This document shows positions 1 through 64,000 of a stretch of DNA of 64,000 nucleotides, in pieces. The translations under genes and the position numbers were made by a program. Positions within the stretch are counted from its first letter, which is position 1. The number at the start of each line of letters is the position of its first letter. Below the pieces are notes generated by a model, which was not told the origin of the DNA, made no database searches, and saw nothing but the letters and a program-made list of their open reading frames with translations. Source of the DNA: a virus; the UHGV virus genome UHGV-0038496. The stretch is one strand, 5' to 3'.

Positions 1-231
1 GCATCCCCAACGAAGTGCAATAAACTTACTGATTAATTGTGGGCAAGCAACTGAAGGAGCATAGATCCATGCATACCATTCCGGCAGGGTATCGGTGTAC
101 CCCATGTGCAGGAAGACGATAGTCATGGCAAGCATACCAATGTTGGACCACAACTTAGCCTGAGATACCTTATTGGGATCGTCCGGTGCTGCGACCAGCA
201 TCCACAAAAAGGATTTGATTTTCTTGAACAT
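1..231 (-). CDS. Hypothetical small membrane protein, truncated by window edge
   Basis: Minus-strand ATG at 229-231 (MFKKIKSFLWMLVAAPDDPNK...), 77 codons open to position 1; hydrophobic stretch IGMLAMTIVFL; no family recognised. Confidence 0.35.
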   Translation of the reverse strand, partial: MFKKIKSFLWMLVAAPDDPNKVSQAKLWSNIGMLAMTIVFLHMGYTDTLPEWYAWIYAPSVACPQLISKFIALRWGC

Positions 232-241
232 CACCCCTTCT

Positions 242-1306
242 TTACAATGTCTGTACTGTGATCCATTGACCATTTACCAGTTTCTGGAGTGGAGCGGCCC
301 AATAGCCAGCACCACGCAATTGTTTCTTGTTACCATTCTGCCAACCACGCATTACGTAGCCAGCTCTTACACGGTTATCACCTGTACCGTCTATCAGCAT
401 ACCTCCACAACGAACATCGGAGATAGCTGGTTGCGGTAGCGCTAATGTTAAGTTGCCGTTACCATCTGCTGTGGCACCGTTTACTGACCTGCAAACATGT
501 CTTCCACCTACGACGTGATAATTACCACGGGTTGTGTGACTATCGCAGTTAAAACTGTTGGTATGAAGGTTACCACAAGAGGTCTGGCTTGATACAGAAG
601 CTGTACTCCAGATACTAACAGTGTTACCGTTCATAGAACCAGCACGTAAGTTATCAGCAGCGATAATGTCACCTACTACGGACAATCTACCACGGTTTGG
701 AGAGATAGCACACAGTTTCATCAGTGTGAACAGGCTACCACCTACAGGGTGGAATCTGTAGCGGAACCCTTCTGTACCTGTGTAGTAGGATGCTTCAAGG
801 TCTGCTGTACCGTAGTTGTCGGACATACGAAAATCGAAATAGGTTTTATCCCCACCTTTATACCCAGGGGTATCTGCAATCGTGGAACAGTAAATCGCAC
901 AAGTATCTGTATTGGCAGATGTGAAATTAATCCTTGTAACCCCTAAAGTCATGTTACCTTTCAAGGTATCCCCTGTCAGGTGAACATAACGGTCATCCAT
1001 CTCCGCTATTGTCAGGCAACCAAGATTTTCCCTTGCAGCAGCTTTGTCCGGTATCTCTGCCAGGTTGTTAGCAACTCGTAAAAAACGGTCATCCCACCCT
1101 GGGATGGCCTCTTCGTTCATGTATTTCAGCCAGTTACCAATCATGTTGAACTCAAAATTCATATGCTCAACAGCAATTTTCTGACTGAAGTCCCAACCCG
1201 CTAACCTCCGTTCATCATTGGGCTGGACCTTATTCAATTCTCGTGTGGTGTCAAGCAGTGCATCCTGATATGCCCACACCTCAAGTGGATAAGTCGGTTT
1301 TGGCAT
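242..1306 (-). CDS. Tail fibre tip protein, paralog A
   Basis: 354 aa; GDT(L/M)xG fibre motif; N- and C-terminal ends conserved with 2345..3385, last 34 aa (RGAGYWAAPLQKLVNGQWITVQTL) almost identical. Confidence 0.75.
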   Translation of the reverse strand: MPKPTYPLEVWAYQDALLDTTRELNKVQPNDERRLAGWDFSQKIAVEHMNFEFNMIGNWLKYMNEEAIPGWDDRFLRVANNLAEIPDKAAARENLGCLTIAEMDDRYVHLTGDTLKGNMTLGVTRINFTSANTDTCAIYCSTIADTPGYKGGDKTYFDFRMSDNYGTADLEASYYTGTEGFRYRFHPVGGSLFTLMKLCAISPNRGRLSVVGDIIAADNLRAGSMNGNTVSIWSTASVSSQTSCGNLHTNSFNCDSHTTRGNYHVVGGRHVCRSVNGATADGNGNLTLALPQPAISDVRCGGMLIDGTGDNRVRAGYVMRGWQNGNKKQLRGAGYWAAPLQKLVNGQWITVQTL

Positions 1307-1386
1307 GTTTTCTCCTGACTAAAATTCTTGACATTATTTTAGCACTAAACTCCTCAAAATGCAACCAGAGGCTTCCTTGCCGTTGG

Positions 1387-1701
1387 TTATTTCTCCTTGT
1401 TACTCAGGAGAATCTGGATAATTTGTTGAATGTCGCTCCGCAATCCATTAACGTCACTTTTGACCTCTTTCCTTAACTCGTCAAGGTTATCTTGAATATC
1501 TTTAAGACGCTGGTTCAACACCGCGTCAAGTCTATCTTTTGTAACCATATTGCTTTTCACCAAAATAAGGTCCTTCTCTAAATCATCCAATCTTTTAGAG
1601 ACGGCTTTCCACTTTACGTGCCACTGACCAAAAATCCAGACACCTATCGGGACAATAACGCTCATGATTATCTCAAAAAGCGTACCAAAGTCCAGTTCCA
1701 C
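1387..1701 (-). CDS. Membrane-anchored coiled-coil protein (unknown function)
   Basis: 104 aa; N-terminal hydrophobic helix IIMSVIVPIGVWIFGQW followed by heptad-rich charged region. Confidence 0.45.
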   Translation of the reverse strand: MELDFGTLFEIIMSVIVPIGVWIFGQWHVKWKAVSKRLDDLEKDLILVKSNMVTKDRLDAVLNQRLKDIQDNLDELRKEVKSDVNGLRSDIQQIIQILLSNKEK

Positions 1702-1710
1702 ATTACCTCC

Positions 1711-2328
1711 TTAGAAGGCTGGGCGATCAGGGATATGTATGTTAGGGGCTTTGTTTATATCAATCTCCAGTAGGTGAATCCTGTAAAGTTTCAGTTCCTT
1801 AACAAACTGCTCCTGTTCAGGAGATAGTATATAATCCAAGTCCAGCATGTCGCTGAAAGCTCCAAGCCTTGCTGTAGCCCATTGCAATTCTTCTTCAATG
1901 ATCTGCTGTGCAGCATCGATGTAAGGTTTGTTATCAACAACAAATTTCTCACCATCCCAGCGGTAGGCATTGATCATGTTCTCAATGTCTTCCGGGAACT
2001 CCTCTCGTTTACCGTGCAGGACTTGAAGACCATCACTGGGGAAAATACCTGCGGGATCTGTGGTTACAATTTTCAGTAAACCATCGGATTCTATAACTGC
2101 GAACAGGTATTCTACTCCAGATTCCTGGGCAATTTGCTGTAATTCTCGTGTCTGGGCGTACCAGTCACCGTGCTCATTGCGAAGGAAGTAAGCAGAATAA
2201 CGAGCGTAATCTTCAATCTCCTGCTCTGTTAATTCCAAGGTTTGTGGCTGATCTTCATCGAGAGCCAACACCATCGGGCGAGGCTCTTGCGGATCATACA
2301 GCTCAAAACCTGTAGCCATTTTGATCAT
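1711..2328 (-). CDS. Tail fibre assembly chaperone (Tfa-like)
   Basis: 205 aa directly downstream of fibre gene B; C-terminal motif LKLYRIHLLEIDINKAPNIHIPDRP resembles the conserved Tfa C-terminus (lambda Tfa family). Confidence 0.6.
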   Translation of the reverse strand: MIKMATGFELYDPQEPRPMVLALDEDQPQTLELTEQEIEDYARYSAYFLRNEHGDWYAQTRELQQIAQESGVEYLFAVIESDGLLKIVTTDPAGIFPSDGLQVLHGKREEFPEDIENMINAYRWDGEKFVVDNKPYIDAAQQIIEEELQWATARLGAFSDMLDLDYILSPEQEQFVKELKLYRIHLLEIDINKAPNIHIPDRPAF

Positions 2329-2344
2329 AATATGTAACCCTCAA

Positions 2345-3385
2345 TTATAGTGTCTGAACGGTAATCCACTGTCCGTTAACAAGTTTCTGTAGCGGAGCTG
2401 CCCAGTAACCTGCACCACGGAGTTCTTTTTTGTTACCGTTAGCCCATCCTCTCATAACATAACCCGGACGTACCCTATTATTAGAAACCCCATCGATCAA
2501 CATACCGCCGCAGCGAATATCCTGAACGCCTGAAGCTGGGATACTGATAGTCAAGTTACCATTACCATCCGCGTTCACACCGTTGACTGAACGAACTACA
2601 TGGCGACCACCAACCACACAATACTGGCTACGGACTGTCATGTTATCGACGTTGGAACCACCGTTAGCATAGAAGCTACCTGTGGTCAACTGGCTCGATA
2701 CGCTGACGTTACCGAAGGAAGCTGTACCAGTAATGGTGACTGTGTTGGAACGCACGTTGTCCTGTGCTTCAATGTTACCAATGACTTTGAGAAGTGCACG
2801 GTTAACAGAGATAGCATTCAGATGCATCAGTGTAAACTCTGGGTTGATATCCGGTTGTGTAGGTTGGAATCTCCAACGGAAAGCATCAACTATGGAAGTA
2901 CCACCATCGTCGAATGAACCAACGTTATCCATCAAGCAGAAGTCTAACAAGGTTTTATCTGGACTGATTGTGGTTTCTATCCACGCCGCATCTGTTTCCG
3001 CTGCCGCAAAGTTAATGCGTTGCAATCCCAGAGGACCTGTCATTGTGTCACCAGTGATCTTGACGTAACGTGCGTCAGTCTCAGCTTTAGTAACAATGCC
3101 GAGGTTTTTACGGGCAATCTCTACATTCAAAAGATCGCTCAAGTTGTTGTCCTTAATAAGATAACGTCCTTCCATAGACGGGATCTGATCTTCGGAAATG
3201 TATTTGGCCCAGGTAGCCAGCATGTTGATGAGGTAGTTCAACTCTTCACATGATGGTTTCTGCCCTTTATCCCAACCTTTTCTCCAGAGATCGTCAATAG
3301 GACGCATCTTATTCTGTTTATGGGAGTTGGGGAGGATTTGATCCTCCGCAGCCCATATCTCTAAAGGAAAACTAGGTTTAGCCAT
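2345..3385 (-). CDS. Tail fibre tip protein, paralog B
   Basis: 346 aa; ITGDTMTGPL motif; shares N- and C-terminal blocks with 242..1306. Confidence 0.75.
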   Translation of the reverse strand: MAKPSFPLEIWAAEDQILPNSHKQNKMRPIDDLWRKGWDKGQKPSCEELNYLINMLATWAKYISEDQIPSMEGRYLIKDNNLSDLLNVEIARKNLGIVTKAETDARYVKITGDTMTGPLGLQRINFAAAETDAAWIETTISPDKTLLDFCLMDNVGSFDDGGTSIVDAFRWRFQPTQPDINPEFTLMHLNAISVNRALLKVIGNIEAQDNVRSNTVTITGTASFGNVSVSSQLTTGSFYANGGSNVDNMTVRSQYCVVGGRHVVRSVNGVNADGNGNLTISIPASGVQDIRCGGMLIDGVSNNRVRPGYVMRGWANGNKKELRGAGYWAAPLQKLVNGQWITVQTL

Positions 3386-3398
3386 TTATTTCTCCTGA

Positions 3399-5477
3399 TT
3401 ATGAAAGGTCTGGTGGTGTCACATCTTCTGTGTAGCTTTTAAGGGCTGTCTGCCCCATGTGAACAACAGTTGACTCTTTCGCACTGAATGTGATACTATC
3501 ATTCATAAGTTGAGGATAAGCCCATACGTACTGCTGTACTTCTGGGTAATGATACTCAGTGGTGCAGATATTACCACAGATCATTCTCCACAAAAATTCC
3601 TGATAGTTCTTCTCTGGGTCATAGCCATACACCGGAGCTAAATCTTTACCTGGTACAAACCCTGCGAGGTAGTGGATTTCGTTCCTGTTCCACCCCAAGG
3701 TTTTACGAGGATGTTCGATAGCTTCGAATGAACGTTCTATTTTCCCATTCATAACCCAATCATAGCATTCTGAACAGAAGAAGTCAAGTACTCCTGACTC
3801 TTTCTTGTACTCATCCGGCAGGTTAAGTTTTTCCATCACTGTACCAACAATGGTGGGATAGAAAACAAGGACTGTAACCTGAGCGCCAGGGAATGCTGCT
3901 TTAATTCCGGCAGAGATTGTTGCAATTCTCTGACCGAATTTTTTACGACAGAATGCGATGTACCTGTCATAAACACCACCAGTTAATGGTTTGTCAATGG
4001 TGCCCATGTCAAGTGCATACTCTCCTGTTTCCCTGTAGAACAGCTCTTTTGTGGTGTAGTCGTAAATACAAGGCTTGCGAGAGTCTGTATTGTACCACCA
4101 CCACGGTTCGCCAATCTGCATAATAACAGGAAGGTTTTTACTTTTCAAGATCTGAGCGAAGTTTTTAAAGACGCTCAGCAGGAATGTCATACCCCCTTCG
4201 ATACAAGGCGATAACAGGTAGCTGCAAGGTGTATACCCTGTCTTAGCGTAGCTATCGTCCCATTCGCGTTGAGTCCATTCCAGAGGACAGGCATCACTAT
4301 AAAGCTCCATGCTGACAGAGAACATTGCATCAGTGAATCCGTAACGAGTCAAATTGTAAGCAAAGTCATCATGCCATGCTTTGGCAGCTTTGTTCAGAGT
4401 ACCTGATCTGTCGATTTCCCATTTGTGAGTTGAGCTTCCCCATGAGTAATTATAATAGTGACTCATACCGCAATAGTGGTTGATTCTACCACGGTAGCCA
4501 AGTTTCTGGAGGTTGTAAAGAACACGCGCTGGGGAAACATTCCACATATCATCGTATGCAGTGCAAGCCCTTAAATCGTGACCTTCTACAGTCAGATCAT
4601 TAAGCTGCATGTATTTCCAGCCAGTGTCCGGCTCCAGCATATCAATGCGAAGTTCACAGTCAACATTAGTTGTGCGAACGTCTGTGCTGTTGGCAACATA
4701 ATCCTTAGGCATTAACGGGATCAGGATCTTGCGAACCTGACGAGGGTCAACTGCCACCAAGTAATTATTTTTGTCAACACCCAGACAATCCTCAAAATTG
4801 AGGTGAATATCTGCTGTGGTTTTATCAGCAGAAATGTTAGAAGCATAGTCCGACATACGGACGTAAACTATTGTACCATCAACAAGAGTGATAGTAATTG
4901 TGGCCTGACCTGGGGTTGTAAAGTCAAGAGCGTTGGTGAACTTGACCCTGAACCACAGCTTGGTATTACGCATCTCATAATGATCATCATATCCTACACC
5001 AAAATGGTCGTATGTGTCAACTGTTTCCCAGATTGCTCCAGACATACCCCCCATCGTACGTGAAGTCATTGTGACAATCACTGTGGAGTTGTCTGACTTG
5101 ATCGATGTACTCTCAGTCGGCTGGCAATTTGTTACCCAGTAGCGTGGGTGGAACATTCGTTCTTCTCGTGTTCCCCATTCAAGTCTGCTCAAATCTTCTC
5201 GTGAAATGATCGTGCATTTTGCTTGTTTGGTCCCAATTACCGTCCCCTGTGAGGGGGTATGGAACTGCATATAGAAGCTACGAGGCAGTCTGTTAGGTTT
5301 TTTATCCACAATATTAACAGGGATATCCACAAAAGCAGAATCCACTGGGATGATCGCCTTGCCTTCGACGTGAGTGTAATCACGCCCAGGCACAGCGGTA
5401 TCTGCCAGGGTGTTATACATAAATTCTGCCTGGAGTGTGGTGTAATCCCTGTAAGTTCTGAATACAGCGGTTGCCAT
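3399..5477 (-). CDS. Large tail/baseplate-associated structural protein
   Basis: 692 aa ORF in tail-fibre/baseplate block, Trp/Tyr-rich; function not recognisable. Confidence 0.5.
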   Translation of the reverse strand: MATAVFRTYRDYTTLQAEFMYNTLADTAVPGRDYTHVEGKAIIPVDSAFVDIPVNIVDKKPNRLPRSFYMQFHTPSQGTVIGTKQAKCTIISREDLSRLEWGTREERMFHPRYWVTNCQPTESTSIKSDNSTVIVTMTSRTMGGMSGAIWETVDTYDHFGVGYDDHYEMRNTKLWFRVKFTNALDFTTPGQATITITLVDGTIVYVRMSDYASNISADKTTADIHLNFEDCLGVDKNNYLVAVDPRQVRKILIPLMPKDYVANSTDVRTTNVDCELRIDMLEPDTGWKYMQLNDLTVEGHDLRACTAYDDMWNVSPARVLYNLQKLGYRGRINHYCGMSHYYNYSWGSSTHKWEIDRSGTLNKAAKAWHDDFAYNLTRYGFTDAMFSVSMELYSDACPLEWTQREWDDSYAKTGYTPCSYLLSPCIEGGMTFLLSVFKNFAQILKSKNLPVIMQIGEPWWWYNTDSRKPCIYDYTTKELFYRETGEYALDMGTIDKPLTGGVYDRYIAFCRKKFGQRIATISAGIKAAFPGAQVTVLVFYPTIVGTVMEKLNLPDEYKKESGVLDFFCSECYDWVMNGKIERSFEAIEHPRKTLGWNRNEIHYLAGFVPGKDLAPVYGYDPEKNYQEFLWRMICGNICTTEYHYPEVQQYVWAYPQLMNDSITFSAKESTVVHMGQTALKSYTEDVTPPDLS

Positions 5478-6166
5478 TAAGCCTCCGTAACGATAGTTGC
5501 GTCAACAACAATATTTTCACACCAAACAGTGGTGGAACCCCAATCAGGCCGTTCATCCGGTACATAAACCAGAGTAGCAATACCGTCTACCCCGAACTGC
5601 TCATCGTCCCAGACTGATCCAAATCCAGCAGCTGTATCATCTCCAGCAAAACCAAATGCCCTGCCCTGTGATTCTGTCAATCTCAGGTGAGTTGGCAGCG
5701 GCATCATATCAAGGATCTGATCAACTGCCTGACTAATGTCGAAGCAAGTTTTCCTGACGTTAATGTCGAATCGGAAGTTGTCCCCAGCCCATGTATCGAA
5801 ATTGTTTCTGCCCAGCAGCTGTTGTAGCGTAGAGATCACATCCTCACGCGTACCACCACGGGACAAAGATGCCTGTTGAATAATAAGTGTAGCACGATAG
5901 TCTGCATCTTGCAAGCCATTTCTTTTTATGCCAAACTGCTTACCAATCTCATCAAAATATTTACCGCTGGCATTGTTAAGTAGACGGCCTTCTGCAAGAG
6001 CAACTAACATCTCATCAACAGTCTGCAACCTTTTAAGGTAGATAGACAGGAACGTTGTCAGGTCTTCTTTCTCTCTCAGAAAATCGCCGGGGAGGTAATC
6101 CAGACCTCCCTCAACGAAATCTGGCAGAGTGTGAATGTGGTTAACATCTATTTTCTTCTCTGCCAT
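5477..6166 (-). CDS. Hypothetical baseplate-module protein
   Basis: 229 aa, start overlaps upstream stop (operon coupling). Confidence 0.5.
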   Translation of the reverse strand: MAEKKIDVNHIHTLPDFVEGGLDYLPGDFLREKEDLTTFLSIYLKRLQTVDEMLVALAEGRLLNNASGKYFDEIGKQFGIKRNGLQDADYRATLIIQQASLSRGGTREDVISTLQQLLGRNNFDTWAGDNFRFDINVRKTCFDISQAVDQILDMMPLPTHLRLTESQGRAFGFAGDDTAAGFGSVWDDEQFGVDGIATLVYVPDERPDWGSTTVWCENIVVDATIVTEA

Positions 6167-6175
6167 AACTCCACC

Positions 6176-7666
6176 TTAAATGATTTGCTGGAATGTGATG
6201 TTGTTTTCATCAAGGTCAAACACCTCTGACATTGCAGCTGTAATGTCAGTAGCTGTATAAGCCTCATCTGAAGCACCAATCGGTTTCACATGGATGCTCA
6301 ATTTGTTAAAACGACCGATACTAACAGCAGCAGAAGCAGCACCTACAAGCTGAATGTTGTAAAGCGTATCTGCAATATCGAGGCCGTTAACAACTGCCAT
6401 CATGGCATCTATGATTGATTCTTTTTCGGTAGCAGAAAGTGCCACACCGGAATACGTTACCTTAACGTCCAGACGGTAAGTATTTGCTTTGGAGTAGTAA
6501 ATTCTTTCCACCTGACCATCTGAGGTGTTGATATCGTAGAACAGGTTACCGTAAGTCCTGTTCGTACAAGCAACCGTATCATACAGAGCCTGACAAATAT
6601 CAGCAGTGGAGCCACCAAACACAACCACCTGGAACTTATAAGGCGGGATGCCTAAGTTGTTAGTCTTATCTGTGTTGTTGGTGAATACCCTGACTTTACT
6701 TACCCCAGCCACATTGTGAATCGCACTCAGGATCGCAGGACGAGTAGCTTTAGCAGTTACCGTGTTGGTGCTTGTAGCTCTCAGGCGATACTCAGCGTCT
6801 GTCTCTACGTTTGTACCTTCGTTGAACATCTCTCTGTTGGTGAGGGAGATGAAACCACTAGGTGTCGGAGAGATCGTGGTAACAGTGTTTGCTTCACGGG
6901 ACATTTCACCTGCTTCAGAAGCGATGACTTCCAGCACGACTGTACGTTCACCAACAATCGGAGAAATACGGAAGTCAACTTTACTGTTCAGGCCTACACG
7001 TTCAAGAGTGGCATCATAGCCAATCCACAACGTACCTGTGGACATATCCACTTGAATCAAATCTTCGTTCAAAAGCGTGGAGTTGTCAACAATAAATTGC
7101 TTGATCTCACCATAGAAACTAACAAGGTCTGTGGAATCCAGTGCCTTATCAGTAAGAATCATGGTTTTGGTAAAAATAGTGCCATCAACCTGATTGGTCA
7201 TCTGGAATATGTATTTACCAATTCTGAGATCCGGTGCTGTTATCTTGTGAGCAATTATGTTGCCTGCTACCTGTGCATTACTTGCGAGTTTGAAGTTACC
7301 ACTGTCAATGCTATAAGTTTCTGTGTCGTAAATCATATTATAAGGGACAGTACTGTTGATTGTCAACTGGCACTGACCAGAAGCCTTAGTACGCCCTCTA
7401 CGATAAACACCTTGTCTCCCCAGTAATTCATCAAGGTAGATGCCTTCTGCCCCGTACAGCGTCTGGGAGGCGTATACAGCAGCCATCATGAGGATTAACT
7501 GGTATTCACGTTCGTTAAAGATTGTGGTGAGCTTGTCAGCAACCGAGTTGCTCTGGACGTTGAAATTATCCCCGAACGCCCTGATCAAGCTCTGCTTAGT
7601 TTCAACGATCAAATCGTTAAGTGTGGGCAATATAAACCCAGCATCTGTTAAACCATATTTAGCCAT
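6176..7666 (-). CDS. Baseplate structural protein (putative)
   Basis: Start set at MAKYGL (codon 22 of the called ORF) with GAGG Shine-Dalgarno; 496 aa. Confidence 0.5.
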   Translation of the reverse strand: MAKYGLTDAGFILPTLNDLIVETKQSLIRAFGDNFNVQSNSVADKLTTIFNEREYQLILMMAAVYASQTLYGAEGIYLDELLGRQGVYRRGRTKASGQCQLTINSTVPYNMIYDTETYSIDSGNFKLASNAQVAGNIIAHKITAPDLRIGKYIFQMTNQVDGTIFTKTMILTDKALDSTDLVSFYGEIKQFIVDNSTLLNEDLIQVDMSTGTLWIGYDATLERVGLNSKVDFRISPIVGERTVVLEVIASEAGEMSREANTVTTISPTPSGFISLTNREMFNEGTNVETDAEYRLRATSTNTVTAKATRPAILSAIHNVAGVSKVRVFTNNTDKTNNLGIPPYKFQVVVFGGSTADICQALYDTVACTNRTYGNLFYDINTSDGQVERIYYSKANTYRLDVKVTYSGVALSATEKESIIDAMMAVVNGLDIADTLYNIQLVGAASAAVSIGRFNKLSIHVKPIGASDEAYTATDITAAMSEVFDLDENNITFQQII

Positions 7667-7738
7667 ATTTCCTCTCAGTTGGGAGAAACCCTTGTGACCT
7701 ATTTTACCAAAAAACAGCAAAATAGTCAATTACAGATA

Positions 7739-7761
7739 CAAAAAACCCCGCCGAAGCGGGG
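7739..7761 (-). terminator. Rho-independent terminator (minus strand)
   Basis: Hairpin CCCCGC-TTCG-GCGGGG followed by T-run on minus strand. Confidence 0.5.
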
Positions 7762-7786
7762 TAATGTATCAGGAGAAACTTGAATT

Positions 7787-8233
7787 TTATTCTTCCTTGT
7801 TACGCAGTTTTTCAACCACCTGTGTAAGCTCTGCAAGGCTTTTCTCAAGTTCTTGCAAACTTGACACTTGTTGTTCCAGCTCAGCAATCCTGTTCTGTGC
7901 TTCAATCAGTTTAGCTTCCTGCTCTGCAATCAGTAATTGTTCTGTGCTTGGCTCTACAAGCTCTGGTTCTTCCATTTCCAGAGATAGAGGCATAATTGCA
8001 GCTTCCATTGCTTCATCAAAATAATCCACCAAAGCCCATTCTTCCAGCTCAAAATCGAAAATTGCCATCTGGCCTTCAGGAATTACATCCGGCGGGGCAA
8101 TTGTTGTGCACAGTGCAGGCAATCCGGTGTGAGGTGGAATTTGGATATCCACTTCGTTCACGAAGGCAAATGTGTCATTTGTCACATTGTAAACGTGAAC
8201 AACTTGCATTTCATCTGACATTTCAAAAGCCAT
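7787..8233 (-). CDS. Hypothetical acidic coiled-coil protein downstream of long fibre gene (possible fibre chaperone)
   Basis: Start at MAFEM with GAGGG Shine-Dalgarno; C-terminal coiled coil. Confidence 0.4.
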   Translation of the reverse strand: MAFEMSDEMQVVHVYNVTNDTFAFVNEVDIQIPPHTGLPALCTTIAPPDVIPEGQMAIFDFELEEWALVDYFDEAMEAAIMPLSLEMEEPELVEPSTEQLLIAEQEAKLIEAQNRIAELEQQVSSLQELEKSLAELTQVVEKLRNKEE

Positions 8234-8318
8234 AGTTTTAACCCTCATGATTGAAGCGTTTGTTAATCTCTGCAACAGCAGAGAGGATTAACGTTTTCAT
8301 GCAATCCTCTCTTTTCTG

Positions 8319-11300
8319 TTACGCTAAACGCACAATATAGTTAAATGCAACGTTCTTAACGGTGTTTTCCGTATTACCCGCAGCATTAACCGTGATTGTG
8401 TGGCTGTGTGCACCAATACCAACTGTATGACTGTGTGAGCCGATACCTACGGAGTGGGTGTGAGTACCATTCCCGTCGATAGATCCACTCAGTGAGTGTG
8501 TGTGGGCACCATCCCAAGAAGTTTTAGCCGCCCTCGACACAGCTGTTTTACCAGTAAACGAGCTACTGGTAAGTTTCCACAAAGTCTGTGAACCCTCAGT
8601 AGTGTAACCATCCTGGAAAGTACTAGCACCTGCACCATCCTGGACCTGACAACCGGAACGAGCGTGTTGGTGAGAACCACCAGAACCAACGCTACCCTTG
8701 AGACTGTGACCGTGCCAGCCACTTTCGCCAGTAGTTTTACTACCATAGTTGAAACCAGAAGTGGTTTTAGTACCAAGATCCACACTGTTGGAACTTGCAC
8801 CGTGGGTGTGTGATTTGATACCGTCAGCTTCGGTTGACAGAACATCACGACCAGTGGCTGGTTTACCTTTAATGGTCTGACCACGCATGTCAGGGAGAAC
8901 CCCGCTCGGATACGCAGCAGCCAGTTTAGGATAAGCAGCTTTGTCGAATCCCTGACCAGCCATGATAGCATAACCAGAAGGTGCTGTGTCAGTAGGCCAC
9001 GGTAGCGGAACACCAACCGGAACTCCTGTTTCAGCAAGGTTAACACCATCCATAGTCAGGAACTGGTTTGCTGTAACAATATTACCAGTAATGTTACCGT
9101 TTACTGAGAAATATTTATGCAAGTTATCTTCAGCTGTACCACAGTGGAATACCCAATCGGAAACACCCTGCTCGATATCGGTAGTATCTAAGATTTGGAA
9201 TTCCAAAACGTTCTTACGAGTACTTCCGTTACCCCAATAGTACAATCTGCCGTTATTAGCAGGTAAATTGGAGTTGTTGCTAGGATTGTCAGAACCACCA
9301 ACATGAATGAGCAACTCTTTATCTGTTTCGTCAACATTACGATTCGAGCGTAACTGGATAGCTTTACCAGAATCGTGCCGCCAAACTTCCCACATGTAAG
9401 TTGACCCAGTTCTATCCATGTTACCAACACGGGTATATCTGTCACCAAAACGTGTGATGTACTCCTGTACGCAGCCTTTCGGATTGTTTGCATTGTTCTG
9501 GTAAACAATCAGAGTACCAGCGTACGGTGCTGGGTAATGCCTTTCAGTTGTACAGTCAGCATCTTTTGGTTGGTGGTAAATACCCTCACGAGTACCATCG
9601 TAAGTGTTCAGGTCTGTAGCGTCAAGGCCTACACCTTTATGAGTTAAGATCCTGTTCCATGGTCTGTGATAACCAGCTTCAATGGATCTTGTATACATCT
9701 GGTCAAGGCGACCAGCCATCTGGAAAGCATAGTTTCCAGAGAATGATACAGATATACCACCAACAACCATTGAACCTTCAGGCCCGTTGGTGCTGCCAGC
9801 CATCACTTTGCACGGATTGTTAGCCCCGAACTGGTTGTTCCAGTCACCACTTGTATGGCATACAAAACCACTAGGTGAGTGGAGAGTACCGTCAGCATTA
9901 AAGTTCCAGAATTTATGAGCAGAACCTGTCATATCCCGGACAATAACCTGACCACCAGAACCTGCTGCACGGAATTCAGCCTGACCTAAGTTACCGCATT
10001 TAGAGGTGAACGTACAGTTGATTAAATCTTCTGTACCCTCGGATCTTGTCAGGAAGCCTGCGTTAGATTCAAGAGCTTTACGGGTTGTCTGGCTACCTGG
10101 GCAGATGTATTTCAGACCATTGAACCAGAGTTCTGTTTCACCCATCTCTGTTTTGTTCTGCAAGAACCATTTTTCTCTGGAACCACGATACATCCATTGG
10201 TTACAGTAGAAACCGCTTACACCACCTGTAAAGTCGAAGAGTGCACGCGTGTTGGTTATGCCGTCACCCAATAATGCCTCTTTAAGGCTGGTGATACCTG
10301 CTTTGTATACAACCCCATCGTTATTTTCCGTAGGAGTACCGGATACAAAGTCGTTAGCATAAGTACGAACATCTGTTACTACAGAACTTGCATAAACATA
10401 GACAGGGAACGCTTTTTCATGGACATAGATGGCAGCATATTGCTGATTGCCACGAGTAGGAACAAGCAACCCCAAAATGGACGCTTCATTCTGGTAAAAG
10501 TTGATAATACCGTAGGCAGAATCACCTCTGTCTGTCCAACCACCAGTGCGATACCAACATCTCAGGGTGGAACAGTTCATAGGTTCACTACCCATCGCAG
10601 ATCTGGTATGAATGAGGAGGTCTGTACCAATTGTACCGTTTACCGAAGGTGTGTTGATAATAACAGGATAATATTTATCCTCTTCCGCACCATCAGGTTT
10701 CTGAATTACGAAAGGTGTCGTGTTTACAGCAGAACCACCTGTACCAGTGCTGCTACCACCGCCTTCACCACCGGAGATACCTATGCGTTCTAACCATGCT
10801 TTAACTTCGGTATCAGATACACAGCCTGTACCACCTTTTTCTACTGGGAGTACACCTGTGATCTTATCATCGGTTAAACCAACAGAATCCATTTTACCTA
10901 AAGCACGACCACCGAGGTTAGTCCATGCAGTGGCTGGATCTTTGGCACCAGTACCACCATTGGCAATAGGAAGTGGGATAGTACCTAGACCTTTAGAAGA
11001 ATAACATCCCCAAGCGTCACCACCAGTATTTACGTACAAATACGCAGTACCTGCTTTATTACAAAGCTGAGTCTCACCACCAGTTGTCTGAGTCAGACGA
11101 TCAACCGAAAGGTTGACACGAGCATCAGCAACGGTTCTCGCACCTGTACCGCCTTGGGAGATACTCAAAGGTTGCCAGTTACCAATTTTAGGGTTAAATG
11201 CCCCCCACTGACCGTCAGCATCAACCTGTAAGTAGCAGCCGTTAGCTTGAACGTCAGTAGAACAAACGATAGTCCTTGTATCGGTGGAACGGATGAAGCG

Positions 11301-13187
11301 GGTTAACTTCAAGCTAGTTTTCAAACCGTCGAGACTGTTTGCACCTGTACCACCTTTAGCCACAGGCAGCACACCAGTGATCTTGCCATCTGTCAACGCA
11401 ATGCTATCAAGTTTACCCAGAGCTTTACCACCCAAGTTAGCCCATGCGGTGTTCGCATCTCTTGCACCAGTACCACCCTGACCGATTGCCAGCGGGATGT
11501 AAGAGCTGTTGGCAATATCATAAGCACCCCAGAGTTTACCCTCTGTAATGATCAGTTTGGCAGTGTTTGTTGGGTTGTTGACGGCAGTTTCAGAACCTGC
11601 CTGTACAAGTCTGTTAACCTGTAAAGTATTACGGGTTGTATTCAGATCACGTACAGTAAAGGTGTTACAAGCAACAGTATACGGAACTTCAAAGTTACCG
11701 TCCTCGTTGAAACCCAGGTATCTGTGAATCTGGTTACCTTCTGGACCTTTTTTCAGGTGCAGGGTTAACCATGTTTTATTATCGTTACGGACTTCTGAGT
11801 AAATACGGAAACCGTGTTCTTCTGTCGTACCGTTAGCTTTGTATTTAGTACCATTCAGAATACCTGAAGGACCAACGTTGTTACTTACAGCTCTCAGATA
11901 CAGATTGCTAAAACTGGGTGAATTACCTGCACCAATCCCTATCCACTCACGGAAGCCGTTCGTGTTCACAGGTCTTGACCAGGTTACCCATTGCTGCCAG
12001 GTTTTTTCACCTGCATTATACCAGCGAGAATAATAGGTATCTTCGGTGTTGAACGGATGATATTCCTGACGGCAACCATCTCCCCCGTTCACGTTGTTCT
12101 GCAATACAATCAGTACACCTGCCTGTTGGCAAGGATAACCGTTAGCAGCAGTAGCAAGAGCTGACACTGGTTGATAGTAAACACCAGCTTCATTACCTTT
12201 CAGGTTATTGATATTGAAATTAGCTTCCAGTGCAGTATGGGATCTGTGGAATACCGCAAAGTTACGACGGAACGAAGCAGCATCACGAACACCTGTACCA
12301 CCCTGTTCTACACCCAGAGGTTGCCAGTTATTAGCAGTAGGGTTGTAATACCCCCAACGACCAGAAGTATCCAGTTGCAGGTACGGGACATTACCAATGT
12401 CTTCACCAGAGAAAATAGCCGTACGAGACGGATTAGTCTGGTCAAAACGGTTGAATTCAGATTTTAATGCATGTCTGTGGCATACCGCTTTGTGAGTTTC
12501 TTTGGAAACACGGATGGTGTAGATCGCACCAGTTTTGCCACCCTGCATAATAGCTTCGTACACGTTGGAAGTGGAGGTTTCCGCAACTTTCGATACGAAA
12601 CCATTTAAAGTGCCTTCACCTCTTGCAACATCAGGGAACTGAACAGTTGCTTTTTCATCCATTACGATGTGGCCTGCATAGCCTTCGAGGTAGTTAGCAT
12701 TTGATACAACAGTTACCCTTTCGAAGCTCAGGCCGTTCAGCACACGTACAGCTTCAAAAGCAGCATCAATAGCTTCATCCATAGTATCCTGAATGGTTCT
12801 ACCATCTTCAGTCAATACCAGGGAAGCACCGATTGTGGAACCTAACTCGTCACGTAAAGACGGGTCAGTGTAAACCGACCATGCACCATCAGTTACGCCA
12901 CCATCTTCGTAGGGACTTGACAATGAAGGTACAGTATGCGGGTATCCACCTGTCCAGCGTAAGTATAAATCTTCTTCCTCGTAGTAGCAGAAGTCCATCG
13001 GACCATTCAGGGTGCCACCGTCATGGAAGTTGACAACGTGGGAGAGAGTCGGATCACCTGCCATCAGATCTTTCACTGAAGTTCTGCGGGTGAGGTCTGG
13101 TTGCTGAACGATCAGATAGTCTTCTTCTTTGTTGACTTCTGTGGTTACAGGCAAAGACTCAATCCTGACAAGTTTCACATCTGCCAT
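8319..13187 (-). CDS. Long tail fibre protein
   Basis: Start at MADVKLV with AGGAG Shine-Dalgarno; 1622 aa; repeated (I/A)xGGTGA(R/K)...WxNLG modules typical of phage fibre repeats; C-terminal His-rich HxH repeats. Confidence 0.75.
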
Positions 13188-13222
13188 TGTTTCTCCTGTT
13201 AGGAGGGCCGAAGCCCTCCAGA

Positions 13223-15811
13223 TCAAATATACAAGTTGCGATATTGAGCGTAAAGGCCCAGACCTCTCAGTATTTCACCGGAGTGGAAACCTACAGGATC
13301 TGAGTTAGCCCAACAGCCGTTAAGGATATTAGTGCCATTGACAAAATAATGTCTCTGTAAGTCATTCATGCAGGCTTCAACTACTGGGTCAATCTGTGCC
13401 CATGTGTAACCTGCCAAACCTGCATAACAACAACCAGCTAACCATTCAGCGGTGATCCATTGTCTGTCACCTCTGTCCTGATTGGAATAGCCACCTGTCG
13501 TACTGAAATCTGTGGGTAATCTGCCACCATTCGCTGACTGGAATCTGTTCAGGAAAGCAATCCATTTCTGGCAATACTGTTCCAGACGTTCATCCACAGG
13601 TTTTTTATTTTTCTTCAATTCGTAAAGTGCTCTGCAACCAGCAAGGAATGCTCTGCTTTGCATTTTAGAATTGTCCAGCATCATGAACCCACCAATCAGG
13701 CTACCTTTCTGCCAGTTGTAAGCTGTGTAGACAGGACCTTCTGTGCGAAATACGACTGAATATTGCTGCTGAGCATCATACAGGAATTTAACACAGTTAG
13801 TAAGCTCTGCAAGATCTGTAGGTTCTTCACCCATACAGAATACCGCAGGGTACTGTTCGCCAGCTACCGGATAGGCAGGTCTTTCTTCCAGCAAATAATT
13901 GTCTGGATCAGCAACCTTACCTGTAGGCCATGCCCCTGGTGCATAGTTCAGGCTGTCAAATTTGTAATCTGCGACATAGCAATCACCAAGTTTAGCAGTT
14001 GCTGCCACACGGGATGCGAGATGCATTGAGAATCTTACGATGTAAACATCACCTACAAAGTTAAAGAACTCTGGTAAATTGTTTACACAATATAGATTGA
14101 AAATGCCATCGCCAATCTTAGTAGTTGCCAGCTTAATGGTGATCTGAGTCACCTCTTTCAGGTTGGCAAAGAACGGTTTCACTTCATCAGCAGTGTGATT
14201 AGGCTGCGTAGTTTCAAGCAGAAAATCACCAATTGACAAGTTTTCAGTGACCCAGTTTGCACCTGTGCCATGTAGATCAGTATACCATAACCAGCCATCT
14301 TTATCAAGGAAATTAATCCTGACAATATCTGCTGTGCATTGATAAGTAATGGAACGCAGTGCTCTCGTGCCATTAAAATCAAAAACAACCTGACCGCTTG
14401 AGATATTCAACGAAGCGTAGTTATCGCTGTGGCCTAGCAAGGTACTGGAGTAGCCCATGCTCAGAACAGCACCACCACTGGCTGTTAATCTTTCTTCTTT
14501 TGGCAGAAGATAGGATTCACCGAACTCTGGAGATACCCTTACGAAGTCGCGGATCTCAAAAGTGTTGGTCTGCATACCTGTTCCACCGAACGGAACACCA
14601 ACACGGTACTCTATGTTTTTACCATAACCATCATCAATGGTGAAATATGGCTGGAACAGAACATTATCACCACCGAATTCGATTACTATGGCAGAATCCC
14701 TGTTCACTTTATACGTAAGACCGCGTTGAACAACTTCACAAGGTTTACGTGCCCCCATACCAATGTTGATATAACCTTCGGCATCACGGGTGAGTGTAGG
14801 TCTGTTACCTGTGATTGTCACATTACCATCTGCAAAAGGCGCTCTAATCTCCGTGGTGCGTCTGCAAATCATATCATAGGCATTTGGGTTACAGTACGCT
14901 AATAGCTCGCTGTGGGCCTTCTTATAGGCCTCAAAATACTTGCTTTCGTAAGTGATCGAATAAAGTGCATAGCAAGCATCACACCACATTGCCAGTGCGT
15001 CAACAGGTTCTGGCTGATCAGGTGCTGTCACGTTGCATGGAGAAGTGATCACCGGATCATAGCGTTTGATCTCTTTACCGCCCTGTGCAACAGGTAGACG
15101 TACTGCATAGTTTAATTTGTGTGTGCCGTTAACCGAAGTGCTGGCTAACTGAACAGTACCGTACTCAGAAGCAGCATGTCCTGTATCAGCGATAGTGCCG
15201 TTGGCCCAGTAACGATTACCATCCCAGGCTATGTACCAATCAACAGGGTATTTCGTACCAGATGCATACCAGTTCGGAGCAGCATCTGTACCTGCATACA
15301 CATCAGAATTCATAGAATTACGACCTAAAGCACCATCGTAGGCCATAACTGCAACATCAAGATACTCACCCCAGGTAGGTGAGCCAGAGGGAATTTTAGC
15401 TCTCCCTTTGCTGAAAGAGATGTTCACCCCTTTAAAACCACCATGTTGTGGAATACCGTCATCTGTTAATGGGTAGTGGGAAATACGATTGCATTTTCCT
15501 TCTACTGCAAAGTTACCTGTTAAATGTTTATCATAAGCATCCCAGCAGGCTTTTGCTCTGGCTAACCAGAACTCATCCTCTGTTGCTCTGTATACCTCTA
15601 CGTAACCCAGGATCAACACAGCCTGAGCCTCTGGAGTCGTCCAGTCATTGTTGATAGTGGAACCCTTCCAACCGCTGGCGATCAGATGTTCAGGATCAAC
15701 AAGAAAGTTCTGACTATTCGGGCTAACTGTAAGGCCAGTGTTTTTATCGAGGCACGTCCTGTGCCCCTCTATCATCTGGTATACGTTATCAATGCCGTGT
15801 TGAATACGCAT
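13223..15811 (-). CDS. Large baseplate/tail-spike-like protein
   Basis: Start at MRIQHG with AGGAG Shine-Dalgarno; 862 aa; no catalytic motif confidently recognised. Confidence 0.5.
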
Positions 15812-15812
15812 A

Positions 15813-16481
15813 TTACCTAGCTCCTGCAATGATTAGTGAGCCGTACCACGTTAATCCGTTATCATACGTCTCAAGTTTAAAAATGTCTGTAGCACCCTGG
15901 GTAAAGGTAAGAATAGGTTTTCTACCAAATGCCCAACGGATGTTATCAGGCCAGTAAATTTTACTGCCACCTGCGGTCTGTGTGACTACAACCGTAACAG
16001 AACGTGCTGTACCTTCAACACCTTCTGTCTCATTGTCAAAGACTAATGTGGTGTCAGTAGTCAGGCGAACAATGAAAGTATCTGCAACTTTAAGGTCAAG
16101 TTCCAGTGTACCACCAATGGCACCATAGTCAATTATGCCACCAGAAGCAGTTACCGGAAGTTCACCGAAGACTGCCCATGCACCAGCTCTCACACCACCA
16201 GCTCCTTCCAACGTGGAGTCCGGCAGGATTACTTTCGGATACTCGCCGTTCCAGGTGTAGTAGCGGTTAGTCTCAGTATCATAGGCAAGGTCTTTTTTGC
16301 TATCTAAATGACCACCTTCGTTAAAATAGACAATCTTCGCAATGCCGATATCATTCAGCATATCATTAATTTTGGCCTTACGTGTGCCATCTGACTGGTT
16401 GACAACTAAGAAGTCATCTGTCAATACTGTAGACACATCATCAAGGTCTGGGATAGGAATTGTAGGATAAGCTACAGCCAT
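15813..16481 (-). CDS. Hypothetical baseplate protein
   Basis: 222 aa ORF with Shine-Dalgarno, in baseplate block. Confidence 0.5.
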   Translation of the reverse strand: MAVAYPTIPIPDLDDVSTVLTDDFLVVNQSDGTRKAKINDMLNDIGIAKIVYFNEGGHLDSKKDLAYDTETNRYYTWNGEYPKVILPDSTLEGAGGVRAGAWAVFGELPVTASGGIIDYGAIGGTLELDLKVADTFIVRLTTDTTLVFDNETEGVEGTARSVTVVVTQTAGGSKIYWPDNIRWAFGRKPILTFTQGATDIFKLETYDNGLTWYGSLIIAGAR

Positions 16482-16491
16482 AAGATCTCCA

Positions 16492-17208
16492 TTAGTTCAC
16501 ATCAATACCACGGTCAGATTGGTTAGCGATAGCTTCGCCATCTGTTGTCGAAATAACACCAGAAAATTCACGTTCATCAACAACAGTTTTGAAATTGTTT
16601 CTGTTGATCGTTTGATCAGCATCCGTAAGCAGCAGGTCTTTGTTCTGTGCAAGCAGAGAACCAACTGGGATTGGGTTTTCCATTTCAGGACCAGACCATT
16701 CGCTCCACCATGTAGCATCACCAGTACGCGGTAGACGGAAGTTGATCAGATAGTAAAGTTTGTTAGCCCACTTGATCCAACCATCGTCATCACACAGGGA
16801 TGTAGAGCCAGCTTCTGGTTGTGGGTATTCAAACTGGTCGAAGCCTATGAATGCAATCCTGACGATCTCATTCTCTTTGGTAACCACCTCAAAGAATGCC
16901 TGATAGGTACGGGATCTGCGATCCATTGTGGATTCGAAGTTAATAATGTTCAAAACATCCGGTTCTTCACGGGCAATGGAACGAATCTTGTTATCAAGAA
17001 TGGTTTTCATTACCTTTTTGCCAATGTAATCGAGATATGGGAAACCGAACGTCTCGTCCCAATACCACGACCCTTTCCATGTGTTGAACCTCATCCAAAG
17101 CCTTTGTCGTAGGCTTATCTGGTTTGACTCTATCACCTGAAGACCAGAACGTATGTCCAGGTCCCCCGTAACAGGGTCCATTAAGAAATCTGAATACAGT
17201 GTTGACAT
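16492..17208 (-). CDS. Hypothetical baseplate protein
   Basis: Start at MSTLYSDF with AGGAG Shine-Dalgarno; 238 aa. Confidence 0.5.
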   Translation of the reverse strand: MSTLYSDFLMDPVTGDLDIRSGLQVIESNQISLRQRLWMRFNTWKGSWYWDETFGFPYLDYIGKKVMKTILDNKIRSIAREEPDVLNIINFESTMDRRSRTYQAFFEVVTKENEIVRIAFIGFDQFEYPQPEAGSTSLCDDDGWIKWANKLYYLINFRLPRTGDATWWSEWSGPEMENPIPVGSLLAQNKDLLLTDADQTINRNNFKTVVDEREFSGVISTTDGEAIANQSDRGIDVN

Positions 17209-17219
17209 TTCTTCTCCTG

Positions 17220-17903
17220 TTAACCGGGTGTAGAAGTGCGACCGCCATGAGGACAAGCATAAGTGTGGGCTTTGTATTCCTGATAGAAACTATCAAGGTC
17301 AACGCCGTTGGCAGTGATCATTCTCCCTTCAGGAGTGACCTTTGCCCCATTCATCACGATGTTACCATCTGTCTTAGCAGTCAGGCTTGCTGCCCCGTTG
17401 TTGAAGCTAAACTCACCAGATTGATCCACAACCAAAGTACCAGCCGGAGTCTGCAATGTAAAGTCTCCGTTCGGTGTCATTGTGAAATGCACTTGGTCAT
17501 TATACAGCTCAACGTTCTCCGGGTCAATAGGCATTGCATTACCATCTGAATGGACAGAAGTAATCGCCCATCCAGGGAACAGGCCATGAGTTTGCATATC
17601 GTCGTTGTTGTTCTCATTACGTTCAGAGAACTGCAAACCAACGATATCCCCAGGCTTGATTGGTAACGTCAGCCTTGCCTTACCACCATTGGCAGATACC
17701 ATTTGAAGCGGAACATCGTAAATCAGTGGAAAGCGATCCACATCGTCATCTTCAAAATATGTCTCAGCCAGAGGCTGGACAGAAGCAGAAGGAATGGAGT
17801 AGTCCACAGAGACAACTCTTGCTCTCACAGAAGTGTGAAAGCCTCGCATCGTCTCCTCGATGAAACTACGAAACGCTGCATCTTTTCTGGCAAGTGTTCC
17901 CAT
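17220..17903 (-). CDS. Hypothetical baseplate protein (spike/hub-like)
   Basis: 227 aa; strong AGGAGG Shine-Dalgarno. Confidence 0.5.
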   Translation of the reverse strand: MGTLARKDAAFRSFIEETMRGFHTSVRARVVSVDYSIPSASVQPLAETYFEDDDVDRFPLIYDVPLQMVSANGGKARLTLPIKPGDIVGLQFSERNENNNDDMQTHGLFPGWAITSVHSDGNAMPIDPENVELYNDQVHFTMTPNGDFTLQTPAGTLVVDQSGEFSFNNGAASLTAKTDGNIVMNGAKVTPEGRMITANGVDLDSFYQEYKAHTYACPHGGRTSTPG

Positions 17904-18568
17904 TATTCCTCCTGACTGTCATCAACTAGTAGAGAATCTCTGTAAGAAATTGCGTCAGATAGGTCTTTAAACTGCCTTCTTCTCTTCCCCGGAACTTGAA
18001 CTCTCCACCTGCCACGTTCTTTAGCAAAACGGATATATTTTTCTCCAGACAGATTATCAGACCTTGCTCTTACCTTAATCTTAGGTGCTATACCTGAGGC
18101 AATATCCTCCTCCGCTCGTTCCCTGGCCTCCACAGCTTCTTCAAAAGTATCAAAACTTCCAAGGCTATATTTATGGTTACCATGCACTACCGCTGCTTTC
18201 CACTTGTGCTTAGTATTGCAATAGTGGACACCCGCGACACCTGAAGTGTTATTAATATTTAAATTTTTTCTTTTAATACAAGAGGTGTTCACAGCAGGTG
18301 TGACCAGCTCTAAATTCTCAATGCGGTCATCCCCCCGAATGCCGTTTATGTGGTTAATAACCAACCCTTCTGGGATAGGGCCATTGAACATTTCCCAGAC
18401 AACCCTATGTCTGTAGAAACGTTCATGACCTACACCAACATGCCAGTACCCGTGCCCCGAATCGCACCCAACTTTTGCCCCTGTGTAATGCCCGTTGCGG
18501 CTGGTTTTCCAGAACAACTCCCCATCTACATATAGAAAATGCTCATGAAAATTAATCATCGCTTCCAT
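17903..18568 (-). CDS. Free-standing HNH homing endonuclease with AP2-type DNA-binding domain
   Basis: 221 aa; VINHINGIRGDDRIENLELVTPAVN HNH motif; C-terminal GVAGVHY...WKAAV AP2-like module; inserted between baseplate genes. Confidence 0.75.
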   Translation of the reverse strand: MEAMINFHEHFLYVDGELFWKTSRNGHYTGAKVGCDSGHGYWHVGVGHERFYRHRVVWEMFNGPIPEGLVINHINGIRGDDRIENLELVTPAVNTSCIKRKNLNINNTSGVAGVHYCNTKHKWKAAVVHGNHKYSLGSFDTFEEAVEARERAEEDIASGIAPKIKVRARSDNLSGEKYIRFAKERGRWRVQVPGKRRRQFKDLSDAISYRDSLLVDDSQEE

Positions 18569-19601
18569 CCTCTATAACACCAGCGTAACACTCCCCAAGG
18601 CCCAATTCTGTAATCCAATCACCTCCTTCAACTTGCCCTTTGTGGTGAACTGTAATCACTTTGTAGAAGCCTGTGTACCGTCTACTTTTCAGGTAGATTG
18701 TTGATTCAGGGATAATTGCACCATTCAGCACCGTGGTCACCGTCAGGCCAACATCCTCTTTTGGATTTTTCTTTTTCTTTTTCTTACCAGTTACACCAGC
18801 TTGTTCATCTGTGATCGGGCTTTTACCTTCTTTGCCACCACCTTTGGCAGCAGCTTTTGCTTTACGTTTTTTAGCAGGTTCTGGGTTCTTAGGTGTGGGA
18901 GAACCGTGCATACCAGTCTCTGCACTGATCTCGTAGACTGAATCTTTAAACCGTTTACCAGTCTTAGTCCAGTAGACTGCGCCATCCTGAACGCTGAAAT
19001 TAGAGTTGGTAAGACGTGCAAACTTCCTAAGGTTCTCAGCCGTGTTGCCGGAGAAAGCCATAGAATATTGCAAAGTCTGATTCCCGAACTTAACCACACG
19101 TCCACGGGGCAGGTTCATATCGTTCAAAAGATCATTCAACACCGTATCCATCGGAGTACCTTTGGCATACGATCTTGTTGTCTGGCATTTGATAATGTTC
19201 TCTGTACCATCACCGAAGATCAGTTTAGTCTTACGGGTTGGACCATCCCACGTATCTTCCACAAACTCAACTGTGCCGGAGAAGATAACCTGGTTATCGT
19301 TATCATAGCCTGCTTCAAGCAGAACAGCAACGGCATCTGCTTGATGGGCATCAAGATAGTTCACTGTATCATCTGACAAGTTGTAGACAATCACATAGCC
19401 TTTGTTTGGCTCTTTGGAATTATCTTTCTGCAAATCAAACTCGATGTTGGCGAATCCGGTATCGGAGCTGATCTCATAGACACCGGAATCTGATTCACTA
19501 CGCTTTTGAACTGCTTTCGGGATATCCACCTTCGTTTTCCCTTTAGCGACCACACATCTACCGAAGAGTAATCGCCAGGTTCTGTGTCTGTACTCAGCCA
19601 T
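18552..19601 (-). CDS. Hypothetical baseplate protein with Lys-rich linker
   Basis: 349 aa; internal KKRKAKAAAKGGGK...KKKKKKN low-complexity segment. Confidence 0.5.
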   Translation of the reverse strand: MAEYRHRTWRLLFGRCVVAKGKTKVDIPKAVQKRSESDSGVYEISSDTGFANIEFDLQKDNSKEPNKGYVIVYNLSDDTVNYLDAHQADAVAVLLEAGYDNDNQVIFSGTVEFVEDTWDGPTRKTKLIFGDGTENIIKCQTTRSYAKGTPMDTVLNDLLNDMNLPRGRVVKFGNQTLQYSMAFSGNTAENLRKFARLTNSNFSVQDGAVYWTKTGKRFKDSVYEISAETGMHGSPTPKNPEPAKKRKAKAAAKGGGKEGKSPITDEQAGVTGKKKKKKNPKEDVGLTVTTVLNGAIIPESTIYLKSRRYTGFYKVITVHHKGQVEGGDWITELGLGECYAGVIEDGSDD

Positions 19602-19604
19602 AAA

Positions 19605-19982
19605 TTACTCCATGTAGATTTCATCGTAGAGGCTTGCAGGTGTACCGTACACCAGTTGCAGCTCAGAACGTGCACCCATATTATAGCGACCACAGCGGCC
19701 CCAGAAAAGCTGATCCTTAAAACTCAGGACTATCAGCTTACCTTTTGGTAAGTCATCCCTGTAATGTAGGCCATCGAGAATGTCCTGGCAGGCGCAAACT
19801 TTTCGGCATACCAGAGGATCATCCCCTAATGCACCGAGAGATAACCACCAGGATTCATCCCTCTCATTCCATTGCAGTCGCATTTCGTAGGTTTCATTAT
19901 CAAGCACAACACGCATAGTTTGGTCTGCATATCCATCAATGTCCCACGTAAACGTGATGACACATACTTCTTTGATTTCCAT
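19605..19982 (-). CDS. Hypothetical tail protein
   Basis: 125 aa ORF in operon context. Confidence 0.45.
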   Translation of the reverse strand: MEIKEVCVITFTWDIDGYADQTMRVVLDNETYEMRLQWNERDESWWLSLGALGDDPLVCRKVCACQDILDGLHYRDDLPKGKLIVLSFKDQLFWGRCGRYNMGARSELQLVYGTPASLYDEIYME

Positions 19983-19990
19983 ACGCCACC

Positions 19991-20875
19991 TTATTTGTTG
20001 TCATGCATGTAGTTATTTTGCTCAGAAGGAACGATTGTAGAGTTACCACCATATTCCTGACGATAGGCTTCCTGAACAGTCATACCAGAGTTTTTTAGCT
20101 GGATGTTTTTCTGTCCGTCCCACTTCTGTTTAGCATTGGTGTATGTCGTATCTGCATACGGACTGGCATTAGCAGAGTTACCAACGTTACTGTCCTTCGT
20201 GCAATCGTTAACCGCACCTTTCTGTTTTGATTTATCAACCTTTTTAGGATTTGTGTAGACAGTAGCATTGACCATCTTGTTGAGGACGAAAGTTCTGAAC
20301 TCTGTCAGCTCAACATCGAACACCAAAGCAGCACCTTCACCTGTGCTTTTCTTCGCACTACATTTGGTAACTATGTAGTTTTCAAGGATAGCTTCCTCGG
20401 TTACCAACGTAACCAATTGTCTTCTCTTGATAACTTCACCCATTGCCTGTAATGCAGCTTCAGGCCTTGCAGAGTCTGCTGGTCTTTGTGGGTCAGTGTT
20501 TCTGTCAATGTAGTTTTGTTCGTACACTATGTGTGGTGAAGTATTCACCCTACCTGTGAAGGAGAATACTGCATCCTTGATCACTGCGTGATCCGAAATC
20601 GTAACACGGTCTTCGACCGCAAACTGTGTTTTATCAACACTTCTGTCGAAAGTATAATTCTCAATCTGGTCAAATATGATAGCGATATCGTTGGTGAAGT
20701 TTTTACCCTTCAACTCAATGTTACGACCACCATAATTCAAGCCGCTGATGAACAAAGTAAACTGTACGTCCTCTGTCTCTTTCTCAGCTTCTTCTGCCTT
20801 CTCTGACCTGACCAGCTGAGGTTTATATAGGTCTTTTTCATCGACCACTTTTTCTACACCGGGTGTATATGGCAT
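19991..20875 (-). CDS. Hypothetical tail protein (immediately distal to tape measure)
   Basis: 294 aa ORF. Confidence 0.5.
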   Translation of the reverse strand: MPYTPGVEKVVDEKDLYKPQLVRSEKAEEAEKETEDVQFTLFISGLNYGGRNIELKGKNFTNDIAIIFDQIENYTFDRSVDKTQFAVEDRVTISDHAVIKDAVFSFTGRVNTSPHIVYEQNYIDRNTDPQRPADSARPEAALQAMGEVIKRRQLVTLVTEEAILENYIVTKCSAKKSTGEGAALVFDVELTEFRTFVLNKMVNATVYTNPKKVDKSKQKGAVNDCTKDSNVGNSANASPYADTTYTNAKQKWDGQKNIQLKNSGMTVQEAYRQEYGGNSTIVPSEQNNYMHDNK

Positions 20876-20945
20876 AACCTCTCCAGTTGCTAGTAGTCAC
20901 CATTTCATAATTATACCATAGAAATGGGGTTTTTACAAGTTACAT

Positions 20946-20971
20946 AAAAGAAAAGGGGCCGCGAAGGCCCC
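20946..20971 (-). terminator. Rho-independent terminator (minus strand)
   Basis: GGGGCC-TTCGC-GGCCCC hairpin plus TTTTCTTTT just downstream of tape measure stop. Confidence 0.5.
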
Positions 20972-20979
20972 TTGAAAGG

Positions 20980-22092
20980 TTAGTTAGTAGGACTTGCAAA
21001 CAGGTTAATATCTTTCCAATTTTCCCATTCAAATCTTGCATCCAGCATTTCTTCGAACTGAGCAGCGTCAAACTCGATTGTAATTTTACCCTCACCAACT
21101 TCCAGAGGAATTGGAGGAATTTCGAAGGATGGTAACGGATCCAAAGGTGTACTTGGAGTTGGATTAGCTCTGTAGGTAATCGGGTTAAGCATACGGTAAT
21201 CCAGGCCAAGGAAAGATGAAATGCCGTTAACACCATCGACAAGCCACTGCGGATGTTTGGTCACGTCAGTTTCCTGGTGGTAGTTTTGCATCCAATCATC
21301 CAACATACCAGCACCTTCGTACCCCATGTAGCCCAGAGCTAATGGTCCTTTCCATTTCCACAGTCCACCAAGTAACCGTGCAAACAATCCTTTCTTAGCC
21401 ATGGCTGCTGCACCACCCGCAGCTGCACCACCTGCGGCGGCACCACCGAGAGCACCTGCAACACCTCCGGCAGCTTTAATCATACCCAGGGTTGCGGCAA
21501 CAGCTTTGACGATTCTCAGCAATTTCCATACGGCGTTAACAACAACTAAGATGGAGAAAGCATAGCCTACCCATTTAGCTTTGCTGAATGTTTCATCAAC
21601 AGTGTCACTTGTATCTTTGACTTCTTTTTTCAGCAGACCAAAGTGGTCTTTGACTTGCAACCACCAGATACGGATACTGACAATCGTGTTGTTCAATTCA
21701 CCAACAATGTCGTTCAGACCCTGGATAAATCCAGATACAAACTCACCAGCCTGCATGATCATTGGGGTGAATGTTTCTCCTGTGCGGATCAGGGTGTAAT
21801 AAAACTCGGTGAGTTCATCTGACCATGTGGTGAACAGTTTTTGTTTAGTCAATTCGATGAAAGTTTTCAAACGGTTTTCAGCCAGAACGTTAGATTTCTG
21901 CATACGTTCATAACCAGCAGCTGACGCTTCGTTCATGTACTTAGCAACGTATTTCATCATTTTGGCTGTTTTGACCTGGCCTTTCTGCATCATGTCCATG
22001 AATTGTTCCATAGACAGCTCAGACAGGTTGAAAGCCTCTTTTGTTGCTTTAATGAACGGCTCGTAAGCACCTGGCATTGCTTCAGCTACCAA
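20980..22092 (-). CDS. Tail tape measure protein, 3' exon
   Basis: 370 aa; Gly/Ala-rich hydrophobic segment AAGGVAGALGGAAAGGAAAGGAAA; frame opens only a few codons upstream (stop TAG), continuing the 22907..24142 reading frame after an intron. Confidence 0.7.
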   Translation of the reverse strand: MVAEAMPGAYEPFIKATKEAFNLSELSMEQFMDMMQKGQVKTAKMMKYVAKYMNEASAAGYERMQKSNVLAENRLKTFIELTKQKLFTTWSDELTEFYYTLIRTGETFTPMIMQAGEFVSGFIQGLNDIVGELNNTIVSIRIWWLQVKDHFGLLKKEVKDTSDTVDETFSKAKWVGYAFSILVVVNAVWKLLRIVKAVAATLGMIKAAGGVAGALGGAAAGGAAAGGAAAMAKKGLFARLLGGLWKWKGPLALGYMGYEGAGMLDDWMQNYHQETDVTKHPQWLVDGVNGISSFLGLDYRMLNPITYRANPTPSTPLDPLPSFEIPPIPLEVGEGKITIEFDAAQFEEMLDARFEWENWKDINLFASPTN

Positions 22093-22906
22093 TGTCCAGA
22101 CAGTTCGCTACGCTGTCCCGGTGTGCTAAGACACCCGCCACACATTTCTGTGTGGAGCAGACTATATCTTCTCTGGATAACCAGAGCCAACCATTTCAGA
22201 GGCGCTTGCCTCTTACACCGCTACACTCATCACGGTTAGTCGTTGAGCACATAACTTATAAATCTTTCAGCAGTTTAGACCATGCTTTCTTAGTCTTGAT
22301 TCGAACAATTGCTGATCTGCAAGCACCAAATTCTTCCATCAAATCTGTTGTATTCTCAAACCGCCTGTTATAAATTTCGATAACCTCTTCTGCTGTGAGC
22401 TTATGATTGGCATTTGACTCACCAGAGGCATCATTCAGGCCATTTGCAAAAGCATGTTTCTGATTGCCAGATCGAGTAACATACTCCAGATTATCTTTAT
22501 GGTTGTTTGCTTTATTACCGTCCTTATGGTTAACTTCCATCCCAGGTTGTGGAGGTTCACCAAGGAAAGTAAGGGCAACTATTCTGTGAACAAGATACAA
22601 CACACATTTGCCGTTTACCCGAAAGTAAACGCGTTTGTAACCATTGTGTATTGTCTGCTCAGTCAACTGCTTCCGTGTGTTTCTTCTTGTAGAGAATATT
22701 GCACCGTCCTCTCTACAGAAGTACCCATCGTGACCAGGAACTGGTCGGATTTCTAAGTTACTTCGCTGCGGATTATCCATTGTTACATCCTCCAAACTTT
22801 TTACCATACCCCGAGTAGTTACTTCGGGCCATAAACATGTTACCACATTTATTTGGTATTTGGAAGGCTTTAGGAGCTTCCCGCAATTAGGTTGGTTTTA
22901 TAACAG
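22093..22906 (-). mobile_element. Group I intron in tape measure gene (approximate boundaries)
   Basis: About 810 nt between the two TMP exons; contains HNH ORF; 3' part carries AACGACTA...GATATAGTCTG...GGCGGGTGTCTTAGCACACC core shared with the terminase and nrdD introns. Confidence 0.6.
22256..22780 (-). CDS. Intron-encoded HNH homing endonuclease
   Basis: Start at MDNPQRS with GGAGG Shine-Dalgarno; motifs RIVALTFLG and VNHKDGNKANNHKDNLE. Confidence 0.8.
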   Translation of the reverse strand: MDNPQRSNLEIRPVPGHDGYFCREDGAIFSTRRNTRKQLTEQTIHNGYKRVYFRVNGKCVLYLVHRIVALTFLGEPPQPGMEVNHKDGNKANNHKDNLEYVTRSGNQKHAFANGLNDASGESNANHKLTAEEVIEIYNRRFENTTDLMEEFGACRSAIVRIKTKKAWSKLLKDL

Positions 22907-24142
22907 CTAGTATGTCAACTGTTGTTTTAGTTCCTCAGACATTACCTGTCCTTTACCAAGCATTTGCTGTATCGCCATAATACCACGCTGATATTTTACT
23001 TCATCAGCACCATATGACGCAGCATATTGCGAATAAGCAGAGAACAGATCACGGACTTCCTGCCCTGTCATTTGGTTTTTGGCGTTTACTGCCATTTGAG
23101 AGTAGCCTTGCAGACCTGATTTCAGGTCGAAGCCTAATCTCATAGCTTCACCTTGTACGAATGCAACTTCCGAGTTAGCTTTCGTAGGATCACCCATAAC
23201 GTTGGTAAGAGCAGCACTCGCACCTTCCATCATGTGACCGGATTTGTTAACACTGACAATTGCAGAGAATGCGGTGTACGCTTTAGTCAAATCCATGACT
23301 GTTGTTCTTAATTTATTAAAAGCGGTGCTCAGAGTCATGGTTCCAGCAGCAGCATTAGCAAACCCCTTCTGCATTGCAGCGATCTGGGCGTTGAAAGTTG
23401 ACTTACCTATCAACCCTTTTGCATATTGCTGTTCAACCTGACGGTAGCCACCTAACATATCCCTAAAATTAGCCCCATAACGAGCTGTCAGACGCGTTGA
23501 CATGTTGGTAAGGTGTGTTAGCCTATCCATACCCACATTATTGCGTTTGGGCGTTCCTGAGCTGCCATTTTGCTTGTGCCATCTGTTCATTGCAGCAGTC
23601 TGGGCACGAACAAGTGCTGGGTTGGAAGCTACACCACCCATGTTGGGGTTACCTGGGATATATCTGAAGGTATTTGCTCTGGACAGAGCACGGGGTGAGA
23701 CTGGTTTGTTGGAGAAGTAGGAACTACCTAAGCCACCACTTTTCTTAGCCAGTTTGGATTGTTCCTGATAGAATTTACGCATTCTCACCAATTCAGGATC
23801 TTTGGCAGTCATCTGACCGACAACCTGTTTCCTTCTGGCGTTCTCACGTTTTTCTATCGCAGATCGTACAGCAGCTTCACGTTTAGCCTGGGATACAGCT
23901 TCCTGATGCATACGGCGTTGCTGTTGCAACTGTTTATTCTGTACCCTCTGAACAATCTGACCAGTCTTCTCCATCGATGCTTGCCAGGCTTTCAGAGGAT
24001 TCCCCTTTCCCAAAGAATCGCCCAGCTTTGTAAACTCCCTGCCTAATCCTTTAATTCTTTCAATAGCTTTTTTATAGCTATTGTTATCGATCTCAAATGT
24101 AATTCGGTTTGTGGTTGTGGCAACCACTTTGTTACCAGCCAT
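22907..24142 (-). CDS. Tail tape measure protein, 5' exon
   Basis: 411 aa; TMP-like composition (Ala/Gln-rich, GYSQMAVNA core); ORF ends where intron core begins. Confidence 0.7.
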   Translation of the reverse strand: MAGNKVVATTTNRITFEIDNNSYKKAIERIKGLGREFTKLGDSLGKGNPLKAWQASMEKTGQIVQRVQNKQLQQQRRMHQEAVSQAKREAAVRSAIEKRENARRKQVVGQMTAKDPELVRMRKFYQEQSKLAKKSGGLGSSYFSNKPVSPRALSRANTFRYIPGNPNMGGVASNPALVRAQTAAMNRWHKQNGSSGTPKRNNVGMDRLTHLTNMSTRLTARYGANFRDMLGGYRQVEQQYAKGLIGKSTFNAQIAAMQKGFANAAAGTMTLSTAFNKLRTTVMDLTKAYTAFSAIVSVNKSGHMMEGASAALTNVMGDPTKANSEVAFVQGEAMRLGFDLKSGLQGYSQMAVNAKNQMTGQEVRDLFSAYSQYAASYGADEVKYQRGIMAIQQMLGKGQVMSEELKQQLTY

Positions 24143-24200
24143 ATTCTCTCCTGGTTAGTAATAAAAAAGGGCCGGATCCTTTCGGAACCAGCCCTTTGCT

Positions 24201-24446
24201 TTAACGTCTACGTTTCGCTTTTGCCTGGGCTATCCTGGCTTCTTGCTCTCTCTCAAACTCTTTGTTTTGAACACCGTCAAGGAACTCTTCTATGTCAAGA
24301 TACTCACACAACATCAAGAAGTAGTCCATGTCGGCGCTGTTGAGAGATTCATAGTTCTCACCACGAAACCCTTTCAACACTTTACACCACAGGAAATCGA
24401 ACCAGCTAAGTGAGCTATGCTTCCTTGCCCACTCGCTGGCCTGCAA
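24201..24446 (-). CDS. Putative tail assembly chaperone (distal ORF)
   Basis: 81 aa between tube and TMP; its reading frame stays open upstream into the preceding ORF. Confidence 0.35.
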   Translation of the reverse strand: MQASEWARKHSSLSWFDFLWCKVLKGFRGENYESLNSADMDYFLMLCEYLDIEEFLDGVQNKEFEREQEARIAQAKAKRRR

Positions 24447-24457
24447 TACGACTTTGC

Positions 24458-24922
24458 TTATTCCTGAGTTTCCTGGTCCAGACTGTTGATCTGATGCGCC
24501 ATTTGCAATCCCTGCAACATCGCCATCAGGCCGTCTAAACCTTCTTGCGTGAAAAAAGATCCGTAGTTAACCTCCAGCACTTTACCAGCCAGTTTGAGCA
24601 TTGCAAACAGGTTGCCAGCGAAGAGTGCATCTATGTCTACTTTATCCACGCCATCAACGACAACATCTGCGAACAGGATATCGAACAGTTCGTCAATCGA
24701 TTTATCGTCAAGTTGTTCGAATAAGTACACCAGTGCGGTTGGTAACACTTCTGCGAGGTTTTTACCACCGTTCAACAATTCACCACCAATGGCTCCCATC
24801 GGCACTGCAATAATCCTGCCAATTTTAGGAAGGTTATGCATTGCCTGGCGTGGTCCCCAGTGATTTATAATGAAGTTGTGTCCGACTAAATCTATTTCTG
24901 TAGTAGGTCTGAAGTTTGGCAT
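24458..24922 (-). CDS. Putative tail assembly chaperone
   Basis: 154 aa acidic protein in the canonical position between tail tube and tape measure. Confidence 0.4.
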   Translation of the reverse strand: MPNFRPTTEIDLVGHNFIINHWGPRQAMHNLPKIGRIIAVPMGAIGGELLNGGKNLAEVLPTALVYLFEQLDDKSIDELFDILFADVVVDGVDKVDIDALFAGNLFAMLKLAGKVLEVNYGSFFTQEGLDGLMAMLQGLQMAHQINSLDQETQE

Positions 24923-25024
24923 TTCTCGTTACCCTTAAAGTTAGTTGTCATGCGTTATCGCATAGATTTATTATAGCATTGTACTCACTTTTTGTCAATG
25001 CAAACAGAAAGCCTCCGAAGAGGC

Positions 25025-26563
25025 TTATAACCACTTAGCTCTCCATACCCATTTAATCTTACCACTATCCCACAACCGGATAGCCCCAACCAAATCTTCT
25101 ATCTCCCGCTCTGTACGAGGATCAATAGACTTATCTGGGTTGAAGTCTACATCAGATCTGCCAATCTCCTCCAGACGTTTAGGAATCAATCGACGTTGCC
25201 AGTGTGGTTTCGGACGCAAACCATTAGCAGGGTGGAATACTCTGTAGTCAGGTTTGCCATACGTTTCAGCAACAAATCCCAACACTTCATAAACCCCACC
25301 AGCGAAGTAGTCATTCATACTGAATGAACTAACCTCTTCTGGATTATTCTCCCTGATAAACGTTTTAAACAGTCTAGATGCCCCACCACGAACAGAACAG
25401 CTTGATGCAAATCTTGATAACTCCCATGTTGCCTTAGTCGTACCGTTAGCTCTGGCCTGACCTCTCGTAGTTTTACCGTAGCCGAAGCTCATGATTGCTA
25501 CAATTTCACCTTCTTTCGTTTTCAGAGCCAGATTGATAGGGTTAGGAGAATGGCCCTGCGGGTGGTAAGCGTCGTAAAACTCTTTGCACTCTATTGATTT
25601 TAGATGCACAACTTCACACTCCCTGGCATTTACTTTACGCTCACCATTACACCCCAAAGCATGAGCCAGCAACTGGCTGAACACTTTCTGGTTGTTATCC
25701 CAATCATAGTCCGTGATCTGGATCAGGCGAATACCTTTCTCTTTACAGGCTAACCACTTGTTGTAATGGTAGTCTTTAGACTTATGATTATCACCATGCC
25801 AGAAGACACCGTTAACTTCAATCGCCACACGTTTTGATGGGACAAAGATATCTAACTCTTTGCCATCATCCAAGATAGTGCGGTTAGACTGCTCCGCGTC
25901 TGGACAGATAGATTTTACAAAGTCAAAGACAGATCCTTCCACTTTAGAAGTCAATTTTGCACAATGCCTGCACCCATGACCTCTGTGAATGTGTTCTTTC
26001 ACAGGCTGTTGGAACTCTGATCCACATTTTGTGCATTCAATATTGAGAATGCCTTTCTTCCTTTCATCATAAAACATACTTTTGTAAACGTATTTATCTT
26101 TGTGGACCTCTTTAGCTTGTTCCACAACTTCTTCAAAAGAGTTTCTGCTTTTTCTACCACGAGTCATGTTAGCACAACGAGGGCAGCCCTGTCCTCTCAA
26201 ATGTTTGCTAGGTTTTTGTGAGAACACGCCGTGGTCAGGGCAAATAATGTTCACATTTGTCACTCTATCTTTATACACAACCTCAGAGTAATCGTAACGA
26301 TCACCATGTTTTTCTTTGGCCTTTTCGATAAATTCTTCCCTGTTTCCACGTTTACGCTCAAGGTAACATTCTTTGCACCCCTCCCCTTTTCTGTGAGCAT
26401 TCGCTTCTACCGAAAACACGCCATGTTTTTTGCAAATAATGTTAACTTTTTCTCTGCTACCTTTGTACTCAGTTTGACTGTAATCATACATTTCTTCAAA
26501 CTCAGGGTTTTCTTTGAAGACGGCTGTTAGCCATTCTTCTTTTGTATAACCTTTTCCAGCCAT
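25025..26563 (-). CDS. Free-standing endonuclease: three zinc-ribbon repeats plus Vsr/DUF559-like PD-(D/E)xK domain
   Basis: Start at MAGKGY with AGGAG Shine-Dalgarno; three approx 60-aa repeats YxYS..Y....I(I/E)C..HG.F......H..G.GC..C; then ELDIFVPSKRVAIEVNGVFWHG restriction-endonuclease-like motif. Confidence 0.55.
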   Translation of the reverse strand: MAGKGYTKEEWLTAVFKENPEFEEMYDYSQTEYKGSREKVNIICKKHGVFSVEANAHRKGEGCKECYLERKRGNREEFIEKAKEKHGDRYDYSEVVYKDRVTNVNIICPDHGVFSQKPSKHLRGQGCPRCANMTRGRKSRNSFEEVVEQAKEVHKDKYVYKSMFYDERKKGILNIECTKCGSEFQQPVKEHIHRGHGCRHCAKLTSKVEGSVFDFVKSICPDAEQSNRTILDDGKELDIFVPSKRVAIEVNGVFWHGDNHKSKDYHYNKWLACKEKGIRLIQITDYDWDNNQKVFSQLLAHALGCNGERKVNARECEVVHLKSIECKEFYDAYHPQGHSPNPINLALKTKEGEIVAIMSFGYGKTTRGQARANGTTKATWELSRFASSCSVRGGASRLFKTFIRENNPEEVSSFSMNDYFAGGVYEVLGFVAETYGKPDYRVFHPANGLRPKPHWQRRLIPKRLEEIGRSDVDFNPDKSIDPRTEREIEDLVGAIRLWDSGKIKWVWRAKWL

Positions 26564-26628
26564 CGAAAAACTCCTAGTAGTTTTAAACACAGGGGAACTA
26601 TACCACAAAACATTAGCTTTTGTCAAAC

Positions 26629-26662
26629 CCTATAAACAAGAAAGGCCACCCGAAGGTGGCCT
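26629..26662 (-). terminator. Rho-independent terminator after tail tube gene (minus strand)
   Basis: AGGCCACC-TTCG-GGTGGCCT hairpin followed by T-rich tract on minus strand. Confidence 0.5.
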
Positions 26663-26668
26663 GTAACA

Positions 26669-27142
26669 TTAAATGATACCAGTTAAACCTGCAAGTCCCA
26701 TCATTGCAGATTCAATGTTATCTTTGTTCAACCAGCAATCCAGTACGCCGATTTCCCAGTCCAGTTGTGCAACTTCTGTACCGTAGGTCAGGTCAGGTTG
26801 CTTCTGGATCCAACCGATTGTGGAAATACCAGGACCCTGGCTACCTTCCAGCAGAACAGGGAAGAATACAAGCCCTGTGATAGATGCTTGTTTCTGCCAG
26901 TCTGACAGGTAGGCGTTCCATGCTGCTGTGTTCTGGAGAGATACAGTCATTACACCAGATTGGTTACGGGATAATGCTGCACTCATTTCACCATCCACGC
27001 CTACATGCGGGTAGATGTTATCTTCGTTACGAGAGACAACGATTTTGGTGTCTGCCGCAAAACCTGATACACGCTGACCCATCAAATAAAGTTTTACTTT
27101 TTTCGGGTCATATGCATAGGGTGTTAAAATATCTGTGACCAT
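26669..27142 (-). CDS. Tail tube protein (putative)
   Basis: 157 aa directly downstream of sheath-sized gene; terminator after it. Confidence 0.55.
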   Translation of the reverse strand: MVTDILTPYAYDPKKVKLYLMGQRVSGFAADTKIVVSRNEDNIYPHVGVDGEMSAALSRNQSGVMTVSLQNTAAWNAYLSDWQKQASITGLVFFPVLLEGSQGPGISTIGWIQKQPDLTYGTEVAQLDWEIGVLDCWLNKDNIESAMMGLAGLTGII

Positions 27143-27153
27143 TTACCCTCCTG

Positions 27154-28539
27154 TTACGCAGTCATTGCCTGGGCATTCGTGCTGGTTGTACCAGTTTTAT
27201 CCAGCAATACATTGATGCGGATTTTCACGAAGTGCAGAGCATTGTTGTAAACCATTTCTACTTTAACACCTTCCAGGGTACGAGCAGCCAGCTGGTTAGC
27301 AGGGATGGTAGCACGTTTTGGAACAGTGATAATCGGATCGTAGAATACGCTGTTTTCTTCATCATACCCAGTCAGGATAGCACCGTTACGGATACCAACG
27401 TTGATCGGGTCGTTCATCAGAACAGATTTAATAACAGGCAGGTCGTCATCAGACATTTTCATGCTCATGCCCATGTTGGATCTGCGATGCATGTAGCCAA
27501 ACATAGATTCTTCGGAACGGAATTTGATCCAGTGGGAGAATCTGATTACGTCAGCATATTGGCCTGAAGCGCATTTACCTTCCCAGAAGCAACCAACACC
27601 GTTGATCATTCTGTAGAAGTTCAGGTTGTTGTCCCACAATGCCATTCTCTGACCGACACCCATGTTCGGAGGAGTGATACCTGGCATTTTTTTCAGGTGT
27701 AAGCTGTCACCATAAGACGGGTCATTGGATGCCATTGCACCGATGATACCACCTTCTGGGAAGTCCATGTTAGCACGAGGATCCCACATACCTAAAGTAT
27801 CAAGCTGGAGCTGTTTGAGAGCATAACCAATACCACTTTCTACACCCATTGCATCTTGATCAGCAGTGGAGTAAACGTGAAGTTTGTAGTTAGCTTGTGC
27901 CCATTTTGCAAGAGCTGTGATAGCAGTAACGCTGTGGTCTTCGGAGCACAGGAAATACCAGTTACTGTTTTCATCATTAATGTCATCAACGACTGTCTGA
28001 GGAGTTTCACTGGATTTATTTTCAATTTTGAAATCGCCAGCACCGTAGCCAACGGTAGCACCTTTGATGGTAACTTTACCGGAGTTAGCTTTAGCAGTTA
28101 CACTGGCACCTGACAAGATTTCATCACCAGTAATAGCTGTAGCCAAAGCCTCAGCGATTGTGGAAGCAGCAGTACCACCACCAACTGGAATGACTATGGC
28201 GCGATCATAATTAGGGATTGCTACGTTTACGATAACTTGGGATTCAGCTGGGAATACGCCACCAACAAAGTCAACAACAGTTTCTGTTGCAGCCTGACGA
28301 CCGATGACGATGTATTGCGGCGGGAACTCACCACCGAAAGCGTTAGAAGCGAAGGTGTGAGCAGCACTGCCTGGTGCAAAACCATCGTCAACTAACTGAT
28401 CGAGTTCAGCGTAAACGCGAGCGCGTTCAGTAAAATTATTGTGGATGGCAATAAACAAGGGAGTTTCGAAGCCTACTGTGTCAATCGGCTGTGTACCCAG
28501 GTTTACTTGCACATCGACAACTTTATCATTGTAAGGCAT
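27154..28539 (-). CDS. Tail sheath protein (putative)
   Basis: Start at MPYNDKVV with GAGGAA Shine-Dalgarno; 461 aa; position and size fit a contractile-tail sheath. Confidence 0.6.
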   Translation of the reverse strand: MPYNDKVVDVQVNLGTQPIDTVGFETPLFIAIHNNFTERARVYAELDQLVDDGFAPGSAAHTFASNAFGGEFPPQYIVIGRQAATETVVDFVGGVFPAESQVIVNVAIPNYDRAIVIPVGGGTAASTIAEALATAITGDEILSGASVTAKANSGKVTIKGATVGYGAGDFKIENKSSETPQTVVDDINDENSNWYFLCSEDHSVTAITALAKWAQANYKLHVYSTADQDAMGVESGIGYALKQLQLDTLGMWDPRANMDFPEGGIIGAMASNDPSYGDSLHLKKMPGITPPNMGVGQRMALWDNNLNFYRMINGVGCFWEGKCASGQYADVIRFSHWIKFRSEESMFGYMHRRSNMGMSMKMSDDDLPVIKSVLMNDPINVGIRNGAILTGYDEENSVFYDPIITVPKRATIPANQLAARTLEGVKVEMVYNNALHFVKIRINVLLDKTGTTSTNAQAMTA

Positions 28540-28611
28540 TTGTTTCCTCTTCAATATCTTGTGCACAGGATATTAACAAGCAGCATAATCATTACGCTGC
28601 ATGGAGAACGA

Positions 28612-29160
28612 TTACTGACCAGGGTCGATAACCGCTTGACTGTCATCAGCAGGGTGGAGAACATGAAGCTCAGCTTCGATGCCCTGAAGATCTTCGAACG
28701 CTGCCATGTCAGTCTCAATAAACCTGACGTTAAACGTCATCATTACTGTGGCTCTTACCTCATATGCTTGCTTATTCATCGGGACTCGCAGAGGTGAGAT
28801 TGTAGAGGCCGAAGAATAGGCGTACATAGAACCACCAGGAAAGAATTTATCGTAAAACATCGGAAGGTTTATTGCTTGCAATAATCTGGACAATGCTGCA
28901 TATGCTTTACCACGGTAGGCAGTTAACATATAGGTAACTGTGTAATTGTGGGTAACGTAAGCAACACCCTCTTCGGTCTGGAACTCGTTATCTTCCCAGA
29001 TGTGAGGTTGGATACCCATCGTTTCAAGAAGGATAAACTCACCATCTGGTTTTGGAATGATCTCCTGATCACCCATGATGACACGTCTGCCTGTGGCAAC
29101 TCTTGCCATCTTAGCGACAATTTCCTCCAGATCATTAAAAACTTTTTCAAACTCTTCCAT
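28612..29160 (-). CDS. Hypothetical head-tail joining/completion protein
   Basis: 182 aa ORF, operon context. Confidence 0.45.
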   Translation of the reverse strand: MEEFEKVFNDLEEIVAKMARVATGRRVIMGDQEIIPKPDGEFILLETMGIQPHIWEDNEFQTEEGVAYVTHNYTVTYMLTAYRGKAYAALSRLLQAINLPMFYDKFFPGGSMYAYSSASTISPLRVPMNKQAYEVRATVMMTFNVRFIETDMAAFEDLQGIEAELHVLHPADDSQAVIDPGQ

Positions 29161-29597
29161 CAGATTGTGTCTCCTTCGTTATTTGTGGGTTCTTCCACAA
29201 CATAGGAGCGGTATCTTTCCACACCTGACGTATGATACTGATCGCATTTCAGAACAGTGAACCATGTTAATTCACCATGCAGGTTAGGCAACTGAATCTG
29301 ATCTGCAAGCTGGTATTCCCCTTCATTTGGGCTACGCAGACGTACAGAGGAATAAACCGTATACGCTTCGTATTGTCTACCACCTTCGGGGTTAATTTGC
29401 GAGGAGTAGTCTTTAGCCGCACGGCCTGTTAAAGGCTGCATAACGCATTCTAAAACATCGAACTCTTCTATCTCAAGCTCAACACCTTTGTTAGCAAAAG
29501 GGCTGTTATCGATGCGTTTAAGCGTTCTGTGACGACCTTTGAAAGTCTTCCTAGGAATTAATTTATTTTTACCAATCAATCTGTAGCCTACAGCCAT
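29160..29597 (-). CDS. Hypothetical head-tail joining/completion protein
   Basis: 145 aa ORF, start/stop overlap with neighbour. Confidence 0.45.
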   Translation of the reverse strand: MAVGYRLIGKNKLIPRKTFKGRHRTLKRIDNSPFANKGVELEIEEFDVLECVMQPLTGRAAKDYSSQINPEGGRQYEAYTVYSSVRLRSPNEGEYQLADQIQLPNLHGELTWFTVLKCDQYHTSGVERYRSYVVEEPTNNEGDTI

Positions 29598-29607
29598 TCA
29601 ACCTCCA

Positions 29608-30075
29608 TTAGTCTTTTAATTGTCCGATCTTGAAGGTTGCCGACTCAAGCAACACATCGTAATGACGCATAGCTTCGTTAAAGCCTTTTTCTTGCGCCCA
29701 TTGTTCGCTTACCGTTGGATTGCTGAACATTCCCGCCTCGATAACGAACTTGATGGCCTCGGCCCCGCCTTTACCGATTTGCTTCAGGACAGTATCTGGA
29801 CTTGCCCCGCGCGATAAAGCACGAAGCAGTCGTTCCATCTGCTTGGGGAGTTCCGCATTGTAAAATACGAAAGCTGTTTCCATGAAATTACGAACCGGAA
29901 GACCATTCCAGCCAAAGTTATGAATTGCAGCCAGTGTTGCCATATTCAGGCCGGAGTAATGTTCTTCGTCGTAAAATCCATAGGAGATAGTTTTACTTTC
30001 CAGCTTAATGAGTTCCCTGTGGAACCTTTCAAGCTGCTTAAAATTGGTTTTAGAAGTGCATTTTATTCTAAGCAC
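29608..30075 (-). CDS. Hypothetical head-tail joining/completion protein
   Basis: 155 aa ORF. Confidence 0.45.
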   Translation of the reverse strand: MLRIKCTSKTNFKQLERFHRELIKLESKTISYGFYDEEHYSGLNMATLAAIHNFGWNGLPVRNFMETAFVFYNAELPKQMERLLRALSRGASPDTVLKQIGKGGAEAIKFVIEAGMFSNPTVSEQWAQEKGFNEAMRHYDVLLESATFKIGQLKD

Positions 30076-30137
30076 TTTGCCCCCAATAGATAAATTATAC
30101 CACAGGCTGCAACAATTTTCAATACTAATTTAGCAAA

Positions 30138-30800
30138 TTACCTGCGAGATGGGTATCTTTTTGGTTGTCCAGGTGAACCACTCATAGGTGTGATACCAGA
30201 AACATCAAAGCCACAAACACTGTTACTATGACGTTTAACTCTCTGGAACTCATCTTCACGAACACCACCGATGATAACCAGTCTACCACAGGAATCCAGT
30301 TCAGAGTCAACATAGTCTGGGTTAGCAACCAACCAGTCAAGGAAGTCTCTCCAGCCCTGCCATGTGGTCTGGCCTATGCGAACTTCAACACTTTCATCAC
30401 CGATTTTTTCCATACGGGAACTAATGCTGGACTCACCGCTCGCAACTTCCTGGACCATCAGCCAGCGAACAGCTTGTACCATTGCATCGTATTTGACATT
30501 CGGCAATCTTTCTGGATGATTTTCCAGATCATGTCTCATTACTGCCATTTCAACAAACAAGGCCAGAGTTTCAGGTGGTAACACCTCTTTTGATACATTG
30601 CCCAGCAGGATACGAATAAATGCTGACAACGAATCTTCTCGACCGAACTCAGGATCAATATCATCATCTGGTACAGTTGGCAATTCCGGCTCCGGTTCTG
30701 TTGGTTCTTCAGGTTCAACTGGATCTACTGGTGCTTCGCCTTCACCAGTGCCAGGATCTTGAGAAGTAGGGACTACCTCTTCTTCTTCATACCACGCCAT
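30138..30800 (-). CDS. Hypothetical acidic head protein
   Basis: Start at MAWYEEEE (codon 10 of called ORF) with AAGGAG Shine-Dalgarno; Pro/Glu-rich N-terminus. The ORF frame could not be re-derived from the printed text by 1 nt, so the ORF-track frame is used. Confidence 0.45.
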   Translation of the reverse strand: MAWYEEEEVVPTSQDPGTGEGEAPVDPVEPEEPTEPEPELPTVPDDDIDPEFGREDSLSAFIRILLGNVSKEVLPPETLALFVEMAVMRHDLENHPERLPNVKYDAMVQAVRWLMVQEVASGESSISSRMEKIGDESVEVRIGQTTWQGWRDFLDWLVANPDYVDSELDSCGRLVIIGGVREDEFQRVKRHSNSVCGFDVSGITPMSGSPGQPKRYPSRR

Positions 30801-30855
30801 TCTGTCTCCTTCAAGGATTATGGACACTTAATTATTATACCATGATGACTACAAA

Positions 30856-31548
30856 TTAGCAATGTAGCCATTCAAGAGGCTCAGTAAGCTCCATTTTGTT
30901 ATGTTTTTCAAGATTCATTGCTGCTGGGATAAGCTGCCAGTTCATATGCCAGTGTAAACCACCTTTAGACAGTGGAATCATATGGTCTACGTGCCACTCT
31001 ATCCCAGTTTCTTCCTTACGGATTTCTGCAAGCTCAAACATCTCTTGCAGTACAAAATCATCAAAATCTGAATACCATTTTGGTATAGCGTGCCGTTTTA
31101 TCTCATTTCTGCGAATAGTTGCATTAAGAAACAAATGTTTATTTCGACGATAAGATGCTGCCCTGCGAGCTTTCATCTTCTCTGGGTTAGCCTTCTCCCT
31201 ACGCCTCCTGTTCTCACAGATTCTATCCTTGTTTTTAGCATAGCGTTGTTTATCGTACTCTCTTGCCTTTTCAACATCAGCAGCACGTTTCGCTTTGACC
31301 TTCTCTTTTATCTCTTCACCTTTCCTGGCATAATACTTTTTAGCACGTTGCTTGTGCTCTTCCAACAACTTCTCCCTATTATCAGCATAGTTCTGTCTGT
31401 CTTTCTCGCGGCTGCATTCCAAACATGCTCCGTTAACTGTTAATCTTTCACAAATGTGACCATGTTTGCAAGGCTTACCAGTAAAATAGCGCACCATTCC
31501 ACGTTCTTTAGCAATACTTCTTTGAATGATGTGTAAGTAAAGTTCCAT
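30856..31548 (-). CDS. Free-standing HNH endonuclease with N-terminal zinc ribbon
   Basis: 230 aa; CKHGH...CLEC zinc ribbon, Lys/Arg-rich coiled coil, C-terminal WHVDHMIPLSKGGLHWHMNWQLIPAAMNLEKHN HNH motif. Confidence 0.7.
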   Translation of the reverse strand: MELYLHIIQRSIAKERGMVRYFTGKPCKHGHICERLTVNGACLECSREKDRQNYADNREKLLEEHKQRAKKYYARKGEEIKEKVKAKRAADVEKAREYDKQRYAKNKDRICENRRRREKANPEKMKARRAASYRRNKHLFLNATIRRNEIKRHAIPKWYSDFDDFVLQEMFELAEIRKEETGIEWHVDHMIPLSKGGLHWHMNWQLIPAAMNLEKHNKMELTEPLEWLHC

Positions 31549-31590
31549 AACACCCCCTATCTCATTTCAAAGAAAGTATAACACAACTGA

Positions 31591-31630
31591 ATATAAAAAT
31601 AAAGCCCCAGACCCGAAAAGGTGTGGGGCT
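31591..31630 (-). terminator. Candidate terminator (minus strand)
   Basis: AGCCCCA...TGGGGCT stem followed by TTTATTTTTATATT on minus strand. Confidence 0.4.
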
Positions 31631-31652
31631 AGTAGTGGTGTAATTTTTAATT

Positions 31653-32504
31653 TTACGCTCTAAGAGCTGCTTCGAAATCTTTCATCATGTTGGCGAAAGT
31701 TTTATTTCGAGCTAAGCTCACACCGTATTGTTTAGCGAATGCTTCAAGAGCCACTTTAGAGCCACTCTTGTCTGCTTCGTCTTCTAAAGCAGCAGCTTGC
31801 TGTAGGATGGCATCGACGCTATCGGGAGCAGCTTCTTCCATACTCATTGTCATTATAGCTGGCTCCGCATCCTGTGATTCAGCAGGCGCTGGAGTTTCAG
31901 TTTCACCACTGTCTTCTACAGGCGGTTCAGGTTCTTTCGGTTGTTCCGGTTCTGGCTCAGGATCAGGCTCTGGCGCTGCTGTAGAGATCAGACCTAAATT
32001 TACAACCTGTGAACGTTTCTTAGGCCACCCAATGGTGAAAGTTTGGGTATCCGCTAAATAAACAATGTTGCATTGTTCATCGTTTATAGCCACTTTTTTA
32101 GGCATTCCAACAGGATCCCACAAATAACCTTCTGCCACGGAAACTTTGAAAGCAGCATCTACTTCTTTAAACACTGACGGGGTAAGTGTGATATGAGCAT
32201 CACCACTTTGCAGTGTTAAAGTGCTTTCATCAAGTTTCTCTGTGAAAAACAGAAGAACTGTACCCATACGGATGGTGGAGGCTTTCGTGTCGATTGGCAA
32301 TCCAGTTTGTTCTGCAATCTGTTCGAAGAAATCCACAATTGTTCTGCATGGGAAGTGTTTTTCACCAACAACAAATTCGGTTGGTGGTAATAACGCAGAC
32401 AGGCCTACATTGATTTCTGGATTGGCTTCTGCCAGAAATTCGTAGAAGTCTACCTGGTTATTGAAAATCCGTAATCTCGGATCATATTCAACTGGATAGA
32501 ACAC
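31653..32504 (-). CDS. Hypothetical head-associated protein with PEPEPE linker
   Basis: 283 aa; APEPDPEPEPEQPKEPEPP low-complexity linker. Confidence 0.45.
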   Translation of the reverse strand: MFYPVEYDPRLRIFNNQVDFYEFLAEANPEINVGLSALLPPTEFVVGEKHFPCRTIVDFFEQIAEQTGLPIDTKASTIRMGTVLLFFTEKLDESTLTLQSGDAHITLTPSVFKEVDAAFKVSVAEGYLWDPVGMPKKVAINDEQCNIVYLADTQTFTIGWPKKRSQVVNLGLISTAAPEPDPEPEPEQPKEPEPPVEDSGETETPAPAESQDAEPAIMTMSMEEAAPDSVDAILQQAAALEDEADKSGSKVALEAFAKQYGVSLARNKTFANMMKDFEAALRA

Positions 32505-32524
32505 AAGAGTCTCCTTATAGCCCT

Positions 32525-32559
32525 AAAACAAGAAAGGGGAGAGGGTCCCCCCTCCCCCC
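32525..32559 (-). terminator. Candidate terminator after major capsid gene (minus strand)
   Basis: G/C-rich imperfect hairpin GGGGAGAGGG/CCCCTCCCC plus T-rich tract on minus strand. Confidence 0.45.
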
Positions 32560-32585
32560 TTCGAGGTTAGTCACCGATGTGACGA

Positions 32586-33593
32586 TTATTCACCTGCAAG
32601 AGTGACTTTAACAACCAGTTCAGGACGGGTGTTAACAGCCAACATAGAGGTTTCAGACTCAACTTTTTCTTCACGCAGATAAGCGGAGTGTTTGTACCAC
32701 ATGTACAATTCTTGTGCCGGAGCATTTGCTTCTTGCAGGTCATCTGCCGGAGCAAAGTGCAGCTGGAACATAGAATCGACACCCATCGGTACTAAACGTG
32801 CTTCTTTTGCCGGGATGTTGCCGGAGATATCTTCGATGAAGGTCATACCTTTGTGTTCAAATACACGGTAGACTGAGTTTTCACCGCCAGCACCCAGACG
32901 GCGACGCAGAGGTTCCTGTTGAGAGCCGTAGTAGGTGTAAGCCAGTTCTACCAGCGGATGATGAACCAGTGCACTGAAGAATTCAGGAGAGCACAGGCAG
33001 ATAATGCGGTATGCACCAGCATTGTCACCAGCTTGCAGAGCAATGTGCAGACGGCCTTCTTCGATGACTTCCATCGGGTCCTGAGCAGCATCAGCCGGAT
33101 CGATTTCGATAGCTTTCTGTTCTACGCCCCACAAGGTGTAGTAGTTGTACTGGCAGGTTGCATCGCCAGGAGCATAGGATTGACCCATGATAGCAGCAAA
33201 CAGTGCTTTTTCACGCAGTGCTTCATGAGAAATACGAATGCGACGAACTACACGGGTTACAACGTCTTCTACAGTTTTCGGAGCATCCGGGCTGAAATAA
33301 CGACGGAAGTTCTGAACGTCAGCAGCAGTGATACCTTTGTCGAGAGGGAAAAAAGGTATGTTCAAATTTTTAATCTGTGCACGTTCACTTCCGACGTAGT
33401 TTCTTTCGCCACCACGACGACGAGCAGGAATATCTGCTACAACTTCGTCAACGCGTTCGATTTGTGCGATGGTAGAAGTACCCAGGTGGGTTTCAAAAAG
33501 GTTCATGCCAGTGATCAGACGGAATTGGCGTGGAACCAGTTCAAGAGTTGCACCCAGGTCAACAATACCAAAATCATCTTTACGAGTGATCAT
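32586..33593 (-). CDS. Major capsid protein
   Basis: 335 aa; position between scaffold-like gene and head-completion genes, strong terminator downstream; HK97-fold MCP-like composition; no family recognised by eye. Confidence 0.7.
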   Translation of the reverse strand: MITRKDDFGIVDLGATLELVPRQFRLITGMNLFETHLGTSTIAQIERVDEVVADIPARRRGGERNYVGSERAQIKNLNIPFFPLDKGITAADVQNFRRYFSPDAPKTVEDVVTRVVRRIRISHEALREKALFAAIMGQSYAPGDATCQYNYYTLWGVEQKAIEIDPADAAQDPMEVIEEGRLHIALQAGDNAGAYRIICLCSPEFFSALVHHPLVELAYTYYGSQQEPLRRRLGAGGENSVYRVFEHKGMTFIEDISGNIPAKEARLVPMGVDSMFQLHFAPADDLQEANAPAQELYMWYKHSAYLREEKVESETSMLAVNTRPELVVKVTLAGE

Positions 33594-33616
33594 TATTTTC
33601 TCCAGTATCAGTAAAA

Positions 33617-33994
33617 TTATTCTTGAACTTTGTTACCACGAGCTTCAAGAGCTTCTAAAACAGCTTTAGGAGCTTGTACACCGCCAGCGATAACCAGATG
33701 TTCTTTTGCAAAGGTAACGCCGCGAACAGCAACAACTAGTTTATATTTTTGACCAACAGTCAGCGGTTCAGCGAGGTTTACACGACCGCAGTCATCAGGC
33801 AGTAAAGCACGGTCTACCAGAACACCGAATGCATCAGAGCCATTTGCGTTAGCCAGAGCACCAGTAGCGGTAACTACAGCACCTGCTACATGGTCAGCAG
33901 TCAGTTGGATTTCGATTTCTTTAAAGTTGAAGCCAGCATCGCTTGCATCTACTTTGCCGAGCACGATATCAGAATATTGAGTGGTGATCATCAT
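33617..33994 (-). CDS. Hypothetical head protein (possible decoration protein)
   Basis: 125 aa Gly/Ala/Val-rich ORF immediately upstream of MCP. Confidence 0.4.
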   Translation of the reverse strand: MMITTQYSDIVLGKVDASDAGFNFKEIEIQLTADHVAGAVVTATGALANANGSDAFGVLVDRALLPDDCGRVNLAEPLTVGQKYKLVVAVRGVTFAKEHLVIAGGVQAPKAVLEALEARGNKVQE

Positions 33995-34006
33995 TTTCCC
34001 CTTGAA

Positions 34007-35062
34007 TTATTTGTTAGCTTTTGCAGCGAGAGCTTTCGCTACGTTTTCTGCAAGGATTTCTTCTGCGGATTTTTGAACATCATCCACAGTAGGTTCGCCG
34101 TCTTTACCGTGTTCGGCGGTTGCGAATTCTTCTTTGGTTTTTTCGACTTCGGTTTCAAGTTCAGCAATACGTGCCTGAGCTTTTTCAAGAAGTGCGACAA
34201 CTGCTTCATTAGCTTTTTCTAACATGAAGTCAACCAGCATTTCGTGATCTTCTTCAGTTACAAAGCTAAAAGATTTAGCTTTTTCAAGCATTTCTGCTTT
34301 TTTGAGTTCAACCTGAGCTTTGATGATTGCATCGGCTTCTGCTTGTTTAGCCTGCAATTCTTCAAATTGTTTCAACAGGTCAATGTACTCTTGAGATTTA
34401 GTTACATCTTCCACCGTATTCCCCTCGATATTTGCGGGTTCATTGTTATCAGTATTATCTGGGGTGTTTTCTGGAACTTCTTCCACAGAGTCAACTGGAA
34501 CTACTTCTTCAGGTACAGGTTCCGGTTTCGGCTCTGGTTGAGGTTCAGGTTCCACCACAGGTTCTACTGGGTCTTCGACCGCTTTAATAAGGTTCCCTTC
34601 TGCATCGAAGAGATCAGCGGTTACTTCCTCGAACTTCTGCTGTGCTTTCAGAAGCTCATATTGTTCGACTAAAGTAAGGTCTTTACCTTCCTGAGCAGCT
34701 TTGTGGAGCGTGACAGTGGAGTTTTCTTCTTCCAGCCATTCACGAACCATTTCAGCGTCGGCTTGCGCCCAATCATTGTCTGGGTGTTCTCTAGCGAAGG
34801 CTTCCTCTTCGATTTCAAACCCCAGTAGTGCAGCTAATTTTTTAGCATCATAGGACCACAAACCGAAGAATCTCATGAGGTATTCTTCAAAACTAAGATC
34901 CACCGTGACTTGACGCAGAGCTTTGACGATATCATCCGTCAGTTGTTCTGGTTCAAGATCACTTTTCATCAGCAAAGAGATTGGGCGTTTATTAGCACTG
35001 AAGCCTTGTGCTTCATGGCACAGTGCAATGCCTTTCTCTTGAATTTTGATGGTGTCTGCCAT
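34007..35062 (-). CDS. Scaffolding protein (putative)
   Basis: 351 aa, strongly acidic, coiled-coil, EPEPQPEPKPEPVPEE linker; between portal and capsid genes. Confidence 0.5.
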   Translation of the reverse strand: MADTIKIQEKGIALCHEAQGFSANKRPISLLMKSDLEPEQLTDDIVKALRQVTVDLSFEEYLMRFFGLWSYDAKKLAALLGFEIEEEAFAREHPDNDWAQADAEMVREWLEEENSTVTLHKAAQEGKDLTLVEQYELLKAQQKFEEVTADLFDAEGNLIKAVEDPVEPVVEPEPQPEPKPEPVPEEVVPVDSVEEVPENTPDNTDNNEPANIEGNTVEDVTKSQEYIDLLKQFEELQAKQAEADAIIKAQVELKKAEMLEKAKSFSFVTEEDHEMLVDFMLEKANEAVVALLEKAQARIAELETEVEKTKEEFATAEHGKDGEPTVDDVQKSAEEILAENVAKALAAKANK

Positions 35063-35490
35063 TATTCATCGCCCTCTTCATTTTCCACGATTGTGGCCCC
35101 GAAATTGATATCTGTAATCTCACCTGTCTCTTCGTCAACATGACCTGTGCACTGGATGCTTAAGCCACCGACAATGCCAGCTTTCTTAGCTTCCCACAAG
35201 GCTTCGTTGTTGTATTTGACTTTGGCGACCCATGAGCCAGCCTTGATAGGCTGTCCCGTTTCTGCAACAATCACATCGAATTCTTCCTGAATCCAGGTTT
35301 TTTCGATAGTGAATGCGTTGGTGGAGGTGAGATGGAAAAGGTTTTCTCTGGCGATGCCAGCGGCGTATGCCATATCCCAGCTCTCTTTCGCTTTGCGAAG
35401 AGTTTCTTCGGTCATCCATTCGCCGTGAGCATCTTTGGTGTTTGGTTCGTAGATGATCTCGTACGAAATCATCTCTTCAGTTGTAGACAT
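35062..35490 (-). CDS. Hypothetical head-morphogenesis protein
   Basis: 142 aa ORF between portal and scaffold. Confidence 0.4.
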   Translation of the reverse strand: MSTTEEMISYEIIYEPNTKDAHGEWMTEETLRKAKESWDMAYAAGIARENLFHLTSTNAFTIEKTWIQEEFDVIVAETGQPIKAGSWVAKVKYNNEALWEAKKAGIVGGLSIQCTGHVDEETGEITDINFGATIVENEEGDE

Positions 35491-35556
35491 TTTTACCTCA
35501 TGTAAACTATTCTACCACACTGCAAATTAAAATGCAACCCTGTTTATGAAAATTTT

Positions 35557-37116
35557 TTAATTTTCCATATTTGATACAGAATTATCGCGTGTGGATGACA
35601 TTCTGGACGTGCCATTACCGTTGGTCCCCGCTGCCATACCGTCACCTGACCGACTTACATTCTGACCCAGTATTTGCATTAACTCTTCATTATCAATATC
35701 CTCTTCGACACGGTAGTCAAAACCACCAACTTCAAGGATTTTATTGATAACGCCTGGAGTTTTAGGCAGATAACCAACTGCACCGATACGCTGTACGAAT
35801 TTGGAGAACTCTTCCATGTCAACTTTTTCAGTCAACCCTGGTTTGAGTTTCGGCATATCCTCGTTGGAGAGGTAGATACCGTTCAGCGCCAGCATCTGAG
35901 GAATGAAGTCTTTGTTGAAAGCCTCAACAATAATGTCAATATCACGGTTAACGAAGTGACCATGTAAGGACTGTTTGGACTCAGACAACGAATAAGAACC
36001 AACGTTGTCGTTACCCAAGTTAATGAAACCAGCACCAAATCTATCAAGGATAGCTTTCTTACGTGCATCAACAAGATCTTTGGTGGAGTATTGTTTACCA
36101 GCACCATTGATCCCTTTCAGGTCCATAGAATACTGTTCTTTACCTGATTTATCACGATCCGATGGGAGAATAAAGAAACTCTGTTCACCGGAGTGGGCAT
36201 TTGCAGCATCTGCCATCAGGTTAGCAACCATCTGACCTTCCATAGAGGTGGGGTCGATACTTGCTTTATTCAGAATGTTGGATGGTATTTTCAGCTCAAG
36301 TACACCACCAAGGTCTTTAGAGCAACCAACCACTTCGAGGTTTTCAATCAGCACTTTCTCACGGAAGGATCTGTAACAACCGATCATGGGTGAAACACCT
36401 GCCGGATTGGACTCTGTACCGGAGAGAGTCATGATCATGATTTTCTTAGCAGGAATGAAAATTTCTTCCCCATTGAAGTCTGCCGGGGCAGAAAGCAGTG
36501 GGCCAGCGTATTTACCTTTCTTAGCTCCAGAGAACGCTGCGGGGTCCTGCCATATACCTTCAAGTTTGCGACTGTTTTTATCAAACTGGAACGGGTTACT
36601 GCGGGACAGGCTCGCTTGAGGCCTGAATGCAAACTTGTCGATAACTAATTTACCAGCGTACTCACCTTCCTGTTCACGACGGTAAACTTTCTCAAATACT
36701 GAGAAGCCGTATTCGTTAAAAGTGGCTGCACTTCTTGCGATATCGCGGAGTGTTTGCTGGTTAGCGAGATTACGCAAAGCATAATCAATAAAGGCTGCTG
36801 CTTTCTTAGATTCTTCACTCTCTTCGTTGCAGAGAATTTTGAAATCGTTGAAGGCTTTGGTGATCAGTACGTATTTAGAATCCAGAGCGGTAGCTACTGT
36901 TGAGTCGCATTTCATCGTCTCTACGGTAGCAATAAGGTTGGGCCAACGCAATTCCTCAACCATCATCTGCTGAGATTCAAATTGGATCTGAGCCAGTGCA
37001 CCGGAACCAATCTCTCCCAGACGAACATTATGCACCTGGGCATCTTGATTTCCAGCTTTTTTCACAGCCCTTACTTTGGCTGCTGCGTTGTTTTTCCTAC
37101 GGCTTTTCTTGGACAC
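35557..37116 (-). CDS. Portal protein
   Basis: 519 aa with GTG start and GAGGGT Shine-Dalgarno; directly downstream of terminase; size and position typical. Confidence 0.7.
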   Translation of the reverse strand: MSKKSRRKNNAAAKVRAVKKAGNQDAQVHNVRLGEIGSGALAQIQFESQQMMVEELRWPNLIATVETMKCDSTVATALDSKYVLITKAFNDFKILCNEESEESKKAAAFIDYALRNLANQQTLRDIARSAATFNEYGFSVFEKVYRREQEGEYAGKLVIDKFAFRPQASLSRSNPFQFDKNSRKLEGIWQDPAAFSGAKKGKYAGPLLSAPADFNGEEIFIPAKKIMIMTLSGTESNPAGVSPMIGCYRSFREKVLIENLEVVGCSKDLGGVLELKIPSNILNKASIDPTSMEGQMVANLMADAANAHSGEQSFFILPSDRDKSGKEQYSMDLKGINGAGKQYSTKDLVDARKKAILDRFGAGFINLGNDNVGSYSLSESKQSLHGHFVNRDIDIIVEAFNKDFIPQMLALNGIYLSNEDMPKLKPGLTEKVDMEEFSKFVQRIGAVGYLPKTPGVINKILEVGGFDYRVEEDIDNEELMQILGQNVSRSGDGMAAGTNGNGTSRMSSTRDNSVSNMEN

Positions 37117-37134
37117 AAGATTACCCTCAAGTTA

Positions 37135-37164
37135 GACAAAAGAAATAGCCCTCCGAAGAGGGCT
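37135..37164 (-). terminator. Candidate terminator/attenuator between terminase and portal (minus strand)
   Basis: AGCCCTC-TTCGG-AGGGCT hairpin followed by ATTTCTTTTG. Confidence 0.4.
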
Positions 37165-37216
37165 TAGTTATGCTCTATAGATTATTGTAACACATTCATC
37201 TAAAATTGGCAACTAC

Positions 37217-38002
37217 TTAAATCATCCTCTTATACATAGAGGGTGAAACAATCTTCGGAATAACACATGGCATCGCAACTTCCTCTTTTTCAAGGTAGTT
37301 GATTGCAGAAGCAATGGAGTCGGCCCAGTCATCTTTACGGCTAAAGGTTGACCGTTCGCCGTTGAATTTCTCCAGCTCTGTCAAAAATGCTTCCAGTGTA
37401 TCAGGGTCGAAACTTGACCTGACAAGCCGAACCATACCCTGTTGGGCAAGGTTGGCAAACGGTGAGAAACGGGTGAGTTTTGATTTGTTAGACGGCATTG
37501 GGTCTTCTTCCACCCTGAAACCTCCAGCAAGGAGTTTGCGGGATGAAGTAAGAAACTCACTCTTACCTGCCTGACCGGGGTCCACAGAGAAGACAATCAC
37601 ACAATCTTCACCATCAAACTCTGCCTGTTTCCTGATAATAACATCGCGTTCACCAGCTTTCTTGCAGAACTTACCGCTCAAGCCTGTGGAATACCTGCCA
37701 TCATCTACGTTTTCAGGACAATAGTCACCAGAGATGTAGTAGTAACCATCGCTATCCTTGCTGACTTTGATACTGGCTGTATAGTCGGGGAATTTGTTGC
37801 CAGAGGTACGTTCTGTACCAGCTTTATCCCACGCTCTTACAGAAACTGCTCCTAGGGGGACATGATCCGCATCTTTCAAGAATGTGCGACTGAAATAGTT
37901 TGCGCCTTCCGGTTTAGCGAACCAGTTACCATAGAGAAGTTGTGCTTTTTCCAGTTCTGGCAGACCTTCTAGGAATGCAAGATATTCTGGGTTATCACGC
38001 AA
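37217..38002 (-). CDS. Terminase large subunit, 3' exon (nuclease domain)
   Basis: 261 aa beginning LRDNPEYL; upstream frame closed by TGA a few codons earlier, so this is not a complete gene; intron core immediately upstream. Confidence 0.75.
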   Translation of the reverse strand: MRDNPEYLAFLEGLPELEKAQLLYGNWFAKPEGANYFSRTFLKDADHVPLGAVSVRAWDKAGTERTSGNKFPDYTASIKVSKDSDGYYYISGDYCPENVDDGRYSTGLSGKFCKKAGERDVIIRKQAEFDGEDCVIVFSVDPGQAGKSEFLTSSRKLLAGGFRVEEDPMPSNKSKLTRFSPFANLAQQGMVRLVRSSFDPDTLEAFLTELEKFNGERSTFSRKDDWADSIASAINYLEKEEVAMPCVIPKIVSPSMYKRMI

Positions 38003-39009
38003 GCAGATAGGGTTATCGTGTCCTGGTGTTCAGGGCCGGACGCAACTCCGACCCCCGTTGGTTCCATCCACCGCATCCATGCTCGGCTGCATGTTACCAT
38101 GCAGAGCAGACTATATCACGATCCTGTTTCTCACAGGACCCTTCGCTTTTCGAGCACCATCAGCTTGTGCCCTACTCCCTTTCGGGATAGTCGTTGAACT
38201 ACAATTACCAATCATAATTGTTTGAAATGTAAGTATAAGTTTTCCTTTCCTTGATACTTTTCACTGTACGGTGAGAAACCCCCCACAATCTTGCCACCGC
38301 ACCAACGGATAAGCCTTTTTGTAAATCTTCGCAGATACCAATCACCTTGTGCTCACTTATTCTGTTAGCTGAAGGTATTTCCCTAAAGTGAAACTCCGCA
38401 GAGATATCTGGGTATACTGATCCATTCTTTATACCACTTACAAGGGTTTGATTGACACCGAACATCTGACAGATATCTTTTACCCTTGCACCTTGCTCTA
38501 ATAGCCTGCATATTTCAAGGGCAGTGGCATCATCCAAATACCTGTATTTATTTACATAATCTTTTTTAAGTCCAGTTTCATGGGCGTGGTGTGTGTTTTC
38601 CTCTGGGGTTGTCCACTCAAGGTTCCATGCGGCGTTATTCAACTTATTACCGTCCAAGTGATTTACTTGGGTTTTCACGCTAGGATTATCATTATCAACA
38701 AAAACCTCAGCAACAACTCTGTGAACAAGCACTTGGAACTTTTTGCCGTCCTCACACAGGGAAACCACAGCATAGCCTGTCTTTTTATGCGTAACAGGTT
38801 GAAGGAATTTATTAGAATACAAACTATAAATTCTGCCATCATATGTCACGCAATAGTGTGGGTAACCTAAAAATCCTAAATTCTTCATTTCAAACACTCC
38901 CTACTACAGTTTCGGAAGAATAATTATAGCTGCTGATTATCTGAAAGTCAATCAGATTTTCCAGCAATTAACGAAGTTATTCGACGTGCATTACTGCACG
39001 AAGCCACTA
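38003..39009 (-). mobile_element. Group I intron C in terminase gene, carrying HNH ORF (approximate boundaries)
   Basis: 3' part (38003-38204) contains AACGACTATCC...GATATAGTCTGCTCTGCATGGTAACATGCAGCCGAGCATGGATGCGGTGGATGGAACCAACGGGGGT, about 50/51 nt identical to nrdD intron 2. Confidence 0.6.
38205..38897 (-). CDS. Intron-encoded HNH homing endonuclease (NUMOD-like N-terminus)
   Basis: 230 aa; QVLVHRVVAEVFV, VNHLDGNKLNNAAWNLEW HNH motif; C-terminal helix-turn-helix-like region. Confidence 0.8.
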   Translation of the reverse strand: MFEMKNLGFLGYPHYCVTYDGRIYSLYSNKFLQPVTHKKTGYAVVSLCEDGKKFQVLVHRVVAEVFVDNDNPSVKTQVNHLDGNKLNNAAWNLEWTTPEENTHHAHETGLKKDYVNKYRYLDDATALEICRLLEQGARVKDICQMFGVNQTLVSGIKNGSVYPDISAEFHFREIPSANRISEHKVIGICEDLQKGLSVGAVARLWGVSHRTVKSIKERKTYTYISNNYDW

Positions 39010-39327
39010 CAGATTAATGGTTGCACCAATAAAGGCGATAGAGAGGGGTTTTGGAACTATCTCAACACCTTTACCGTTAACATACGTGTACTTCTCGATC
39101 AACTCTTCTGGCGTATCGCCGAAGATAAATTCCCCATCCCTACGGATGAAATAACGCTTAACGCCACACTTACTTTCATCGGGGTAGCCTTCGTCATCAA
39201 GCCACCAACGAACAAGTTTGGCTAAATAATGTTCAGAATCGGGGTTACAGCTGATCACCATTCGCGAAGAGTATTTTGATTTCGACCTCATACGGGAAAT
39301 CAGGTAGTCGATTTGCTCCCATTCGAA
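39010..39327 (-). CDS. Terminase large subunit, internal exon (approximate boundaries)
   Basis: Frame FEWEQIDYLISRMRSKSKYSSRMVISCNPDSEHY...IVPKPLSIAFIGATI; ISCNP resembles ATPase motif III; ends just before a DNP-type motif that continues in the 3' exon. Confidence 0.55.
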
Positions 39328-39684
39328 CTGAGTCGTTTGTGTTCAGGCAAGGTCGCTAATCTTGCCCCGCCACCATGTGGCAGCTGCATGTCTCCATGCA
39401 GACCAGACTATATCTTATAAGCGGTAACAACCGCCTATCCTCCCGTTTCGGCAGTCTTAAAAGACTGTGGGTTTCCCCAGCCGCTTGGCCCTAACGCCCG
39501 TAAGCGATAGTCGTTGAGCACACATCCTATCAGGATGCTTCGCTGCGGATTATCTAAATCAACACACTATTACCATACCTTCGGTCTTTCTCCAAAGCCA
39601 ATATTATGTTACCATAATAGATTGGTGGTGTCAATAGTAAAGATTTCCCCGCAATTAGGGAGGTTTTACGAGAGCTACCAACTA
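39328..39684 (-). mobile_element. Group I intron B in terminase gene, ORF-less (approximate boundaries)
   Basis: Contains CAACGACTATCG...GATATAGTCTGGTCTGCATGGAGACATGCAGCTGCC...CCTGAACAC core elements (minus-strand sense). Confidence 0.5.
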
Positions 39685-39735
39685 ACCCTCGTCAAAGCAT
39701 ATTAAAGTATATTCCACTTTTGTCCCGCCGGATCG
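39685..39735 (-). CDS. Terminase large subunit mini-exon encoding Walker B motif (approximate boundaries)
   Basis: Minus-strand frame ...TKVEYTLICFDEG then TAG; LICFDE fits the hhhhDE Walker B consensus at the expected distance (about 100 aa) after the Walker A in the 5' exon. Confidence 0.5.
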
Positions 39736-39975
39736 CTACTCCGACGCGGTGTGCTAAGACACCCGCCACATATTACCATGTGGAACAGACTATCTCTTCC
39801 ATCCTTGGCGTGCCGTTTGGATCACCAATCGCTTGTGATTCTACTCCCCTACACTCATCGGGGATAGTCGTTACACTCGGTTTCAATTAATCCTTTAACC
39901 GTAGCTCGGTATTGTCCTTTTGTCAAGGAGTTTCACCGAATTAGGCACGAAGGGCAGGTTTGTTTACCCTTGATG
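39736..39975 (-). mobile_element. Group I intron A in terminase gene, ORF-less (approximate boundaries)
   Basis: Contains GTAACGACTATCCCC...GAGATAGTCTGTTCCACATGGTAATATGTGGCGGGTGTCTTAGCACACC core, paralogous to the tape measure intron. Confidence 0.45.
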
Positions 39976-41079
39976 ATTCAGCTTATCTTGGACGTATTCC
40001 ATGTGGCAGTACTTGATTACCGCACCATCCCTTTTCTTATTCCACTTACCTGTCTTTGCATCGTAATATGGAAAAGTAAACTTATGATCTTTCTCCCTAA
40101 ATTTTGGCCTCATATATTCAGGAAGATCCAGATACACACTTAGTGCTTTAGGCCACAGACCGCCTTCACCTTCCAGTTGTGGGGTTGTCCTACGGAACAT
40201 CACCACAGAGGTGTTTGGGTCATCTATCATCTTTAGTGGGAGAAGCTGCAAAAGAAAGGATTTACCACTGTTGCCTGTCACTGCAATGCAGTTTTCCAGT
40301 CTGGTGATAAAATAGCCTGTTGTGGTAGCAAAACAATATTTGTAACCATCTTCCGGCTCAAACTCTTCGAACGTTGCATCGTTATTAAGAGCAATCGTAC
40401 CTGCACGTTCGTTGGAGAACACAACTTTGTAACCCTTTTCGAAGAAGATCTGTGCATTGAATCCCAGAGATGATCCGAGGTATTGCAAGAAATCAGCCTG
40501 TTCTTTCGTTGGAACAACGTAGACATGCGAGTCATTACCGTTCAGGTAAATCTCATACCAGATCTGCAACAACTGGCGACGATCACAGTTATACCATTCA
40601 TCTGTGAATTTGTAATATCTTGCCTTTTCTTTCAGCTCTTCGTCAGAAATATCAAGGCCAGTACCACCCATGTTCACAAACGTGGTTTGCATACGCATTG
40701 CCAACTCATCGTTAGCATGTTGTTCGGCCACTTCACTGAAACAAAGTGTACCGTAATCTGTTCCGTCTTCTGGTACATACAGGACTGTGTGCTCGTCAGA
40801 CAATTCCTGACAAATACCATCCTGCACAACCCTGGTCAATTTATCGCATTCCAGCTTAACAAACTCTTCAGGCTGGATAAACATAGCCTTACCAGTTTCT
40901 TTATCAAACTGGAGGATATCTTGACCATCCCAGTCTGAGATTCTGATCCAACCGTTAGGTGTCATCACCTCATGTCGCATTGACAAACAACCCGCTGCCC
41001 CACCAATGATCAGGAAGTCGGCATCATTTTCCAGAATCATTTGTTGTTTACGGGAGCATGGGCCATACATTTTAGCCAT
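39964..41079 (-). CDS. Terminase large subunit, 5' exon (ATPase N-terminus with intein in P-loop)
   Basis: ORF as called (371 aa); extein sequence IIGGAAG / SGKSFLL reconstitutes Walker A GAAGSGKS once residues 31-270 are removed; the true 5' splice site lies somewhere before the in-frame stop at 39964. Confidence 0.75.
   Translation of the reverse strand: MAKMYGPCSRKQQMILENDADFLIIGGAAGCLSMRHEVMTPNGWIRISDWDGQDILQFDKETGKAMFIQPEEFVKLECDKLTRVVQDGICQELSDEHTVLYVPEDGTDYGTLCFSEVAEQHANDELAMRMQTTFVNMGGTGLDISDEELKEKARYYKFTDEWYNCDRRQLLQIWYEIYLNGNDSHVYVVPTKEQADFLQYLGSSLGFNAQIFFEKGYKVVFSNERAGTIALNNDATFEEFEPEDGYKYCFATTTGYFITRLENCIAVTGNSGKSFLLQLLPLKMIDDPNTSVVMFRRTTPQLEGEGGLWPKALSVYLDLPEYMRPKFREKDHKFTFPYYDAKTGKWNKKRDGAVIKYCHMEYVQDKLNHQG
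40270..40989 (-). mobile_element. Intein (mini-intein, about 240 aa) in terminase Walker A motif
   Basis: Begins CLSMRHEVMTPNGWIRISDW (intein block A pattern) and ends ...ENCIAVTGN followed by +1 Ser; flanking exteins form an intact P-loop. Confidence 0.7.
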
Positions 41080-41375
41080 TAATTCTCCTTATTGAATAAA
41101 GATTTTACATAATCCTGCAAGATGATTAATTTGGCACGATCATTGCTACAGGAGAGATTGTTCTGCCTCATAATTGCAGAGTTCTCCGCATCTGGTGCAC
41201 CTTTCACCAGAGGGATAGCTTTTGCTGGTGGGATCATAGCTGCCGCAGGAGCCTCTACAGCGAGTTGTTCAACTTTCTGCGGTGCAACTGTGACTGTCGT
41301 ATTTTTAGGTGAGCTACAACCTACCAAGGACATAGAAAACGTAAGTGCAATAGCTAATGCAAGTAACCACCTCAT
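41079..41375 (-). CDS. o-spanin-like outer-membrane lipoprotein
   Basis: 98 aa; signal peptide with lipobox SLVG-C; Pro/Ala-rich mature part; start overlaps the stop of the i-spanin-like gene by 4 nt. Confidence 0.55.
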   Translation of the reverse strand: MRWLLALAIALTFSMSLVGCSSPKNTTVTVAPQKVEQLAVEAPAAAMIPPAKAIPLVKGAPDAENSAIMRQNNLSCSNDRAKLIILQDYVKSLFNKEN

Positions 41376-41791
41376 TGCTGCACCTCCGAATTAATACTTT
41401 CGTTGTAGATATCGATCACTTTATCTGGGATCTGGCTCTGTTGCCCTTCAGGAGATGACTGGAACTGCTGTTGTGTAGCCCCACCAAAAGCTCCTGGAGA
41501 GTTCATGGCGTTCTGCATATTAGCCAGCTTCTGCTCAAGCTCCCTGACTTCATAAGCGTGTTCCAGCTTCGTCTGGTTTGCTTGCAGCTTCTGCTCCATC
41601 ATCAACTTATCCCATTTCTGCTCAGTTACAGCGACTCCTTCGTTGTAGGCATTCTGTATCTGGGTGTTGTACCAACTGTGCACTCCAGCGCAGGCTACAA
41701 CCAGTAAGACAGCCGCGATAGTCCATTTTATCACGCGCTTGTATTTTATCAGGAATGCAAGTACTGCTGGCACGAAACCTCCAGAATCCAT
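41372..41791 (-). CDS. i-spanin-like protein (N-terminal TM helix plus periplasmic coiled coil)
   Basis: 139 aa; TM segment WTIAAVLLVVACAGV; coiled-coil EQKWDKLMMEQKLQANQTKLEHAYEVRELEQKLANMQ. Confidence 0.5.
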   Translation of the reverse strand: MDSGGFVPAVLAFLIKYKRVIKWTIAAVLLVVACAGVHSWYNTQIQNAYNEGVAVTEQKWDKLMMEQKLQANQTKLEHAYEVRELEQKLANMQNAMNSPGAFGGATQQQFQSSPEGQQSQIPDKVIDIYNESINSEVQQ

Positions 41792-41828
41792 AAATAAAAA
41801 AACCCCGTGACCATTTCAGTCAACGGGG
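41792..41828 (-). terminator. Rho-independent terminator (minus strand)
   Basis: CCCCGTTGAC-TGAAATG-GTCACGGGG hairpin followed by TTTTTTTATTT on minus strand. Confidence 0.55.
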
Positions 41829-41896
41829 CGGGTTAAAACTTATAAACCAATGAAAGGAGATGTATCAATGAAACTGATTACGAACTGAAAACCACC

Positions 41897-42163
41897 TTAG
41901 TTGAACTGAACACGATGAATGATACGGACTGTAACAGCATTTTCATTCATTAGGTAAGCAGAAGTGTCATCATAAATGTAGACCTTCTGTTCACCATCCA
42001 TTACCACAGCAATGATACCTTCCTGATTTGGTTCATAGAAGATAACATCTGTGTTTTTATTCATGTCATAGTATGACTCGCGGAGATACGGTTTCGATGG
42101 GATGTTGGTATCTTCCGGTTCACCTTCTGGCATTACACGTTCTACGATTTTTAATGTATACAT
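41897..42163 (-). CDS. Hypothetical protein
   Basis: 88 aa ORF next to the tRNA. Confidence 0.4.
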   Translation of the reverse strand: MYTLKIVERVMPEGEPEDTNIPSKPYLRESYYDMNKNTDVIFYEPNQEGIIAVVMDGEQKVYIYDDTSAYLMNENAVTVRIIHRVQFN

Positions 42164-42206
42164 AGTATAAGTTCCTTTAAGTAAGTAGTGTTTTGGTTAA
42201 AAGTGT

Positions 42207-42282
42207 TGGCACCCCGTACAGGACTCGAACCTGTAACCTATGGCTTAGAAGGCCACTGTTCTTCCATTTGAACTAACGGGGC
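42207..42282 (-). tRNA. tRNA-Arg (anticodon UCU), CCA encoded
   Basis: 76-nt cloverleaf on minus strand: acceptor GCCCCGT/ACGGGGT, D stem GTTC/GAAC, anticodon stem GTGGC/GCCAT with loop CTTCTAA, T arm ACAGG-TTCGAGT-CCTGT, discriminator G, 3' CCA. Confidence 0.85.
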
Positions 42283-42351
42283 ACTGTTGAGCGGTGTTTC
42301 CAGTGCTTACCGCCCAAGCACTCTTCTCTCTTCAAGGAGACACAACAACGA

Positions 42352-42699
42352 TTACTGATCGTTGATCGGGATAATCTCTGTAGTAAACGGAGAGAACGGT
42401 GTTGGGGTCGCATCTACAACCGTAGATTCTTCTTCCTCTTCCCCGAACATTTCATCGTACTCTTCCTGCATGGAAGCAGCTTTCTCCAGAACGTATGTTG
42501 CGATGCCCTGACGAATGTTTTCTTTCGTTTTCGGGTTATTCATCATATCGCGGAGAACTTTGTGTGCTTCTGGAATCATTGCAATGAACGCTTCTTTCAT
42601 CTCAATAAGATTTTTATCAAGTTGGATAGCGTTTGATTCCTCTTTCAGAGGTCTGCCCCTGCGACGACGTTTTTTCGCTTTCTCTTTTTTGTCCACCAT
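42352..42699 (-). CDS. Small basic DNA-binding protein with AT-hook-like motif
   Basis: 115 aa; N-terminal KKEKAKKRRRRGRPLK (RGRP core); acidic C-terminus; sigma70-like promoter TTGACA-N17-TAAACT upstream on minus strand. Confidence 0.45.
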   Translation of the reverse strand: MVDKKEKAKKRRRRGRPLKEESNAIQLDKNLIEMKEAFIAMIPEAHKVLRDMMNNPKTKENIRQGIATYVLEKAASMQEEYDEMFGEEEEESTVVDATPTPFSPFTTEIIPINDQ

Positions 42700-42996
42700 A
42701 TAACCTCCAGAACAGTTGATAGGTCGAGTTTATCACGTATTCTGGAGATTGTCAATAGATTGCTGGTCCGTCCCCAGCACTTTCAAGCCCTCTATGGGAT
42801 AGGGGCAAGCCATTACCGCACTCAGGCTCGACCTTATTACAGGTTGCCGGAACCCTACGCGTCCGTAGCCCCCACGTTCCTACCATTTTTCAGTGTGGTG
42901 CACTATCAAGCCCTCTAGGGGGAACACTGTAAGTATAGCGTTTTAACTTAACATTGTCAAGCTAAAAGCCATCAAATTCGTCTCTCATGGCGCTCC

Positions 42997-43239
42997 TTAT
43001 TGCAATACACAGAAGAACAATACATATTTCACATGTCTGCATTCTGGATCCGGGTAAAAATAGAAGATTTTGCTTTTATCTATTTGTGCACCTCCTTCCC
43101 AGAACTCCAATCCGTAACCTGTGTTCTCGCAGGCAATATCGTTTGCAACTTCAAAGGCATCATCAAAGAATCTGTGTTCAGATTCGTGTTCTAAGTAATC
43201 TCCTTCTAAGGATCTGAAAACGAGCTTAACCTTAAACAT
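42997..43239 (-). CDS. Hypothetical early protein
   Basis: 80 aa ORF in divergent early region. Confidence 0.35.
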   Translation of the reverse strand: MFKVKLVFRSLEGDYLEHESEHRFFDDAFEVANDIACENTGYGLEFWEGGAQIDKSKIFYFYPDPECRHVKYVLFFCVLQ

Positions 43240-43318
43240 AGCATTTCCTGTAGACCTCTCAAACTAAAATTGTTTACCTCACCTCATGCTTCAATCTTAC
43301 CAAACAAACCGGGTATTG

Positions 43319-43519
43319 TCAACAAATTCTTGCAGCTTTCGCTCTTTCTGCATATTCTCTAATCGCAATCTCTTGAGCGTTATCTGCCAGGTCTTCCAGT
43401 TCATCTTCGAAGTACTCTTCAAGTCCTTCATCTAAATCTGGACACCAACCTTTCTTCCGATCAGCATGAGTTGCAGCCTTGTTAAACTTGTTGCAGTTTT
43501 TAGCAACAGGATTATTCAT
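43319..43519 (-). CDS. Hypothetical early protein
   Basis: Start at MNNPVAKN with AAGGAGG Shine-Dalgarno; 66 aa. Confidence 0.4.
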   Translation of the reverse strand: MNNPVAKNCNKFNKAATHADRKKGWCPDLDEGLEEYFEDELEDLADNAQEIAIREYAERAKAARIC

Positions 43520-43577
43520 GATGTACCTCCTTTCGATAAGAAGAATATTAGCATGTTCGGTTGTGTTTGTCAATCAT

Positions 43578-43910
43578 CTAAACCAGGTACTCAATAAAAT
43601 TGTACACCTGTTGCAAATCTTTATCGCCTCTGAAAACCGTATCTATCTCTTCGTCTAAGCACATCGGGTCTTCATGTGCGTCTTCTTTTGCCTGGTCAAT
43701 TGCCTGCTGGTATTTTTCAATATACTCATCCCTTCTCCTGCTGCTCAGTCCGAGGTAGATGAGATGGTCCATTCCTCTACCAGATACAGAAAGATAGATG
43801 GATGGGTCTTCAGGGTCATTCTGATGGCGAGGGTTTGGTATGCAACATACATCACACCCCTCACGGATGAATGCCAGTGCCATATCGTGTACTGTTTCTT
43901 GACTAATCAT
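43578..43910 (-). CDS. Hypothetical early protein
   Basis: Start at MISQETV with GGAGG Shine-Dalgarno; 110 aa. Confidence 0.4.
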   Translation of the reverse strand: MISQETVHDMALAFIREGCDVCCIPNPRHQNDPEDPSIYLSVSGRGMDHLIYLGLSSRRRDEYIEKYQQAIDQAKEDAHEDPMCLDEEIDTVFRGDKDLQQVYNFIEYLV

Positions 43911-43986
43911 GTTGTGCGTCCTCCATTTATCCGCTTGTGGGCGAACGATAACATATTCTGATCTCGTTGTCAATACTATTTTATTC

Positions 43987-44015
43987 TTGACTCCTACAAC
44001 GAGGTGTGGTATGTT
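43987..44015 (+). promoter_or_regulatory. Sigma70-type early promoter
   Basis: TTGACT-N17-TATGTT, followed by AGGAGG Shine-Dalgarno and ATG at 44038. Confidence 0.5.
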
Positions 44016-44037
44016 TTGCACATAGGAGGAAACCACC

Positions 44038-44196
44038 ATGAGAAGAATCGTTTTCTACAGCGTTCAAACGTTCTGTGACGAAGAGAAGGTGTACATGCTC
44101 CCAATCCTGAGGGCGTACCCACAAATTCGCTGTAGCGTTCTTTTTATGACGTTTAAAGATGCATTACTCCTGATGATTGAAGCTGATAACAAGTGA
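44038..44196 (+). CDS. Small early protein (52 aa)
   Basis: ATG with AGGAGG Shine-Dalgarno 7 nt upstream; not in ORF track because under 60 aa. Confidence 0.4.
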   Translation: MRRIVFYSVQTFCDEEKVYMLPILRAYPQIRCSVLFMTFKDALLLMIEADNK

Positions 44197-44204
44197 GGTG
44201 GCAC

Positions 44205-44324
44205 ATGCGTGGCGTTGAATACGTTGTTTATCGTTACTACTATAAAGAGGCACTTCTGAACAAACATTATGATGATGCAAGGAGATTCTTCGAGCAGATG
44301 ATAAAAGCATTACGTGATGAGTAA
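44205..44324 (+). CDS. Small early protein (39 aa)
   Basis: ATG with GAGGTGG Shine-Dalgarno; Tyr-rich. Confidence 0.35.
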   Translation: MRGVEYVVYRYYYKEALLNKHYDDARRFFEQMIKALRDE

Positions 44325-44327
44325 ACA

Positions 44328-44356
44328 TTGACAGCAGGCCTTGTGCCTGCTATACT
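44328..44356 (+). promoter_or_regulatory. Sigma70 consensus early promoter
   Basis: TTGACA-N17-TATACT upstream of the 44385 gene. Confidence 0.55.
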
Positions 44357-44384
44357 CTGTTAAAAACAGAAGAAGGTAACAGAG

Positions 44385-45062
44385 ATGGCAGAACAAGAGA
44401 TCAAAGCAAGTGTACTGGAGAACTGGTTCAACAAAAACATCTGCTTTGGCAATGATGATTGCTACCGGAAGGTTGACAACCTGTTTGCTGTGTGGGTGAA
44501 AAATCCTGATGCTGTGACCAACAGGAAAGATTTCGATAAGCGAAGAATCCCTGAGGCGGGTAGTGTGTGGGCAGAAAAAAGCTGCCTGTTTCTGACCAAC
44601 ATTGATAAGGCAGTACTGAGTCATCTTGCTGACCAGAACAGAATCCAGTTCAAGTGCTACCAGATTCGTAAGCAGACAAGCTACGAAGATATGCACAGGA
44701 ACAACTGGTGCGGTGATTCCACACATGTGATCGCCATGGAAGCAGGGTTGCCGTACGACAAGAACCACAACAGGAACCGGAAGGTGGCAGAGAGTATCAA
44801 ATTCCTAGAGTCAATCGGCCTTGTGATTAGCAAACCACATGCACGGAGATTAGCGACTATTGATGAAATATCCACACACGAAGACGTGGAATATTTTCTT
44901 CTGCACCCTTCTAAAGACAGAACTTTAAGATCTGTTTTCAGCAGCAGAGCAGGTTTCCTGAAATGGGTAGAAGAAAACAGAGGTTGTGGATACAGCCAGT
45001 TACCTTACCAAGAGCATCATATTGACACGGATGTTCTCTTGTGGTATCCTTGTTACGATTAA
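44385..45062 (+). CDS. Hypothetical early protein
   Basis: 225 aa ORF directly downstream of consensus promoter. Confidence 0.5.
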   Translation: MAEQEIKASVLENWFNKNICFGNDDCYRKVDNLFAVWVKNPDAVTNRKDFDKRRIPEAGSVWAEKSCLFLTNIDKAVLSHLADQNRIQFKCYQIRKQTSYEDMHRNNWCGDSTHVIAMEAGLPYDKNHNRNRKVAESIKFLESIGLVISKPHARRLATIDEISTHEDVEYFLLHPSKDRTLRSVFSSRAGFLKWVEENRGCGYSQLPYQEHHIDTDVLLWYPCYD

Positions 45063-45079
45063 AAACAGGAGATGGGCTT

Positions 45080-45478
45080 ATGACAAATTTAGGGCAGTAC
45101 CACAAAATCTACTGGGAGATGACAGAGATAAAATACATCAGAAACAAGAAAGATGGTGGAGTAATCAGAGTAAAATCTGCACACATTTTAATCTACTCAT
45201 ACCTCCGTAGCTGTTTTGAAAAATATCTCAAAGCTATCAAGTTACGCAAAAACCAAGGTATGAAGGTTGTTCGGGCAGAGTTATGTGAGAAAGCAATGGT
45301 TGACAAATCTGTAGTCTGCAAAACTCTTAACGACCTTTCAGATGCTGGGTTGATATCTTTAATGAGTAACTCTGGTAAAAGGGGGTACGTATTCAATTTT
45401 GTAGCGGATGTTGAGTCTTTCTACAAAGCAGCAGTTGATGAGGATGGAGAGTCTATCTATGCAGTGGATACAGAGTGA
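45080..45478 (+). CDS. Putative winged-helix DNA-binding protein (candidate iteron-binding initiator/regulator)
   Basis: Start at MTNLGQYH with AGGAG Shine-Dalgarno; 132 aa; immediately followed by iteron array. Confidence 0.45.
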   Translation: MTNLGQYHKIYWEMTEIKYIRNKKDGGVIRVKSAHILIYSYLRSCFEKYLKAIKLRKNQGMKVVRAELCEKAMVDKSVVCKTLNDLSDAGLISLMSNSGKRGYVFNFVADVESFYKAAVDEDGESIYAVDTE

Positions 45479-45515
45479 TTATGACTGGTGCATTTTTGGC
45501 GGTTATAACCTCTCA

Positions 45516-45646
45516 TCAGTATGGAAACCATACCGTTTATCGGTATGGAAACCATTCATTATCGGTATGGAAACCGAAGAAAAAAGTGCGGTTTTATTTT
45601 TAAGAATATACCGATAAGAGGCGGTTTTCATACCAATAAGAGGTGG
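45516..45646. repeat. Iteron array: three direct 14-bp repeats plus inverted copy and a second duplicated motif
   Basis: CAGTATGGAAACCA, CGGTATGGAAACCA, CGGTATGGAAACCG at about 23-25 bp spacing; inverted TTTTCATACC; CCGATAAGAGGCGG / CCAATAAGAGGTGG. Confidence 0.6.
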
Positions 45647-45659
45647 AAATCGCCTAAAA

Positions 45660-46030
45660 ACTCCAGAATTATCTTTATAAATCCTAGGGTTAAGTGCTGA
45701 CAGATCAGATCAGATCAGGGATAGTAACTTCGTTAGCATTCCCTCTAACTCGTTACTATGTAGTACTAAGCTCGTACTCTCGCTTACTACCGTAAGCTCG
45801 GTACTCACTAAGTACTACCATAAGCAATGTCTTGCTTAATTAATTTATCAATTAATTTTATCAGTACAAAATCAATCAATAAATTAATTAATCAATCCAT
45901 TGATACCACTAAGTTCGTTCCTCACTAAGTGGTATACATGCTGATAGCATTCCCTCTATCAGATGATACTAAGTTCACACTTCGTATCCACTCGTGTTCA
46001 CTAAGTATCATTGATCCATTATTGCTCAAA
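45660..46030. repeat. AT-rich repeat field (candidate origin/regulatory region)
   Basis: Multiple CACTAAGT copies, duplicated AGCATTCCCTCTA (near 45725 and 45945), TTAATTAAT palindromes, DnaA-box-like GTATCCACT; no credible ORF. Confidence 0.4.
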
Positions 46031-46391
46031 TTTATTTTTTCTTTTCCCACAAATATGGCGCTCCTTTTACCGCTCGCTCGCGCTCGGCGGGTCGCGCCTG
46101 ATCATCGTCTGCTATCAACAAGTGGGCCTGTGGCAACAGAGCTGCCTGAGTTGTGTGGGAAGATCACCGACCGTAAGGGAGGTGCTAATGTGGGGATGAC
46201 GGTGAAAAGCGAAGCTGCCGAGAGGAACCGTCGAATTGTCTGCGCCGCCGCTTCAACCATACCCAGATACCAGAAATCAGTTTTGAGGCCTCTGGTAGCT
46301 TCTGTGGTTAGCTAATAGTGCCTGATGGCTACAGTTGCATTACTAAACTATCAACATCGTTACAGAGCGTTTGAGAGCGTTTAAATTAGTA

Positions 46392-46420
46392 TTGACAGCA
46401 GATGAAAATTATGTTATTGT
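46392..46420 (+). promoter_or_regulatory. Sigma70-type promoter
   Basis: TTGACA-N17-TATTGT upstream of the 46462 gene. Confidence 0.45.
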
Positions 46421-46461
46421 TCGCCTACTGGTAAAAGTATGCATGAGAAGAGAGGTGCTAC

Positions 46462-46935
46462 ATGCAAGACGGTCGTAAAATGCGTGAAGAGAAAATGCTG
46501 ATCGTTCAGCTTATCCCTAAACCGTTGTGGGGAGTAGCAGGACGTGAAGCTATTGGTCGTAGCTTGTGGGATAAAGCTCGTAAACGCTGCTATAAAGAAG
46601 CAGAGTACAGATGCGAAGTCTGCGGTGGTAAAGGGCCTAAACACCCTGTGGAAGCCCATGAGTTGTATCTGTTTGAAGATCACAAGATCACCTGTGTGGG
46701 GCTGATCGCATTATGCCCAGACTGCCATATGAGCGTGCATCCTGGACGCTGCAACTGCCTCGGCAGAGATGTTTACCTCAAGGCAAGAAAGCATTTTGCT
46801 GACGTAAACTGGTTGACAGAACAGCAGGCACAGGAGTATTATGAAGAGTGTTTCGAAGAGTGGAGAGAACTAAGCAAGATCAAGATCTGGGAAACTGATT
46901 TTTCATGGTTGGAGAATTACGCAAAAGGTAACTAA
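46462..46935 (+). CDS. Small cysteine/histidine-rich protein (possible HNH-like zinc-binding nuclease)
   Basis: 157 aa; CEVCGG...HPVEAHE...CPDCH pattern; AGAGAGG Shine-Dalgarno. Confidence 0.4.
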   Translation: MQDGRKMREEKMLIVQLIPKPLWGVAGREAIGRSLWDKARKRCYKEAEYRCEVCGGKGPKHPVEAHELYLFEDHKITCVGLIALCPDCHMSVHPGRCNCLGRDVYLKARKHFADVNWLTEQQAQEYYEECFEEWRELSKIKIWETDFSWLENYAKGN

Positions 46936-46936
46936 G

Positions 46937-47215
46937 ATGAAACTGAAAGATCTCGAAGGAGACTTCGTGTTCGGTGGACAATTCGCTGCGCTGAAGGGCA
47001 TTGTTCAGGATATTGAACACAAGTTTGATGAAAAATTGTACTTTGATACCTGTGTGGTGAATGGTAGTAACTGGCGTAATGTCTGTGTAGGCCTGCACGG
47101 TGATCGTAACTTGATCAACCTTGTGGTGATCCGATTTATCAGCTGGCAACATATGAATGTACGTTACGATGATTGCCACTTGTTAGTTTACCCTGTTGAG
47201 GAGTTACCGGAATGA
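46937..47215 (+). CDS. Hypothetical early protein
   Basis: 92 aa, tightly packed operon. Confidence 0.4.
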   Translation: MKLKDLEGDFVFGGQFAALKGIVQDIEHKFDEKLYFDTCVVNGSNWRNVCVGLHGDRNLINLVVIRFISWQHMNVRYDDCHLLVYPVEELPE

Positions 47216-47481
47216 AATTTGAACTGATTAAACCGATTGAAGCACACCAGTTTGATGGATCAAGCACAAGCGTGTCTGAATTGCAACACTGGCATGATAC
47301 TGAGGTGTTTGTTCGTCATGCTGTACGGACGAGAGATATCCGACCACAAGCCCTCATCTATGACGATTTTGGTGGGTATGTCCTCCATCGTGGTGACTGG
47401 TTGGTGAATTTCTTCGGGGATTTTTTGGTGATGAGCGATGAATCGATGCACCAGATATTCAAGGAGGTGGAAGATGCCTAA
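47212..47481 (+). CDS. Hypothetical early protein
   Basis: 89 aa, start overlaps upstream stop. Confidence 0.4.
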   Translation: MKFELIKPIEAHQFDGSSTSVSELQHWHDTEVFVRHAVRTRDIRPQALIYDDFGGYVLHRGDWLVNFFGDFLVMSDESMHQIFKEVEDA

Positions 47482-47767
47482 GGCAAAACAGCCGAAGAAA
47501 GCGCCTTTTGATAAAACAGCTTTTGTGTTTGATACCCCGCTCGATGATATTATTGCTGGTATGCAGAAGCTGTACCGAAAAGCAGAAGAGGAGAAGCTGA
47601 CAGAGAGTGAGCTGTATTGGCTTGGCTGGTGGGAACTAAATCTTCCGATAGCACAAGCCTACGGTCTGAAAACAGTCAAAACATGTGCCCAGGAGAACGC
47701 TGCTCTCGATATCTACCACAAACGCCGCAGAGCTACGAAGAAAGTGGCAAGGAAATCTGCAAAATAG
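47474..47767 (+). CDS. Hypothetical early protein
   Basis: Start at MPKAKQPKK with AAGGAGGTGG Shine-Dalgarno; basic termini. Confidence 0.45.
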   Translation: MPKAKQPKKAPFDKTAFVFDTPLDDIIAGMQKLYRKAEEEKLTESELYWLGWWELNLPIAQAYGLKTVKTCAQENAALDIYHKRRRATKKVARKSAK

Positions 47768-47784
47768 GGAGAAGGGGTGTATAG

Positions 47785-47982
47785 ATGTTTGTAAAATGTA
47801 CGAAAACACCAGCAATAGGTGATTACCTGTTCTCAACAGGTGGTGTTTACTACGCTTACCTCGAAGGTTGGGACTTAATGGTGGATTCACCCAATGGTGG
47901 TCTGGCGATCCGGTTGATAGATCTCGTGGTCGCCGGATACGAGTTCGAGGAAGAAAACGGTGCAGCTTGCCCGGAGGAGTAA
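47785..47982 (+). CDS. Hypothetical small protein
   Basis: 65 aa ORF. Confidence 0.35.
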   Translation: MFVKCTKTPAIGDYLFSTGGVYYAYLEGWDLMVDSPNGGLAIRLIDLVVAGYEFEEENGAACPEE

Positions 47983-48001
47983 TCCTCCGGGCTATTTCCA
48001 C

Positions 48002-48031
48002 TTGACAATGCATGGATGTTTTGGGTATAAT
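48002..48031 (+). promoter_or_regulatory. Sigma70 consensus promoter
   Basis: TTGACA-N18-TATAAT upstream of the 48061 gene. Confidence 0.55.
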
Positions 48032-48060
48032 TGATAATCACACAGAATAAGGAGAGTAGC

Positions 48061-48345
48061 ATGTACACGTATAGAGTTCACCACCTTGAATCTGATGATA
48101 TTAAAGAGATTTCTCATGGCCTGAGCACTATGGTAATAGCTCTGAAGCGCAAGAAAGGTCTGCATGAGGTTTACATCCAGCCGAACGATGTTCTCCAGCT
48201 GGGAGATATGAAAGGGGTTAAAGTGAACCAGGTGGCAGGTGTGGATCAGAAAAGGTTTGTGAAAGGAAGCAAATGGAACGTAGTCTTCTTGTGTGCAACA
48301 AGTGAAGAAGCGTTGTACTACACAGTGACAGAATTTTGGTATTAA
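48061..48345 (+). CDS. Hypothetical early protein
   Basis: Start at MYTYRVHH with AAGGAGAG Shine-Dalgarno; 94 aa. Confidence 0.45.
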   Translation: MYTYRVHHLESDDIKEISHGLSTMVIALKRKKGLHEVYIQPNDVLQLGDMKGVKVNQVAGVDQKRFVKGSKWNVVFLCATSEEALYYTVTEFWY

Positions 48346-48359
48346 CAGGAGCACCACGC

Positions 48360-49637
48360 ATGAATCAAGTAAAAACAACCCTCTATGCACTCAACCGTGA
48401 CGGAAGCGTACAGCGGTGGAAAGTGTTTACAGAGGGTGAAAAAGTAATAGTTGAGTTCGGTAAGAAAGACGGTAAAATGCAGTACAAGGAGACGATCTGC
48501 AAAGCTAAAAACGTAGGCCGTGCCAATGAGACTACTCCAGAGCAACAGGCCGTTCTGGAAGCAACCAGTAAGTGGGAGAAGCAAGTTCGCCTGGGTTATG
48601 TTGAAGATGAAAGCAATCTTGTGGTGGAAGAAAATCTGATTCCGATGCTGGTCCATGATTACCTGAAACGCGGTAAATCACTTATTCTGCCGTGCTGGGG
48701 ATCACACAAGCTGGATGGTCTGCGGCTGCTGGTAAACTTCGAAGGGGATACTCCTGTGTTTATCTCACGCGGTAACAAATCGTATCCTATCGAAGGGGAC
48801 ATTATCAAACAACTTAAACAGCTCCGTATCCGCACTGGATTCAGCCGTTTTGACGGTGAGATTTACATTCATGGTCTGCCGTTGCAGAAAATAGTGTCTC
48901 TGGCGAAACGCTGGCGCACACAGGAAGAAATTCAGGCCGAGATCGATAAAGACTATGCCGCCGACATAAAACGCCGTCAGGCAGCGATTAAGGCAGGAAA
49001 ACCGACGTATCTGAACTTCAACAAAGAAGAGTTTCCTGTTGAAGTCGAACCTGTGCGTGATGACATGCGTTACGGTGGTTACTCAAGCTACGATCTGCAA
49101 TACCACATCTTCGATATTCCGAGTAACAAAGTATGGTGGGATCCTGAAACAGAGCAAGGGCGTTGTGCAGATCTTCTTGGCATCAAAGATTTCATTGAAG
49201 ATCTTGACCACATCTTCACTGCTGAGCCGGAACTGTTCCACACGGTTGAAGAGTGTGAAGAATCGGTGGGACGCTACATGGCTGAAGGTTATGAAGGTAC
49301 AGTACTGCGTAATTTCTGTGGTGAATATGAATACGGTCAACGTTCATGTAATGCTTTGAAATGGAAGAAATTTAACACGGATGAGGCCAAAGTTGTCGGT
49401 GCTGAAGAAGATAAAAACGGTGAAGGTGTATTGATTTGCCAGCTGAAAAATGGTAAAGTATTTAAGTGCAAAATGAAAGGCACACATGGTGAACGGTTGT
49501 ACTGGAGGATGGCTAATCTGAAAGGTAAATTTATCACGTTTAAGTACCAGGCTCTCACAGAAGACGGTCTTCCTAGTTTCCCTACAGGTATAGCGGTACG
49601 GGATGTAGACCCAATTACCTGGGAGGTTTTAGAATGA
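48360..49637 (+). CDS. ATP-dependent DNA ligase
   Basis: Start at MNQVKTT with AGGAG Shine-Dalgarno; adenylation motif I SHKLDGLR (KxDG); size 425 aa typical of phage ligases. Confidence 0.8.
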   Translation: MNQVKTTLYALNRDGSVQRWKVFTEGEKVIVEFGKKDGKMQYKETICKAKNVGRANETTPEQQAVLEATSKWEKQVRLGYVEDESNLVVEENLIPMLVHDYLKRGKSLILPCWGSHKLDGLRLLVNFEGDTPVFISRGNKSYPIEGDIIKQLKQLRIRTGFSRFDGEIYIHGLPLQKIVSLAKRWRTQEEIQAEIDKDYAADIKRRQAAIKAGKPTYLNFNKEEFPVEVEPVRDDMRYGGYSSYDLQYHIFDIPSNKVWWDPETEQGRCADLLGIKDFIEDLDHIFTAEPELFHTVEECEESVGRYMAEGYEGTVLRNFCGEYEYGQRSCNALKWKKFNTDEAKVVGAEEDKNGEGVLICQLKNGKVFKCKMKGTHGERLYWRMANLKGKFITFKYQALTEDGLPSFPTGIAVRDVDPITWEVLE

Positions 49638-50278
49638 AAAAGAGAAATAGAAAACCTGTAGAGTGGTATTTGTTAGATTTTGACTTTAAATTCAGAGATG
49701 GTACATGGTGCAACTGTACTGAAGTTGTTGTAGGTGATAAATCTTACAAAGTTTTAACAAAAGCAGGTATGATATGGTTTAATATCAAACAGAGAACAAG
49801 GTTGGGGTCAGCTTACCAGAAAAATAAGCCCACTTATGCTGGAGTAAAAAATTGTTTTAAGGATTTTCAAGATTTTTGTGATTTTTGCCAAACAGCCCCA
49901 GGGTATCACATGAAGGATAAGTATGGTAGAAACTATGCTTTAGATAAAGACATTCTTGATAGAAGTGGTAGAAAAGAGTATAGTAGAGACACCTGTTGCT
50001 TTGTTCCTTTGGATGTAAATAATATGTTGTTAACTAGAGGAGGTAAAAAGGCTTCAGACTGTCCACCAGGTATATGTATGACTTCTTGTAAAAAATATGT
50101 AGTTCGTGATGGTCGTGGTAAAAGCAAAGTCTGTAATACGTTAGAGGAAGCCATAGCTGTTAAAAATAAGTTAAAAGCCGAGAGAATCTTGAGCAAGGTG
50201 GAAAGTGGTTATCTCGATTATGACAAAAGGATAGCTTTGCGTTTAACGGAGATAGCTGAAGATCTTCTAGGAGGGTAG
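49634..50278 (+). CDS. Cysteine-rich putative DNA-binding/endonuclease-like protein
   Basis: 214 aa; several Cys clusters (CNC, CDFC, CCF, CPPGIC); basic; family not resolved. Confidence 0.35.
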   Translation: MKKRNRKPVEWYLLDFDFKFRDGTWCNCTEVVVGDKSYKVLTKAGMIWFNIKQRTRLGSAYQKNKPTYAGVKNCFKDFQDFCDFCQTAPGYHMKDKYGRNYALDKDILDRSGRKEYSRDTCCFVPLDVNNMLLTRGGKKASDCPPGICMTSCKKYVVRDGRGKSKVCNTLEEAIAVKNKLKAERILSKVESGYLDYDKRIALRLTEIAEDLLGG

Positions 50279-50282
50279 TCAA

Positions 50283-50783
50283 ATGGCTATAATAGATCGG
50301 ATGCCGATGCTGCAAAAAGCATTGCTGTACATACTGATTTTCACGCTGTGTAACATTGCGGTTGGTGTTTGGGGATGGTTGGTTATCCCGATAACGACTT
50401 CTTGCTGTGTTGCTGCAAACATGTTTCTGCGTGACAACGTGATCCACCAGTATGGAGCATTCTGGTCTATAAGCATGGTGGCAATAGCTGGTATGGTTAC
50501 AGCAGCTGTATCTCCTGTTGCCACACAGGCCGCGATAGGTTGCTTTGTGGCTGTTGTAGCAAGCTGCGGCGCTGCTAACATACTTTATAGATTCACAGAT
50601 AACATAGTGGTTGTTAATATCTGCACTGCTGCTGTAGATGCATTGATATTCAGTCCGGTTGCATTCCTGGAGATTATGCCAGGTGTTATGGCTATGCAGT
50701 TTGGGGTGAAATGCATTGCGGTTGTGCTGGTTGGGGTACTGATTGCTAAACTTGAACGAAGAGAGGCTCACAACAATGATTAA
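50283..50783 (+). CDS. Polytopic inner-membrane protein
   Basis: 166 aa with about four hydrophobic helices. Confidence 0.5.
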   Translation: MAIIDRMPMLQKALLYILIFTLCNIAVGVWGWLVIPITTSCCVAANMFLRDNVIHQYGAFWSISMVAIAGMVTAAVSPVATQAAIGCFVAVVASCGAANILYRFTDNIVVVNICTAAVDALIFSPVAFLEIMPGVMAMQFGVKCIAVVLVGVLIAKLERREAHNND

Positions 50784-51480
50784 ACTGTACCGTAAGCTGG
50801 AAGAACTTTCACTTAGTAATAACTTCGTATGGGCTGCTGACCACGTACGAGACTGGAACCTCACTGCTGCACAGGCCAAAGGTGGTAAGTTTACACCTCT
50901 GGATCTGCAACTAAGTTTTGTGGAAGAAGAGTTCAACGAGGTGCTGGAAGCAATTGACGAAGGAAATATTGATCATCTGATGAAAGAGGCTTGTGATCTC
51001 TTCGTGGTGACAAGCTATGCCGGATACTTGCTCCGTGAAACATTGGTCTGGAGGGATTTATTCGAGCGTGACACAGAAAGCAAGTTTGAAATCGGAACGT
51101 TTATGCATCTCCTGAGTCGTGCGATGGTTGGTGATCATCAGTCAATGAACGTTGCTAAACTTTGCCGTATGTCAACTGCTCTGCTGTTCCAGCTCCGTGG
51201 CGATACTGAAGGCATGATGAAAAAAGTTCTGGAATCAAACGACAGTAAGTTTGCCACATTACAGAAACTTCGTGCAGCACACGGTGTTCCTGCTGTGCAG
51301 GTAGATATTCCGTCACTGATAGGTTTGGAGCTAAAAGAGTTGACAAACCGCTTCGAAGGGCGTTATACTGGTTTCACTTGCTCAGAAGTCGTCTACAAAG
51401 GTGAAAAACGCTTCGTCTTCCTTGACGGAAAAGGTAAGATCATGAAGCCTTCGAGCTTTGTAGATGTTGATGAACTGTAA
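50776..51480 (+). CDS. MazG-like nucleoside triphosphate pyrophosphohydrolase (putative)
   Basis: Start at MIKLYRK with GAGAGG Shine-Dalgarno; EEEFNEVLEAIDEGNIDHLMKEACDLFVV resembles the all-alpha NTP-PPase metal-binding helix. Confidence 0.45.
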   Translation: MIKLYRKLEELSLSNNFVWAADHVRDWNLTAAQAKGGKFTPLDLQLSFVEEEFNEVLEAIDEGNIDHLMKEACDLFVVTSYAGYLLRETLVWRDLFERDTESKFEIGTFMHLLSRAMVGDHQSMNVAKLCRMSTALLFQLRGDTEGMMKKVLESNDSKFATLQKLRAAHGVPAVQVDIPSLIGLELKELTNRFEGRYTGFTCSEVVYKGEKRFVFLDGKGKIMKPSSFVDVDEL

Positions 51481-51539
51481 CAACAATCGCCAGGGCTAGT
51501 CCCTGGCTTTGATCGTTGAAACTGCACACGGAGACTACT

Positions 51540-52103
51540 ATGAAAGTGACAGACGATAAAGATCGTGAAGAACTTGCCAAAAAATACGAAATCCCAGGTA
51601 AAACGTTCACATGGACACACGGTTATCAGAGAAACCATTCTGATATTAATGACCGTAAACACCCTGATTTGTGGTTGAAACCTCCTGTACAAGAGGAGGA
51701 GAAGAAACACGAAACAGTTACCCCACGCAAAGATGGTAACTACATTAAGTGTGGTAAATCATCCACACAGAAAGAGGGCTATGCCCTTGATGAGGTGTTG
51801 CATGATGTAGAAACTGTTGTTGATGAGCGCAAACAGCTGATGCTGCAATGGTATCAGAAAGGTTTCTTTGATATGCAAGCTATCAGGAAAGTTTGTGATG
51901 TTAAGAAATCTCAATACGATGATGACTCATTGCATCGTGCACTAAAACACTACGCAGAGCGCTACGGTATGGCTTTGGTTGAACTTGATAAAACAGTACT
52001 GTACCCGCTTGAAGCGATTGCTGGCAGGTTTGGTGATGCTTACGGCGAGATGCTTGGCAACGGGGACGATGTGCTGTTCAATAAAATTTATAGCGGCAAA
52101 TAA
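51540..52103 (+). CDS. Hypothetical protein
   Basis: Start at MKVTDDKD with GGAG Shine-Dalgarno; 187 aa. Confidence 0.45.
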   Translation: MKVTDDKDREELAKKYEIPGKTFTWTHGYQRNHSDINDRKHPDLWLKPPVQEEEKKHETVTPRKDGNYIKCGKSSTQKEGYALDEVLHDVETVVDERKQLMLQWYQKGFFDMQAIRKVCDVKKSQYDDDSLHRALKHYAERYGMALVELDKTVLYPLEAIAGRFGDAYGEMLGNGDDVLFNKIYSGK

Positions 52104-52115
52104 CAGGAGGATACT

Positions 52116-53255
52116 TTGAGAGACTACCCATTACTTACCTCTATTGAGGAGTTAAAAGATCTTCTTGAACCTGATGCTAAAATCTACTACGACTTTGATC
52201 AGGTGGCTTATCAGGCTGCTGCAAGCTGTGAGAAACGCACCATCGAGGTCACTCACAAAGCGTCAGGACACAAGAAAGAGTTCAAGACCAGAACAGAGTT
52301 CTGGGGCAGACAGAAAAAAGCTGTAGGTGGTTGGCTGAAAGCTGAGAATGCTAACCGTGAAGCACGTTGCAAGAAAGCTGGTAAAGAGTTCGTACCCTGG
52401 ACCCGCGATGATTTTGATGTGCTGGATATACAGACACCTGAGCCTGTTGAGAATTGCCTCCACACACTGAAATGCAAAGCTAACGCAGTGCTCAACCACC
52501 TCGGTATCCCAGTTGAAAGATGTGTTGGCGTGCTCGGTGGGGAAGGGAACTTCCGTCTGGATCTCCCTATGCCGGAACAGTACAAGGCCAACAGGGCTGA
52601 CATGCTGCGACCCCTGATGCTGCCGGATGCACGTAGATACCTGCGAGAGCACTTCAACGCACAAGTGATCGACGGTATGGAAGCCGATGACTGGTTGGCA
52701 ATCCAGCAGTATTCCGGTTGGCTACATTACCAACAGACAGGTAAATTCGACAAACTGGTGATCAGTATCGATAAAGATCAACGCCAGACTCCTGGCCTGC
52801 TGTTTGATCCGATGCGTAATGACAAAGGTGATTTTGTTCGTGAAACACCGATGCTGATCGACGATTCCATAGGCCACATCTTCATGAAGCCGAACGGGGA
52901 TGTTGGTGGCTGGGGCCAGATGTTCTTCCATTACCAAATGTTGTGTGGGGATACCGCTGATAACATCAAACCCTATCAGGGGTTGATTGCTAAAGGCCGT
53001 TTTGGTGATGCTTCTGCATTCCAGCTGTTATCCGTATGCGAGAGTGAACTGGAGCTGTGGGAAGCAACGATCCAGCAGTATAAAGAGTGGTTCCCAGATG
53101 GGCGGGTGAAATACACCGACTTCAACGGCATTGATCGGGACATTTCGGTTGGTCAGTGGATGGGCGTTATTTTCGATGCTGTCTATATGAAGCGTGTTTT
53201 CAATGACAAAACTTCTTTATCTTCGACTTTACGTCGAGTGGGGATTATCAAATGA
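52116..53255 (+). CDS. 5'-3' exonuclease / flap endonuclease (FEN/RNase H-like)
   Basis: 379 aa; VIDGMEADDWLAI (xEADD motif) and CGDTADNI (GDxxDNIPG-like). Confidence 0.65.
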   Translation: MRDYPLLTSIEELKDLLEPDAKIYYDFDQVAYQAAASCEKRTIEVTHKASGHKKEFKTRTEFWGRQKKAVGGWLKAENANREARCKKAGKEFVPWTRDDFDVLDIQTPEPVENCLHTLKCKANAVLNHLGIPVERCVGVLGGEGNFRLDLPMPEQYKANRADMLRPLMLPDARRYLREHFNAQVIDGMEADDWLAIQQYSGWLHYQQTGKFDKLVISIDKDQRQTPGLLFDPMRNDKGDFVRETPMLIDDSIGHIFMKPNGDVGGWGQMFFHYQMLCGDTADNIKPYQGLIAKGRFGDASAFQLLSVCESELELWEATIQQYKEWFPDGRVKYTDFNGIDRDISVGQWMGVIFDAVYMKRVFNDKTSLSSTLRRVGIIK

Positions 53256-53584
53256 ATAAAATCGATGGCGGTGACTTAGCAATTATGGCAGCAGTGTTCG
53301 AAGACGAACATAAAGTTGGTGTAACACAGCTTAAGCCGACGTTCATCGTAGCCACAGGGATGTGGCGTTTGTACGATGAAAATGACTTTGCTTTCATCCT
53401 TTGTACAGATGATTTTGCGAGTGATCGTGTTTTCGCATTGACTCTGAATAAGGATTGTGAGATAATTGAGGGTGAAAACTTATGTGTGTTCACCAGTGTG
53501 CAGGAAGATGCGACTGGTCCAGCATATTCTCTGGTACTTTTCAAAGAAAAAGCGTGGGATGGTGAGGAGGTTCCCGAAGAATGA
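53252..53584 (+). CDS. Hypothetical protein
   Basis: 110 aa, translationally coupled. Confidence 0.4.
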   Translation: MNKIDGGDLAIMAAVFEDEHKVGVTQLKPTFIVATGMWRLYDENDFAFILCTDDFASDRVFALTLNKDCEIIEGENLCVFTSVQEDATGPAYSLVLFKEKAWDGEEVPEE

Positions 53585-54135
53585 AATTCGTAACAGCAGA
53601 TCTACACCTATTGCATAAAAATATCCTGAATTTTGATTCATCGCAAAAACACAGGGGTATGTACAAAGGTAATCTGGACTCCATGCACAGGGGAATTATC
53701 ACTACGTGGAATGATCAAGTGTCTCCTGATGATACTGTGTTCCTTCTGGGGGACATTTGTTGCGCTAAGGATAAAGATATCGCACACGATCTGCAATACT
53801 TTTTGGATATTATGAACGGTCATATTATTCTTGTCCGTGGGAATCATGATACCGAAACCACAGTGCGGATCATGAAAGAGTTTGGTCATGAAGTGGTTGA
53901 CTACTACGAATGCCGGGACTTCGAAGATCTGATCTGCATGAGCCACTACCAGTTTGCTACATGGAATAAGAAACGCTACGGTGCAAGGCAGCTGTACGGG
54001 CATGATCATGGTACGGGGACTGAGTGCTACGGCAGGCAGATGGATTGCGGCTGGGATCTGTGGGGCAGACTGTTAACGCTGGAGGAGGCCTACAACATGA
54101 CAGGCGCACTTCCGGTATGGAATAAACATTGTTAA
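53581..54135 (+). CDS. Calcineurin-like metallophosphoesterase
   Basis: 184 aa; LLGDICCA and VRGNHD metallophosphatase signatures. Confidence 0.6.
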   Translation: MKFVTADLHLLHKNILNFDSSQKHRGMYKGNLDSMHRGIITTWNDQVSPDDTVFLLGDICCAKDKDIAHDLQYFLDIMNGHIILVRGNHDTETTVRIMKEFGHEVVDYYECRDFEDLICMSHYQFATWNKKRYGARQLYGHDHGTGTECYGRQMDCGWDLWGRLLTLEEAYNMTGALPVWNKHC

Positions 54136-54144
54136 GGAGAACAA

Positions 54145-54879
54145 ATGATTAATTTCTTCTTTAATGATAATTTCCCATTTTGGTACAAAGATGGGGAGTT
54201 GATTTGGACAAAGAATCACTACAGAGGTAGAGGCAAAAGTCAACTCTTTATAAAAGCTGGCACAAAAGCGGGTTGTAAAGATAGGCAAGGGTATATCGGT
54301 ATTAAATCCTCAGAGGTTCGTGAGAGGAAACGTCATAGAATAATTTATGATATGTTTTATAACTCCTTAACAAAAAACTTTCTTGTCAGGCATTTAAATG
54401 ACATAAAAGGTCAGGATAACATAGAAAATCTCGCTATGGGCACGTACAGCGAGAACAATAAGGATCGCATAAGAAATAATTTACTACAGAAAAATAACTT
54501 GTACGGTCACGCAGGTGTTCATAAGAAACGTGAGAACGGTTTATGGTACGCAGAATATAACACCCTTGCGGGAGGGACAAGATTTGCTGGGTATTTTAAG
54601 ACCAAAGACGAGGCTGTAGAGGCAAGGAAACAGCTAGTTTCAGGCACTTACAAAGGCAAAACACTTAAACTCAATAACACATCTGGGTGTACAGGTGTTA
54701 AATGGAGACATGACACAGGCAAGTGGCAAGTTCAGATTGCTGAAAACAGCAAAAGGTATCACTTAGGGCAATACGCAGAGTGGTGGGACGCTGTATGTGT
54801 CAGAAAATCAGCAGAATATGCAAAACATAATGGTTTGTTGGAAGAGTGGTTGATTGGAGGTTCGAATGAAATTGAATAA
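54145..54879 (+). CDS. Free-standing HNH homing endonuclease with AP2 domains
   Basis: 244 aa; VRHLNDIKGQDNIENL HNH motif; two AP2-like modules (GHAGVHK...WYAEY and GCTGVKW...WQVQI); paralog of 17903..18568. Confidence 0.75.
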   Translation: MINFFFNDNFPFWYKDGELIWTKNHYRGRGKSQLFIKAGTKAGCKDRQGYIGIKSSEVRERKRHRIIYDMFYNSLTKNFLVRHLNDIKGQDNIENLAMGTYSENNKDRIRNNLLQKNNLYGHAGVHKKRENGLWYAEYNTLAGGTRFAGYFKTKDEAVEARKQLVSGTYKGKTLKLNNTSGCTGVKWRHDTGKWQVQIAENSKRYHLGQYAEWWDAVCVRKSAEYAKHNGLLEEWLIGGSNEIE

Positions 54880-55345
54880 AGATAAGCAATTAAGAGCATT
54901 TTTTCGTCTTATTTCGTTCAGCGAGGGGACCGACCGTTATGGTGGAGAAGATGCTTCGTACCACATCCTGGTTGGTGGAAAGTACATAAGGGATCTCAGT
55001 AAGCACCCCGGTATCTATGTTAAACTGCGTCCAGGCTTAACGTCATCAGCATTCGGCAGATACCAGATCTTGGAGAAATATGCCAAGCATTATATGAAAC
55101 AACTTGGCTTAAAAGATTTTGGTCCGGCGAGTCAGGATGCTATAGCAAAACAACTGATCCGTGAATGTAAAGCCCTTGATGACATATATGAAGGAAGGAT
55201 CCGTTCAGCTATCTACAAATGCCGTAGCCGTTGGGCAAGTTTCCCACCGCCTCCTGGTTCTGGTAAACTTTATGATCAGCGGGTTGAGGATGTTGAAAAA
55301 ATGTTGAAAATCTTCCGCGATGCTGGAGGTGTGGTCACGGATTAA
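54866..55345 (+). CDS. Endolysin, lambda R-like lytic transglycosylase
   Basis: Start at MKLNKDKQ with GGAGG Shine-Dalgarno; SEGTD (catalytic Glu), GRYQ, KQLGLKDFxPxSQDA, RWASFP align with lambda R. Confidence 0.8.
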   Translation: MKLNKDKQLRAFFRLISFSEGTDRYGGEDASYHILVGGKYIRDLSKHPGIYVKLRPGLTSSAFGRYQILEKYAKHYMKQLGLKDFGPASQDAIAKQLIRECKALDDIYEGRIRSAIYKCRSRWASFPPPPGSGKLYDQRVEDVEKMLKIFRDAGGVVTD

Positions 55346-55351
55346 GTTTAT

Positions 55352-55380
55352 TTGACAGCCTGCTTTGTTTTTGGTATACT
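55352..55380 (+). promoter_or_regulatory. Sigma70 consensus promoter
   Basis: TTGACA-N17-TATACT upstream of the 55408 gene. Confidence 0.5.
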
Positions 55381-55407
55381 TCGGTTGTTGATAAAAAGGA
55401 GGGCACT

Positions 55408-55611
55408 ATGAAAACACTGTGGGCTGTCTTTATTTCTGCTATGATGTTTGCTTCTGGTTCTGCATGGGCAGGTGATACAGCTTACCTTGTGGACACTTAT
55501 CGTGGCAACGGGCAGAAAGTTTGTATCTATGAAACGAGCCAAGGTGAAGTGTACGAACTGGTGAAACAGGGTGAGGCTGGTAGTTGCCCACGTACACATT
55601 ATTTTGACTAA
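55408..55611 (+). CDS. Small secreted protein with signal peptide
   Basis: 67 aa; MKTLWAVFISAMMFASGSAWA cleavable signal peptide (AWA-G); two Cys in mature part; AAGGAGG Shine-Dalgarno. Confidence 0.5.
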   Translation: MKTLWAVFISAMMFASGSAWAGDTAYLVDTYRGNGQKVCIYETSQGEVYELVKQGEAGSCPRTHYFD

Positions 55612-55628
55612 TATACAGGAGCGGGATC

Positions 55629-56066
55629 ATGAACCCACAAGATATGGCGAGCATTGAGGATGCTTTGCTATTTGTGAAGGGGGCTTCTGAGATCCTCGAA
55701 CTTGATGAAGAGCAGAGGGTAAACCTGTTGTGCAGAGTGCAGCAGGCTTACAATCTTCCTCAAATCCTGCTTCGGGATGATGAGCTATATAAAGAACCAG
55801 ATCCACAACTGATTCCTCTGGAGACAATCCTCCACCGGATGGGTTGGAGTCGTTCAAAGATTGCCAATAACATTGTGCTGGCTTTTCAGCATCTGGTGAA
55901 CAAAGGGGCTATGGTGCTTACGCAACAAGGCTTCTGCCTCACAGAAGAATCTGAGATTGGTCTGGGAAAGAATTTGTACGATGACGGGGCTGTACATCCA
56001 CGATTCTACGAAGATCAAATGAAAATTATTATCAATTTGCTGCGGGATTTCGATCCTGTAGTATAA
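55629..56066 (+). CDS. Hypothetical protein
   Basis: 145 aa ORF. Confidence 0.45.
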   Translation: MNPQDMASIEDALLFVKGASEILELDEEQRVNLLCRVQQAYNLPQILLRDDELYKEPDPQLIPLETILHRMGWSRSKIANNIVLAFQHLVNKGAMVLTQQGFCLTEESEIGLGKNLYDDGAVHPRFYEDQMKIIINLLRDFDPVV

Positions 56067-56076
56067 GGAGTTGACA

Positions 56077-56688
56077 GTGATTTTACTTTCTGTTGACCAA
56101 TCACTAACACATTCGGCCTGCTGTATATGGCAGGATGGTGTTCCGGTGCACAAAGCCGTCTTTAAGACAGCAGATAGCTGTGCCAAAGAGGTGAAGAAGG
56201 GGGCTTATCAAGCCCATTTTACCGTTGAGCGTATACAGTGGTTATGCGAACAAATAGCTGCACTTGCTGAAGAGTGGAAAATAGACCACTTTGTGATGGA
56301 AGACTTACCTTTCAACCTTGCCCGTGGCAACGCTGGCAAGGATTTGGCAGGTCTGTTCTATGCTATTGAGCTTGCCATGTTGAAGACGCTCGGAGACATA
56401 TCGAAAATTCACACAGTGAACGTAACTGCCGCTAAGAAGCAGGCTCACAGCTTTTTACCACCAGAACTTGCCTTTTATGAAGAAATAAAGGTTGACAAAC
56501 GTTCCGGTAAGGAGCATACTATTACGAAGCAAGTGAAAATGGATAAGAAACTTATGATCGCCGCTGCTGAAAGTAAGTGGCCTGGGTTTCTTGACGGTAT
56601 GAACTTGACTATGGGCAAGGCTGACGTAGCGGATGCTTTGTGGATAGGCTATTGTTGGTGGGAGGGTATATCAGGAAGCGCAAGGTAA
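56077..56688 (+). CDS. RuvC-like Holliday junction resolvase (putative)
   Basis: GTG start 6 nt after TAAGGAG; LSVDQSLTHSA resembles the RuvC first acidic motif; about 200 aa. Confidence 0.5.
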   Translation: MILLSVDQSLTHSACCIWQDGVPVHKAVFKTADSCAKEVKKGAYQAHFTVERIQWLCEQIAALAEEWKIDHFVMEDLPFNLARGNAGKDLAGLFYAIELAMLKTLGDISKIHTVNVTAAKKQAHSFLPPELAFYEEIKVDKRSGKEHTITKQVKMDKKLMIAAAESKWPGFLDGMNLTMGKADVADALWIGYCWWEGISGSAR

Positions 56689-57221
56689 AAGCAAGGCGTA
56701 AGGCTGTGAAAGCCCCTGTGACGGGCAGGTGGTTGAAGGATTCGAAAGAAATTGCAGCTTTGCGTGAAGAAATGTCTGAGGAACAGGGTGGTCTGGATCC
56801 TGTACTTGGCGAGCCACTTCGCAAACCAGTACTCGACCATGACCATGCAGACGGACACTGTAGAGGTGTTTTATCACAGTGTGTGAATACCTGGGAGGGG
56901 TATATCACGAAATACTGGATGAAATACGTTGCAGAGTACACAGATTGCAGTCTATCAGAGGCGTTGCGCCGGATGGCTGACTATCTTGAAAATGACTACA
57001 GTGATCTCCCGTTCCACAAGAATTACAGAGATGATATGACTAAGTTCTTAAGGCGCTGTTCTAAGGCCACAATCATCGCCAGAGCGAAGAAAGACCTTAA
57101 TCTGGACATACCTGAGGACTTAACCAAACATGAAGCCATAGAGGCTTACATGAAGGAATTTATTAAGTATACAGAGGAGAGAGACTTTTATGTCGGAGAT
57201 CAGAGAGAAACCCGTGTTTAA
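56640..57221 (+). CDS. Endonuclease VII-like zinc-binding nuclease (putative)
   Basis: 193 aa; LDHDHADGHCRGVLSQCVN matches the Endonuclease_7 DHDH...C...C pattern; start uncertain (overlaps upstream gene). Confidence 0.45.
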   Translation: MDRLLLVGGYIRKRKVKARRKAVKAPVTGRWLKDSKEIAALREEMSEEQGGLDPVLGEPLRKPVLDHDHADGHCRGVLSQCVNTWEGYITKYWMKYVAEYTDCSLSEALRRMADYLENDYSDLPFHKNYRDDMTKFLRRCSKATIIARAKKDLNLDIPEDLTKHEAIEAYMKEFIKYTEERDFYVGDQRETRV

Positions 57222-57420
57222 ACCATGTGAATCAGTTGTACTAAGATTTCTTTACCGTAACTACAAAGGTAAATACTCTGATCGGATAGTCACAGAACCA
57301 CAAATCTGGTTCGGACATACAGAATGGCATCCTGAAGATTGTTACCTGATGCACGCTTTTGACATAGAGAAAGGCGAGTATCGGGACTTCAAGGTTCAAG
57401 ATATCGTACGATTCTACTAA
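57190..57420 (+). CDS. Hypothetical small protein
   Basis: 76 aa ORF. Confidence 0.35.
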   Translation: MSEIREKPVFKPCESVVLRFLYRNYKGKYSDRIVTEPQIWFGHTEWHPEDCYLMHAFDIEKGEYRDFKVQDIVRFY

Positions 57421-57430
57421 GGATAACGAA

Positions 57431-58414
57431 ATGGCTGATTTAACAGTAGAAAAAATCGTAGAGCTTAAGACTCAGGGTTGGACCAATAGGCAGATAGCTC
57501 GTGAGTTATTAGGTAAAGAATCCCGTGAAAGCTGGGTTCGTCTACAACTGAAAAAAGCCCAGGCTAACTTCAATGAGATTGCTGGCGAAGCTGCTGAGCG
57601 TTTCATGGAAGAGAACCGTGGTGCTAAAATCTGGATTTACGATACAGAAACCTCTCCAACCTGTGGGTGGTTTTTCGGTCACTATAAAACAAACATCCAA
57701 CCTGCTGGTATTGAAATATTACCATACATGCTGACGTTTGCAGGTAAATGGCTGGACAGTCCTACTGTTGTAGACTGTGGTTTGCCAGACTACCCTATGT
57801 GGCAGCAGGATATACACAACGACCACGATTTGATTGAAGATTTGTGGTATTACATGGATGCTTGTGATATAGCTGTGGCCCATAACGCCCCATTTGACGA
57901 TGGCTGGGGCAATATGCGGTTCGCTTTTCACAACATGCCACCAGTATCGCCGTACAAAGAAGTGGATACTTTGAAGATGATCAAGAAAGCATTCCACTTG
58001 AACGCCAACACACTGGAATATGCTTGCAAGTACTTCCAGCTTGAGCGTCAGAAACTGATGGATCATACTTTCCAGATGTGGGTAGATTGCGTGCACGGTG
58101 ATTTGAATGCGTTTGCCAAAATGCGTGAGTACAACGTAGGTGATATTCTTTCTCTGGAAGGGTTATACCTGCTTGCACGTCCGTTTGCGAAACAGCATCC
58201 AAACCTGTCGCTGTATTATCAGGACGAAGAACCTGTTCTGCGTTGCCCACGCTGTGGTGGTGTACACTTGACCAAGCAAGATGGTGTTCATGCTTACACC
58301 CAGATAAGTAAGTTCGAAGTGTATCGTTGTGAAGATTGTGGTTCAGTTGCCCGTGATCGTCGCAACATCCGTTCACGCGAAGAAATGAAAGAAACGTTGA
58401 TTCAGATCATCTAA
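57431..58414 (+). CDS. Putative DEDD-type exonuclease with C-terminal zinc ribbon
   Basis: 327 aa; IWIYDTETSP (DxE), later HNAPFDDGW; C-terminal CPRCGG...CEDCGS. Confidence 0.4.
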   Translation: MADLTVEKIVELKTQGWTNRQIARELLGKESRESWVRLQLKKAQANFNEIAGEAAERFMEENRGAKIWIYDTETSPTCGWFFGHYKTNIQPAGIEILPYMLTFAGKWLDSPTVVDCGLPDYPMWQQDIHNDHDLIEDLWYYMDACDIAVAHNAPFDDGWGNMRFAFHNMPPVSPYKEVDTLKMIKKAFHLNANTLEYACKYFQLERQKLMDHTFQMWVDCVHGDLNAFAKMREYNVGDILSLEGLYLLARPFAKQHPNLSLYYQDEEPVLRCPRCGGVHLTKQDGVHAYTQISKFEVYRCEDCGSVARDRRNIRSREEMKETLIQII

Positions 58415-58452
58415 TAGAAGATGGAGGGGCTTAGGCCCCTCAGGAGCGGGTA

Positions 58453-58620
58453 ATGTTGAAAGCAAAATGCCTCAAAGAAGATGCCGATAAAACTTTGCAG
58501 ATCGGTTGTGTCTATTTGGTTGAGCAGGTCGGTTGTGATGTGCTGGTATATCTTCCCCACGGTATGAACAGATACCTCGGTATGTTTCCGGCATCATGGT
58601 TTGGAGTTGTTCAGCAGTAG
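58453..58620 (+). CDS. Hypothetical small protein (55 aa)
   Basis: ATG with Shine-Dalgarno-like AGGAG upstream; below ORF-track size cutoff. Confidence 0.3.
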   Translation: MLKAKCLKEDADKTLQIGCVYLVEQVGCDVLVYLPHGMNRYLGMFPASWFGVVQQ

Positions 58621-58629
58621 GAGATTGTT

Positions 58630-59259
58630 ATGGATGTGATTGTTTTGAATGCTCCGATGAAGTCAGGTAAAGACTACCTTGCAGATCTGCTGGTAGGTAT
58701 CATGGATCAGAATGGTATTCCTGCTGCTCATCGTGAAGTGAAAGAAATGTTGTTCTCTGTAGTAATCAAAGCTGCTGGGATTACCCCACAACTATGGGCT
58801 GCGATCTATGATCGCCATTATAAAGAGGAGCCTTGCCCCTATTTGATGATTGATGGCAAGCATGTTTCCCCACGGGAGTGGATGATCCACTGCTCTGAAG
58901 ATTTGATTAAGCCCCTATTTGGTAATCATGCCTTCGGGGACGCAGCGGTCAACTCTCTGAGAAAAGATTATCCTGAAGGTGATGGAGTAATCATCTATTC
59001 AGACGGTGGCTTCATAGAAGAGGTTGAGCGTATTTCTGAGTATGCTTACAGCACTGGCGGTGATTTCATGCTGGTCCGTGTGCACAGAAAAGGTTACGAT
59101 TGGGGTATTGACTCACGCTCATACCTGAATTTAGCCTTAAATAATGTGCGTGGATATGAAATGGATATTGACAACAAGGAGGGATGTGCGTTAGAATGTG
59201 CGGAAACGATAGCAGAAGTCTTCTTCGCAGTTAAAGAGGGGACACAATTCGAGGAGTAG
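58630..59259 (+). CDS. Deoxynucleoside monophosphate kinase (putative)
   Basis: 209 aa; N-terminal P-loop-like VLNAPMKSGKDYLADLL resembling phage dNMP kinases. Confidence 0.55.
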   Translation: MDVIVLNAPMKSGKDYLADLLVGIMDQNGIPAAHREVKEMLFSVVIKAAGITPQLWAAIYDRHYKEEPCPYLMIDGKHVSPREWMIHCSEDLIKPLFGNHAFGDAAVNSLRKDYPEGDGVIIYSDGGFIEEVERISEYAYSTGGDFMLVRVHRKGYDWGIDSRSYLNLALNNVRGYEMDIDNKEGCALECAETIAEVFFAVKEGTQFEE

Positions 59260-59263
59260 CAGT

Positions 59264-59866
59264 ATGTTAATAGGCGTTGATGTTGATCTCACACTTGTTC
59301 CTACAGATGGTGCATGGTGGAACTGGATGGAAGCAATGTACAGGGTGAATGGTGATTTCACTCTGCCAGAAGAGCCTCCTAAGAATGGCAGATTGTTCTA
59401 CGACCTTGGCAAATACTTCCCTGAGCCAGGTAAGCACATGCTGAAGCCTAAAGATTTCTGGGAAGATCCGTATTTGTATGATCGTCTTCGCCCGTATGGT
59501 CATGCAATGGATGTTCTTAAGAAATGGGTTAAACAAGGCCATCAGATTGCGTTTATCTCGATGTGCAACAAAGGTCATCAGGCTTCAAAAGTTCGCTTCT
59601 TGAAGCGTTGGACTCAGGATTTCATGGACTTGGATGATCACTCGCAAGGACACGGTTTCTATGCCACACATTTCAAAGGCAACATCAACTGTGATGTGAT
59701 GATAGACGACCGTAATGAGTTCCTTAACCAGTTTAATCCGGCTAAAACGATCCTGATTAAAATGAAAACTCCGTACGAACAGTATCATGAACTGACTAAC
59801 CCTGTTGACTGCTTGGCAGATGACTGGTATGATATTGAAGACTTCATGGACACTATTCTGGAGTAG
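59264..59866 (+). CDS. HAD-family 5'-deoxynucleotidase (putative)
   Basis: 200 aa; N-terminal GVDVDLT (DxDxT HAD motif I). Confidence 0.5.
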   Translation: MLIGVDVDLTLVPTDGAWWNWMEAMYRVNGDFTLPEEPPKNGRLFYDLGKYFPEPGKHMLKPKDFWEDPYLYDRLRPYGHAMDVLKKWVKQGHQIAFISMCNKGHQASKVRFLKRWTQDFMDLDDHSQGHGFYATHFKGNINCDVMIDDRNEFLNQFNPAKTILIKMKTPYEQYHELTNPVDCLADDWYDIEDFMDTILE

Positions 59867-59868
59867 TC

Positions 59869-60075
59869 ATGAGTCGGTGTGCTAAAGGTGGTGATCTTGT
59901 AGTGCATGAAGGTGACTGGCTGGAAGTGCGGGATAAGGACGGAAAGCTGGTCTTTGCCAACAGGATCAATCACGACATGTGTCAAGAAATGCTCAATCGC
60001 TACTTGGTGTTTAAAGCAGACATTGACATGACAAAAGATAAAGAGTATCATATCAGGGTAAGGAAATGCCAATAG
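59869..60075 (+). CDS. Hypothetical small protein
   Basis: 68 aa ORF. Confidence 0.35.
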   Translation: MSRCAKGGDLVVHEGDWLEVRDKDGKLVFANRINHDMCQEMLNRYLVFKADIDMTKDKEYHIRVRKCQ

Positions 60076-60181
60076 GCAAAACCTTACCCAGCGATAGATA
60101 ATTTGTAATTGATAAACCACAAGATATAGTGTAAAATAGAAGTTCGTCTCGCCCAAAAGACGGCTTCAAGGAGAGACAGAA

Positions 60182-60646
60182 ATGAGCGATATGATGACAC
60201 CTAAGAAAGTATTTATCTCTGTGACCCTTGATTTTCTGGCACAGTTGCCAGGTGTTAATCTTAAGACAAGAAACGGGCTACGAGCTGCACTCTATGCTGT
60301 AGGCTTTGACCTCAAGAACATAGATGTGATGAAAGGTAAGAACGTCCGTTGTAAAAACAAAACCACACATTATCGTAAAGCAGATATCTTTGCTGGTGCA
60401 ATGCGTAAAGATTTCCTGTATCCAGAAATTTATCATGGTGTGGATATTCTTGACGTAGAAGAAGTACCAGAAGATGCATTACTGGTTTCTGATCTGCCGT
60501 ACGATATTCCGGTTGAAGACCGCGTGAATGTTCGTAAGTACACAAAACGCCAGGACAAAGAGCAACAAATGTCTATAGGCGAAGATGAACCTTTCGACAT
60601 TGACGATTTCAAACGTCTGGAAAAATTGTTTGGACTTGAAGCATAA
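60182..60646 (+). CDS. Hypothetical protein upstream of nrdD
   Basis: 154 aa ORF, promoter-like TTGATA...TAAAAT upstream. Confidence 0.4.
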   Translation: MSDMMTPKKVFISVTLDFLAQLPGVNLKTRNGLRAALYAVGFDLKNIDVMKGKNVRCKNKTTHYRKADIFAGAMRKDFLYPEIYHGVDILDVEEVPEDALLVSDLPYDIPVEDRVNVRKYTKRQDKEQQMSIGEDEPFDIDDFKRLEKLFGLEA

Positions 60647-60659
60647 TACAGAGGGCAAA

Positions 60660-60905
60660 ATGAGTAAAAAATGGGAAGAAAGAGGTTTTGGTAGTCGTGC
60701 AGAATACGTCGGATGGTTGTGGTTTAATGGCCTCACTGATGACAACCGACTACGTGACGATGTTTATTTTGATGAATTTAAAGGAAAAGTCATCAATATA
60801 ATGGAAGAACTTGACAGACAAGAGCTGGAAGCTCAAATACGGGACGCCGATGTTGATATTGCCGAAAAAGAGTTTGGCATTGGTGATCCGAAAGATTATC
60901 AATGA
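60660..60905 (+). CDS. Hypothetical small protein
   Basis: Start at MSKKWEER with GAGGG Shine-Dalgarno; 81 aa. Confidence 0.35.
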   Translation: MSKKWEERGFGSRAEYVGWLWFNGLTDDNRLRDDVYFDEFKGKVINIMEELDRQELEAQIRDADVDIAEKEFGIGDPKDYQ

Positions 60906-60926
60906 TAAAATTAGAGGAGTTTTGCT

Positions 60927-61430
60927 GTGTTAAACGTAATCAAGAGAGATCTGACAACAGAACCTTTTGATGCTCGTAAAATAGTGGTAGCTGCACAAAA
61001 AGCCCTGGAGGCATCCGGGGCTGATGTGACAAGAGCATTTCATGCTGCACATTTTATTGCTGACGAGATTGTTTCTGAATTGGAGAGCTATGCTCAACAT
61101 GAAGAGGAGATAACAGTACCTGAAATCCACACAATGGTGGAAAACGCTTTGATGCGTTATGGTTATCTGGATGCTGCCCGTGCTTATATTGAGTACCGTA
61201 AAACCCGTGATAACAACCGTGAAGCTGCTGGTAAACTGCTGGCAGATGTTAATGGTTTCCTTGACCAATCCTGTGATGAATTCACTAAGGAGAATGCTAA
61301 CAAACCCACCAAGCATGTGCACACTCATCGTGATTTACTGGCCGGGATTCTAAGTAAGCACTTAGCTGTTACACAGATCCTACCGGAACATATTTCGAAG
61401 GCACATACTGATGGTTTTATACATGTCCAT
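60927..61430 (+). CDS. nrdD: Anaerobic ribonucleoside-triphosphate reductase NrdD, exon 1
   Basis: GTG start with GAGGAG Shine-Dalgarno; ATP-cone (VIKRDLTTEPFDARKI) then ENANKPTKHVHTHRDLLAGILSKH...GFIHVH, colinear with T4 NrdD up to the intron. Confidence 0.8.
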
Positions 61431-62392
61431 GAACAACATCGTGGCCTTACTGAGTGATCAGTATTGAATAACTCTGTTAACGCTAATTGCAAAGCGGTGT
61501 GCAGCGAAAAGCTGTGCTAACGGTTCAGAGGCAGGTGACTGCATTATGAGTAAGGGAGCCTAAACCCTTTGGACTAGGGGCAAGGTAATACCGTGCTAAG
61601 AATAGTGGCATCCTCTTAACTAGGAGGATGGTATGAATTTAGAATATGTTGATTGTGGGGATTACACAATCTATGAAGACGGTTATGTGGTTGACCATAT
61701 AGATGGCTATTGTGGTTGGGGGTACAGAAACGGTGGATACAGAGAAGCCTATGTTTACATAGGTGGAGAAAAGAGAAGAATGAAAGTTCACAGGTTAGTA
61801 GCTATGGCTTTTATTCCAAACCCTCTGAATTTGCCAGTTGTTAATCATCTGGATGGGAATAAGATGAACAACCACAGAGACAATCTTGAGTGGTGCACAC
61901 AAGGTCGTAACAATATACATGCAATTGAGACAGGATTAAGAAACGTCGCTGAATCGAACAGTAAGAGGTGGGATGACTCTGCATTCAGAGAAAGAACGGC
62001 TTCCAGAATAAGTGCGACACAAAAAGAACGCGGGACAACCGCTGGTAGGAATAATCCTCGTTTCAAGTATGAGATTGTTAAAGACGGAGATGTGTACACG
62101 GCTCCAGAGTTCTTCAATAAATTCAAAGATGTTTATGGTTTAAAACATTTGGAAAATCTGATAGGTAATTGTTGTGCATACCTCAAGCACAACTTGAAAA
62201 GAAAATTCTGGCTTAAAGTTGGAGCAGAGCCACGCTACGCCAAGAAAGAGTAAAACCTTCGGATGCCACTATTTATGTGTATCGACTATCCCGTAAGGGA
62301 GTAGGTGGGAGATGCTCCCCATCCAAAAGCAGAGGATCTCTAACTAGAGATCGTGATATAGTCATTGCCTACAGAAATGTAGGAGAATCAAG
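61431..62392 (+). mobile_element. Group I intron 1 in nrdD with HNH ORF
   Basis: 962 nt; 5' exon ends in U, intron ends in G; 3' part contains GATCGTGATATAGTC, identical to the start of the terminase intron C core; splicing restores HVH-DLDYIISPLTNCCLV. Confidence 0.65.
61633..62253 (+). CDS. Intron-encoded HNH homing endonuclease
   Basis: 206 aa; AGGAGG Shine-Dalgarno; HRLVAMAFIPNP and VNHLDGNKMNNHRDNLEW. Confidence 0.8.
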   Translation: MNLEYVDCGDYTIYEDGYVVDHIDGYCGWGYRNGGYREAYVYIGGEKRRMKVHRLVAMAFIPNPLNLPVVNHLDGNKMNNHRDNLEWCTQGRNNIHAIETGLRNVAESNSKRWDDSAFRERTASRISATQKERGTTAGRNNPRFKYEIVKDGDVYTAPEFFNKFKDVYGLKHLENLIGNCCAYLKHNLKRKFWLKVGAEPRYAKKE

Positions 62393-63055
62393 GATTTAGA
62401 TTACATAATTAGTCCATTAACGAACTGTTGTCTTGTAAATTATCCAGACATGCTGGAGCATGGATTTACAATAGGTAACGCAACCATAGGAACACCAAAT
62501 TCTATTAATGTAGCTGCAACAGTTCTTTCACAAATTTCAGCTGCTGTTTCTGGTGGGCAGTATGGTGGGCAGACGTACAGTCACATAGACCGCTACCTTG
62601 TCCCCTATGTAGAAAAAACACATAATAAAAACTTATCTTTCTGTAAAAAACACGGTTTGCCGGAAAGCGTTGCTGATGAAATGACAGAGAAAGATGTATA
62701 TGATAGTATGCAATGTTTTCTCTATCAAATCAACACCTTAACCAGCACCAACGGGCAAACTCCGTTTTTGACTATCAGTTTAGGTCTTGATACTTCTAAA
62801 TTTGGGAGGATGATCACTAAAAACTATCTTATGGTTCATAAAGGTGGCATTGGTGAAGACCATATAACCCCAGTATTCCCTAAAGTCTTGTTCTTCCTTG
62901 AAGAAGGGGTGAACATGAACCCAGGTGACCCAAATTACGATTTGAAACGCCTGGCTTTGGAATGCTCAGCAGAGCGAATTTACCCAGACTTCGTTTCTGT
63001 GCCTTTGAACAGAAAAGTGACAGGATCTACTGCTGGCGATGTTACAAGCATGGGT
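62393..63055 (+). CDS. nrdD: NrdD, exon 2
   Basis: 221 codons in frame; TNCCLV...GFTIGNATIGTPNSINVAA...QYGGQTYSH...NGQTPFLTISLG...DPNYDLKRLALECSAERIYPD colinear with T4 NrdD. Confidence 0.8.
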
Positions 63056-63833
63056 AAACTACTATTGCTCATGTAAAACCTATCTAAACGGGGGAACTCT
63101 CTACGGAGAAAATCCCGTGCTAAACGTAACAGAACTCCCGGAGAAAAGGAGTCCTGAAATGAGAAAACAAATTCGTGATTTTGAAGGGTATGAAATTGAC
63201 GAGATGGGAAATGTTTATTGCACCCGCTACGAAAAGGAAAGAATCATCCATCCGTGGGAAGAAATAAACACAGGCTACCTTCTTGTCAGGATACGCAAGA
63301 ACAAGAAAACTGTTTGCCTGAGGGTTCACAGACTTGTTGCTGAAGCGTTTTTACCGAATCCAGACAATTTGCCCTATGTTAAGCATAAGGGTGACAACAA
63401 GAAAGATAACAGCGTATACAATCTTGAGTGGGGTGCTTGCCCAGATAATACCCAGGAAGGTTACGACAACAACTGTTATACTTTTTACACAAGGTGTCAC
63501 GGTGTGAAAGCTACCAACAAACTGACTGGTGAAGTTTTCCACTTTAAGAGTCTGAGATGCTGTGCTGATACTTTAGGGGTGGATAGAAAAAGAATATCTG
63601 CTATCCTGAAGCGTGGAGCACCTAATAACTATGATTACGAGTTCTGTTACGAAATGCCGAACGACTAACCGTGATGAATGTAGCGGTGTAGGGTGCAAGC
63701 CTATGGCACTCCAAAAGATAGGCACACGAAAGTGTGAAGATATAGTCTGATCTGCATGGTGACATGCAGCCGAGCATGGATGCGGTGGATGGAACCAACG
63801 GGGGTAGTGTTGCGAGCTACTCTGAACACAATG
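63056..63833 (+). mobile_element. Group I intron 2 in nrdD with HNH ORF
   Basis: 778 nt; splicing joins ...VTSMG to CRSFLSKYN (T4 NrdD has SPMGCRSFLS at this point); 3' core about 50/51 nt identical to terminase intron C. Confidence 0.65.
63159..63668 (+). CDS. Intron-encoded HNH homing endonuclease
   Basis: 169 aa; AAGGAG Shine-Dalgarno; HRLVAEAFLPNP and VKHKGDNKKDNSVYNLEW. Confidence 0.8.
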   Translation: MRKQIRDFEGYEIDEMGNVYCTRYEKERIIHPWEEINTGYLLVRIRKNKKTVCLRVHRLVAEAFLPNPDNLPYVKHKGDNKKDNSVYNLEWGACPDNTQEGYDNNCYTFYTRCHGVKATNKLTGEVFHFKSLRCCADTLGVDRKRISAILKRGAPNNYDYEFCYEMPND

Positions 63834-64000
63834 TGTAGAAGTTTCTTGAGTAAATACAACGATCCTGTAACAGGTGAAGAGAAATATCTCGGTCGTTTCA
63901 ACTTAGGTGTGGTAAGCCTGAACCTACCTATGATTGCAGCTCGTTCCAAAGCTGAACAGGTAGATTTCTTCAAACTGCTTGACGAGTATCTTGAACTGGC
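63834..64000 (+). CDS. nrdD: NrdD, exon 3 (continues beyond window)
   Basis: CRSFLSKYNDPVTGEEKYLGRFNLGVVSLNLPMIAARS matches T4 NrdD GRNNLGVVTLNLPRIAL region. Confidence 0.75.

Follow-up and report, generated by a model that had tools for sequence, protein, structure and literature searches.

The window, a 64,000-nucleotide stretch of the viral genome UHGV-0038496, carries on its minus strand a large terminase gene (TerL) that is interrupted by three group I introns and an intein-like insert. The features below are listed in the order in which the gene is read.

41079..37217, minus strand: large terminase gene TerL, including its interruptions.
40990..41079, minus strand: first part of TerL exon 1, up to the intein-like insert (MAKMYGPCS...IIGGAAG).
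40270..40989, minus strand: in-frame intein-like insert, 240 aa, at the Walker A motif (GGAAG/C...N/SGKS; slashes mark splice points throughout).
39966..40269, minus strand: second part of TerL exon 1, from the intein-like insert onwards (SGKSFLL...NHQG and the first base of a Leu codon).
39717..39965, minus strand: group I intron 1, 249 nt, no ORF; RF00028 44.7 bits, E = 4e-9; junctions GGG U/...G/UG.
39685..39716, minus strand: TerL micro-exon 2, 32 nt, separating introns 1 and 2; encodes Walker B as (L)EYTLICFDEG.
39334..39684, minus strand: group I intron 2, 351 nt, no ORF; RF00028 80.3 bits; junctions GGU/...G/ACU.
39017..39333, minus strand: TerL exon 3 (TQFEWEQ...IAFIGAT and the first two bases of an Ile codon), placed by tblastn with intron-less TerL and by the spliced reconstruction.
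38022..39016, minus strand: group I intron 3, 995 nt, resembling subgroup IA (P7.1 and P7.2 present), delimited from intron-less alleles, homologs, Rfam, covariation and an MFE fold.
38921..39016, minus strand: ribozyme 5' part of intron 3, about 96 nt, with P1, P2, the P3 5' strand, P4, P5 and the P6 5' strand (Rfam alignment of an ortholog, pair counts).
39009..39004, minus strand: internal guide sequence UAGUGG in P1.
38923..38951, minus strand: candidate sigma-70-like promoter, TTGACT, 17-nt spacer, TATAAT at 38928..38923; 11 of 12 consensus matches.
38205..38888, minus strand: intact HNH homing-endonuclease gene in the P6 loop, 227 aa plus stop.
38022..38207, minus strand: ribozyme 3' part of intron 3, about 186 nt, with the P6 3' strand, J6/7, P7, P7.1, P7.2, the P3 3' strand and P8.
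Remainder of the ribozyme 3' part, up to the terminal G 38022, minus strand: P7 3' strand, P9, P9.1 and P9.2.
37217..38021, minus strand: TerL exon 4, which opens with the last base of the Ile codon, continues as HDNPICLRDNPEYL... and takes in the nuclease domain and the stop codon.
37147..37164, minus strand: hairpin resembling a terminator, with a T run after it, beyond the TerL stop codon.

Removal of the three introns and the intein-like insert leaves 1548 nt encoding a 515-aa TerL, which is 85% identical, with 0 gaps, to the uninterrupted 515-aa TerL of phage JeffSchatz. The junction of intron 3 was set against the intron-less alleles of JeffSchatz and WalterGehring and against six intron-containing homologs. 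Because the intron-less alleles read straight through the site, the junction can be placed inside an Ile codon, between its second and third bases (ACC AU/A CAC GAU), with the 5' splice site directly after U39017 and G38022 as the last intron base. The predicted nucleotide junction of the spliced window exons is ...GGUGCAACCAU/ACACGAUAACCCU; the spliced TerL reads ...IAFIGATI-HDNPICLRDNPEYL..., and the peptide predicted across the junction is GATIHDNPICLR. Across the same site the uninterrupted JeffSchatz TerL reads ...IGATIFDNPVCLRDNPEYL, and an intron-less allele of the JeffSchatz type has GCAACAATATTCGATAATCC at the insertion site. In tblastn searches with intron-less TerL, exon 3 aligned as far as IGATI and exon 4 began to align at DNPICL, the latter at 89% identity over 266 aa. 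The peptide across the junction is covered to 80% or more at a single place in 751 of 808 records of the phage collection. The 5' junction ...ACCAU/UAA is common to all six intron-containing homologs, as is, at the 3' junction, a terminal G before A(U/C)(U/A)(C/U) GAU AA. The insertion point lies within the conserved GATI(F/H)DNP motif of TerL.

These boundaries differ from those of the initial annotation, which ran the intron from 39009 to 38003. The span is 39016..38022, and the 19 nt at 38021..38003 are exon and encode (H)DNPICL; a direct join of IGATI to (L)RDNPEYL, as had been suggested, would omit the (F)DNPVCL that intron-less alleles have between the two pieces. The internal TerL ORF 39007..39291 does end at a TAG (39009..39007), as described, but this is not the exon end, since the TAG consists of the first three bases of the guide UAGUGG. 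The downstream ORF 37217..38002, which matches Terminase_6C, was correctly described as closed in frame upstream by a TGA (38032..38030), and the intron was rightly counted as the third, two more group I introns lying upstream in the same gene. For annotation, four TerL fragments become one 515-aa protein with corrected junctions; in many GenBank relatives the pieces are given as separate "terminase" or "terminase large subunit" CDSs.

The window gave two partial Rfam matches to RF00028, at 38087-38395 (28.6 bits) and 38666-39026 (21.9 bits), which are split and fall below the gathering score of 50 bits, as expected from the 713-nt insert in P6. The predicted group I (RF00028) membership of the window intron is accordingly drawn from orthologs and alignment. 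The ORF-less ortholog in phage RudolfGeigy (268 nt), 86% identical to the window core, matches RF00028 over its full length with 95.6 bits and has a U·G wobble exactly at the deduced splice site. In the window, the exon end ...AACCAU pairs with the guide UAGUGG and U39017 forms the wobble with G; both the wobble and the terminal G occur in all six homologs. Inspection showed no canonical P10 pairing between the 3' exon and the guide. Across the six homologs, the 67 pairs of 12 helices are 99.0% paired (32-46% in slid control alignments), and compensatory changes on both sides occur at 20 of the 67, a number reached in 0 of 500 shuffles; P7 is invariant and hence uninformative for covariation. 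The MFE fold of the ORF-deleted window intron recovered P1-P6, P7.1, P7.2, P8, P9 and P9.2 (z = -5.5). Two extra helices lie between the P7 5' strand and the P3 3' strand in all homologs and point to subgroup IA (IA2-like): P7.1, of 4 bp and capped by a GNRA-like loop, and P7.2, of 6 bp, two of which show compensatory changes. The core is split, with about 96 nt upstream and about 186 nt downstream of the ORF, and not a single 200-nt RNA following it as first proposed.

The ORF that separates the two halves of the ribozyme is complete at 38205..38897, as originally annotated, but its likely start is further downstream. ATG 38888 (MKNLGF...) has GGGAG 8 nt upstream and is kept in 4/4 ORF-containing homologs, and GTG 38897 directly abuts GGGAG, so that both Shine-Dalgarno spacing and start conservation favour the ATG; at the other end, the UAA stop codon falls within the P6 3' strand. 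The 227-aa product matches Pfam HNH_3 over residues 54-99 (28.0 bits, cut-off 24.8) and HTH_23 over residues 189-215 (33.7 bits), with a second stretch of helix-turn-helix (HTH) type at residues ~118-155 (CENP-B_N, 27.0 bits; HTH_7, 25.2 bits). It also matches PHROG 59 HNH endonuclease (E = 1.5e-53) and, over residues 8-106, the sequence of I-HmuI (PDB 1U3E; E = 4.7e-10); the catalytic His and Asn residues are kept in this alignment (...NH-DGNK-NN...N), and the residue equivalent to I-HmuI Asp74 is Asn. A hairpin over the Shine-Dalgarno sequence of the HNH gene (UUCC...GGGA), of the kind seen for T4 I-TevI, gave z-scores of -0.0 to -2.0, which are not significant, and is therefore not claimed; a 5-6 bp stem is predicted in three of the four homologs, and the window copy folds differently.

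Upstream of the HNH gene, the candidate sigma-70-like promoter has its -35 element in the P5 loop, while its -10 element coincides with the P6 5' strand. TATAAT occurs at the same place, after a 17-nt spacer, in all four ORF-containing homologs (9-12 of 12 consensus positions), whereas ORF-less versions of the intron reach at most 8/12. A promoter scan of the region returned 10 sites against 8.0 expected. As a match to the consensus, the element may drive separate transcription of the HNH gene, and the HNH cassette seems to bring this promoter-like sequence along with it.

The intron is unevenly distributed among relatives. Alleles without it were found in JeffSchatz, WalterGehring and many others, an ORF-less intron occupies the site in RudolfGeigy, VB-EcoM-WM and JEP1, and the intron with its HNH ORF is present in rV5, 18-1-2, nepoznato and the window. 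Such patchy allele states at one conserved site are the signature expected of homing and suggest mobility. The same element lies at the same site in Phapecoctavirus nepoznato, where TerL exon 4 is 43.6% identical to that of the window at the protein level, the HNH protein 61.4% and the intron core 80.6% (nt); the excess of intron over exon identity could partly reflect RNA structural constraint and not transfer. Together, the empty site, the ORF-less intron, the intron with ORF and the copy in a different phage subfamily offer a comparative system for the homing cycle.

We therefore consider it very probable that 39016..38022 is a mobile IA-type group I intron with an I-HmuI-like HNH gene, interrupting TerL in the GATI(F/H)DNP motif. 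The initial proposal of a group I intron with an HNH gene in the terminase is borne out by the agreement of the Rfam results, compensatory changes, frame restoration, and HNH_3 and I-HmuI matches. The splicing, endonuclease activity, target site and promoter use that we infer for intron 3 would combine as follows. After transcription, its RNA would fold into a group I core, P1-P9.2 with the P7.1/P7.2 extension, in which P1 forms between the guide UAGUGG and the last bases of the 5' exon (...AACCAU), with the U·G wobble at the splice site. Guanosine-initiated transesterification would then cut out the intron after the terminal G 38022 and ligate the exons as ACC AU/A CAC GAU, giving the uninterrupted 515-aa TerL; in unspliced RNA, translation would stop three codons into the intron. 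The HNH protein, an HNH_3 nuclease followed by two helix-turn-helix modules, whose gene may have a sigma-70-like promoter to itself within the P5 loop and P6 stem, would by analogy with I-HmuI, I-BasI and I-TwoI nick or cut the intron-less TerL of co-infecting relatives. Recombinational repair would copy the intron into the cut alleles, thereby completing homing.

Two alternatives that assign a different role to the interruption were weighed against this reading. TerL could be truly split by a free-standing HNH gene, with no splicing and with association of separate ATPase and nuclease polypeptides (compare mobE/nrdA in Aeromonas phage Aeh1). Split arrangements that do not splice exist and are discussed in PMC7344957, and the many GenBank records listing the pieces as separate "terminase large subunit" CDSs would agree with one. 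We nevertheless regard this as highly improbable, given that the ORF lies within a complete group I core whose helices show covariation and that excision gives back a gapless 515-aa TerL. Moreover, exon 4 has no ATG; its first possible start, TTG 38002, is without a Shine-Dalgarno sequence and would lose the conserved HDNPICL residues. The ORF-less copies retain a ribozyme of ~268 nt, which would be pointless without splicing and therefore also counts against a split gene. Alternatively, the intron may splice while its HNH protein acts as a DNA-packaging cofactor of the terminase, like HK97 gp74-type proteins, and not as a homing enzyme. An HNH protein encoded beside a terminase gene can promote packaging (Kala et al. 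2014, cited in PMC7344957), and this HNH gene sits inside TerL. Close relatives with the same TerL, however, go without the HNH gene or without the whole intron, so the protein is dispensable for packaging; it further has an I-HmuI-like architecture with site-recognition HTH modules and travels with the intron into the distant TerL of nepoznato. A packaging role is for these reasons hardly to be expected.

A loss of mobility, with the intron real and the HNH gene an inactive relic heading for loss, is less far-fetched though still unlikely. The ORF-less derivatives in relatives are the expected end of a homing cycle, and the Asn at the I-HmuI Asp74 equivalent would suit an inactive enzyme. Against this, the HNH ORF is intact in four diverged lineages, and comparison with the rV5 ortholog gives a dN/dS of ~0.10 at a dS of ~1, which shows purifying selection on the gene. 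Conservation likewise extends to the catalytic His and Asn, to the start codon with its Shine-Dalgarno sequence and to the promoter-like elements. A mobile intron with a functional homing endonuclease thus remains the preferred reading.

Intron 3 shares its gene with inserts that vary among the relatives. The intein-like insert is absent from rV5, JeffSchatz and RudolfGeigy, and its homologs lie inside unrelated host proteins (TerL, RtcB and primase/helicase). It gave no match in Pfam, NCBIfam or PDB sequence searches; a larger homolog in phage 18-1-2 has only a sub-threshold LAGLIDADG_3 match (E = 0.15), and a single-sequence AlphaFold model of the insert (mean pLDDT 36.5) was unusable. Intron 1, whose RF00028 score is below the gathering score of 50, is absent from rV5 and present in phage 18-1-2. 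Among the records of the phage collection, none showed a tandem pair of introns 32 nt apart. The micro-exon has to act for both introns, as 3' exon for the first and as P1 substrate for the second, and the two might thus fold or splice in an obligatory order. As the -10 box of the HNH cassette is the P6 5' strand, gain or loss of the endonuclease gene would remodel a ribozyme helix. We tentatively entertain, as a possibility that is rather doubtful at present, one 515-codon TerL with four self-splicing elements, namely the intein-like insert, two close ORF-less introns on either side of the Walker B codons, and the HNH intron, in which ribozyme folding or splicing is ordered and gain or loss of the endonuclease gene remodels P6. 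The gene context is in any case more unusual than intron 3, which by itself opens no new question and adds a further documented case in which an intron with a homing endonuclease targets an essential packaging gene at its most conserved motif.

Among known systems, the HNH protein resembles I-HmuI, I-HmuII, I-BasI and I-TwoI, HNH enzymes in group I introns of the phages SPO1, SP82, Bastille and Twort, which nick one strand. In common with this group, it has an N-terminal region and HNH_3 followed by C-terminal helix-turn-helix modules, and its gene occupies a loop of a group I intron that interrupts an essential phage gene. The group differs in targeting DNA polymerase or nrdE, in contrast to terminase in the window; identity to I-HmuI is low outside the HNH core, Asn replaces Asp74, and the activity of the window protein is predicted. 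In the td intron of T4, which is also of IA type, the I-TevI ORF is looped out of P6 and has its own expression signals inside the intron. The window intron shares the IA type and the ORF in P6, but I-TevI is a GIY-YIG enzyme, the host gene and ribozyme sequence differ, and the candidate promoter of the window is a match to the sigma-70-like consensus. Group I introns in TerL itself have been described in Lactobacillus phage LL-H (Mikkonen & Alatossava 1995) and in Pectobacterium phage CB7, where splicing was shown by RT-PCR (PMC7344957). CB7, of the same subfamily (Vequintavirinae), has an HNH gene in its intron, as the window does; the CB7 intron lies after ~codon 128, near the Walker B region and not at the GATI/DNP site, so the RT-PCR result bears on the window intron by analogy and was not taken as direct experimental support.

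The closest counterpart is in Escherichia phage rV5 (Vequintavirus, DQ832317), whose TerL was reported as three segments with one intervening sequence containing a homing endonuclease (Kropinski et al. 2013, PMC3606486). GenBank gives this gene, "ORF64ABC", as a join, with the HNH gene ORF65 in the second intron, and a rho-independent terminator is annotated at the place equivalent to the terminator-like hairpin of the window. The gene, the exact insertion site (ACCAU/...G/A..C GAU AA) and the location of the ORF in P6 are the same. Identity is ~80% (nt) over the whole element, 87% in the ribozyme core and 84.6% (aa) in the HNH protein; between the host phages it is only ~76% (nt) over ~37% of a 24-kb stretch. 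The window differs from rV5 in having His instead of Phe at the flanking codon, about 14 extra nt between P9.1 and P9.2, a GTG where rV5 has an upstream ATG for the HNH gene, and the additional intron 1 and intein-like insert. Since the rV5 element at the same site was described in 2013, the intron call is correct yet ordinary: intron 3 of the window and the rV5 TerL intron with ORF65 are orthologs, and the window copy is a new member of a known group.

The initial annotation had placed an intron carrying an HNH endonuclease gene in the large terminase gene (TerL), which lies on the minus strand, and Rfam matches, covariation, restoration of the reading frame and an HNH_3 match bear out this identification. 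The element, intron 3, separates exon 3 (39017..39333) from exon 4 (37217..38021). Both of its ends matched the Rfam group I intron model RF00028 (38666-39026, 21.9 bits; 38087-38395, 28.6 bits); since the ORF splits the model, neither match attains the gathering score of 50. In the related phages RudolfGeigy, VB-EcoM-WM and JEP1 this site is occupied by an ORF-less copy of the intron (266-268 nt), and the RudolfGeigy copy matched RF00028 over its full length with 95.6 bits.

Six versions (the window; rV5, 18-1-2 and nepoznato, which carry the HNH ORF; RudolfGeigy and VB-EcoM-WM) were aligned once the insert in the P6 loop, 713 nt long in the window, had been taken out, and a structure comprising P1, P2, P3, P4, P5, the base of P6, P7 (pseudoknot), P7.1, P7.2, P8, P9 and P9.2 was drawn by hand. 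Across the alignment its 67 pairs were 99.0% paired. Both sides changed in 20 of them, a level reached in none of 500 shuffles, and pairing fell to 32-46% in a slid-partner control. Minimum-free-energy folding of the window intron without its ORF independently recovered every nested helix (-112 kcal/mol, z = -5.5). P7.1 and P7.2, which separate the 5' strand of P7 from the 3' strand of P3, are a hallmark of IA-type phage introns. Intron 3 is, on this comparative evidence, a group I intron, and we infer that it is spliced.

The exact junctions were located by tblastn with the uninterrupted 515-aa TerL of the intron-less phage JeffSchatz (MZ501082): exon 3 runs to ...IAFIGATI, and exon 4 matches from DNPICLRDNPEYL... 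onward (89% identity over 266 aa). By this comparison the seven codons (H)DNPICL, previously assigned to the intron by an IGATI/(L)RDNPEYL junction, are exonic. Intron-less alleles read GCA ACA ATA TTC GAT AAT (T-I-F-D-N) across the site, and the window reads ...GCA ACC AT / TAATCTGTAGTGG... on the 5' side and ...GAACACCAGG / A CAC GAT AAC on the 3' side. Protein length is preserved only by a cut at ACC AU/A CAC GAU, which makes U the final base of the exon and G that of the intron; intron 3 therefore spans 39016..38022 (995 nt). The 5' junction ACCAU/UAA is common to all six homologs examined, each of which has, at the 3' junction, a terminal G followed by A(U/C)(U/A)(C/U) GAU AA. In RudolfGeigy, the U.G wobble of P1 coincides precisely with the junction found for the window. 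Positions -5 to -3 are ACC in all intron-containing alleles, whereas intron-less alleles have ACA; the C found in place of the final A forms a P1 pair with a guide-sequence G. The ORF 39007..39291 does end at the TAG at 39009..39007, but this triplet was discarded as the exon end, as it opens the internal guide sequence UAGUGG. ORF 37217..38002 had rightly been read as the terminase nuclease-domain piece (ORF listing; Terminase_6C match in the profile search), and direct reading confirmed that its frame is shut by a TGA at 38032..38030.

Rfam searches and reconstruction of the whole gene agreed with the numbering of this intron as the third, two further group I introns lying upstream in TerL together with an intein-like insert:

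40989..40270, minus strand: intein-like in-frame insert of 240 aa in the Walker A motif GGAAG/SGKS (Cys...Asn/Ser)
39965..39717, minus strand: intron 1, group I, no ORF, 249 nt (Rfam 44.7 bits)
39716..39685, minus strand: 32-nt micro-exon, (L)EYTLICFDEG, Walker B motif, between introns 1 and 2
39684..39334, minus strand: intron 2, group I, no ORF, 351 nt (Rfam 80.3 bits)

Without all four elements, TerL comprises 1548 nt (515 aa) and aligns with JeffSchatz TerL over all 515 residues at 85% identity and with no gap; this gapless reconstruction validates every junction at once, including those of intron 3. The insert reads GGAAG/C...VTGN/SGKS, beginning with Cys and ending with Asn before Ser in intein fashion, but with Gly rather than His as the penultimate residue. 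TerL of rV5, JeffSchatz and RudolfGeigy lacks the insert, whose homologs (24-46% at the amino acid level) interrupt TerL in Av-05 and 18-1-2, RtcB in Bacillus phages BCP8-2 and JBP901, and the primase/helicase in Pseudomonas KIL phages. Comparison of the insert with Pfam, NCBIfam and PDB sequences returned no match, and AlphaFold modeling from the single sequence gave no usable structure (pLDDT 36.5).

The HNH ORF 38205..38897 (230 aa) lies between both TerL pieces as annotated, but its conserved start is ATG 38888, with GGGAG 8 nt upstream, rather than GTG 38897, which immediately adjoins GGGAG and was rejected. From this ATG the protein has 227 aa, with HNH_3 at residues 54-99 (28.0 bits; cut-off 24.8), HTH_23 at residues 189-215 (33.7 bits) and a second HTH-type stretch at about residues 118-155. 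It is a member of PHROG 59 ('HNH endonuclease', E = 1.5e-53) and matches I-HmuI, an intron-encoded nicking endonuclease (1U3E; E = 4.7e-10), sharing its HNH histidine and asparagines. Identity to orthologs is 84.6% in rV5, 75.8% in 18-1-2 and 61.4% in nepoznato, and dN/dS against rV5 is ~0.10 at dS ~1, indicating that the protein is kept by selection. The ORF sits in the P6 loop and terminates at a UAA within the 3' strand of P6.

A near-consensus sigma-70-type promoter candidate, TTGACT-17-TATAAT (11 of 12 positions), is found at 38951..38923 on the minus strand, the -35 element lying in the P5 loop and the -10 element being the 5' strand of P6. TATAAT is found at this position, 17 nt from the -35 element, in each of the four versions with the ORF (9-12 of 12 consensus positions, with 12 in nepoznato); in the three without it, P6 differs and at most 8 positions match. 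This distribution tentatively suggests that the endonuclease cassette brings its own promoter, although the candidate is a consensus match only and the scan gave 10 sites in the region against 8.0 expected. A candidate hairpin over the HNH Shine-Dalgarno sequence was not significant.

Alleles of the insertion site fall into four states: it can be empty (JeffSchatz, WalterGehring and others), contain the ORF-less intron, contain intron and ORF, or contain the same element in another subfamily. For the empty state, a search with the junction peptide matched 808 records, 751 of which have 80% or more of it at a single location. A 1.1-kb query of exon flanks, intron and ORF aligned end to end with rV5 and 18 others (74-80% identity), giving 19 records in which the element with its ORF is covered to 80% or more. 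Phapecoctavirus nepoznato, from a different subfamily, has the same element at the same TerL site; its flanking TerL exon is only 43.6% identical to that of the window in protein and 67.7% in nucleotides, whereas the intron core is 80.6% identical. A homing cycle predicts such a pattern.

A truly split TerL without splicing, as in Aeh1 nrdA/mobE, is argued against by the conserved and covarying ribozyme, by an exon 4 without a credible start, and by the ORF-less relatives, which retain the ribozyme. The HNH protein is unlikely to be a packaging cofactor of the HK97 gp74 type, because close relatives are without the gene or without the entire intron. Against decay into an immobile element stands an ORF that is intact and under purifying selection. 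We favor a spliced, mobile intron: by analogy with the homing mechanism of the I-HmuI family, the endonuclease would nick or cut alleles without the intron close to where it inserts, and intron 3 would be copied into them during repair. Both splicing and HNH cleavage are predicted from sequence.

By megablast against the phage collection, the region is ~79% identical to rV5-like coliphages (Vequintavirinae). The 24-kb stretch around TerL matches them at only ~76% over ~37% of its length, so that the window comes from a relative absent from the collection searched. A tRNA gene (42210..42282, minus strand; Rfam 68.3 bits) precedes the spanin-like and terminase genes, much as a tRNA cluster precedes TerL in rV5. 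The unannotated MG0656xx records ('Campylobacter phage A142, A141, C7 ...') match the terminase region at ~80% and have the same intron, as do E. coli Vequintavirus genomes; the true host of the MG0656xx phages may differ from the label.

Elsewhere in the window, a tape-measure-like gene seems split (20980..24142, minus strand) into ORF 22907..24142 (TMP_3 match) and ORF 20980..22092. Between them lies an HNH_3 ORF (22256..22846, 50 bits) spanned by a weak Rfam group I match (22138-22927, 24.8 bits), probably another HNH-carrying group I intron. An NrdD (anaerobic ribonucleotide reductase) fragment (62450..63076, plus strand) is followed by an I-HmuI-like HNH ORF (63039..63668), with HNH_3 and NUMOD-like matches below Pfam cut-offs, and then by a group I 3' core (63663-63769, 34 bits); a further HNH_3 ORF (61633..62253, plus strand) is just upstream of the fragment. 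The phage seems rich in homing elements.

The rV5 record (DQ832317) joins TerL from three segments, 'ORF64ABC', and places 'ORF65 HNH homing endonuclease' within the gene, an arrangement covered in the section 'Introns in terminase' of the rV5 paper (PMC3606486). Intron 3 has the same site and architecture as the second rV5 TerL intron (~80% identity) and is, by this comparison, the ortholog of that ORF65-containing intron, described in 2013 (PMC3606486). The rV5-type intron is also annotated as a join in GenBank and BASEL phage records. CB7, of the same subfamily, has an HNH-containing TerL intron with experimentally documented splicing (PMC7344957), but at another site, about codon 128. Intron 3 is correctly identified, and its type and site are already known; its kind is not new. 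Less ordinary is the load of elements on one TerL gene: no record in the phage collection covers at least 80% of the stretch from intron 1 through the micro-exon to intron 2. Introns 2 and 3 are present in rV5-type phages, rV5 having only intron 2 of the tandem pair, and Avunavirus 18-1-2 has the intein-like insert with introns 1 and 3, hence only intron 1 of the pair, whereas the window TerL combines all four elements.

Follow-up and report, generated by a model that had tools for sequence, protein, structure and literature searches.

The terminase large subunit gene (terL) of an rV5-like (Vequintavirinae-like) phage very probably contains two independent group I introns, neither with an open reading frame, that lie just 32 nt apart, such that the Walker B motif of the packaging ATPase is encoded on the short exon between them. 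The window, i.e. the whole 64,000-nucleotide stretch of DNA that was analyzed (UHGV virus genome UHGV-0038496), is part of a 140,706 bp metagenome contig (ENA ERZ27287477, k141_617802). The phage is known from metagenome assemblies alone and resembles the rV5 group (Vequintavirinae), with nucleotide identity of about 76–80%; no close match was found among 50,697 GenBank phage records. Twin group I introns around a very short exon are of a kind already known, and their novelty is modest; what is distinctive here is the catalytic motif on the short exon, the allelic series among related phages, and the co-occurring intein-like insert in the Walker A motif.

The terL locus spans 3,863 nt on the minus strand, of which 2,315 nt (60%) correspond to the intein-like insert and three group I introns. 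Exon 1 (1114 nt, insert included) begins with an ORF segment encoding M1 to G30 (exon 1a; 40990–41079) that ends in the first half of Walker A (GGAAG), and is followed by the 240-residue intein-like insert that splits this motif and is missing from rV5 (40270–40989). The remainder of exon 1 (exon 1b; 39966–40269) encodes SGKS...NHQG together with the first base of a Leu codon, as placed by translation and by the P1 pairing at the 5′ splice site. Intron 1 (39717–39965; 249 nt), which is missing in intron-less alleles, precedes the 32 nt mini-exon (39685–39716) encoding (L)EYTLICFDEG, including D140 and E141, and this is contiguous with its neighbors in intron-less alleles. Intron 2 (39334–39684; 351 nt) is orthologous to the annotated rV5 terL intron, and exon 3 (39017–39333; TQFEWEQIDYLISRMRS...IGAT plus AU) is joined directly to exon 4 in three related contigs (L009, L013, and L026). 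Exon 4 (37217–38021, stop codon included) codes for the Terminase_6C nuclease domain, as identified by its ORF, Pfam match, and translation. Removal of the three introns generates an in-frame mRNA of 2268 nt.

Intron 3 (38022–39016; 995 nt) differs from the other two in containing a homing endonuclease ORF (38205–38897; 230 residues) with matches to Pfam HNH_3 (27.9 bits) and HTH_23 (33.6 bits), whose ortholog in rV5 carries the annotation HNH homing endonuclease. The intron has two partial Rfam group I matches (28.6 and 21.9 bits), is 82% identical to the rV5 intron holding the HNH ORF, and is missing in L009 and L013.

The region containing introns 1 and 2 had been described in a first-pass annotation as a space without a long ORF, holding two group I cores and a short in-frame segment followed by TAG, and had been read as exon–intron–mini-exon–intron–exon. 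This reading is supported, with corrected boundaries. No ORF longer than 63 codons is present on either strand of 39334–39965, and no homing endonuclease-like ORF on its coding strand; a 37-codon coding-strand ORF (39773–39886) was considered as an intron 1 ORF and rejected, as it overlies the core helices. As reported, the minus strand encodes EYTLICFDEG and then a TAG. We also considered 39334–39965 as a single large intron or twintron and rejected this, as its removal deletes 11 invariant residues and shifts the reading frame.

Comparison with relatives that lack both introns, or have just one or the other, fixes both predicted junctions to a single nucleotide. Exon 1 ends with ...CAA GGG U at 39966, one base into the Leu codon, and intron 1 ends with ...GGGACAAAAG at 39717, a terminal G. 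The mini-exon RNA (39716 to 39685) reads UG GAA UAU ACU UUA AUA UGC UUU GAC GAG GGU, which is 10 2/3 codons starting in codon phase 2, and its ...GAC GAG GGU constitutes the 5′ exon end for intron 2. Intron 2 likewise ends in a terminal G (...ACACAAACG at 39334), exon 3 starts with ACU CAG UUC at 39333, and the spliced protein reads NHQG-(L)EYTLICFDEG-TQFEW across the two junctions. In-frame stop codons are present at both 5′ splice sites, U^AA for intron 1 and ^UAG for intron 2, where the caret marks the splice site. In the td intron a stop codon is located directly at the 5′ splice site.

These positions amend the earlier boundaries in three respects. The exon had been estimated at about 13 codons (~39 nt), which is too long; the residues TKV included in that estimate are part of the 3′ tail of intron 1 and not of the exon, because the RNA reading puts the exon start at 39716. 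The stop codon reported at 39964 is indeed present (TAA at 39966–39964) but does not mark the end of exon 1, as it straddles the 5′ splice site of intron 1 and the last exon base is T39966. The next coding block was placed at about 39327, whereas exon 3 begins at 39333.

Both of the core motifs on which the group I assignment was first based are present once per proposed intron. Exact copies of AACGACTATC lie at 39872–39863 and 39515–39506, and GA(G/T)ATAGTCTG is found at 39796–39786 and 39414–39404; third exact copies are located inside intron 3 (AACGACTATC at 38195–38186 and GATATAGTCTG at 38117–38107). If one mismatch is permitted there are 8 and 5 matches in the window, compared with 2.8 and 1.0 expected by chance. 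A covariance-model search, which had been suggested as a check, identifies group I matches in both introns. Rfam Intron_gpI (RF00028) matches intron 2 at 39384–39720 with 80.3 bits (E 8e-19), well above the gathering score of 50, which is a curation threshold and not a structural feature; the intron 1 match at 39766–40028 falls below it with 44.7 bits, and its E value is 3e-9 when the region is searched and 4e-8 when the search covers the entire window. The orthologous intron of the cultured phage TH18 scores 34.1 bits.

The predicted RNA structures have canonical pairs throughout P1 and P3–P9.2 in both introns, including the P3/P7 pseudoknot, with additional helices between P7 and P3′. P1 of intron 1 is formed by AAGGGU (39971–39966) and the guide GCCCUU (39955–39950), and P7 by 39869–39864 and 39793–39788; P8 is just 3 bp, as it is in TH18. 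P1 of intron 2 pairs the last eight bases of the mini-exon (ACGAGGGU) with the guide GCUCUCGU (39675–39668), and its P7 strands are at 39512–39507 and 39411–39406. The U·G pair at the 5′ splice site is invariant in all four sequences compared for each intron. P10 is weak in both (2–3 bp), and that of intron 2, in which the partner is 39679–39677, shows one compensatory change between the window (ACU/GGU) and rV5 (ACA/UGU).

The intron 1 structure was compared among the window, L017, TH18, and a homolog in Kuravirus XT18, and 93.9% of cells pair with 16 compensatory pairs, whereas slid controls have 35–45% of cells paired and 1–5 compensatory pairs. For intron 2 (window, L013, rV5, and Av-05), 94.4% of 409 cells pair with 19 compensatory pairs, as against 33–42% and 1–3 in slid controls. 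These values derive from only four sequences per intron, and the structures were based on that of the window. The 3′ part of the Av-05 intron 2 was left out because its GenBank record inverts the exon 3 segment, the inversion lying between the P9 hairpins of two introns.

The predicted product of splicing, with the intein-like insert also removed, is a TerL of 515 residues. It matches Terminase_6N with 77.6 bits (cut-off 22) over residues 24–294, covering positions 1–211 of the 215 in the profile, and also matches Terminase_6C, whereas the unspliced pieces of terL score at most 18.6 bits against Terminase_6N or have no match. The exon 1 ORF with its insert has no Pfam match at all, and the splice and intein junctions therefore needed to be worked out first. 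Alignment of the spliced protein with uninterrupted homologs, another of the checks suggested in the first-pass annotation, is gap-free over both junctions for all 15 of them, and Q130, G131, L132, T135, D140, E141, and G142 are invariant across the 16 sequences.

In the mature protein, Walker A (GGAAGSGKS) corresponds to residues 26–34 and Walker B (LICFDE) to residues 136–141. The earlier estimate that Walker B sits about 100 residues after Walker A is close to the ~107 residues that separate it from the Walker A lysine, but holds only once the 240-residue insert is removed. An AlphaFold model of the ATPase domain (pLDDT 92, pTM 0.90) places LICFD in a β-strand (residues 136–140), and the best Foldseek matches of the model are the TerL ATPase domains of P74-26, D6E, Sf6, and T4; a PDB sequence search with the spliced TerL gave no match. 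The assignment of LICFDE as Walker B, proposed initially from the motif and its position, is thus sound, because the profile match, the gap-free alignment, and the strand and fold match agree, and D140, E141, and G142 are all invariant.

The 240-residue insert in Walker A is probably an intein removed by protein splicing, judging from its sequence. It interrupts GGAAG^SGKS and reads C...GN-S, with an N-terminal Cys and a C-terminal Asn followed by Ser, and in rV5-type proteins without the insert the GGAAGSGKS motif is restored exactly. Homologs detected by tblastn are present in terL of Av-05 and TH18, and in the RtcB and primase/helicase genes of other, unrelated phages. Searches for homology to intein Hint domains were negative in Pfam (E<=1) and among PDB sequences (E<=10).

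Related contigs in IMG/VR and ENA, whose exons are 88–95% identical to those of the window, together with the cultured phages provide a natural allelic series in which all combinations of introns 1 and 2 are represented, and in which intron 2 is present with or without an Endonuclease VII-type ORF. The inserts at sites 1 and 2 are 249 and 351 nt in the window, 249 and 919 nt in L026, and 245 and 349 nt in L025. L017 and L024 have only the site 1 insert (249 nt), as does TH18 (245 nt), and L013 and rV5 have only a site 2 insert (344 and 319 nt, respectively). L008, L009, L010, and L011 have neither, and L008 contains a single uninterrupted ORF that reads ...NHQGLEYTLICFDEGTQFDWEQ. The intron-less and single-intron alleles (L008, L009, L017, L024, L013, rV5, and TH18) are collinear with exon 1, the mini-exon, and exon 3, and have no other indels at these sites. 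Homologs of intron 1 are 97% identical in L017, L024, and L026, and 83% identical in TH18. There are synonymous differences beside both sites: at site 1, intron-bearing alleles have GGGT^TGGAA and empty alleles GGN CTT GAG, and at site 2 the corresponding sequences are GAC GAG GGT^ and GAT GAA GGR. At both sites the differences strengthen the P1 pairing in the intron-bearing alleles.

The twin introns were found in two further metagenomic genomes, L026 and L025, by scanning metagenome contigs for the intron 1 P7/P7.1 pattern. In L026 (ERZ1026772; 130 kb), intron 1 and a 32 nt exon are followed by an intron 2 that, leaving aside its Endonuclease_7 ORF (143 residues; 63 bits), shares 97.5% identity with that of the window. 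L025 (ERZ1090862) has a TH18-type intron 1, a 33 nt exon encoding LQYTFIGFDEG, and an Av-05-type intron 2. Because of L026 and L025, the twin arrangement is no assembly accident, and has arisen or spread in two lineages. Both introns together were found in no GenBank phage record and in no record of a cultured phage. A scan of IMG/VR with the exact pattern ATAGTCTGTTCCACATGG N{95,125} CCCTAATTGCGGGGAAA identified no twin introns, and the intron 1 core pattern CAAGCGATTGGTGATCCAAACGGCAC had 0 matches there. An exact scan of JGI/ENA metagenome contigs with ATAGTCTG N{105,135} CTAATTGCGGGGAAA also gave none, which is a false negative; neither L025 nor L026 exactly matches the earlier twin-intron pattern.

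The recurrence of the arrangement bears on the suggestion that the window is a chimera in which co-occurring strains bearing intron 1 alone and intron 2 alone were merged during assembly. Such single-intron alleles do exist in related contigs (L017 and L013), and assemblies rather than reads were compared; however, L026 and L025 derive from other ENA samples and have the same arrangement with different sequences. The contig name indicates a k of 141, and in de Bruijn assembly features 32 nt apart must be spanned by single k-mers and reads, the spacing here being far below k. An independent Logan assembly of run ERR7738938 has 7.6 kb in common with the window and is 100% identical there, and this shared segment runs through intron 1 and the mini-exon and ~190 nt into intron 2. 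A chimera is thus highly improbable. We regard it as very unlikely that terL is a decaying pseudogene of a defective phage, in which one or both introns have lost splicing and TerL is not made, even though metagenomes are the sole source of the phage, intron 1 scores below the Rfam gathering score and has a minimal P8, and 60% of the gene is selfish DNA. All of the exons are in frame and the catalytic residues are invariant, the helices are all intact with compensatory changes among relatives, the same minimal P8 occurs in the cultured TH18, the source contig is 140.7 kb long, the ORFs seen around terL in the window are full-length, and the twin state is found in two other genomes. It is scarcely credible that the terL pieces are made as separate polypeptides that assemble without RNA splicing. 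Split genes of this type exist in phages, as in the Aeh1 NrdA gene, which is split by mobE and whose separate polypeptides reportedly assemble (cited in PMC7344957), but the 32 nt segment begins in codon phase 2 and has neither a start codon nor a ribosome-binding site, exon 3 lacks a start codon at its 5′ end, and both of the intervening sequences are complete group I ribozymes.

A further alternative accepts both ribozymes but proposes that exon skipping is a major or regulated outcome, in which exon 1 is joined to exon 3 to give a truncated TerL without Walker B, and the terminase is throttled. This could occur if the two ribozymes act together, or if the exon 1 junction serves intron 2 as a distal 5′ splice site. 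Both 5′ exons (exon 1 and the mini-exon) end in AGGGU, and the intron 1 guide is predicted to pair equally well with the 3′ end of the mini-exon (-8.3 kcal/mol) and with its own site (-7.8 kcal/mol). Exon skipping is also documented, according to the literature summarized in PMC10136302, in Twort orf142, Coxiella 23S rRNA, and engineered tandem introns, and PMC11878797 describes it for phage SIOphi. The intron 2 guide, in contrast, strongly prefers its own site (-11.5 kcal/mol, versus -4.1 kcal/mol with the exon 1 end), and PMC10136302 reports that distinct splice-site recognition promotes exon inclusion. Moreover, joining of exon 1 to exon 3 is out of frame and would give only non-functional TerL, and the twin state persists in three genomes; we therefore consider major or regulated skipping improbable. 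Some exon skipping or mis-splicing is nonetheless plausible, because the intron 1 guide is predicted to bind the mini-exon end as well as its own site, and it could be substantial.

We thus favor two independent introns that presumably both splice in vivo, with exon inclusion as the main outcome. Each ribozyme would bind its own 5′ exon end through P1 and then excise itself, and an active packaging ATPase would be generated when both introns are excised and the 32 nt exon is retained, providing the Walker B strand and the catalytic Asp-Glu. Each of the intron families is present at the same site in cultured phages (rV5 and TH18) whose TerL should be functional. The window allele is nearest to the L017 type, with intron 1 only, and its intron 2 is nearest to the L026 copy. 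The twin state most likely reflects the gain of intron 2 by an intron 1 allele, because related phages occupy the two sites independently; intron 2 likely homed into an allele already containing intron 1, with the endonuclease ORF presumably lost later.

It is conceivable, though unlikely, that the ORF-less intron 1 family spreads by guide-directed integration (reverse splicing) and not by endonuclease-driven homing. Intron 1 homologs that share a GCCC-containing guide, which is GCCCUU in both terL lineages, follow GGGU in three contexts: terL in phase 1 (the window lineage), terL in phase 0 at a position one nucleotide further upstream (TH18 and L025), and a Kuravirus primase/helicase gene. 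AGGGU also terminates the 5′ exon at the intron 2 site, 32 nt downstream. If this were so, the twin-intron terL alleles would represent natural evidence for transposition of group I introns by reverse splicing in phages, and would offer a system for examining competition between ribozymes with overlapping splice-site specificity.

The locus illustrates how densely an essential phage gene can be occupied by selfish elements. Both of the ATPase signature motifs are targeted, with Walker A split by the probable intein and Walker B alone on a 32 nt exon, and because of the terL insertions production of the packaging motor would require three RNA-splicing steps and, probably, one protein-splicing step. 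Gene callers fragment the window terL and miss the Walker B exon entirely. The allelic series should be useful for studying intron gain and the co-conversion of flanking exon sequence upon insertion, as well as inclusion versus skipping of a very short exon by ribozymes with overlapping specificity.

Introns in the rV5 terL gene (ORF64ABC) were described in 2013 by Kropinski et al. (PMC3606486). The rV5 gene is annotated as a three-part join, is orthologous to that of the window, and similarly has an ORF-less group I intron at the intron 2 site, following GAYGAGGGU (79.5% identical; Rfam score 84.9 bits), and an HNH-containing intron at the intron 3 site. Unlike the window, rV5 has neither intron 1 nor the intein-like insert and reads ...NHQGLEYTMVCFDEG-intron-TQFEWEQ, and its Walker B is therefore contiguous with exon 1. 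The cultured Escherichia phage vB_EcoM_TH18 and its relatives 18-1-2, 19-1-2, and 24-2-1 have a homolog of intron 1 with the same guide (GCCCUU) and, like the window, the insert in Walker A and an HNH intron, but they lack intron 2 and read ...DHQG-intron-LQYTFIGFDEGTQF. Their intron 1 is one nucleotide further upstream, in phase 0 (GGT^TTG) compared with phase 1 in the window (GGGT^TG), and in GenBank the TH18 intron is unannotated and the single gene is represented by several separate 'terminase large subunit' CDSs. Splicing of an HNH-containing terL intron was shown by RT-PCR in the relative CB7 (PMC7344957).

The first-pass annotation called twin introns around so short an exon very unusual in phage, which is fair, but the arrangement recurs in two metagenomic genomes and is precedented by Staphylococcus phage Twort orf142, for which PMC10136302 and PMC3073962 describe a 23 nt exon between two subgroup IA2 group I introns, a finding that PMC10136302 credits to Landthaler & Shub 1999. 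Like the window, Twort orf142 is a protein-coding phage gene with a very short exon between related group I introns; it differs, as described in these accounts, in being a tail tube gene that has three introns and whose short exon encodes no enzymatic motif, and in that exon skipping has been shown experimentally, whereas in the window phage it is only predicted. A 34 nt exon between two group I introns is reported for the Coxiella burnetii 23S rRNA gene (Hicks et al. [quoted passage not shown] Among the Bastillevirinae, according to PMC11878797, group I introns interrupt some terL genes at two or three positions, and the ribonucleotide reductase gene of phiNIT1 has a small exon between two introns; unlike the window phage, these are Gram-positive Herelleviridae, and their insertion sites are unrelated. 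The window introns also resemble the T4 td intron (IA2), which likewise has additional helices between P7 and P3′. Nucleotide similarity to td introns is ~84% in the 3′ portion of intron 2 of the L025/Av-05 type, but td resides in another host gene and carries the I-TevI ORF, whereas both window introns are ORF-less.

Homologs of intron 1 of the terminase gene (terL) form two lineages with insertion points that differ by 1 nt (window 39965/39716 versus 3511/3757 in L002, the phage TH18 locus, and versus L025, a related phage locus). In the window and the related loci L017, L024 and L026 the intron lies after GGGT^TG in codon phase 1, whereas in TH18 and L025 it lies after GGT^TTG in phase 0. 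The guide sequence, GCCCUU, is identical in the phase-1 and phase-0 lineages, and an intron 1 homolog in the primase/helicase gene of the Kuravirus XT18 is likewise preceded by GGGU. Simple homing does not readily account for this 1-nt offset, a hint that insertion was directed by the guide sequence.

The nearest relative of the window's intron 2 is found in L026 (ERZ1026772 NODE-16, coordinates 7935-8853), where the P8 region includes a 143-residue ORF of the Endonuclease_7 (recombination endonuclease VII) family. A similar ORF-bearing version is present in several rV5-like phages, including APECc02 and the loci L014 and L015, and the window's intron 2 looks like a derivative of this form that has lost its ORF.

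Intron 3 is a 995 nt group I intron (window 38022-39016, minus strand) containing an HNH_3 plus HTH ORF (38897..38205, minus strand). It is orthologous to an rV5 intron with an annotated HNH homing endonuclease and is absent from the related loci L009, L013 and L026. L008 (IMGVR_UViG_3300045988_157310) is a close relative without introns 1-3; close to the 3' end, after ...FSRKDD, its terL contains an insert of ~840 nt (4369-5211) that probably marks a fourth intron site. This insert includes a P7/P9-like motif and a 192-residue ORF with no Pfam match.

In the GenBank record of phage Av-05 (KM190144.1; L006 5300-5307 and L007 3400-3939) the terL exon 3 segment is inverted, with the exon annotation placed on the opposite strand. 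The inverted segment lies between two near-palindromic P9 hairpins, one from intron 2 and one from intron 3, and reflects either a misassembly or a genuine inversion via the intron repeats.

The terL Walker A motif is itself divided, between GGAAG and SGKS, by a 240-residue intein-like insert (window 40270-40989, minus strand) with the arrangement Cys...Gly-Asn, then Ser. Pfam and PDB sequence searches returned no match to it. The terL genes of Av-05 (46%) and TH18 (38%) contain homologs of the insert, as do RtcB and primase/helicase genes in other phages.

Elsewhere in the window, a tape-measure-like gene (20980-24142, minus strand) appears to be broken by another intron, with an HNH-like ORF at 22846..22256 and, beyond it, the core motifs AACGACTAAC (22244..22235) and GATATAGTCTG (22168..22158), all on the minus strand. 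Two inserts containing HNH ORFs (61633-62253 and 63039-63668) appear to interrupt a gene resembling NrdD, the anaerobic ribonucleotide reductase (60927-64000, plus strand); Rfam places an Intron_gpI match (34 bits) in this region at 63663-63769.

Upstream of terL there is a tRNA gene (window 42210-42282, minus strand; Rfam, 68.3 bits), in a position matching that of the tRNA cluster upstream of terL in rV5.

Follow-up and report, generated by a model that had tools for sequence, protein, structure and literature searches.

Inteins are concentrated in the P-loops of ATPases that serve replication, repair, and packaging (Novikova et al. 2016, PMC4760082). The mycobacteriophage TerL1-a and TerL1-b inteins are sporadically distributed, many of them carry LAGLIDADG endonucleases, and their splicing has been shown (PMC5050341). 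In class 1 inteins of phages, Gly, Lys, or Ser often replaces the penultimate histidine (PMC5050341), and "Class 1 inteins with Cys at F:4" form a known category (PMC3196547). The AceL NrdHF intein is accepted as class 3 despite an MCT triplet (PMC7891396). Here we describe a 240-aa insert in the Walker A P-loop of the large terminase subunit (TerL) of an rV5-like phage. We are confident that it is a cis-splicing intein whose chemistry is most likely of the class 1 type and whose endonuclease is dead, and the intein is real and almost certainly functional.

Insertion site and organization of the terminase gene

The stretch of viral DNA analyzed here (UHGV-0038496, 64,000 nucleotides; hereafter the window) carries a 371-aa terminase ORF at 39964..41079 on the minus strand of the ORF list. 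The insert occupies codons 31–270 of TerL exon 1 (40989..40270, minus strand; 240 aa), reads CLSMRHEVMTPNGWIRISDW...ENCIAVTGN, and is followed by SGKSFLL. The initial annotation had these codons beginning with Cys and ending with Asn before Ser, and they map exactly to 40270..40989. Its proposal that excision rebuilds Walker A is borne out as well: removal fuses IIGGAAG to SGKSFLL, and the resulting GAAGSGKS fits GxxxxGK[ST] and matches the uninterrupted exon 1 of rV5, which aligns without an insert and reads IGGAAGSGKSFLL. At the DNA level, the empty site of rV5 is flanked by ...GGTGCAGCAGGG on one side and TCTGGCAAGTCG... on the other. The insert is therefore in frame, absent from orthologs, and restores a host motif when removed, as expected of an intein. 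The insertion point lies between Gly30 and Ser31 of the predicted mature TerL, between the GAAG and SGKS halves of the P-loop. The features of this exon are as follows.

39966..41079, minus strand: TerL exon 1, 371 codons with the N-extein, the intein, and the start of the C-extein, ending ...KLNHQG (from the ORF list, alignment to exon 1 of rV5, Av-05, and TH18, and exon mapping)
40990..41079, minus strand: N-extein, 30 aa, MAKMYGPCSRKQQMILENDADFLIIGGAAG, ending in the four residues G-A-A-G (40990..41001) that open Walker A
40270..40989, minus strand: intein, Cys1 (40987..40989) to Asn240 (40270..40272) (from its boundaries, absence from rV5, HINT fold, and family profile)
40258..40269, minus strand: Ser+1-Gly-Lys-Ser, completing Walker A; Ser+1 (AGT, 40267..40269) is the predicted C-extein nucleophile

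Besides the intein, the terminase gene contains three group I introns. That it would also need RNA splicing had been suggested from the outset, and this view is upheld by an Rfam score of 80.3 bits, by exon mapping, and by the annotation of rV5, where the accompanying paper likewise backs group I introns in the gene (PMC3606486). The remaining parts of the gene are these.

39717..39965, minus strand: intron 1, group I, at site 1 after ...HQG (Rfam RF00028 at 39766..40028, 44.7 bits, E=3.6e-9, under the gathering score; junction logic and comparison with homologs)
39685..39716, minus strand: mini-exon 2, 32 nt, which supplies the rest of the Leu codon interrupted by intron 1 and codes for EYTLICFDEG (Walker B)
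39334..39684, minus strand: intron 2, group I, at site 2 after ...CFDEG (RF00028 at 39384..39720, 80.3 bits, with the gathering score at 50, E=7.8e-20; junctions)
39016..39333, minus strand: TerL exon 3, TQFEWEQIDYLISRMRSKSKYSSRMVISCNPD...FIGATI, with an approximate 3' boundary (tblastn to the intron-free L005 segment)
38018..39015, minus strand: intron 3, with approximate boundaries and weak Rfam group I matches at 38666..39026 and 38087..38395
37217..38017, minus strand: TerL exon 4, nuclease domain (Terminase_6C)

Junctions were placed by the rule that the 5' exon should terminate in U and the intron in G, which gave no exact junctions for intron 3. The 5' splice site of intron 1 follows the T of an in-frame TAA; its site is free of an intron in rV5, L004, and L005 and occupied in TH18. 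Intron 3 encloses an HNH homing-endonuclease ORF (38205..38897; Pfam HNH_3 and HTH), a layout also annotated in rV5 and TH18. Exon mapping shows the joined mRNA to be in frame, with predicted ligated exon junctions of CAAGGGT followed by TGGAATAT and GAGGGT followed by ACTCAGTTC, and the predicted junction peptide of the ligated exteins is ...IIGGAAGSGKSFLLQLLPLK. When the introns and the intein are removed in silico, the processed 514-aa protein matches Terminase_6N over positions 1-211/215 (E=9.3e-21), whereas the raw exon-1 ORF and the 240-aa segment give zero Pfam matches even at E<=1. The return of this match only after both RNA splicing and intein excision supports the intein reading.

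Fold, relatives, and intein family

The AlphaFold model of the intein (pLDDT 90.7) predicts a HINT fold with one LAGLIDADG half-domain at the usual place of insertion, and its strong PDB matches are all inteins or HINT domains. Three regions can be delineated.

40675..40989, minus strand: N-terminal splicing lobe, residues 1 to ~105, with Cys1 in block A and Ser64-x-x-His67-x-Val69 in block B (40798..40800, 40789..40791, and 40783..40785)
40375..40674, minus strand: degenerate LAGLIDADG remnant, intein residues ~106-205
40270..40374, minus strand: C-terminal splicing lobe, residues ~206-240, with Tyr218-Cys219-Phe220 in block F (Cys F:4 codon 40333..40335), Gly225 at the usual position of His F:13, Arg230, and Thr238-Gly239-Asn240 in block G

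In block B, Ser64, His67, and Val69 align with S65, H68, and M70 of AceL NrdHF; in block F, the YCF of the family aligns with H-[C124A]-L of AceL NrdHF and with YDL of class 1 TFIIB inteins. Full-length relatives keep two LAGLIDADG motifs, LQVAVMADG and ILDEIFHWDGS. The window intein has lost the first half of the domain, and its second motif is without Trp-Asp-Gly (QLLQIWYEIYL-NGND versus QLEIILDEIFHWDGS in full-length copies), so it does not qualify as a mobile, full-length LAGLIDADG intein, in which two motifs each end in a catalytic acidic residue. As read from these residues, the homing endonuclease is decayed and the splicing domain is not. With a dead endonuclease, the window copy should no longer be able to home. 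Mini-inteins span ~130-160 aa. The element had initially been called small, a description that does not fit, since its 240 aa include a folded homing-endonuclease remnant of ~100 aa and it is not a mini-intein.

Empty and occupied versions of the site are found among close relatives. In rV5 and at least 34 other rV5-like records among those listed, a two-piece alignment spans 393 nt (131 aa) without the insert. Homologous inserts lie at the same codon in Av-05 (KM190144; 241 aa) and in the TH18-type phages TH18, 18-1-2, 19-1-2, and 24-2-1 (329 aa), all Escherichia phages of the Vequintavirinae. These inserts share the Cys1...VTGN ends followed by Ser, are 46-54% identical to the window intein in amino acids, and were deposited simply as "terminase large subunit". 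The Av-05 intein is truncated much as in the window; the TH18-type copies, unlike that of the window, are full length with two LAGLIDADG motifs. Metagenomic alleles add a 328-aa version and a 152-aa version, the latter a true mini form (P0010). A comparison with terminase homologs, which had been proposed as a check, thus comes out in favor of an intein: most orthologs do not have the segment, its length varies, and it is not a conserved domain. Together, the related phages display every stage of the homing cycle, with empty, full-length, and mini-intein states besides the decayed one of the window copy.

The window allele and a 91%-identical metagenomic relative (P0001) form a branch separate from the Av-05 and TH18 types. 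From a single sequence pair, the window and a contig with 89% nucleotide identity to it, dN/dS was estimated at 0.097 (intein) and 0.081 (C-extein), and nucleotide identity is 89.0% in the intein and 88.8-90.0% in the exteins. The intein is thus under the same purifying selection as the terminase. Foreign base composition was considered and dropped, as the intein and the host gene have equal GC content (43.3% in the intein). Between Av-05 and TH18, the exteins and the C-terminal splicing lobe of the intein are almost the same, whereas the middle is saturated, a pattern better explained by recombination among intein alleles than by simple descent. We have considered that the truncations in Av-05 and in the window may represent one shared deletion.

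The wider family surfaced with profile searches. A word-index search with the single sequence returned two near-identical proteins only, and a phmmer query of PDB sequences with one intein yielded no more than a marginal match, so profiles were required. A profile search retrieved 6848 cluster representatives at E<=1e-3, 804 of them at E<=1e-30. An independent profile, built solely from 150 unrelated cluster representatives that are each at most 44% identical to the window intein, recognized the segment with E=1.3e-42, taking a nominal database of 1e6 sequences. With the empty site of rV5, this match shows that the pattern is not due to chance. Among 162 full-length matches, nearly all are inserted between GxxG and [CST]GK[ST], in host proteins that include RecD/UvrD-like, DnaB, primase-helicase, clamp-loader, terminase, PIF1, SNF2, and RecA proteins. 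The matches start with Cys in 160 cases, end in TGN in 142, and have Cys, Ser, or Thr at +1 in 161, with Cys in about half of the family. Also conserved are Cys F:4 (161/162), Thr G:5 (150/162), Gly G:6 (154/162), the terminal Asn and an Arg (161/162 each), and His B:10 (162/162); B:7 is Ser, Thr, or Cys. No second copy of the family was found in the window.

None of the Pfam intein models matched the window intein; for the full-length TH18 intein, the lone Pfam match was a weak one to LAGLIDADG_3 (E=0.068). These results make Pfam uninformative for this intein family. LAGLIDADG_3 itself matches 11 of 56 family members, and PHROGs returned only PhoH-like and TerL families, which include intein-bearing members. 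Overall, the empty sites in orthologs, the HINT fold, the conserved catalytic positions, the purifying selection, and the restored Terminase_6N match bear out the initial proposal of an intein in the terminase P-loop.

Splicing chemistry and alternative readings

The window intein retains every junction residue conserved in the family: Cys1, Ser64-x-x-His67, Cys219 at F:4, Thr238-Gly239-Asn240, and Ser+1. Bacterial intein-like (BIL) domains are without a +1 nucleophile and mostly cleave instead of splicing. The presence of Ser+1, and of Cys, Ser, or Thr there in nearly the whole family, sets the element apart from them. The HINT fold, the profile match, the dN/dS, and the restored Terminase_6N match make this an intein that would have to splice. 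The spliced message, freed of its three group I introns, would be translated into a 754-aa precursor that releases a 27-kDa intein and joins the exteins as a 514-aa TerL of ~59 kDa with an intact P-loop; a phage in which splicing failed would not package DNA. Cys1 would form a thioester at the N-junction, the acyl group would end on Ser+1, Asn240 would cyclize, and an O-to-N shift would create the peptide bond. The intein copy would be inherited vertically, as one stage of the homing cycle.

A penultimate histidine is frequent in inteins but not obligatory. Both histidines that usually assist Asn cyclization are missing here, with Gly239 at G:6 and Gly225 at F:13, and cyclization would be aided by other residues, as in further inteins with a penultimate Gly. 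The initial annotation had read the GN ending as a possible sign of atypical or decaying chemistry. Decay is contradicted by the family, of which Gly is a hallmark at this position, and by precedents for efficient splicing; the chemistry may still be atypical. Inteins with Gly before the terminal Asn can splice efficiently (PMC5050341, PMC7891396): splicing of Bethlehem gp51 goes to completion and is slower in its G316H mutant (PMC5050341), and AceL NrdHF, which ends T-G-N before Ser, is dead as the G145H mutant (PMC7891396).

Cys1 is accompanied by Cys at F:4 in place of the usual Asp. This near-invariant Cys219 occupies the position of the class 3 nucleophile and is probably essential, whether it helps Cys1, relays the acyl group, or acts as its redox partner. 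WCT inteins that retain Ser1 or Cys1 have reportedly been described by Tori and Perler (2011, J Bacteriol). Because the closest characterized relative is class 3, the first nucleophile is assigned by inference, and a role for Cys219 as an obligate covalent nucleophile in the same element, by class 3 attack or by a relay from Cys1 to Cys219 to Ser+1, is a tentative possibility. Class 3 inteins, however, have no N-terminal nucleophile at position 1, and the presence of Cys1 in 160 of 162 diverse members argues that it is used. The WCT triplet is reduced to two of three (Val69, Cys219, and Thr238), with Trp at B:12 in 0 of 162 members, and Cys at +1, as seen in this family, is rare in class 3 (PMC5222942). 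Should Cys219 act covalently despite Cys1, the family, whose only characterized relative is AceL NrdHF, would be a living "progenitor state" from which class 3 arises by loss of Cys1, more than once and outside the monophyletic WCT clade, a scenario that we regard as doubtful.

The two near-invariant Cys residues occupy positions that in inteins of known structure are turned toward the N-junction (geometry: PMC7891396, PMC7664689), and splicing might be conditional, with a Cys1-Cys219 disulfide keeping the precursor inactive until it is reduced and terminase activation thereby dependent on redox state. Redox control through a catalytic Cys is reported for other inteins (PMC6195587), but the cytoplasm of E. 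coli is reducing, and we consider such control unlikely. A disulfide of this kind is compatible with the main explanation and not an alternative to it.

It is highly improbable that the intein is a splicing-defective relic and the terminase allele a pseudogene or helper-dependent. The endonuclease domain is clearly degenerate, the penultimate and F:13 histidines are gone, and three introns also burden the gene; against this, the family-invariant junction residues are all intact, and dN/dS over the splicing lobes (~0.1) is the same as in the exteins. The rV5-like phages have a single TerL gene that they cannot do without, the 91%-identical allele represents a cluster of 432 member sequences, and the isolates Av-05 and TH18 propagate with homologous inteins. 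Genuinely degenerate copies (P0109, P0158), in which Cys1 is lost, Cys F:4 is replaced by Phe, or Asn by Asp, look unlike the window intein. That the 240 aa form a lineage-specific, unexcised accessory domain, for which the sole point is the annotation of the whole Av-05 and TH18 ORFs as terminase, can be discounted, as the segment separates P-loop residues that must adjoin for ATP binding, is missing from most orthologs and varies in length (0, 152, 240, 241, or 328-329 aa), and recurs with its HINT fold at the same P-loop position of unrelated ATPases.

The preferred reading, a class 1-type cis-splicing intein, has practical consequences. The first terminase ORFs of the window and, in GenBank, of Av-05 and the TH18-type phages should be annotated as exon 1 of a TerL precursor containing an intein; because no Pfam model flags this intein, pipelines will go on missing such elements. 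Production of the packaging ATPase would depend on a single gene's undergoing self-splicing four times, at three group I introns and at the intein, making rV5-like phages a compact natural system for the build-up of selfish elements in an essential gene. The combination of Cys1, Cys F:4, and TGN without an assisting His, together with the tie to AceL NrdHF, offers an inexpensive way to test how class 3 arose and whether it is polyphyletic, and the family could supply new splicing tools. If the chemistry is plain class 1, the element is an ordinary, correctly recognized intein.

Comparison with known inteins

Among solved structures, AceL NrdHF (PDB 6ZGQ), a class 3 split intein that likewise ends in TGN before Ser, is the closest relative by sequence and fold. 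It begins with Ala1, whereas the window intein begins with Cys1; in nature it comes as two halves separated by a free-standing GIY-YIG gene, whereas the window intein is contiguous with a LAGLIDADG remnant; and it sits in the ribonucleotide reductase NrdHF rather than in a P-loop. Its compensating Arg69 at B:11 corresponds to Thr68 in the window, and its class 3 mechanism is proven, whereas that of the window intein is predicted only (Hoffmann et al. 2020, PMC7891396). The canonical class 3 WCT inteins (MP-Be DnaB, Msm and Mch DnaB-1; PMC2807308, PMC7664689) share with the window intein Cys F:4, Thr G:5, Ser or Thr at +1, an association with phages, and a preference for ATPase P-loops.

The mycobacteriophage TerL1-a and TerL1-b inteins also lie in the Walker A P-loop of the TerL ATPase domain (Kelley et al. 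2016, PMC5050341). They belong, however, to Terminase_1 and another host group, and they interrupt GK[ST] between Lys and Thr/Ser, whereas the site here is two residues upstream, between GxxG and SGKS. The survey of Novikova et al. 2016 covered bacterial and archaeal genomes; the family of the window intein occupies one fixed P-loop position in many ATPases (PMC4760082). We did not trace a family with Cys1, Cys F:4, and TGN in the P-loop intein literature compared. Selfish elements of this kind are well known, and the window intein is a fresh example with an unusual set of catalytic residues.

The Insert in the TerL Walker A Motif

The first open reading frame (ORF) of the terminase large subunit (TerL) gene encodes a protein that starts with MAKMYGPCSRKQQMILENDADFLIIGGAAG. 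Within it lies a 240-residue block that begins CLSMRHEVMTPNGWIRISDW and ends RLENCIAVTGN, after which the host reading resumes at SGKSFLLQLLPLK. Re-mapping returned exactly the codons that the initial annotation had assigned to an intein, and removing the block in silico yields GAAGSGKS, the canonical Walker A motif it had claimed.

39964..41079, minus strand: first TerL ORF, 371 aa
40989..40270, minus strand: intein block, codons 31-270 of the first TerL ORF

A check against terminase homologs showed that the segment is not a conserved terminase domain. In a tblastn search with the exon-1 protein, rV5 and at least 34 other relatives among the matches listed lack the insert and align in two pieces; these alignments span 393 nt (131 aa), and no residue separates IGGAAG from SGKSFLL. 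In six records (Av-05, TH18, and relatives) a homologous insert, 241 or 329 aa long, occupies the same codon; the GenBank homologs are labeled terminase only. Metagenomic proteins include 328-aa forms in an rV5-type terminase (P0005-P0007), a 240-aa form 91% identical to the window intein (P0001), and a mini form of 152 aa (P0010). On these alignments, the block is an insertion rather than a terminase domain, and the site is found empty, full-length, truncated, and mini, as would be expected for an intein moving through a homing cycle. For the +1 Ser (40267..40269, minus strand), the five intein-bearing alleles examined all use the codon AGT, and the empty rV5 site has TCT (compared with Av-05, L001; TH18, L002; the metagenomic P0001 contig, L004; a further relative, L005; and L003), a two-step codon difference exactly at the junction that could reflect co-conversion during homing or empty sites resisting cleavage.

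A Pfam search of the 240-aa segment gave no match. The AlphaFold model, built on 11 sequences, has a pLDDT of 90.7 and a pTM of 0.87, and its strong PDB matches by Foldseek are all inteins or HINT domains. A profile of eight trimmed inteins, searched against 1.84 billion proteins, retrieved 6848 cluster representatives at a cutoff of E<=1e-3, of which 804 passed E<=1e-30. When rebuilt from other family members (only 150 representatives, each <=44% identical to the window), the profile matched the segment at E=1.3e-42 and found no second site elsewhere in the window. Pfam intein models detected none of the window, Av-05, and TH18 copies, and the list of 25 Pfam families for 56 family members contains no such model. 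By modeled fold and family membership, then, the block is an intein; the original proposal is upheld by the empty orthologous sites, the HINT-type matches, and the independent profile.

Almost all family copies are inserted at GxxG|[CST]GK[ST]; among their hosts are RecD/UvrD-like, DnaB, primase-helicase, clamp-loader, terminase, PIF1, SNF2, RecA, and PhoH-like ATPases. The equivalent P-loop position holds a family intein in PhoH-like, AAA-type, and guanylate-kinase-like proteins (P0008, P0009, P0011). Further tblastn matches (H107-H160) place the family in RtcB, primase-helicase, RecD-like, and PhoH genes of Bacillus, Pseudomonas, Vibrio, Tenacibaculum, and Enterocloster phages.

Introns of the Terminase Gene

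Mapping onto relatives without one or another intron gave the following exon structure.

41079..39966, minus strand: exon 1, holds the intein
39965..39717, minus strand: intron 1
39716..39685, minus strand: exon 2, a 32-nt mini-exon encoding Walker B, (L)EYTLICFDEG, between two group I introns
39684..39334, minus strand: intron 2
39333..about 39016, minus strand: exon 3
about 39015..38018, minus strand: intron 3, with an HNH endonuclease ORF inside
38205..38897, minus strand: HNH homing-endonuclease ORF (Pfam HNH_3 and two HTH domains), within intron 3 as in rV5 and TH18
about 38017..37217, minus strand: exon 4

The junctions of intron 3 are approximate, with one residue between ...GATI and DNPI... 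unaccounted for. Rfam scores a group I intron at 39384..39720 with 80.3 bits, above the gathering score of 50, and gives lower-scoring group I hits at 39766..40028, 38666..39026, and 38087..38395. The joined exons are in frame and encode a 754-aa precursor; without the intein, the 514-aa product gives an end-to-end Terminase_6N match (E=9.3e-21) and also matches Terminase_6C. RNA splicing alongside protein splicing, as first suggested, thus fits both the introns found and the joined message. The window TerL has an intron at each of sites 1, 2, and 3. In rV5, sites 2 and 3 are occupied (this analysis; PMC3606486), in TH18 sites 1 and 3, and in the closest metagenomic relatives (L004, L005) site 2 alone.

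Splicing Chemistry and Upkeep of the Intein

Among 162 full-length family matches, the starting Cys is conserved in 160, the block B:10 His in all 162, the Cys at the position of window Cys219 in 161, the G:5 Thr in 150, and the terminal Asn in 161; the +1 residue is Cys (78), Ser (71), or Thr (12). In profile alignments, Cys219 falls at block F:4, opposite Cys124 (mutated) of AceL NrdHF and the Asp of class 1 TFIIB inteins. As a rule, class 1 inteins have Asp here and class 3 inteins Cys, which serves as their initiating nucleophile (PMC2807308, PMC4031507). We favor, from sequence, class 1-type initiation at Cys1, with Cys219 probably essential in a role left undefined; the retention of Cys1 across a very diverse family argues for its use. 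That Cys219 acts covalently, as a relay or in class 3-like fashion, is a less probable but serious alternative. The F:4 Cys, G:5 Thr, Ser+1, P-loop site, and phage host do give the intein a class 3-like look, and its closest solved relative by both sequence (E=4.1e-8) and fold is AceL NrdHF, whose class 3 mechanism is proven and which combines an atypical MCT triplet with a lack of assisting His residues (PMC7891396). Two features that define class 3 are missing, however: the window intein starts with Cys and has Val at B:12.

The Gly-Asn ending had been taken as a possible sign of decay, a reading that is not supported because this ending is a family hallmark (Gly at G:6 in 154/162, TGN in 142/162). 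The penultimate Gly has functional precedent: the gp51 intein of mycobacteriophage Bethlehem splices to completion, and the G316H change slows it (PMC5050341); AceL NrdHF ends T144-G145-N146|S, with G145H killing splicing (PMC7891396). In a comparison of the window with L004 only (89% nucleotide identity), intein dN/dS is 0.097 overall (N-terminal lobe 0.105, middle 0.074, C-terminal lobe 0.084) and that of the C-extein is 0.081. Nucleotide identity is equal inside and outside the intein, and its GC content is that of the host gene. Together, these values indicate an intein under constraint and long inherited vertically with its host gene. The window copy differs from two degenerate members, P0109 (without Cys1) and P0158 (without Cys1, Phe at F:4, Asn replaced by Asp, ending SGD|G), which appear to show what genuine splicing-domain decay looks like.

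Full-length relatives carry two LAGLIDADG-type motifs (LQVAVMADG... and ...ILDEIFHWDGS), and Pfam LAGLIDADG_3 matches 11/56 family members. The window intein wholly lacks the first half (the rebuilt profile skips positions 122-183), its second motif has lost Trp-Asp-Gly, and AlphaFold models the remnant as one half-domain. Judged from these deletions, the endonuclease is dead, so the window copy would be unable to home. The Av-05 intein is truncated in much the same way. Av-05 and TH18 (L001:3501-4631 versus L002:3501-4847) have almost identical exteins (dS about 0.08-0.11) and a C-terminal intein lobe with dS 0.045, whereas the endonuclease-remnant region is saturated with differences (dN 0.49); this pattern suggests mosaic intein alleles formed by recombination, not simple deletion.

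Phage Lineage and Comparison with Known Systems

The window derives from an rV5-like (Vequintavirinae) phage absent from the INPHARED collection. Its best nucleotide matches, rV5-like Vequintavirus, show about 78-79% identity across portions of the stretches searched and account for just 14-19% of a 23-kb stretch. The phage is probably a distinct genus-level lineage within Vequintavirinae. Directly upstream of TerL, two small overlapping ORFs (41079..41375 and 41372..41791, both minus strand) correspond in position to the Rz-like spanin pair of rV5. Of the two, the ORF next to TerL encodes a lipoprotein-type N-terminus (…MSLVGCSS) and ends with a stop immediately against the start codon of TerL. 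A tRNA gene (42210..42282, minus strand; Rfam 68.3 bits) lies upstream of the lysis/terminase block, where rV5 has a tRNA cluster.

Clustering of inteins in P-loops is established (PMC4760082), the inteins of actinobacteriophages occur most often in TerL, and terminase P-loop inteins are well known (PMC5050341; bioRxiv 10.1101/2025.01.02.630785). The kind is therefore familiar; the rV5-like TerL example is new, as the literature searched yielded no description of an intein in TerL of rV5-like phages. Its unusual catalytic signature and link to AceL NrdHF are of specialist interest, as is the stacking of four self-splicing elements, three introns and an intein, in one essential gene. In the related Certrevirus CB7, splicing of the HNH-containing TerL intron was shown by cDNA, and the NrdA gene holds an intein and an intron together (PMC7344957).

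Follow-up and report, generated by a model that had tools for sequence, protein, structure and literature searches.

Directly ahead of the large terminase (TerL) gene in the window analysed here, a 64,000-nucleotide stretch of the UHGV virus genome UHGV-0038496, lie two small overlapping genes, and a lambda R-like endolysin gene is found far away on the opposite strand. The locus raises the question of whether these two genes encode the two-component spanin of the phage and, if they do, how lysis functions so widely separated would act together and which protein would serve as the holin. A sequence-only reading of this DNA had proposed a spanin pair in separate genes, with the lysis functions dispersed over differently timed transcription units.

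Architecture of the putative spanins

41372..41773, minus strand: predicted i-spanin gene (133 aa, likely GTG start at 41773) in a frame that stays open up to ATG 41791
41079..41375, minus strand: predicted o-spanin gene, 98 aa, with a signal peptidase II type signal, lipobox LVGC and Cys20

The frame 41372..41791 had been credited with i-spanin architecture, a TM helix plus a periplasmic coiled coil. Read from ATG 41791 it would encode 139 aa, and this start lacks a Shine-Dalgarno sequence. GGAGG sits 4 nt 5' of GTG 41773, and the L004 homologue (79% identical) begins at the equivalent GTG; because of this spacing and the L004 start, translation likely begins at GTG 41773 rather than at ATG 41791. 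With the start so moved, a TM helix and a long helical domain are borne out by hydropathy, an AF2 model and profile matches. The 133-aa form has a single strong hydrophobic segment at residues 17-34 (Kyte-Doolittle about 2.0), flanked N-terminally by KYKRVIK (net +4) and followed by a stretch of net charge -1, and is predicted to possess one N-terminal TM helix in the N-in/C-out (type II) topology. In the AF2 model, computed from the single sequence (mean pLDDT 72.6), the TM segment is helical within a helix spanning residues 12-90, followed by disorder at 91-116 and a second helix at 117-131; the periplasmic part is thus modelled as long alpha-helices with a flexible linker. The protein carries a conserved C-terminal motif, (V/I)DIYNESI. 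A PHROG profile search matched it to phrog_4297, 'Rz-like spanin' (E 8.8e-30, residues 9-135), and, with weaker scores, to phrog_1403, 1152 and 6197, which are also Rz-like families, while its tblastn matches fall under features annotated as i-spanin, all of which points to homology with a curated i-spanin family.

The reading of 41079..41375 as a lipobox lipoprotein was likewise borne out. The LVGC motif occupies residues 17-20, behind a positively charged n-region and a hydrophobic h-region. In three genera-level relatives, from the window to Mydovirus, L17, G19 and C20 never vary, and the protein is predicted to be processed by signal peptidase II at this Cys. The +2 residue is Ser in the window and Ser, Ala or Glu in the relatives; as it is not Asp, sorting to the outer membrane is predicted. 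The mature periplasmic domain is short and Pro-rich (79 aa, 7 Pro) and ends in the conserved block NNLSCSNDRAKLIILQDY. The profile match is again to an 'Rz-like spanin' family (phrog_1267, E 2.5e-17). Mydo does not keep C76, the only periplasmic Cys of the o-spanin, and the i-spanin has none in the periplasm, so the disulfide-linked dimers of lambda Rz/Rz1 need not apply here.

Homologues of the i-spanin were found by tblastn in 125 phage records and those of the o-spanin, annotated as such, in 183; these counts and the PHROG E-values put the pair far above chance. The order i-spanin/o-spanin/TerL is identical in Murica, EduardKellenberger and Proteus phage Mydo, with the two spanin genes overlapping alike, and the labels in relatives come from CPT and BASEL annotators. 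Between the window i-spanin and those annotated in Murica and the BASEL phages, identity is about 40%, and the window o-spanin is 54-56% identical to annotated Vequintavirus o-spanins. This divergence is strong despite 88% identity of the major capsid protein and 89% identity of the endolysin with Vequintavirus relatives. The nearest relatives (77-90%) are uncultured IMG/VR contigs. Over the range of 27-90% identity, the i-spanin retains its membrane helix and C-terminal DIYNES motif, and the o-spanin its lipobox L-x-G-C and C-terminal block. Megablast of the 1.3-kb spanin region against 50,697 phage records gave no match, and the relationship is therefore visible at the protein level only. 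Pfam matched neither spanin, nor the endolysin, nor TerL exon 1, and PDB sequence searches matched neither spanin, returning only noise for the i-spanin.

The two genes very probably encode the two-component spanin of an rV5-like, Vequintavirinae-type myophage, an assignment that rests on architecture and on homology to other predicted spanins. Its practical value lies in a correct annotation, GTG i-spanin start included, for a diverged lineage.

The predicted spanin-terminase unit

37217..41079, minus strand: large terminase (TerL) gene with two introns; exons 41079..39967, 39339..39013 and 38020..37217
38205..38897: HNH ORF within the TerL gene
39384..39720: group I intron (RF00028) in the TerL gene
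40288..40989: intein-like insert in TerL, 234 aa
41795..41829, minus strand: intrinsic terminator-like hairpin followed by U7, directly upstream of the i-spanin start

The o-spanin gene overlaps the end of the i-spanin gene by 4 nt (ATGA) and the start of TerL by 1 nt at 41079 (TAATG). The separate-gene arrangement claimed for the pair stands, as the ATGA junction is the same in annotated relatives, and such start/stop overlaps have been treated as a T4-like separate-gene arrangement (PMC7344957). Each gene of the pair, and TerL too, is preceded by a Shine-Dalgarno sequence of its own, and the short overlaps (4 nt and 1 nt) suggest translational coupling of three genes that share one message. 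The TerL exons were mapped by tblastn comparison with L004 and Murica, in which TerL is intact, and the protein matches the profiles phrog_9526 and phrog_979. Its intein-like insert had neither a Pfam nor a PDB match, and the AF2 model of the insert (pLDDT 37) was too poor for a fold search.

Upstream, the hairpin segment has a whole-segment MFE of -18.3 kcal/mol (z-score -2.7) and is followed by UUUUUUU; the Murica record has a terminator annotated at the equivalent place before the i-spanin. The terminator ends an upstream block of small genes with sigma70-like promoters. No promoter, sigma70-like included, was found for the spanin-TerL unit itself, in which the pair would head the late morphogenesis block, ahead of TerL.

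This placement is a familiar one. Spanins beside TerL, a distant lysin and an unidentified holin have been known in rV5-like phages since 2013, through the rV5 paper (2013), the spanin census (2018), the CB7 paper (2020), CPT genome announcements and many GenBank records. The census filed the rv5 i- and o-spanin families under the 'separated' architecture (Kongari et al. 2018, PMC6139136), and in rV5, PVP-SE1 and CB7 the pair lies beside the large terminase gene, outside any lysis cassette (PMC7344957, 2020). The LL12 study identified an endolysin and both spanins, but no holin (PMC6658697). The rV5/Vequintavirus spanin families, annotated in Murica, LL12 and the BASEL Vequintavirinae, are orthologous in sequence to the window pair and share with it the same PHROGs, the same gene order, the ATGA and 1-nt overlaps and the upstream terminator.

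A location before TerL could also reflect a role in packaging, in which case the pair would be an envelope or packaging accessory, such as a small terminase substitute, a packaging membrane anchor or a superinfection exclusion system, and not spanins. The translational link to TerL would fit such a role, as would the finding that no small terminase subunit was identified among the genes examined around TerL in the window or annotated in the stretches of relatives examined; moreover, no experimental test of any spanin of the rV5/Vequintavirus families was found in the literature. However, overlapping genes for a type II protein of the inner membrane and, after it, a lipoprotein of the outer membrane are the diagnostic signature of spanins, and both proteins match spanin PHROGs, the i-spanin reaching further Rz-like families as well. 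Spanins likewise adjoin TerL in the SP6 and VP4 podophages (PMC7344957), and the available text of the rV5 paper (2013) names no spanins among the virion proteins detected by MS. An accessory role is therefore very unlikely, and the spanin reading is kept in what follows.

The distant endolysin and a proposed course of lysis

54145..54879: HNH homing endonuclease gene, preceding and overlapping the endolysin gene
54866..55345, plus strand: soluble lambda R-like (GH104) endolysin gene (phrog_90, E 1.5e-40)
55408..55611, plus strand: small secreted protein gene, 67 aa, following the endolysin gene (phrog_4641, E 1.1e-20)

The endolysin gene begins 13,075 nt from 41791, on the strand opposite to the spanins, where a lambda R-like enzyme had been placed. 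Besides its PHROG match, the protein aligns with lambda lysozyme (PDB 1AM7, E 2.3e-30), FSEGTD facing WSEGTD. Homology, the catalytic Glu motif SEGTD and the lack of an export signal are those of a lambda R-type GH104 lytic transglycosylase. It is 89% identical to the endolysins of V18 and EduardKellenberger, although its gene neighbourhood is rearranged relative to the latter. In Vequintavirus, too, a lambda R-like endolysin lies about 10-13 kb off on the other strand.

By analogy with lambda Rz/Rz1, the i-spanin would be an inner-membrane protein whose N-terminus stays in the cytoplasm while its helical domain extends into the periplasm, and the o-spanin would be cut by signal peptidase II, lipidated at Cys20 and sent to the outer membrane. 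The conserved C-terminal blocks of the two proteins may then bind each other, giving a complex that spans the periplasm through the peptidoglycan mesh. The endolysin, made from a region of DNA metabolism, would accumulate harmlessly, since the timing of lysis would be set by the holin alone, as in T4. Once the holin lets the soluble endolysin reach and degrade the wall, the spanin complexes freed by this degradation would fuse the inner and outer membranes and finish lysis.

This scheme calls for a holin, since neither a signal nor a SAR segment is present in the endolysin. Lysis independent of a holin, with the endolysin exported through a signal or SAR segment of its own, accords with the failure to find a recognisable holin beside either locus or any holin-family match, yet the endolysin N-terminus (MKLNKDKQLRAFFRLISFSEGTD...) lacks a hydrophobic stretch, and its alignment with the cytoplasmic lambda R begins at residue 7; moreover, the window and its relatives hold several small membrane proteins that are potential holins. 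We consider self-export close to negligible.

Whether the lysis genes are separated in time as well as in position is a matter of greater doubt. It is plausible that spanins and endolysin belong to differently timed transcription units: the endolysin gene lies on the opposite strand amid ligase, exonuclease, phosphoesterase and HNH genes, with sigma70-like promoters and no rV5 late motif near it, and the spanins stand behind a terminator and head the structural block. The genes may instead be scattered physically and not temporally, the endolysin being transcribed late like T4 gene e. This is somewhat improbable but deserves serious weight, as the endolysin gene has no strong promoter of its own, the rV5 authors found sigma70-like promoters throughout the genome with only a weak late motif, and neither a timing experiment nor RNA-seq was found in the literature on the rV5-like group. 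The window contains more copies of the rV5 late motif TGGTAAAATA than expected (18 matches against 5.3). The motif is uninformative on the timing of spanins and endolysin because no copy lies upstream of the spanins or near the endolysin, the sole nearby copy being inside the i-spanin ORF.

The arrangement shares features with two other known systems. T4 (e, t, pseT.3/pseT.2, rI) resembles the window in having separate, overlapping spanin genes, and differs in that the window proteins have no detectable similarity to PseT.3/PseT.2 or to holin T; nor do the T4 spanin genes adjoin the terminase gene. A further likeness to T4, that endolysin, spanins and holin lie at unlinked loci, has been stated for rV5 and for CB7 (PMC7344957). 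With lambda Rz/Rz1 the pair shares the combination of a type II inner-membrane helical protein and a small Pro-rich outer-membrane lipoprotein, and the endolysin that partners it is truly homologous to lambda R. Lambda Rz1 is embedded within Rz in another frame, in one S-R-Rz/Rz1 cassette, whereas the window spanin genes are separate and distant from the endolysin gene. Sequence similarity to lambda Rz/Rz1 is not significant, apart from weak matches along the membrane helix and the first periplasmic helix, and periplasmic cysteines are absent from the i-spanin.

The product of 55408..55611, next to the endolysin, has a cleavable signal peptide (...SAWA|GD) and two Cys, and its gene is preceded by a near-consensus sigma70 promoter, TTGACA-17-TATACT, at 55352..55380. 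Homologues occur in 123 records; in those of Vequintavirus that were compared, they follow the endolysin. A role in lysis regulation would be speculation.

Candidate holins

1..231, minus strand: candidate A, 5' part of a gene (phrog_1322, 'membrane protein', E 1.3e-26)
1387..1701, minus strand: candidate B, 104 aa (phrog_5345, unknown function, E 1.7e-34)

As the earlier reading had noted, no small membrane protein with holin features adjoins either the spanin or the endolysin locus. Two candidates had been put forward, 50283..50783 and 1..231, and they fared differently. The former is a homologue of VUT-family transporters and absent from Vequintavirus; its homologues are confined to 17 siphophage records, some annotated as VUT family or vitamin uptake transporter, and it was rejected as an unlikely holin. 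The latter, a conserved two-helix protein, is kept as a candidate. One false candidate is thereby removed and a short, testable list gained for the rV5-like group, whose phages are in wide biocontrol use against E. coli and Salmonella.

Tail fibre genes flank candidate A, which is located where the late block has its distal end. The protein is about 88-126 aa long, with two moderately hydrophobic segments by hydropathy and, in full-length homologues, a variable, highly charged C-terminal tail. Its homologues occur in 374 phage records of Vequintavirinae and phi92-like phages, none annotated as holin; a search of 5.8 billion proteins gave 14 close homologues, none of the 14 named holin and one labelled DUF2644. 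Candidate B has by hydropathy a single strong membrane helix, at its N-terminus; its C-terminal part is coiled-coil-like, and homologues occur in 221 phage records across Vequintavirinae genera. Its gene is directly downstream of a gp38-like tail fibre chaperone gene, a place that holin gene t takes in T4. In the late-strand block of the window, A and B are the only non-spanin membrane proteins found. From these features we infer, very tentatively, that one or the other might be the holin of Vequintavirinae and phi92-like phages and represent a new holin family; the proposal is more doubtful than likely.

Two further leads were discarded: a 'T-type holin' in a preprint mentioning Vequintavirus proved to belong to Tequatrovirus, and Hol 46, from Aeromonas phage PZL-Ah152, has one helix in its 67 aa and shows no evident connection with Vequintavirinae. 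Searches of PHROGs and Pfam gave no holin-family match for the products of 1..231, 1387..1701, 50283..50783 and 55408..55611, or for BASEL bas59_0111. The last of these and rV5 gp129 are the two holins guessed in the literature and annotation, and neither has a homologue within the window, which spans about half of the genome if the 130-140 kb of relatives is taken as a guide. The gp129 protein is absent from EduardKellenberger, another Vequintavirus, and bas59_0111 is confined to the genus Vequintavirus; candidates A and B are distributed far more broadly across phages than either.

Spanin genes beside the large terminase gene

The genes in and around the spanin locus are as follows.

41372..41791, minus strand: i-spanin ORF, 139 aa from ATG 41791
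41372..41773, minus strand: likelier form of the i-spanin, 133 aa from GTG 41773
41079..41375, minus strand: o-spanin ORF, 98 aa
37217..41079, minus strand: large terminase (TerL) gene; exons 41079..39967, 39339..39013 and 38020..37217, two introns
40288..40989, minus strand: intein-like insert in the TerL Walker A loop, 234 aa; GGAAG / CLSMRHEVMTPNGW ... AVTGN / SGKS
41795..41829, minus strand: terminator-like hairpin with a U7 tract just before the i-spanin gene, ending a block of promoters, small ORFs and tRNA
42207..42282, minus strand: single tRNA-Arg(TCT), upstream of the spanin genes

Both spanin ORFs are present as the sequence-only reading described them, joined by an ATGA overlap, and the o-spanin stop shares one base with the TerL ATG (TAATG at 41079). 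The o-spanin and TerL genes have ribosome sites of their own (GGAGG and AAGGAG, respectively). The i-spanin most likely starts at GTG 41773 as a 133-aa protein (41372..41773), since GGAGG lies 4 nt ahead of this codon, the 79% identical homologue on a metagenomic contig (L004) starts at the matching GTG, and ATG 41791 follows directly on a T-run with no Shine-Dalgarno sequence before it.

The 139-aa product matches the ‘Rz-like spanin’ family phrog_4297 (E 8.8e-30) and, more weakly, three further Rz-like families. For the 98-aa product the match is to phrog_1267, also ‘Rz-like spanin’ (E 2.5e-17). Homologues found by tblastn in 125 (i-spanin) and 183 (o-spanin) phage records are in many cases labeled i-spanin or o-spanin, and the match often also covers a feature named ‘large terminase subunit’. 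The i-spanin contains one strong hydrophobic helix, preceded by a K/R-rich stretch, and its single-sequence AlphaFold2 (AF2) model comprises helix 12–90, a disordered linker (91–116) and helix 117–131. The o-spanin carries the lipobox LVGC (Cys20) with Ser at +2 and a 79-aa mature part with seven prolines. Family matches, membrane helix, lipobox and annotated homologues together bear out the proposed architecture of an i-spanin paired with a lipoprotein o-spanin. Alignments with identity as low as 27% for the i-spanin and 39% for the o-spanin still retain the L-x-G-C lipobox, the DIYNES motif at the i-spanin C-terminus and the C-terminal block of the o-spanin. Proteus phage Mydo does not retain the o-spanin's periplasmic Cys76, and the sole Cys of the i-spanin lies inside the membrane helix; therefore, lambda-style disulfide links do not appear to be a feature of this family.

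Protein similarity places the virus among Vequintavirinae-type (rV5-like) myophages: the major capsid protein (32586..33593) and the endolysin are 88% and 89% identical, respectively, to those of Vequintavirus phages. A megablast search of the 1.3-kb spanin region against 50,697 phage records gave no nucleotide-level match. For the spanin genes, the nearest relatives are on IMG/VR contigs 118–141 kb long, with 77–78% (i-spanin) and about 90% (o-spanin) protein identity. Murica, EduardKellenberger and Mydo share the order i-spanin, o-spanin, TerL, and in Murica a terminator is annotated directly upstream of the spanin genes, as at 41795..41829 here. The pair belongs to a catalogued spanin family, as diverged orthologues at the family's usual position.

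The TerL gene is split here, whereas that of L004 is uninterrupted. Within the first intron here lies a group I intron (Rfam RF00028, 39384..39720), and within the second (about 39012..38021) an HNH endonuclease ORF (38205..38897). The first residue of the intein-like insert is Cys and the last is Asn, with Ser next after it; the IMG/VR relatives have the insert, and Murica TerL lacks it. Searches of Pfam and of PDB sequences gave no match to the insert, and its AF2 model (pLDDT 37) is too poor to confirm a Hint fold.

The endolysin and the timing of lysis genes

54145..54879, plus strand: HNH homing endonuclease gene, preceding and overlapping the endolysin start
54866..55345, plus strand: endolysin gene; phrog_90; lambda lysozyme 1AM7 at E 2.3e-30, FSEGTD aligned to WSEGTD
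55408..55611, plus strand: gene for a 67-aa secreted protein; phrog_4641, cleavable signal peptide, two cysteines

The claim of a lambda R-like endolysin on the opposite strand is upheld by these matches. No hydrophobic segment was found at its N-terminus, and the enzyme is therefore predicted to be cytoplasmic and to need a holin, which speaks against export through a signal or SAR segment of its own. The endolysin gene has ligase, exonuclease, phosphoesterase and HNH genes as plus-strand neighbours; the order here is exonuclease, phosphoesterase, HNH, endolysin, compared to ligase, HNH, endolysin in EduardKellenberger. The downstream gene has its own near-consensus sigma70 promoter (TTGACA-17-TATACT at 55352..55380) and homologues in 123 records; in those Vequintavirus records that were compared it stands 3' of the endolysin gene. 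Its product might regulate lysis from the periplasm or have a superinfection-related role. The 64 kb contain four free-standing HNH homing endonuclease ORFs (38205..38897 on the minus strand; 46462..46935, 49634..50278 and 54145..54879 on the plus strand), in addition to the intein-like insert in TerL.

Between the terminator and the spanin start, neither a sigma70-like promoter nor the rV5 late motif was found, while sigma70-like promoters lie near the endolysin. This context fits late expression of the spanins and early or middle expression of the endolysin, as judged from sequence; a literature search found no transcriptome for this phage group. Upstream on the spanin strand (42700..44000, minus), five near-consensus sigma70-like promoters with perfect TTGACA boxes (first hexamers at 42755, 42960, 43322, 43573 and 43973) stand ahead of small function-unassigned ORFs. 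Vequintavirus phages carry 6–7 tRNAs at this place, compared to the one tRNA-Arg here. The rV5 late-gene motif TGGTAAAATA, allowing at most one mismatch, occurs 18 times on both strands of the window against 5.3 expected, mostly on the late strand (e.g., 1335..1344, 7700..7709, 30833..30842 and 35508..35517, all minus); a number of these copies stand directly ahead of structural genes, and the motif resembles an extended −10 element (TGnTAtAAT).

The lysis mechanism proposed here is modeled on lambda and T4. The endolysin would accumulate in the cytoplasm. The two spanins, synthesized together with the packaging enzyme, would form periplasm-spanning complexes caught in the murein mesh. Holin triggering would then release the endolysin, and once the wall is degraded the freed spanins would fuse inner and outer membrane.

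This layout has precedent. The rV5 paper (Kropinski et al. 2013, PMC3606486) describes the lysin gp89, a three-segment TerL accompanied by a homing endonuclease, and transcription in four units, of which the lysin and the late genes occupy different ones. Kongari et al. (2018, PMC6139136) place the rv5 families of both spanins under the ‘separated’ architecture, and Buttimer et al. (2020, PMC7344957) state that in CB7, rV5 and PVP-SE1 the pair lies beside the large terminase and outside any lysis cassette. For LL12 the endolysin, i-spanin and o-spanin were identified and the holin was not (PMC6658697); the KPP-1 authors say the same of the holin. The finding is correct, but it restates features already known for the group.

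Candidate holins

1..231, minus strand: truncated membrane-protein ORF, candidate holin; phrog_1322 ‘membrane protein’
1387..1701, minus strand: candidate holin ORF; phrog_5345, 221 records
50283..50783, plus strand: gene for a 166-aa protein with five hydrophobic segments, adjoining an HNH gene

A hydrophobic-segment scan over all ORFs of the window flagged two non-spanin ORFs in gene-like positions, 1387..1701 and 50283..50783. The latter, one of two candidates in the sequence-only reading, was rejected as a holin: its phage homologues are confined to 17 siphophage records (25–34% identity), some of which give the protein as VUT family or vitamin uptake transporter, and Vequintavirus has none. 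Given this absence and the adjoining HNH gene, it looks like an acquired accessory gene. The other, 1..231, stands as a candidate. Its homologues, in 374 phage records, come from Vequintavirinae, phi92-like phages and some Aeromonas phages. It has two moderately hydrophobic segments, and its full-length homologues end in a highly charged tail that varies in sequence and is about 13–50 residues long; these properties resemble those of holins. In the 1387..1701 product, one strong N-terminal helix is followed by a coiled-coil-like part, and its gene lies 3' of a gp38-like tail fibre chaperone gene; in T4, gene 38 is followed by the holin gene t.

Neither product has a holin-family match or is named ‘holin’ in records or databases. 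The ‘putative holin’ of the BASEL annotators is another protein, bas59_0111, restricted to the genus Vequintavirus and without a homologue in the window; rV5 gp129, the holin guessed for that phage, has none in the window or in EduardKellenberger. The earlier statement that no holin is evident next to the spanins or the endolysin holds, and the holin gene may also lie elsewhere in the genome, beyond the window. The two membrane proteins of the tail fibre cluster are the preferred holin candidates; they may be holin and antiholin, or receptor-masking or exclusion proteins. Both genes are interleaved with tail fibre genes, and in PVP-SE1 consecutive small genes are annotated at the same place, two of them as membrane proteins.
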